From Myxococcales bacterium (GTDB lineage: Bacteria > Myxococcota_A > UBA9042), in the NCBI GenBank assembly GCA_037441385.1, contig JBBISH010000126.1:1-17349 (forward strand): 17,349 nt of DNA, given 5' to 3'. Numbering within the stretch: position 1 is the stretch's first letter; each line of letters begins with the position of its first letter. Shown here piece after piece: positions 1-17,349 of this stretch. The position numbers and the translations under genes were made by a program. The notes beneath the pieces were generated by a model. The model saw only the letters and a program-made list of their open reading frames with translations. It was not told the origin of the DNA and did no database searches.

Positions 1-101
1 GCAATTCTTCGGGCCAGAACCGGGGTCCCCGCCTGATTCTCGCCGGTTGCAGACCGGGTCAGAGAAGCCGTACAGGCGTGAATCAGACGGGGTTCGTATC
101 A
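1..101. repeat. Palindromic intergenic repeat / MITE-like element, copy 1 (left part cut off by the window edge)
   Basis: 1-102 aligns without gaps to 7883-7984 with 12 mismatches by manual count (~88% identity). Internal inverted repeat CCCCGCCTGATTCTCGCC (27-44) / GGCGTGAATCAGACGGGG (75-92). Ends ...CGTA-TCA, as copy 2 does. Confidence 0.85.
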
Positions 102-318
102 GACGGCCCGCTGCCTGCCCCGCAGCGGCTTTTCGCGCAACTGTGGCGCTGGCGCGCGTATTGTTTCGCCCTTGGAAACAATGCGATTCGTGACAATGCC
201 ATTGCAAATTGGCCAAGGGGGACGCATCCTCCCTCAGCCGGCGAGTCGATCGCCGAGCTGATGGCCGCCCCCATTTGCGGCGCGGTGCGGGCAAGAGCCC
301 GCGCCCAAGGGAAAACAA

Positions 319-1077
319 ATGAATCTGTCTCGTTACTCGTTCACGCTCGTCCTGGTTGGCGCGGTTGCGCTGTCGGCTTGTGCCAAGGACCCCTCCAAAG
401 CGGCGCCCGCGGCCAAGGTCGAGGAGCCCAAGAAGGAGGAGCCCAAGGCCGAAGAGCCCAAGAAGGAGGAGCCCAAGGTCGAGGCTCCGGCGGCGGCCAG
501 CCCGGTCGCGGCTCCGGCGGCGGCGTCGCCCACGGCGGCGGCTCCCGCCCTTACGTTCCCCGGTATCGCCTTGACCGGCTCGATCCACGCGATCGGCAGC
601 AAGGTCACGGGTTCGCACGAGCTGAACTTCAAGGAATGGAAGGGTTCGTTCGAGGCCAAGGACGGCAAGGCCGAAGGCGGCAAGCTGGAATTCCAGGTGC
701 AGATGGCCTCGCTGGAAGAAGTGGTCAAGGAGCGCAACGAGTGGGCTGAGAAGCTCGAGGGCCACCTGAAAAGCCCCGACTTCTTCGACGTGGGCGCCCA
801 GCCCACCGCCACCTTCGTCGCCAGCGAGATCAAGGCCGGCGGCGACGCTGCCGTGGCCGGCACCACCCACACCATCAAGGGCAACCTGACCTTGAAGGGC
901 ACCACCAAGGAAGTCACCTTCCCGGCCACCATCGCCATCGCCGGCAAGGACGTGAGCGCCAAGGCCGAGTTCTCGATCAATCGCAAGGACTTCGGCATCG
1001 TCTACGCCGGCAAGCCGGACGACCTGATCCGCGACGGCGTGGTCCTGAAGATCGACCTGAAGGCCACGCTGCCCTAG
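319..1077 (+). CDS. YceI-family (lipid/polyisoprenoid-binding) lipoprotein with a repetitive N-terminal linker
   Basis: Hydrophobic signal ending in lipobox LSAC; KEEP/APAAASP linker; YceI motifs HLKSPDFFDV, PTATF, GNLTLKGTTKEVTFP, FSINRKDFGI; strongly GC3-biased codons; AAGGGA upstream. Confidence 0.92.
   Translation: MNLSRYSFTLVLVGAVALSACAKDPSKAAPAAKVEEPKKEEPKAEEPKKEEPKVEAPAAASPVAAPAAASPTAAAPALTFPGIALTGSIHAIGSKVTGSHELNFKEWKGSFEAKDGKAEGGKLEFQVQMASLEEVVKERNEWAEKLEGHLKSPDFFDVGAQPTATFVASEIKAGGDAAVAGTTHTIKGNLTLKGTTKEVTFPATIAIAGKDVSAKAEFSINRKDFGIVYAGKPDDLIRDGVVLKIDLKATLP
415..540 (+). repeat. In-frame tandem repeats in the YceI linker: 30-nt unit x2 (421-480, built from 15-nt KxEEP units) and 27-nt unit x2 (484-537, APAAASPxA)
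   Basis: GAGGAGCCCAAGAAGGAGGAGCCCAAGGCC / GAAGAGCCCAAGAAGGAGGAGCCCAAGGTC, then GCTCCGGCGGCGGC at 484 and 511. Confidence 0.9.
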
Positions 1078-1176
1078 CGTTTTTGCAAGACCCCATCTCC
1101 GCGCGGTCGAGCACCGACGCCCGCCGGTCGCCAGCGGTCGGATCTGCACCCCCAAGGGGGCCAGCGGATCCGGCCG

Positions 1177-1206
1177 TTGGACGTTTTGCGCCCGCGTCGC
1201 TACACT
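1177..1206 (+). promoter_or_regulatory. Candidate sigma70-type promoter for the dehydrogenase/flippase-like gene pair
   Basis: TTGGAC (1177-1182), 18-nt spacer, TACACT (1201-1206), ~50 nt before ATG 1255. Preceded by a hairpin at 1139-1172 (CGGATCTGC...GCGGATCCG). Confidence 0.45.
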
Positions 1207-1254
1207 AACGCACCCTTGGGCGGACCGGACTCGGCCGCCGAACCGGAGTTGCGC

Positions 1255-2556
1255 ATGTCCCTCGTCCAGAAGATTGACAATCGTACGGCGAAAATTGCCG
1301 TGGTCGGCCTTGGTTATGTTGGATTGCCTTTGGCGGCGCGCTGCGCCGGTGTGGGCTTGCGGACCTTGGGCATCGACATCCAGCAAGCGCGCGTCGATCG
1401 CATCAACCGCGGCGAGTCCGACATCGGCGATGTGCCCAGCGAAGTGCTGGCGCCGCTGGTCAAGGCCGGCACCCTGACCGCCCACACCACCTTTGACGTG
1501 GTGGCCCAGGCCGACGCCGTGGTGATCTGCGTGCCCACGCCGCTGTCCAAGACCCGCGATCCCGACAACAGCTACATCATCAAGGCGCTCGAGTCGGTGC
1601 AGCCGTTCGTGCAAAAGGGCCAGCTGTTCGTGCTCGAGTCGACCACCTACCCCGGCTTTACGCGCGAGGTGATGGTGCCGATGCTCGAAGCAGCCAAGGG
1701 CCACAAAGCCGGCACCGAGATCCATGTGGCGTTCTCGCCCGAGCGCATCGACCCGGGCAACGAGAGGTTTGGCGTCAAGAACACCACCAAGATCGTCGGC
1801 GGCCTGACCCCGGCTTGCAGCGAGGCGGTGGCGGCGCTGTACGGCAGCTTCATCGACCACGTCAAAATGGTGACCAGCCCCGACTGCGCCGAGATGGTGA
1901 AGTTGCTGGAAAACACCTTCCGCGCCGTCAACATCGGCCTGGTCAACGAAGTCGCGCTGATGTGCCGCAAGCTCGGCCTCAACGTCTTCGAGGTCATCGA
2001 GGCCGCGGCGACCAAGCCCTTTGGTTTCATGCCCTTCTACCCTGGTCCGGGCTTGGGCGGCCACTGCATCCCCATCGACCCGCTGTACCTGTCGTGGAAG
2101 CTGAAGTCGATGAACTACCAGGCCCGCTTCATCGAGCTGGCCGACGCCATCAACACCCAGATGCCGGCCCACGTGGTCAGCCGCGTGCAAGACGCCTTGA
2201 ACGACCAGTGCAAGTCGCTGAAGAACGCCAAGGTGCTGGTGCTGGGCGTGGCCTACAAGCGCGACATCGACGACTTCCGCGAGTCGCCCGCCATCTCGGT
2301 GATGGACCTGCTGGAGAAGAAGGGCGCGCACGTCGAGTACTTTGACCCCTACGTGGCCAGCTTCAAGGAAGATGGGCACGTCCGCAGCAGCGTGGCCGAC
2401 CTGAGCCAGCTGGCCAGCTACGACGTGGCCGTGCTCACCACCGACCACAAGGCCTTTGACATGGGCGACATCGTGGCGCGCAGCCAACTGCTGGTCGATA
2501 CCCGCAATGCCTGCAAGCTGGTGACCGGCGACAAGTCCCACGTCTACGGTTTGTAA
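1255..2556 (+). CDS. Nucleotide-sugar dehydrogenase, UDP-N-acetyl-hexosamine 6-dehydrogenase type (WbpA/WecC-like)
   Basis: GLGYVGLP Rossmann motif, ICVPTP, LESTTYPG, FSPERIDPGN, KLLENTFRAVNI, catalytic GPGLGGHCIPIDP, LGVAYK..IDDFRESP. Start moved to ATG 1255 (GGAG at 1245-1248) rather than TTG 1177. Confidence 0.95.
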   Translation: MSLVQKIDNRTAKIAVVGLGYVGLPLAARCAGVGLRTLGIDIQQARVDRINRGESDIGDVPSEVLAPLVKAGTLTAHTTFDVVAQADAVVICVPTPLSKTRDPDNSYIIKALESVQPFVQKGQLFVLESTTYPGFTREVMVPMLEAAKGHKAGTEIHVAFSPERIDPGNERFGVKNTTKIVGGLTPACSEAVAALYGSFIDHVKMVTSPDCAEMVKLLENTFRAVNIGLVNEVALMCRKLGLNVFEVIEAAATKPFGFMPFYPGPGLGGHCIPIDPLYLSWKLKSMNYQARFIELADAINTQMPAHVVSRVQDALNDQCKSLKNAKVLVLGVAYKRDIDDFRESPAISVMDLLEKKGAHVEYFDPYVASFKEDGHVRSSVADLSQLASYDVAVLTTDHKAFDMGDIVARSQLLVDTRNACKLVTGDKSHVYGL

Positions 2557-2565
2557 GCCAGCCAA

Positions 2566-3750
2566 GTGCAGCAAAGCCCCGAAGAAACTCCCGGCGAGCA
2601 GCCCGGAGCCCTGGTCGAGTCGGTCGACGAGCGCCGCAACGTCTGGCGGCGTTGGCTGGGCGGCTTGGCCATCGGTGCCCTGTTTACCTGGTGGTCGTCG
2701 CGGTCGTGGCCGCTGGACCGGCTGTTTTCGGGGACGCTGGAGCTGGGGCGCGATGCCCACGGCGACTGGGCGGTGCGGCTGCTGGGCAAGTCGGGCGGCG
2801 AGAACTGGTCGCTGGACCTGCAGTATCTGGCCCTGTATTGCGGCTTTCTGACGGTCATTCACTGGTTGCGCGTGCTGCGCTGGCACCCGCTGCTCGAGCC
2901 CTACGCGCGCGTGCCGATCGCGGCGCTGAACCGCTCGGGCGCGGTGGGCTTCATGGCGGTGTTCCTGCTGCCGCTGCGGTTGGGCGAGCTGAGCCGACCG
3001 CTGATGCTCGCACGCAAACACGCGGGGCATCCGCCGGTGCCGTTTGCTGCGGGCCTGGCGACGGTGGCGCTTGAGCGGGTCTTGGATGGCCTGACCGTGA
3101 CCGCGCTGCTGTTCGTGGTGCTCTTCGAGGTGCACCCGGCCACGTTGGCGCGCCATCCGGGCATCCAGCAGGCGGCGTGGATCGCTGGCGCGGTGTTCCT
3201 TAGTGCGATCACTGGGTTAAGTGCCGTGCTCGTCGCCCGCGACTTCACCCTGCGCTGGAGCCGCAAGATCCTGGGTGCCGTGGCGCCGGGCGTGACCGAC
3301 AAGCTGCTGGGCATGGTCACCGCCTTTGTCGACGGCCTGGCAGTGCTGAAAAGCCCGTGGCACGTCGTGCAGTTCATCGGCATCACCATCGTCTATTGGG
3401 GCGTCAACGGCCTGGGCATCTGGCTGATGGCGCGCGGTTTTGGCTTGGACGTGCCCGTCATCGCCGGCTACGCCATGATGTGTTTTGTGGTGGTGGGGAT
3501 GATGATCCCCAACGCGCCAGCCAACGCCGGAAGCTTCTGGTACTTTTTGCTACTGCCGGCCGCATTGTACGGCGTGGACGAACAATCGCCGCGGGCGGTG
3601 GCCTTTGGCCTGGGGCTGTGGTTCGTGCAGACCGTGCAGGTGACGCTGTTTGGTCTGTGGGGCAGTTGGGCGGATGCGCGGGCGCTGACGCGGCATCGGC
3701 CCGAACTGCAGCCGCTCCACCGACCGGCCGACGATGGGCAAAATCGTTGA
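2566..3750 (+). CDS. Multi-pass membrane protein, lysylphosphatidylglycerol synthase TM / flippase-like (UPF0104) family
   Basis: LRVLRW..LL, LPLRLGELSRP, ALERVLDGL and IPNAPANAGSF motifs with many hydrophobic segments. Starts 9 nt after the dehydrogenase stop; the GTG start is uncertain. Confidence 0.85.
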   Translation: MQQSPEETPGEQPGALVESVDERRNVWRRWLGGLAIGALFTWWSSRSWPLDRLFSGTLELGRDAHGDWAVRLLGKSGGENWSLDLQYLALYCGFLTVIHWLRVLRWHPLLEPYARVPIAALNRSGAVGFMAVFLLPLRLGELSRPLMLARKHAGHPPVPFAAGLATVALERVLDGLTVTALLFVVLFEVHPATLARHPGIQQAAWIAGAVFLSAITGLSAVLVARDFTLRWSRKILGAVAPGVTDKLLGMVTAFVDGLAVLKSPWHVVQFIGITIVYWGVNGLGIWLMARGFGLDVPVIAGYAMMCFVVVGMMIPNAPANAGSFWYFLLLPAALYGVDEQSPRAVAFGLGLWFVQTVQVTLFGLWGSWADARALTRHRPELQPLHRPADDGQNR

Positions 3751-3776
3751 CCCCGCAAGCAACCTCGCGCTACGGT
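3747..3776 (+). promoter_or_regulatory. Candidate sigma70-type promoter for the Cys-rich lipoprotein
   Basis: TTGACC (3747-3752), 18-nt spacer, TACGGT (3771-3776); fits a start at ATG 3812 rather than 3734. Confidence 0.35.
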
Positions 3777-3811
3777 GCCCCCGGCGGCGGCGGGCCGCGG
3801 GCAAGGCAGCG

Positions 3812-6223
3812 ATGATCCAGCGGGCGCCAGCGTCGAGTGCGACCGTACTGCGCATCCTGTGGATTCTGCTTGGACTCTTGCTGTTGCCGGCCTGCCCGGC
3901 GCTCGTCCCCATCCCCGCCACCGCGGTCGTCCACACCGACGCGACCGGCAGCGACACCCTGGCCAAAGACACCGCCGTGGCCGACGTGCCCGAGGTCGAC
4001 TGCTGCAAAGCCAAAGGCGCCGTCTGCGGGTACGCGGGCAGCTGCGGCTGGTGCGGCGGCTGCGGGACCGGCACCGTCTGCGACACCGTGACCGGCTCGC
4101 CGACCCAGTACACTTGTGTGGCCAAGCCTGGCGGCGCCCCCAAGGCCAAGGACGGCGCGGCCTGCGGGCCCACCGCCACCTGTTTGCCACCGGGCAGCAA
4201 CGCCACCTCGGCTCAGAAGCAGAACTACGCGCAATGCTTGGATGATCAGTGCGAGAGCGGCCTGTGCTATTGGGGCGTGTGCAGCCGCACCTGCAGTCTG
4301 GCCAAAGACAGTGTGGTGAACTTCAGCGGCACCGCCACGCCCACCGGCGACGGCTTGGAAGATCCCGGCGTGGTCGGCGATTGCCAGGGCTTTGCCGACG
4401 GCCCGCTCGGCAGCCACTTCCTCTGCGCACAAATCACCGACCCGGCCCAGGGCAAGCCGGTCAGCTACTGCCTCGCCGGGACCACGTTTGCCCCGTGCAG
4501 CTCGAACAGCGACTGCGGCAGCGGCGAAGTGTGCAGCTACCGGACTGTGCGGGGCGCCTACCGGCAAGTGTGCGCGCCCGCCCAAAAGCAGGCCGACGGC
4601 AAGGCCGGCAAAGTCGGCGGCGCCTACTGCAACGGCGACCCAACGCAAGGACCAGTGATTGCTTGTAAAAATGGTATGTGTATGCCGTGGGGCGGCTGCA
4701 TCGACTTCTGCACCAGCAACGCTCAGTGCTCGACGGGCGGCGTGCCGATGTTCTGCGAGAACGGCGTGGCGGTCCTGGGCAGTCAGGCCCCGGCGTTCTC
4801 GGCGTGTGTGCCGCAGCACTGCGCGCTGGACAGCGACTGCAAGAACTCGGACTTCTTTTGTCTTTCCGTATACAACGGCGTCAAGCACCAGGGCGGCGAC
4901 CCGGATCCCAGCCAGCCCGGCCAACTGAAATTGCCCGGCTGGGACGCGTCGATCTGCGTCCCCAAGGCGCCCGGAACCGCGGCGCGCGGCGAGGCTTGCG
5001 ACGCCTATCCCGGCAGCGGCGACAGCACGCAAAAGCCTTGCGAGACCAAGTATTGGTGCGTGAACGGCAGCTGCGGCGGCCACTGCAAGACCGCTGCGGA
5101 CTGCGCGTCTGACCAAGTCTGCGCCGTGCAGGAGTTCGCCTTCGACACCAGCCAGCCCGCCGACAGCCAGCCCGACGTGTTCACGGCCCTGCATGTGTGC
5201 TCGCCCCTGCCCAAGGCGGCCGGACCGTGCCTGTCGCCCAAGCAGTGCGCCGATTCCGTGGCCAGCTACTGCCGCGCGGTCGAGGTCGATCTGGCGGCGG
5301 CGGCCACCAAGACGGGGCTGTTCACCATCCAGGCGCAGTGCATTGCCCCCGATCCCAGCCTGGCCGCGCTGGGCGAGAAGTGCGGGGTCGCCGTGGGCAA
5401 GGCCTGCCAAAGCGGCATCTGCCTTGGGGTTTCTAGCGACGCCAGTGGCAAGCCCACCGCCGGCTGGTGCACCGACGTCTGCGGCACCAGCAACGACTGC
5501 CCGGCCAGCGCGCCGATCGCCGTGGCCGGCGGCAAGGCCTTTCCGTTTGCCTGCGGCAGCATCGCCCTGGCCGACAACGCCACCGAGCAGCCCTACGACA
5601 ACCTGTACCTGCCGGTGTGCCTGCCCCAACCGGCCGGGTCCTCACTGAGCGATTGCACTGCGACGCTGGCCTGCGCGCCAGGCGAAAGCTGCCAGCCGTT
5701 TGCCATCGCACTGGGCCCCGACGCCGCCGCCAAGGTCGAATACCGCTGCATCAAAGCCTGGGTATCGCCCGTGGCGCAGAAGAAGGCGGGCGACCTCTGC
5801 AACCCGAGCGCCGGCGCCAATGACCCGGCCGAATGCGCCTCGCGGCTGTGCCTGCCCGATGCGCAGACCGGCAAGGGCTACTGCTCGGCCCTCTGCAAGG
5901 CCAGCACCGACTGTGGCACCCTGGACAAGATGCAGTGCGACACCAACCACCAGATGATTCCGCGCCAAAGCCCGAGCATGCCGGCCGTGGTGCCGCTGTG
6001 CCAAAAGCACAAGTCGTGCATCCCATGCCGTTGGGACTACCAGTGCCCCGACACCATGAAGTGCACTTGGCTTGCCCCAGGCGACGCAAGTGGTCACTGC
6101 GCGCCACCCTGCGGCCAATCCAGCGACTGCGCCGCCACCGACGGCGGGCCGACCTGCCAGGCCGCCGTCGATCGCTATGGCAAATCGGTCGGCGCCACGG
6201 TCTGTACCCCCACCTGCCCTTGA
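3812..6223 (+). CDS. Large cysteine-rich exported lipoprotein (~803 aa), function unknown
   Basis: Hydrophobic stretch ILWILLGLLLL plus lipobox-like LPAC; recurring disulfide modules such as CESGLC, CQSGIC, CASRLC and C..DSDC/C..ASTDC; normal codon bias. The track start at 3734 overlaps the previous gene, so ATG 3812 is preferred. Confidence 0.8.
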   Translation: MIQRAPASSATVLRILWILLGLLLLPACPALVPIPATAVVHTDATGSDTLAKDTAVADVPEVDCCKAKGAVCGYAGSCGWCGGCGTGTVCDTVTGSPTQYTCVAKPGGAPKAKDGAACGPTATCLPPGSNATSAQKQNYAQCLDDQCESGLCYWGVCSRTCSLAKDSVVNFSGTATPTGDGLEDPGVVGDCQGFADGPLGSHFLCAQITDPAQGKPVSYCLAGTTFAPCSSNSDCGSGEVCSYRTVRGAYRQVCAPAQKQADGKAGKVGGAYCNGDPTQGPVIACKNGMCMPWGGCIDFCTSNAQCSTGGVPMFCENGVAVLGSQAPAFSACVPQHCALDSDCKNSDFFCLSVYNGVKHQGGDPDPSQPGQLKLPGWDASICVPKAPGTAARGEACDAYPGSGDSTQKPCETKYWCVNGSCGGHCKTAADCASDQVCAVQEFAFDTSQPADSQPDVFTALHVCSPLPKAAGPCLSPKQCADSVASYCRAVEVDLAAAATKTGLFTIQAQCIAPDPSLAALGEKCGVAVGKACQSGICLGVSSDASGKPTAGWCTDVCGTSNDCPASAPIAVAGGKAFPFACGSIALADNATEQPYDNLYLPVCLPQPAGSSLSDCTATLACAPGESCQPFAIALGPDAAAKVEYRCIKAWVSPVAQKKAGDLCNPSAGANDPAECASRLCLPDAQTGKGYCSALCKASTDCGTLDKMQCDTNHQMIPRQSPSMPAVVPLCQKHKSCIPCRWDYQCPDTMKCTWLAPGDASGHCAPPCGQSSDCAATDGGPTCQAAVDRYGKSVGATVCTPTCP

Positions 6224-6249
6224 ATTCGCCTTACGCTTAGGGAGTTGCC

Positions 6250-7821
6250 ATGTGCGCCCAATCGACCGAAGTCGACCCAGCCCCCGCCGCCGATCCCGCC
6301 GTCCCCGCCCGGGTGGTGCGCCGCGGCGAGGCCGAGACGCTGTTTATCCAGTCCTCGCCCGAGGAAACCCGGGTGGCGCTTCAGCAGGGCAACAGCGTGG
6401 TTGAGCTGCAGGTCGAGCGCACGGCGGGTCGCGGCCTGTCCGGCAACATCTACCTGGGGCGGGTTCAGCGCGTAATCCCCAGCCTGGACGCGGCTTTTGT
6501 CGACATCGGCTTGGGTCGGATGGCCCTGCTCCAGGCCGACGACGTGTGGACCGAGGGCGCCGCCAGCGACAGCGACCTGGACGACGACCTGGGCCGACGC
6601 ACCCCCAAGCAGGCCCGGCCGATCAGCGACCTGCTGCGGCCCGGCCAACACCTTATGGTGCAGGTGGTGCGCGAACCGGTGGCGAAAAAGGGCCCACGCG
6701 TCACCACGTTCGTGTCTCTGCCCGGCCGCAACGCCGTGCTCTTGGCGCGTGACCCGCATGTGGGTGTGAGCAAGATGATCGACGACCCGGCCGAGCGCTC
6801 GCGGCTGGAGCAGATTGCCAGGAAGCACTTGCCGCCCGGCTGCGGCGCCATCGTGCGCACCGTGGGCGAGGGCGCCACCGAGCAAGAGCTCGTCGACGAC
6901 CTGACCTTCTTGTCGCGGCAGTGGGCCGACATCCGCACCCGCTACGAGGCGGCGTCGGGGCCCAGCTTCATCTTCGACGACCTGGACCTGACGCTGCGGG
7001 CGTTGCGCGACATGGTGAGCCCGTCGACGCAGACGGTGTGGATCGACGACCCGGCCGACCTGGACCGGGTCCAAACGTTCGTGCGGCGTTTCCACCCCGA
7101 GCTGCGGCCCGAGGTCAAGCTGCACGCCTCGTCCACGCCGCTGTTCGTGGTGTTCAACCTGGACCGCTGGGTGCGCCAGGCCCTGGAGCCTAAGGTGTCG
7201 CTGCCCTCGGGCGGCGAGCTGGTCGTGCAGCGGACCGAGGCGATGACGGTGGTCGACGTCAACTCGGGCAAGCAGCCGGGCAGCGACGGCCTGGACGCGG
7301 CGATGCTGGCCCTGAACCTAGAGGCGGCCAAGGCGATCGCCCAGCAACTGCGCCTGCGCAACGTGGGTGGGCTGGTCATCGTCGATTTTGTCGACATGAA
7401 GCGCAGCGAGGACCGCCGGACCCTGGAGCGGGTGCTGGGCGAAGAGCTGGCGCGCGACCGGGCGCGGATCCGCTTGGGGAAAGTGAGCGAATTTGGCACC
7501 GTGCAGCTGACTCGCAAGCGCGTACGCGAGAGCTTGGCCGAGCGTCTGACCGAGGCGTGTCCCACCTGCCAAGGCCGCGGCCACGTGCGCTCGTCTTCGG
7601 ACCTGGCCATCGAGACGCTGGGGCGGCTGCGGACCCTGTTGGCCAGCAAGGGCGAACCCGGTGAGGTGGTCAAGGTGCAGGCGCCGGCGCGGGTGGCGGC
7701 GATCCTTCGCGACCAGCTGGCCGAGGCCATCAAAGGTCTGGAGCGCAAGTGGGCGGTCCGCATCGAGGTTCAGGACGCCGGCCGCGGCGGCGATGTGCGG
7801 CTGGTGGGCGGGGATGCCTAA
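6250..7821 (+). CDS. rng: Rne/Rng-family endoribonuclease (RNase G-like, no C-terminal scaffold)
   Basis: S1 domain GNIYLGRV..V.PSLDAAFVDIG; QVVREPVAKKGPRVT; GAIVRT; LPSGGELV...TEAMTVVDVNSG; LRLRNVGGLVIVDFVDM; Zn-link CPTCQGRG; GGAG RBS upstream. Confidence 0.93.
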   Translation: MCAQSTEVDPAPAADPAVPARVVRRGEAETLFIQSSPEETRVALQQGNSVVELQVERTAGRGLSGNIYLGRVQRVIPSLDAAFVDIGLGRMALLQADDVWTEGAASDSDLDDDLGRRTPKQARPISDLLRPGQHLMVQVVREPVAKKGPRVTTFVSLPGRNAVLLARDPHVGVSKMIDDPAERSRLEQIARKHLPPGCGAIVRTVGEGATEQELVDDLTFLSRQWADIRTRYEAASGPSFIFDDLDLTLRALRDMVSPSTQTVWIDDPADLDRVQTFVRRFHPELRPEVKLHASSTPLFVVFNLDRWVRQALEPKVSLPSGGELVVQRTEAMTVVDVNSGKQPGSDGLDAAMLALNLEAAKAIAQQLRLRNVGGLVIVDFVDMKRSEDRRTLERVLGEELARDRARIRLGKVSEFGTVQLTRKRVRESLAERLTEACPTCQGRGHVRSSSDLAIETLGRLRTLLASKGEPGEVVKVQAPARVAAILRDQLAEAIKGLERKWAVRIEVQDAGRGGDVRLVGGDA

Positions 7822-7845
7822 CAGGTCCCAAGCTTGCAGTAGGCC

Positions 7846-7983
7846 TCATACCGGTTCCGTCCGAATCGGATCGAAAACTCGGGCAATTCTTCGGGCCCGA
7901 ACCGGGGTCCCCGCCTGATTCTCGCCAGTTGCGTGGCGGGTCCGGGAGGCCGTACAGGCGTGAATCAGGTGGGGTGCGTATCA
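7846..7983. mobile_element. MITE-like double-hairpin element, copy 2 (core 7849-7980, flanked by TCA direct repeats)
   Basis: TCA (7846-7848), TACCGGTTCCGTCCGAATC ... GAATCAGGTGGGGTGCGTA, TCA (7981-7983). Hairpin A CCGGTTC (7851-7857) / GAACCGG (7899-7905); hairpin B 7909-7926 / 7957-7974. Second copy at 1-101. Mobility is inferred, not shown. Confidence 0.6.
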
Positions 7984-8913
7984 GGTTTCGATGGACACGG
8001 TGTGCAGGCCGACCAGCGCTCCGCACGGGCTGCGGCCGATCAGGTACACGTGCACCTGCACGGTGCCCACGCGGATGACGGTCCAACCGGTGCCCTGGGC
8101 TTCGACGGCACTGCGTAGATCCTGGATCTTGCCTGGATTTTGCCCCTGCTGCACCAGCGCCGCGTACAGCTTGTCGGCCGGCCAGGTCTGGGTGGGCGTG
8201 TTGGCCGGGAGCCCCAGCGCCGCCAGCAATTCGGCCGGCGTAGGCTGGATCGGCAGTGTGGCCGTGCTCAGCGGCGCGCCCGGAAGGGGTGGCAACCCCA
8301 CGGCGTCAAAGGGGTAATCCGACTCGCTCATCCACAGCACCCCCTTGGCCCACGGCAGCACGTTCTTGACCACCTGCGCTTTGGCCGTGTCGGCGGCGGC
8401 TTGCGCGGTGGCGGGACACACCGGCGGCGCGCACACGCCCTTGTTGCAGCTGAGGCTGGCGGTCACGCCCACGCCGCCGACCGGACCGCTGACGGCCAGT
8501 CGGAATTGCCCCGGGCTGGAGGGCGTGGCGCCGAGCTGGCAACCACCCGCACCGCCCTGAGTCTGCAGCGTCTGCCAAAGTCCGCTGGGCAACTTTCGCT
8601 GCAGCTTGACCAGCATCCACGCCTTCTTCCAGTTGCTGATCTTGACCGAGAAGGTGCCACCGGCGGCCGCGGTCCAAGTCCATAGTAGCGTCTGACTGGT
8701 CTTGGCGGACTGGGTCACGGCGGTGCCAAACGGCAGGGGCTTGGCAGGCGCCTCGCTCAGGGCACCGGACTGGCTGTCCCACGGCGAACTCGCCTCGCTG
8801 GTACTTTCGGCCGGGCTGGGCAGGGCATCGGTGCAGGCCAAGGCGAGGGCGGCGAGCAGGGCCAAGACGACAGAAGTGCGCGCGATCGAGACGAAATTGC
8901 GGGGTGGGTGCAT
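7981..8913 (-). CDS. Lipoprotein with a C-terminal nuclease A inhibitor (NuiA)-like domain and a central PPC-like beta domain
   Basis: Lipobox LALAC. The C-terminal ~130 aa carry LWMSESDYPF and VYLIGRSPCGALVGLHTVSIET-stop, matching Anabaena NuiA hallmarks (MSESEYPF ... VYVIG ... VVET). AGGAG upstream of the ATG. Confidence 0.85.
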   Translation of the reverse strand: MHPPRNFVSIARTSVVLALLAALALACTDALPSPAESTSEASSPWDSQSGALSEAPAKPLPFGTAVTQSAKTSQTLLWTWTAAAGGTFSVKISNWKKAWMLVKLQRKLPSGLWQTLQTQGGAGGCQLGATPSSPGQFRLAVSGPVGGVGVTASLSCNKGVCAPPVCPATAQAAADTAKAQVVKNVLPWAKGVLWMSESDYPFDAVGLPPLPGAPLSTATLPIQPTPAELLAALGLPANTPTQTWPADKLYAALVQQGQNPGKIQDLRSAVEAQGTGWTVIRVGTVQVHVYLIGRSPCGALVGLHTVSIET

Positions 8914-9202
8914 GGTACTCCTTGGGCACGCGGCGCAGGCCGGTGCGGCAGTGCGGGGACGGCCAGGAGTTCTTCAAAACCCGTGCCAAGGGTGGAATGG
9001 TGGAAAAGTGTGCTGTTTTCAAGGCGGCGAGCCGCGTTGGTCGATCGTGAGACCAGTATCATCGCATTCCGTGATACCGGTATCGAGACCAGGAGCAGGT
9101 CGGGATTCGGCGCGGATCCATGCCTTTGGCGGTGCCAGCCTGGACATCGGCCGGCCGGCCCGGCAGCCTTGGACCTTCCTTCCGCCCCCTTGGAGCCTGG
9201 CC

Positions 9203-9649
9203 ATGTCCACCGGTACTGTCCGCCTGCATCGCGTGCTGCGCGCCCCTGCCGAGCACGTCTACCGAGCCTTCTTGGAACCCGCCGCGATGGCCAAGTGGTT
9301 GCCGCCGTTTGGCTTTACCTGCCACGTCGAGCACATGGACGCCACCGTGGGCGGCACTTTCCGCATGGCCTTCCACAACTTTCGCAAGGGCAAGGGAGAG
9401 TCCTTTGGCGGCAAATACTTGGAGTTGGAGCCGGGCAAACGCATCCGCTATACCGACGCCTTTGATGACCCGAATCTGCCGGGCACGATGATCACCACCA
9501 TCGAGTTGGAAACCGTCCTGTGCGGGACGGAAGTGCGCATCGTGCAAGAGGGAATTCCCGAGGCGATCCCGACGGCGTTCTGCTACCTGGGCTGGCAGGA
9601 GTCGCTGGTGCAGTTGGCGCAGCTCGTCGAGCCGGACATCCCAGGCTGA
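9203..9649 (+). CDS. SRPBCC / Aha1-like (START-fold) family protein
   Basis: MSTGTVRLHRVLRAP.E.VYRAF...AKWLPP.GF, GGTFRMAF, FGGKYLEL.PG..IRYTD.FDDPNLPG, CYLGWQESL. GGAG at 9192-9195 supports ATG 9203; the track's start at 8702 is a spurious extension. Confidence 0.92.
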   Translation: MSTGTVRLHRVLRAPAEHVYRAFLEPAAMAKWLPPFGFTCHVEHMDATVGGTFRMAFHNFRKGKGESFGGKYLELEPGKRIRYTDAFDDPNLPGTMITTIELETVLCGTEVRIVQEGIPEAIPTAFCYLGWQESLVQLAQLVEPDIPG

Positions 9650-9742
9650 CCCTGCGGCCCTTGCCGCTACTTCCGCGACACCACGGACCTGTCGTGCTAG
9701 CCTGCCGCCGCCCGGTTTGCCGGCACGTGCAGGAGACGTACC

Positions 9743-10501
9743 ATGCCCAGCCGCCGCTTTGCCCTGGTGTTTCTTGGCCTCTTGATTGGTTCCACTGCGC
9801 CGGCCGCCGAGCCCACTGCCGCGCTACTGCCGCCGTTCCAGACCAGCGAAGGCGAAATCGACCCGCTCTACCTGCGCGAAGGCTGCCACTGGACGTCGGC
9901 CGACGAGAAGGAGCTGGCCTGCATCGCGATCACCAACTGCGAGGGCTGCATGGAGTTTCGCGTGGAGGTGCGGACCCTGGGCAGCAAGAAGCGGCGCAAG
10001 TTCGTCGTCTTTGGCGGCAAGGACTCGACTTTCCAAGCCAAGGGGTTTGCTGCGGCGCAGAAGTACTTGAGCGGCAAGCACTTCGCCGCTCCCGAGCGCC
10101 TGCCCGCCAGCGCTGGCAGCGTCCGCAAAGACAGCGACAACGCCCGCACGCTTCTGGTGCAAGCACTGGGGCAGACGGTGAGTGCCAAGCTGCCGAACTT
10201 TGATCCGCGCCAGGTCCCGACCAAAAGTGACCGCGCCGCCCGCGACTTGCCAGTCGATTGGGACAAGGTGCGCGCCCGGCCTGCGGCCGAACGCATCGCG
10301 GCGTGCTGTGGCGACCTGATCGACGCGCTGTACTGGCTGCCCAAGACGCGGCGAGCGCTGGCGATGGTCACCTCGCGCTGCGACTTCGAGCCCGAGCCCG
10401 ACAACCGTCTGTGCTTGCACCCGGACTACAACGCCGAGTTGGACACCGAGTCGGGGTTTGCCGTGTACGAATTGGCCGTGCCGGCGACCCCGACGCACTG
10501 A
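9743..10501 (+). CDS. Hypothetical secreted protein (252 aa) with several cysteines
   Basis: AGGAG at 9731-9735; signal peptide MPSRRFALVFLGLLIGSTAPA; normal codon bias; no recognised domain. Confidence 0.75.
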   Translation: MPSRRFALVFLGLLIGSTAPAAEPTAALLPPFQTSEGEIDPLYLREGCHWTSADEKELACIAITNCEGCMEFRVEVRTLGSKKRRKFVVFGGKDSTFQAKGFAAAQKYLSGKHFAAPERLPASAGSVRKDSDNARTLLVQALGQTVSAKLPNFDPRQVPTKSDRAARDLPVDWDKVRARPAAERIAACCGDLIDALYWLPKTRRALAMVTSRCDFEPEPDNRLCLHPDYNAELDTESGFAVYELAVPATPTH

Positions 10502-10514
10502 GGCCACGCGCGGG

Positions 10515-11840
10515 CTAGTACGCCGTCGCCGCGTAGGCGCGCAAGCTCTTGACGCCGTCCGGCGGCGAAATCAGGTAGTACTGGGTGGTGGGGATGGTCA
10601 TTTCGGCCACCGCAGCGCCGCCGTCGCCCAAGACGAGCACGTCGCTGTTGCCAAGCCAGAACACTTCGGCTTCGCCCGGTGCCACGATGGTATTCTTTGG
10701 CAGTTTCTGCGACTTGCGCAGCTTGGCCAGGTTGATTTGCACCAGTCCCTTGGTCGTGGCGGCCCATGTCGCGCCGGTCTGGGCGTCGAACACGAACGTC
10801 GCCAGGTACACGTAGTCGCCCTGCTCCGCGACCACGTCGGAGTCGCGCAGCACCCCAAAGCGCCCGGAAGCCGAGGTCGCATCGGGCACAAAGTGTTGCG
10901 ATTCCGGGCTGAATGGCCACGCCTTGCCCGCCTCGGCCTTGGGCGCGGGCCGTTGCGGCACGGTGCACAGGTCCTTGGTCACCGGCTTGCCCTTCACCAT
11001 GGTCTGACACGCCTCGCCGCCAAAGACCACGCGATCCTGCACTTTGCCGGTCGCGAGGTCGACTCGGTAGTTGATGAGGATGTTCGCCATGTTTGCGTTG
11101 CGGTCCGAGATCTGGAAGCACGCGATTTGGGCTGCCGCGTCGACGCCAAAATTGCGCTCGTCCTGGATGTAGTCCAGCGGGTTCAAGGCTGCGCCCTCGG
11201 CGACGGCCGGGCGGGCCTCTTTCGCCGGCGAGGGCGCGGGAGCCGCAGCGGCGGTGCTGTCTTGGGCGGCGCCCTCGGCCGCGGGCTCGTCGGGCGCGGG
11301 CCCGTTGCCTGTGGCGCTCAAGAAGCACTCGTTCTTCAGCTTGGGTAGCGTTGCCACGACCTTTTGCTCGCCCGTGCGCAGGTCCAGCCGGACGATCTGA
11401 CGCTTGGCCGGCACCACATAGAAAAGCAAGCGGCGGTCGCCGGTTCGGTCGATGCGCAGATGCGTGGCGTGGGCGGTCGACAGGTCGGCAATCGGCGTGA
11501 AATCGGGGGCCAGCGCGTGGATCCCCTTGCGATCCGCGAGGATGAGTACCCCGCCATGCAGAGCTTGGGCGGCATCTAGCTTGCCGGCCAGCGAGTCCGG
11601 GGCCACGGCGGCGGCAGTGGCGGCGGCTGGTGGCTCGGCGGCGGCAGGGCTTGCCTCGGCGGGAGCTTGGGCTGGCGTGGCGGCTGCGGGCGGCGGCACG
11701 GGAGTGGGCGGCGCGGTGGGCGTGGTGGCTGTCGGCGGGGCTGGCGAGGCGGGTTCCGGCGGGGCCTTTTGGCAGGCTGCGGGCAAGAGTGCGCCAAGAA
11801 AGACGCTGAATTTCAAAAGGTGTCTAAAGGTAGGGGACAT
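10515..11840 (-). CDS. Hypothetical lipoprotein with a Pro/Ala-rich tether and a beta-rich (possibly propeller-like) body
   Basis: MSPTFRHLLKFSVFLGALLPAAC lipoprotein signal from ATG 11840, a long Pro/Ala/Thr linker, then beta-strand-like segments (IVRLDLRTGE, YRVDLATGKV, FVFDAQTGA). Confidence 0.75.
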   Translation of the reverse strand: MSPTFRHLLKFSVFLGALLPAACQKAPPEPASPAPPTATTPTAPPTPVPPPAAATPAQAPAEASPAAAEPPAAATAAAVAPDSLAGKLDAAQALHGGVLILADRKGIHALAPDFTPIADLSTAHATHLRIDRTGDRRLLFYVVPAKRQIVRLDLRTGEQKVVATLPKLKNECFLSATGNGPAPDEPAAEGAAQDSTAAAAPAPSPAKEARPAVAEGAALNPLDYIQDERNFGVDAAAQIACFQISDRNANMANILINYRVDLATGKVQDRVVFGGEACQTMVKGKPVTKDLCTVPQRPAPKAEAGKAWPFSPESQHFVPDATSASGRFGVLRDSDVVAEQGDYVYLATFVFDAQTGATWAATTKGLVQINLAKLRKSQKLPKNTIVAPGEAEVFWLGNSDVLVLGDGGAAVAEMTIPTTQYYLISPPDGVKSLRAYAATAY

Positions 11841-12041
11841 AGCGGGCCTCGCAGTTGCCGCGGCGGCAGAGGGCACTAGCCTGCCGCATCTTGGGCCCCA
11901 GGGAAAGTGACAGACGTCGTCGCAAAAAGCCAACTGTTTCCAGGGGTAGAAAATGCCCCCCATCGCCGCGTGCCCCTTGCAGAAATCGGCCGGGCGCGGA
12001 ACACTGCGCGCCCCCCGGCCAGCGCCGGCCGCCCGACCGCC

Positions 12042-13016
12042 ATGCCTTCATCCCCCATCGCGACCCGTCCTTCTGTCTGCATCGTCGGCGCCACCGGCTA
12101 CGCGGGCCAGGAACTGCTGCGCTTGCTGCGCGGACACCCGCACGTCGGTCCGGTGACGACCGCCCCATCGCGCGAAGGTACGGCTGCGATCCCAGAGGAT
12201 GTTCGATGGATTTTCTTGGCGACTCCGGCCGAGACCAGCGCCGAATTGGCCGAGCCCCTGGTCGAGCGAGGGCAGCGCGTGATCGACCTGTCGGGCGCCC
12301 ACCGCGCCGGCACTGCCACAAAGCACCGAGCCGCCTACGGTTTTGACCACCCGCACCCCGCCGCGCTGGCGCATGCGGCCTATGGCTTCGACGCGCCGGC
12401 GGACACGCTGCTACAAGCGAACTTGATTGCCAATCCAGGCTGCTACGCCAATGCGCTGCTCTCGGCTTTGGTGCCGCTGCAGACTGCAGGAGTGCTGGCC
12501 CCGGGCGCAGTGGTCGACGCCACTGGCATCAGCGGCGTGTCGGGCGCCGGCCGCAACCCCACCGAGCGGACCATGTACATGTACGTGGCCGAAAACCTTG
12601 CCCCTTATCGCACCGGCCGCGCCCACCAGCACTTGGTCGAGGTCGAGGGCCGCGCGGACGTCCACCTGCTGTTCGTGCCGCTCGTGGCGCCGCTGCGGCG
12701 CGGGATGCTCGTCTCGGGCAGTGTCGACGTGGGGCCGTGGCTGGCCCGCAACCCCGGGTCGTCGCTGCCGAACCTGAGCCTGGCGGGCGATCCGCTGTGG
12801 CAACAGGTGGCCGCCGCGCCCGACGTGCTGGCGGTGGCCGAGCAGAATACCGTGCAGGTCCACTACTTCTTGGATGCCGCTGCGGGCCGGGTGCAGTTCG
12901 TCAGCGTCATCGACAACCTGCTGCGCGGCGCCGCCTCGCACGCCGTGTACAACCTGAACCTGGCCATGGGCTGGCCGGCGCTGGCCGGGCTGCAGCCAGG
13001 GGGGAATCATGACTGA
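12042..13016 (+). CDS. argC: N-acetyl-gamma-glutamyl-phosphate reductase
   Basis: IVGATGYAGQELLRLL..HP, VIDLSG, catalytic IANPGCY, SGVSGAG, DNLLRGAA. ATG 12042 chosen because homology begins just after it; overlaps the argJ start by 8 nt. Confidence 0.92.
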   Translation: MPSSPIATRPSVCIVGATGYAGQELLRLLRGHPHVGPVTTAPSREGTAAIPEDVRWIFLATPAETSAELAEPLVERGQRVIDLSGAHRAGTATKHRAAYGFDHPHPAALAHAAYGFDAPADTLLQANLIANPGCYANALLSALVPLQTAGVLAPGAVVDATGISGVSGAGRNPTERTMYMYVAENLAPYRTGRAHQHLVEVEGRADVHLLFVPLVAPLRRGMLVSGSVDVGPWLARNPGSSLPNLSLAGDPLWQQVAAAPDVLAVAEQNTVQVHYFLDAAAGRVQFVSVIDNLLRGAASHAVYNLNLAMGWPALAGLQPGGNHD

Positions 13017-14673
13017 TCTCAAGGCTATCGACCCCGTCCTCCCCGCCGGCGTGCGCGTGCTGGGCGGCCACAGCGGCATCAAGGCCAGCCGCTTGGACAC
13101 GGCCGTGCTGGTCTTTGCCCGCCCGGTGCCGGTGGCCGGCACGCTGACCCGCAATCGTTGCGCGGCGGCCTGTGTCGAGGGCAACCGCCCGCTGCTGCCC
13201 GGCCTGGCCAGCGCCTTTGTCGCGGTCAGTGGCAACGCCAACTGCTACGCCGCCGGGGATCGCGAGGCCGATCAGCTGCTTCGCTCGGGTCTGGCCGCCG
13301 CGCTGGCGGCCGAAGGCAAGACCGGCGGCGCCATCCTCACCGCCACCACCGGCCCGATCGGCGTGCCCTTCGACGCGCAGCAGGTGGTCGACAAGCTGCC
13401 GGTCATCCTCTCGCAACCCAGCAGCTGGGAAGCGTTTTCCCAGGCCGTGCTGACCACCGACACAGTCGCCAAGGTCGCCTGTTTCCGCTACGGCGGCGCG
13501 ACCTGGTTGGGCATCGCGAAGGGCTCGGGGATGATCCACCCCGACATGGCGACGATGATTGCGGTATGCGTCACCGACGCCCAGATCGACCCGCAGGTGC
13601 TCGACGCCGCCACCAAGCGCGTGGTTGCCCGCACCTTCAACGCCGTCACCGTCGACCGCGACACCTCGACCAACGACACCGCCCTGGTGTTCGCAACCGG
13701 CGTCGCCGGCCCGGTCAGCGACCCCGAACTGCCCATGCACGCTGTGTTTTCCGCGCTGGCCCAGGCGATCGCCCGCGACGGCGAAGGTGCCACCCGCATG
13801 GTCACCGTGCAGGTCCGCGGCGCGACCAACGACGAGGTGGCGCGCACCACCGCCCGCGACATTGCCGGCAGCGATCTGGTCAAAAGTGCGCTGTTTGCCT
13901 GCGATCCCAACTGGGGCCGGGCGGTGGCGGCCCTGGGCGCGTCGCTGGCGCGGCAAGACCAGCCGCTGGACCGGTCGCTCGTGACGATTGCCCTGCAAGG
14001 TCAGCCGGTTTACCCGCCCAGCCAGACCCTGGACCGGGCCGAACTGGGGGCCAGGCTGCGCGCCAGCGACACCATCACCTTGGACCTGTGCATCGGCGCC
14101 GGCCCAGGCCAGGGCGTCGCCTGGGGCTGCGACCTCAGCTACGACTACGTGCGCATCAACGCCGAGGCCCCGGTCGCCTACGGTGCAGTGGGCAGCAGCG
14201 CCCCGGTGCGCGCCAGCCTGGAACTGCAGACCCTGACCCCGGTACTGAAAAAGGGCGTGCTGCGCGAGGCTTTGCGCTACCTGCACCAGCACGACCGCAT
14301 GACCATGGTCTTTCTGGTCCAGGCTGAGTCGCCCACCCTGGACGATGACCTGGCCCTGCTGCGTCAGACCGGCATCCGCCCCATCGTGTTGCGCGGCGCC
14401 AGCTTGTCGGCGGCGGTGGCGGTGGCGCGCGACAACCACGCCAGCAAGCTGCTGATTTTGACCGACGCCGACGGCCTGCGCGCGGCCGATGGGCACCTGG
14501 CCAGCGAGCTGGGGCCGCCCGAGCTGCCCGACCACTACCTAGCGGCGCAGGTGCCGGCCTTCTTGCAGGGCGGCGGCACGCTCCACGTCCTCAATGGCCA
14601 GGTGCACGCGGCCCTGATCGAAGAGCTGTTTACCGATCGCGGGATTGGCACCATGGTCCGTGCCAGAATGTAG
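13009..14673 (+). CDS. argJ: Ornithine/glutamate N-acetyltransferase ArgJ fused to a degenerate, internally deleted acetylglutamate kinase (ArgB)-like domain
   Basis: ArgJ motifs: SGNAN, TGPIG, LTTDT, KGSGMIHPDMATM (autocleavage Thr), DRDTSTND, ARDGEGAT, LVKSALF..DPNWGR, GCDLSYDYVRINA (ends ~14163). The extra ~170 aa contain EALRY, DLALL..GIRPIV, KLLILTD..G and HVLNG..HAALIEELFTDRGIGTM. Confidence 0.92.
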   Translation: MTDLKAIDPVLPAGVRVLGGHSGIKASRLDTAVLVFARPVPVAGTLTRNRCAAACVEGNRPLLPGLASAFVAVSGNANCYAAGDREADQLLRSGLAAALAAEGKTGGAILTATTGPIGVPFDAQQVVDKLPVILSQPSSWEAFSQAVLTTDTVAKVACFRYGGATWLGIAKGSGMIHPDMATMIAVCVTDAQIDPQVLDAATKRVVARTFNAVTVDRDTSTNDTALVFATGVAGPVSDPELPMHAVFSALAQAIARDGEGATRMVTVQVRGATNDEVARTTARDIAGSDLVKSALFACDPNWGRAVAALGASLARQDQPLDRSLVTIALQGQPVYPPSQTLDRAELGARLRASDTITLDLCIGAGPGQGVAWGCDLSYDYVRINAEAPVAYGAVGSSAPVRASLELQTLTPVLKKGVLREALRYLHQHDRMTMVFLVQAESPTLDDDLALLRQTGIRPIVLRGASLSAAVAVARDNHASKLLILTDADGLRAADGHLASELGPPELPDHYLAAQVPAFLQGGGTLHVLNGQVHAALIEELFTDRGIGTMVRARM

Positions 14674-14720
14674 CAGCCATTTTCTACTGGTTGAAATTAA
14701 ACAATAAAGTCACCAGCACC

Positions 14721-15398
14721 CTAGAACGGCAACTGCATAGCCTGGCACAAGAACTTCTGCAGCCCGGCGCCCTTGGCCATCGCCGCCGCGTACAGGGCCG
14801 GAAAATCGGGCCGCTGTGCGTCCTGCTCGCTGAAGTTGGCCACTGCGATGAAGTCCTTGCGCTTCAGGTCCTCGATGAGCGGGTGATCGGCCGCGTACCC
14901 GGCAGGCGGACGCTTCAAGCTCGAACCGTGCAACACCAACCCGGACTTGGCCACCTCCCAGTCGTCCGAGTGCTCGACGATGCAGGTGCGGATGGCGTGC
15001 AGCGCGTCGGGCGGCGGCTGCCACATGCCAAAACCGCCGAATACGCCAGCCATTTCGTCGTGGCCGTCGGGTGCCAGGTTGAAGTAGAAGCCGGGGGCGT
15101 GCACCGCCTCGCTCAGCGGTCCGCCCGTCATGCTGTGGCGAAACTGCGCCGCCAGGTGCGTCTTGTACGGCGACTTGTCGTGCGAAAACCGCACGTCGCG
15201 GTGGATGCGAAACACGGACCGCTGGTCGCCGACGAAATACCGCGACATCTGCTCTAGGTAAGGGCGCATCGCTCCAACGAATTCCAACAGCGGCTCTTTG
15301 CAGTGGCGCTCGTAGCGGTTGCGGTTGGCATCGAACCACTCCTTGTTGTTGTGGTCGCGCAGGTCGCGCAAGAAGGCAAAGGTCTCGGCTGTGAACAT
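14721..15398 (-). CDS. DUF2461 / TIGR02453-family protein
   Basis: FLRDL..HNNKEWFDANR..YE, FRIHRDVRFSHDKSPYKT, APGFY, GGFGMWQP, LKRPP.GY..DHPLIEDLKRKDF. AGGAG immediately upstream of ATG 15398. Confidence 0.92.
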   Translation of the reverse strand: MFTAETFAFLRDLRDHNNKEWFDANRNRYERHCKEPLLEFVGAMRPYLEQMSRYFVGDQRSVFRIHRDVRFSHDKSPYKTHLAAQFRHSMTGGPLSEAVHAPGFYFNLAPDGHDEMAGVFGGFGMWQPPPDALHAIRTCIVEHSDDWEVAKSGLVLHGSSLKRPPAGYAADHPLIEDLKRKDFIAVANFSEQDAQRPDFPALYAAAMAKGAGLQKFLCQAMQLPF

Positions 15399-15409
15399 GG
15401 TGCTCCTTG

Positions 15410-15652
15410 CTAGCGGGCCCAACCGCCACGCATCCCCAACGCTTGGGCCAGGTGATCATTGCATAGGGCTTCGGGATCGCCCGTTGCTTGGCGCTCGTGG
15501 GCACAGGCCGCGCAAGCGGCCGCCGATGCGTAGGTATCTTCGGCGCGGGCCTGGGCCAGGGCCGCCTGCAGGCGCGTGTCCCCGCGCTCGCCCGGTTCCA
15601 GAGCGGGCCGATTCACGGGCTTTGCCGGTCGGTGGGGCGGACGGAAGCTCAT
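15410..15652 (-). CDS. Probable small protein (80 aa) with a CxxC ... CxxH motif
   Basis: Last 80 codons of the long antisense ORF 15410-17251, read from ATG 15652: ...[34 protein letters not shown].... Fills an otherwise empty gap; its TAG sits 11 nt before the DUF2461 start. No clear RBS. Confidence 0.55.
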
Positions 15653-15736
15653 CGGCGCACGGGGCGGTCGCAGGCCGCACGCCGATGCTGCGCGAATTCC
15701 CAAGGGCTGTCGAGTCCGCGCCGCGCGCAGCGCCCG

Positions 15737-15765
15737 TTGACGCGGCGTGCCGCGGTCGGCATAGT
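15737..15765 (+). promoter_or_regulatory. Candidate sigma70-type promoter for the TSP3-repeat lipoprotein
   Basis: TTGACG (15737-15742), 17-nt spacer, CATAGT (15760-15765), ~60 nt upstream of ATG 15827. Confidence 0.5.
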
Positions 15766-15826
15766 CGGCTTGGTGACCAGTGCGGCCTTGCCCTCTCGCT
15801 TCCGTCCCACGCAGCCGAGTGACACT

Positions 15827-17349
15827 ATGAAGAAACTCCAGATCTTTGCTCCCAAATCCCCCTTGCACCCGTGGTTGCTGCTGGCGGCGGCGCTGTGGCT
15901 GACTCCCGCTTGCGGCGACCCCGAGACCGTCACTGGCGCCCCGGACACCAAGATCGACACGGTGGGCAAAGGGGACCTGATCGACGACCTCACCGAGCAG
16001 GACAGCGAAGACACGGGCAGCGAGCCGGACATCGTCAGCATCGACATCGCCGGCAAAGACGTGACATATCCCAAGGTACCGTGCCAAAAGAACGAGGACT
16101 GCGAGACGCTGATCTGCGCCTCCACGCCCACCGGCAAAGAGTGCGCCCAGTCCTGCATCACCGGTTGCCCGGCCGACTACGAGTGCGTCCAGACCACCGC
16201 GAGCGGCGACGTGGTCAGCGTCTGCATGCACAAGGCGCCCTATCAGTGCGCGCCGTGCGTCAAGGATGCCGACTGCGACCTGGGCAAGGACGCCAAGGGC
16301 GTGTGCGTCGACCTGGGCCAAGGCACCCACTGCGTCCAGCCCTGCACCGGCGGCAAGACCTGCATCGGCGAGGGCTTTGCTTGCACCACGGTCGGCTCTG
16401 CGCAAGTCTGCACGCCTCCGGGTGGCCAATGCCCCTGCCCCGACGGCCAGACGGGCAACTGCAAGATCACCAACACCTTTGGTAGCTGTCCGGGCACCTA
16501 CACCTGCATCGGCGGCAAGGAAGGGGCCTGTACCGGCACCGCCCCCGTCGCCGAAACCTGCAACCTCAAGGACGACAACTGCGACGGCGCCACCGACGAG
16601 GCCATCCCACCCGGCGAGTGCTCGATCAAGAATGCCTACGGTACCTGCCCCGGCAAGACGCAATGCGTCGCTGGGCAGGACCTGTGCCAAGGGAGCGGCG
16701 CGGCGGCCGAGGTGTGCAACGGCATCGACGACAACTGCTCGGGCGCGACGGACGAGGGCTTTAGCAACCTGGATGGCGACGATCTGGCCGACTGCGTCGA
16801 CCCCGACGACGACGGCGACGGTGTCAACGATAACGTGGACAACTGCCCGGTAGCCTTGAACAAAGACCAGACCGACACCGACGGCGACGGCCAGGGCGAC
16901 GTGTGCGACGCCGACGACGACAACGACAAGGTCTTGGACGGCGACGACAATTGCCCGCTGGCCGCCAACACCACCCAGACCGACTCGGACGGCGACGGCA
17001 CCGGCAACGCCTGCGACTGCGACATCGACGGCGACGGCGTGGCCAACTTGCTGGCGACCAACCCCGGCGTCATCAGCCCCGCGGTGCAGTGCCCGCAGGA
17101 TGTCACGCTGGACAATTGCCCGCTCACGGCCAACGCCGGTCAGAGCGACGTGGACGGCGACGGCTTGGGCGATGCCTGCGATGACGATCAAGACGCCGAC
17201 GGCGTGGCCAATGCCAACGACAACTGCCCGCTGATCCCGAACGCTGATCAAGCCAACAACGACAAGGACTTGCAGGGCGACGTCTGCGACCCGGACGACG
17301 ACAACGACGGCGTGCAGGACCCCGTGGACAACTGCCCGCTGGCTGCCAA
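15827..17349 (+). CDS. Large surface lipoprotein (5' part, runs off the window): Cys-rich modules, ExCNxxDDNCxGxxDE metal-binding motifs, then thrombospondin type-3 repeats
   Basis: Translated by hand (absent from the ORF track because there is no stop): [33 protein letters not shown]...; [16 protein letters not shown] and [16 protein letters not shown]; then repeated DNCP..N..Q.D.DGDG.GD.CD units to the window end. Confidence 0.92.
16770..17349 (+). repeat. Degenerate tandem coding repeats for thrombospondin type-3 (Ca2+-binding) units
   Basis: GACAA(C/T)TGCCCG recurs five times (~16838, 16946, 17111, 17219, 17327), mostly 108 nt apart, with one longer unit. Confidence 0.85.

Follow-up and report, generated by a model that had tools for sequence, protein, structure and literature searches.

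In the cyclic pathway of arginine synthesis, control is normally divided between two enzymes, with arginine acting on the acetylglutamate kinase ArgB and ornithine acting on the ornithine acetyltransferase/glutamate N-acetyltransferase ArgJ (PMC3827942). Known ArgJ proteins are described in the relevant passages of that work as inhibited by ornithine and not by arginine, and the C. glutamicum enzyme is cited there as unaffected by arginine; the corresponding passages on ArgA and the kinase likewise assign the action of arginine to one of these two proteins (PMC3827942, PMC4490483). Whether an ArgJ is bifunctional, that is, acetyl-CoA-using, or monofunctional is stated to be unpredictable from sequence (PMC1382215). 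The arginine site of the kinase fold has been delineated by the loop motif E-(L/I)-(F/M)-(T/S)-X-X-G-X-G-T together with K201 and E270 of the N. gonorrhoeae synthase, ngNAGS (PMC4490483), and by F35, E280, G286, and G288 of a Xanthomonas enzyme, and mutating the equivalents of these residues abolished the arginine response (PMC2566978). In the full-size enzymes, arginine moves the C-lobe against an N-lobe that is anchored in the dimer (PMC3329491).

Here we describe an ArgJ, encoded in a 17,349-nucleotide stretch of DNA (the window), that carries at its C terminus a folded, strongly conserved but dead mini-domain of ~150 residues derived from acetylglutamate kinase. Since the tail retains just those parts of the kinase with a known role in arginine binding, it is probably a built-in arginine sensor, a feature not previously reported for ArgJ. 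Our literature search found no paper describing a fusion of ArgJ to a kinase fold, and its matches to "argJB" were Staphylococcus operon names. In the databases, proteins of this kind are named simply "ArgJ" or, wrongly, "acetylglutamate kinase."

A complete ArgJ domain followed by a dead kinase-derived tail

The argJ gene lies directly downstream of argC, and the two share 8 nt (ATGACTGA, 13009-13016) between the argJ start and the argC stop. The longest argC ORF opens at GTG 11907, and ATG 12039 is the likely true start. A scan of positions 11700-14900 returned no promoter-like sites and one terminator-like site versus 1.8 expected, that is, nothing above chance. The source of this ArgJ is an uncultured myxobacterium-like organism. 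The preliminary description had placed the end of the ArgJ fold at ~14163, with the frame running on from there without a stop and with normal codon bias, and this proved accurate: the ArgJ end motif (...CDLSYDYVRINA) stops at base 14163 within a single ORF, and the GC3 value is 0.88 in the tail versus 0.89 in the ArgJ part and uniform across the junction. The sequence strings that it quoted are likewise all in place, namely, VLREALRY (residues 417-424), DLALL..GIRPIV (447-460), A.KLLILTD (478-486), and HVLNG..HAALIEELFTDRGIGTM (526-549). The resulting layout is a complete ArgJ domain, a linker of ~20 aa, and a tail of ~150 aa (Table 1), and a full-length AlphaFold2 model of the protein had a mean pLDDT of 92.2 and a pTM of 0.78.

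Table 1. Features of the argC-argJ region and their positions in the window
Feature	Position	Strand	Evidence or detail
argC (N-acetyl-gamma-glutamyl-phosphate reductase)	11907..13016	+	Pfam Semialdhyde_dhC_1, E 1.7e-26; Semialdhyde_dh, E 2.5e-16
Whole argJ ORF: ArgJ domain, linker, and minimised kinase-fold tail	13009..14673	+	554 aa, ATG start, TAG stop
ArgJ (ornithine acetyltransferase/glutamate N-acetyltransferase) domain, residues 19-386	13063..14166	+	Pfam PF01960, E 2.6e-98
Thr182 in KGSGMIHPDMA/TMIA site	13552..13554	+	T182 and flanking KGSGM.HP..AT invariant in alignment A1
Linker, residues 387-405	14167..14223	+	Low pLDDT in models
N-helix, residues 411-426, with Y424 (14278-14280)	14239..14286	+	Helix in both models; aligns with N-helix of arginine-sensitive kinases
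Remnant of kinase strand 1, helix A, and strand 2, residues 432-462	14302..14394	+	Alignments, hhalign, full-length model
Large-deletion junction, residues 463-468	14395..14412	+	~120 kinase residues missing: acetylglutamate lobe including NxNAD
C-lobe remnant, residues 466-554	14404..14670	+	Second deletion of ~10-15 aa, GGMxPK loop removed
K480, counterpart of arginine-site Lys K201 of N. gonorrhoeae NAGS	14446..14448	+	Invariant in alignment A1
E539-L-F-T-D-R-G-I-G-T548	14623..14652	+	Exact match to published arginine-loop motif

The ArgJ domain spans positions 4-374 of the 377 in the PF01960 profile, a full-length family match, and scores slightly under the cutoffs of the NCBIfam ArgJ equivalogs (335.7 versus 351 and 286.5 versus 298). 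It matched OAT2 of S. clavuligerus (1vz8_B) in Foldseek with an E value of 1.8e-37, a TM score (target) of 0.92, and an rmsd of 2.3 A, and thus has the Ntn-hydrolase-type fold of the solved ornithine acetyltransferases. T182 is the putative self-cleavage nucleophile, the role expected of this Thr in ArgJ (Marc et al. 2001, listed among the references of PMC4490483). The linker that follows is modeled with a pLDDT of <50 at tail residues 1-16 in the isolated model and of 60-77 at residues 391-420 in the full-length model, and its length varies by 3 aa between subclades.

Several comparisons identify the tail as a derivative of acetylglutamate kinase with the amino-acid-kinase fold. In a phmmer search of the PDB, it matched the T. 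maritima NAGK (2bty; E 7.4e-11) in two pieces, with tail residues 58-80 aligning to Tm 41-63 and tail residues 82-166 aligning to Tm 183-278, while Tm 64-182 was unmatched. Profile-profile comparison of 19 tails with 15 kinases by hhalign gave a single alignment (probability 98.8, E 1.2e-16) in which template positions ~66-191 and ~239-250 are gapped. An AlphaFold2 model of the isolated tail is confident and compact (pLDDT 89.3, pTM 0.81; order alpha-beta-alpha-beta-alpha-beta...), and its best PDB matches in Foldseek were the arginine-bound T. maritima kinase (2bty; E 2.4e-9) and the arginine-bound N. gonorrhoeae synthase (3d2p; TM 0.69); the ~30 matches listed, of 126 at E <= 1e-3, were all amino-acid-kinase-fold proteins. 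Among the NCBIfam models, the best matches were to ArgA (E 1.1e-10), and the argB model TIGR00761 scored 16.9 on the window protein versus a cutoff of 151.3. The Pfam AA_kinase profile reached 17.2 bits versus a cutoff of 24.9, and Pfam alone would overlook the tail.

The K-x-G-G and H-G-G-G glycine-rich motifs have a catalytic role in kinases. In an alignment of the window tail with true kinases, FLVQAES stands in place of KxGG and LRGASLS in place of HGGG, and 18/18 rows of the mini-tail family are gapped at NxNAD and GGMxPK. No mini row (0/18) has K.GG or HGGG, and 17/18 stand-alone kinases have K.GG. The larger deletion appears as a 119-column gap against the comparison sequence P0024. Judged from its sequence, the tail is catalytically dead and cannot be a kinase. 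The preliminary description had read it as an ArgB-type remnant from which the catalytic elements were lost and in which the arginine-feedback motifs were kept; all three parts of that reading are borne out here, the third by the site mapping described below, and the computational checks support its interpretation.

Recurrence, relatives, and origin of the tail

A similar tail occurs in 21 other clusters (90% identity) on separate contigs, with 66-88% identity over 98-100% of its length. Both deletions are identical, with the same boundaries, in all 18 aligned relatives and the window protein (19/19). The mean pairwise identity is 0.74 for the tail versus 0.70 for ArgJ, and between the window and the L001 contig the dN/dS (NG86) is 0.20 for the tail versus 0.24 for ArgJ, values that are rough because dS exceeds 1. 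The same internal deletion thus recurs under purifying selection, as had been envisaged for a functional domain. Conservation within the tail is uneven. Residues 406-425, the N-helix region, form a run of 20 consecutive positions that are invariant in 19 sequences, and nowhere else in the protein is conservation as high; the last helix and loop contain a run of 13 consecutive invariant residues, and conservation is lowest in segment 490-525 (0.49 mean identity), which lies on what was the nucleotide side.

These observations bear on two further accounts of the tail. If the window, which is probably metagenomic, had been misassembled or carried a frameshift, the true gene would be a full ArgJ-ArgB fusion; this is effectively refuted by recurrence, as the 21 further clusters with a closely similar tail come from several sources and contigs, including L001, a contig from a genome bin, and the 18 aligned share the in-frame architecture; the coding GC3, too, is even over the junction. 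It is also very improbable that the tail is a decaying leftover of an ArgJ-ArgB fusion, kept only since its loss would destabilise ArgJ. The lost kinase motifs and the size of the deletions would suit such decay, but a tail that is conserved at least as well as the enzyme, with deletion boundaries fixed across the aligned family, a confidently predicted fold, and a nonuniform conservation patterned on the arginine site, would not be expected from it.

The nearest full-length relatives among 1.84 billion representatives are ArgJ-ArgB fusions of ~700 aa. Because of this, the remnant most likely descended, as far as sequence relationships can tell, from an ArgB that was already fused to ArgJ and not from ArgA; an ArgA origin had been considered since the best NCBIfam matches are ArgA models, yet the closest full-length proteins are the fusions. 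The relatives form a series that comprises full ArgJ-ArgB fusions, full-size dead forms (P0035 and P0043), dead tails of ~230 aa (L004 and L055, both without a Pfam AA_kinase match), and the minimal ~150-aa form of the window. These dead forms all lack the kinase motifs and retain the arginine signature. In the large Nannocystaceae family of ~230-aa tails, for instance, the arginine loop and helix pattern is present in 101/101 sequences and any of the four kinase motifs in 0/101. Two dead forms nest separately within clades of intact fusions (SH-aLRT 98 and 91 in one tree and 79 and 95 in another), which implies that the fused kinase has decayed repeatedly and independently.

In the ArgJ-domain trees, the mini-tail family is a clade of its own (SH-aLRT 100) on a long stem. 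Its junction with the other fusions is not fixed (supports 84-90), and an unfused Melainabacteria ArgJ (L005) lies beside it on a long branch (SH-aLRT 85-90); a single clade of all 29 fused ArgJ domains was not rejected (AU p 0.51). Four loci that appeared to be fusions by match length (L017, L036, L057, and L065) proved to be separate, adjacent argJ and argB genes. A 178-aa protein (P0038) that was considered as a mini-domain is kinase-like, has a different internal deletion, and still contains KxGG and GGMxPK; it is probably an artefact or not related. No stand-alone mini-domain was found among the 1.84 billion representatives, where the only 2 clusters at E <= 1e-10 both contained ArgJ.

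A putative arginine site and competing explanations

In the phmmer alignment, K480 (tail K95) pairs with residue 221 and E539 with residue 290 of the 2r8v chain, which we equate with K201 and E270 of ngNAGS at the same offset of ~20 residues. This mapping assumes ~20 extra N-terminal residues in the deposited 456-residue chain, an offset that rests on what we take to be the native length of ngNAGS. Y424 corresponds to the residue given as F35/F121 in PMC2566978. Y424, K480, E539, G545, and G547 therefore map to the published site, and all five are invariant in the alignment of 19 mini-tail sequences (A1); E539 and G547 are invariant in 51/51 rows of a wider alignment (A2). All mini rows (18/18) keep the loop motif, the final position of which is T or S, and the window ORF ends 6 residues past it. 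The arginine-insensitive E. coli ArgB, used as a negative control, differs in having no N-helix, no corresponding Lys, and the loop ALFNGMPMGT.

Arginine binding by the tail, and an effect of it on ArgJ activity or assembly, would be in keeping with these features. We consider the best explanation of the whole, with a probability of roughly 0.55, to be that the dead kinase-derived tail is an arginine-binding domain that makes ArgJ a point of arginine feedback. The two deletions took out the lobe that binds acetylglutamate and forms the kinase dimer, as well as the GGMxPK nucleotide loop. The parts left over, namely, the N-helix, strands 1 and 2, helix A, and the C-lobe, are those from which arginine-sensitive kinases and ArgA-type synthases make their arginine pocket. 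Under the arginine-binding reading, L-arginine would be held by Y424 of the N-helix, K480 of the sheet, E539 of the last helix, and the G-x-G-T loop. The transmission route known from the full-size enzymes cannot apply unchanged because the dimer anchor is deleted in the window tail; an arginine-driven helix movement, as in the related enzymes, might instead reach ArgJ via the short linker from its C terminus, or the signal might be passed on by N-helix-mediated assembly of ArgJ tetramers. ArgJ would thereby become an arginine-feedback point, like ArgA with its dead kinase domain, and the kinase step would be encoded elsewhere. No separate argB was found within the window or in the L001, L004, and L055 loci.

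Some points count against arginine sensing. The invariance of the N-helix (20/20) exceeds the need of a ligand site, suggesting that the helix serves, at least in part, as a protein-protein surface, and the conserved loop, Lys, and helix may have been kept for folding or protein contacts and not for arginine. It is conceivable, albeit unlikely in our estimate, that the tail serves assembly or docking, either tying ArgJ tetramers together by interlaced N-helices or docking ArgJ on a free arginine-sensitive kinase as a subunit mimic within a metabolon, with the arginine-site residues kept as interface shapers or for co-regulation. The N-helix half of the tail is its best-conserved portion (0.84 identity), and the N-helix makes inter-dimer contacts in hexameric kinases and synthases; the yeast synthase, moreover, occurs only in complex with the kinase (PMC3329491, PMC4490483). 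The lobe through which kinases dimerise is deleted, and ArgJ's own dimer could substitute for it. Such a role leaves unexplained, however, why the ligand-contacting Glu and Lys and the G-x-G-T loop should be invariant in the mini, ~230-aa, and dead full-size forms alike, and no partner gene adjoins argJ. A tail that senses another ligand or partner, such as ornithine, acetylglutamate, a nucleotide, or a PII-type protein, seems improbable. Kinase-fold C-lobes do bind nucleotides, and PII binds kinases of the same family, with the PII-kinase complexes 2v5h, 2jj4, and 2rd5 appearing among the Foldseek matches; against this, the tail has lost its nucleotide loop, conservation is lowest on the former nucleotide side, the acetylglutamate lobe is gone, no PII gene lies near argJ, and the residues that are conserved are those of the arginine pocket.

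Beyond the arginine-binding reading itself, a broader scheme can be offered tentatively, although we think it on balance doubtful. In it, arginine feedback would have shifted in this lineage from the kinase to ArgJ, and no smaller unit derived from the amino-acid-kinase fold would bind arginine on its own than the ~150-residue module of N-helix, two strands, and C-lobe, which would switch ArgJ activity or assembly directly. The real kinase of the genome would be separate and possibly of an arginine-insensitive type, and through the repeated, independent decay of ArgJ-fused kinases into dead arginine-site domains, evolution would have reached the ArgA design a second time, with an unrelated acetyltransferase.

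Comparison with described systems

If ArgJ indeed has its own arginine-sensing domain, this would be a new control point in a textbook pathway and would reveal which part of the kinase fold suffices for an arginine pocket; such a domain, small and portable, might also find use as a component of biosensors. Intact, dead full-size, ~230-aa, and ~150-aa forms coexist in relatives, some of which are cultured (Enhygromyxa salina, Paraliomyxa miuraensis, and Polyangium jinanense), and because this natural reductive series exists, how a pseudo-enzyme evolves into a sensor can be tested directly.

The full fusions and ~230-aa forms exemplified by Polyangium jinanense (L002), Paraliomyxa miuraensis (P0088), and Enhygromyxa salina (P0201) share with the window protein the domain order and the position of the linker, and like the window this group has argC upstream and keeps the arginine signature; argC is directly 5' of the tailed argJ in both L002 and L004. 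The window tail is the most reduced stage, with ~150 aa and 27-35% identity to the tails of these proteins. Compared with stand-alone ArgJ proteins, such as S. clavuligerus OAT2 (1vz8) and the M. tuberculosis enzyme (3it4), residues 1-386 of the window protein are equally complete and include the putative self-cleavage Thr. The unfused examples end a few residues past the ...INA(D/E)Y.. motif, whereas the window ArgJ adds a regulatory-looking domain.

The arginine-sensitive hexameric kinases of T. maritima (2bty), P. aeruginosa (2buf), and M. tuberculosis (2ap9/7nlf) are homologous to the tail, which has ~130 residues fewer and is without KxGG, HGGG, NxNAD, and GGMxPK. The kinase-fold domain of ArgA, as in N. 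gonorrhoeae NAGS (2r8v/3d2p), is also dead and covalently joined to a glutamate-acetylating enzyme, and it shares with the window tail the signature of an aromatic residue in the N-helix, a Lys in the sheet, a Glu in the last helix, and the E-L-F-T-x-x-G-x-G-T loop. The ArgA domain, however, is full-size (~280 aa), is followed on its C-terminal side by a GNAT domain, and assembles into a hexameric ring. Neither Pfam nor NCBIfam matched a GNAT domain in the window protein, which is thus not a classical ArgA, and its tail of ~150 aa, without the acetylglutamate/dimer lobe, lies C-terminal to an unrelated Ntn-type acetyltransferase. Because the closest relatives by sequence are ArgJ-ArgB fusions and not ArgA, the window protein resembles ArgA through convergent design.

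Extent of argJ and its neighbors

The ORF that carries ArgJ and its C-terminal tail lies in a window with a G+C content of 67.6%, and its start overlaps the stop of argC, which lies upstream, by 8 nt (ATGACTGA), which suggests that translation of the two genes is coupled. A complete ArgJ domain occupies residues 19 to 386 (Pfam E value, 2.6e-98), resembles S. clavuligerus OAT2 (Foldseek TM score, 0.92; rmsd, 2.3 Å), and has an intact self-cleavage site, including Thr182. As the preliminary description stated, the frame continues past ArgJ with normal codon bias, staying open for 169 more residues (third-position G+C, 0.88 in the tail versus 0.89 in the ArgJ part), and all the sequence strings quoted there were found in place. 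No argB gene was found in the window or in three of the loci with tailed ArgJ proteins (L001, L004, and L055), where the tails themselves were the sole kinase-like matches.

The longest argC ORF begins at GTG 11907, with an N-terminal extension of ~44 codons that has no counterpart in the Pfam match and that overlaps (11907 to 12047) the 5′ end of a divergent ORF; ATG 12039 is the likelier start. Long minus-strand ORFs overlapping the gene for a Cys-rich protein and at 1 to 3156 are probably spurious, with the wrong codon-position G+C pattern.

Features of the window and of related loci from the genome scan
Source	Coordinates	Strand	Feature
Window	3734-6223		829-aa Cys-rich protein; signal or lipoprotein-like N-terminus; no match in Pfam search
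Window	10515-12047	-	Divergent ORF, 482-511 aa; signal-like start, Ala/Pro-rich region; no match in Pfam search
Window	13009-13016		argC stop/argJ start overlap
Window	13009-14673	+	ArgJ plus tail, 554 aa
Window	14721-15455	-	DUF2461 gene, convergent with argJ
Window	15467-17347		Open-ended ORF; four thrombospondin type 3 repeats (Pfam E 3.2e-32)
L001, Myxococcales bin			Short dead tail as in the window; 63% identical
L002, Polyangium jinanense	9899-12121		Intact ArgJ-ArgB fusion (Pfam AA_kinase E 7.4e-48)
L004, Myxococcota bin	10001-11929		ArgJ with dead tail of about 230-245 aa
L055, Myxococcota bin	10001-11869		ArgJ with dead tail of about 230-245 aa
L055	11833-12306		ArgR gene (both Pfam domains), directly 3′ of tailed argJ; past it, Ser/Thr protein kinase with TPR repeats
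L017, L036, L057, L065			argJ and argB as separate adjacent genes
Six further inspected loci			Unfused ArgJ
L005, Melainabacteria bin	4251-5417		Unfused ArgJ

The tail as a kinase-fold remnant

With Pfam AA_kinase, the tail remained below threshold (17.2 bits versus a cutoff of 24.9), and NCBIfam ArgA models matched it with an E value of 1.1e-10. A phmmer search against the PDB aligned it with the arginine-bound Thermotoga maritima (Tm) kinase (E value, 7.4e-11) in two pieces, tail residues 58 to 80 with Tm residues 41 to 63 and tail residues 82 to 166 with Tm residues 183 to 278. Likewise, a profile of 19 tails aligned end to end with a profile of 15 stand-alone kinases (hhalign probability, 98.8; E value, 1.2e-16), with two clean gaps at template positions ~66 to 191 and ~239 to 250. 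These matches bear out the proposal that the tail is a remnant of an ArgB-type kinase. The K-x-G-G, H-G-G-G, N-x-N-A-D, and G-G-M-x-P-K motifs of kinases are catalytic or substrate binding. In our motif table, the tail reads FLVQAES and LRGASLS at the columns of the first two and has gaps at those of the last two, in agreement with the claim that the catalytic elements are gone; K.GG is present in 17 of 18 stand-alone kinases in the same table.

For the tail, AlphaFold2, with a 51-row alignment as input, predicted a compact α/β domain preceded by a disordered linker (mean pLDDT, 89.3; pTM, 0.81), and a full-length model contained the same tail elements, with lower confidence in the linker (pLDDT, 92.2; pTM, 0.78). 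The closest PDB structures found by Foldseek were both arginine bound, namely, the kinase 2bty (E value, 2.4e-9) and the N. gonorrhoeae synthase 3d2p (TM score, 0.69), followed by arginine-sensitive kinases (TM scores, 0.64 to 0.67).

The preliminary description also held that the parts needed for arginine feedback had been kept. The published arginine-site residues map, via the phmmer alignment, to Y424, K480, E539, G545, and G547, all five of which are invariant in the 19-member family alignment, and E539 and G547 are unchanged in all 51 rows of a second alignment (A2). Residues 539 to 548 read ELFTDRGIGT, and the arginine-loop motif is given in a 2015 review as E-(L/I)-(F/M)-(T/S)-X-X-G-X-G-T, with K201 and E270 as the key Lys and Glu of the N. 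gonorrhoeae enzyme (PMC4490483). Mutation of the N-helix aromatic residue, the Glu, or the two Gly residues is described in another report as abolishing the arginine response of a bacterial and a mouse enzyme, and E. coli ArgB is described there as arginine insensitive (PMC2566978). E. coli ArgB served as a negative control; it begins directly at strand 1, without the N-helix, lacks a Lys at the K480 column, and reads ALFNGMPMGT at the loop. Judged by this residue signature, what the tail retains is the arginine site.

Recurrence among relatives and loss of kinase motifs

A word-index search yielded 23 proteins with E values of ≤0.001 among 4,575 candidates; of these, one is the window protein, 21 are relatives, and one is a full-length fusion. 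Matches to the 21 relatives span 98 to 100% of the tail at 66 to 88% identity. As had been anticipated, the same internal deletion recurs, both deletions falling at identical columns in 19/19 members of an alignment that includes the window and omits the fragments P0017 and P0021 and the 873-residue P0019. Mean pairwise identity is 0.74 for the tail and 0.70 for each ArgJ subunit; within the tail, the values are 0.84 for the half with the N-helix and 0.49 for the former nucleotide side, and residues 406 to 425 (20 positions) and 533 to 545 (13 positions) are invariant runs. Between the window and L001, NG86 dN/dS values are below 1 (ArgJ, 0.24; tail, 0.20), although these are rough, with dS of 1.2 to 1.4 being near saturation. 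P0019 combines ArgC, ArgJ, and a short tail, as judged by eye, in one protein; this could be a genuine fusion of all three or stem from a frameshift in its contig.

Among 1.84 billion representatives, only two clusters reached an E value of ≤1e-10, both containing ArgJ sequence, and no stand-alone version of the short domain was found at that threshold. The next-best representatives (E value, ~1e-7) were ArgJ-ArgB fusions of ~700 residues. Together with the genome scan, which returned 80 loci, 14 of them inspected frame by frame, these relatives make up a reductive series. Intact fusions of about 680 to 740 residues (L002, P0025, P0037, P0044, and P0058) carry K.GG, HGGG, N.NAD, and GGM.PK-like motifs and might catalyze steps 1/5 and 2 with a single polypeptide; our literature search found no description of them. 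In P0035 and P0043, the fused tail is full size and the kinase motifs are gone. ArgJ proteins with a dead tail of ~230 residues (P0082 to P0201, L004, and L055) constitute a large family in Nannocystaceae-type Myxococcota. The L004 tail matched 131 proteins with E values of ≤0.001, from sources including Nannocystaceae and the cultured Paraliomyxa miuraensis and Enhygromyxa salina. Among the 120 matches listed, 111 had at least 600 residues, and we kept the 101 with the ArgJ-end pattern and dropped 10. The arginine loop and helix pattern is retained in 101/101 of these tails, and K.GG, HGGG, N.[NS]AD, and GGM.PK each occur in 0/101, despite which some tailed proteins are named acetylglutamate kinase in databases, the name otherwise being ArgJ. 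The stand-alone kinase-like protein P0038 (178 residues) has a different internal deletion, retains K.GG and GGM.PK, and may be a misassembled or broken argB.

In ArgJ-domain trees built by a quick method, the clade with the ~150-residue tail is monophyletic (SH-aLRT, 100) and has a long stem, and the clade with the ~230-residue tail is monophyletic too (SH-aLRT, 99). Each of the two dead full-size forms falls in a separate place among intact fusions (SH-aLRT, 98 and 91; second tree, 79 and 95), and therefore, kinase death occurred several times, on each occasion with retention of the arginine signature. Constraining the 29 fused rows together against the 21 unfused rows was not rejected (AU P value, 0.51). 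In both trees, the unfused ArgJ of L005 falls beside the short-tailed clade on a long branch (SH-aLRT, 85 to 90), which may reflect long-branch attraction.

Proposed role in arginine sensing or assembly

Within the reach of sequence analysis, predicted structures, and comparison, these data confirm the observation in the preliminary description and support its interpretation: they show a conserved, kinase-dead minidomain with a predicted fold and an intact arginine-site signature, tethered to the C terminus of ArgJ. That this domain would act as an arginine sensor is a well-founded inference. The tail would bind arginine, which shifts the N-helix in related enzymes according to one study (PMC3329491), and this shift could be passed to ArgJ via the ~20-residue linker between the helix and the ArgJ C terminus or, alternatively, through assembly mediated by the N-helix. 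Because the tail lacks the N-lobe dimer on which the known route of transmission depends, its mechanism would have to be different in detail. The lack of variation in the N-helix points to an additional role as a protein-protein surface, and hence, we retain a role of the tail in assembly or docking as the main rival to arginine sensing.

Our literature search found no description of a fusion of ArgJ to a kinase fold, and the 2015 review on the types of acetylglutamate synthase, in the text available, mentions ArgJ solely as a free-standing enzyme (PMC4490483). A known parallel is ArgA, which likewise has a dead kinase-fold arginine domain; in the window protein, a domain of this kind is halved and attached to ArgJ.
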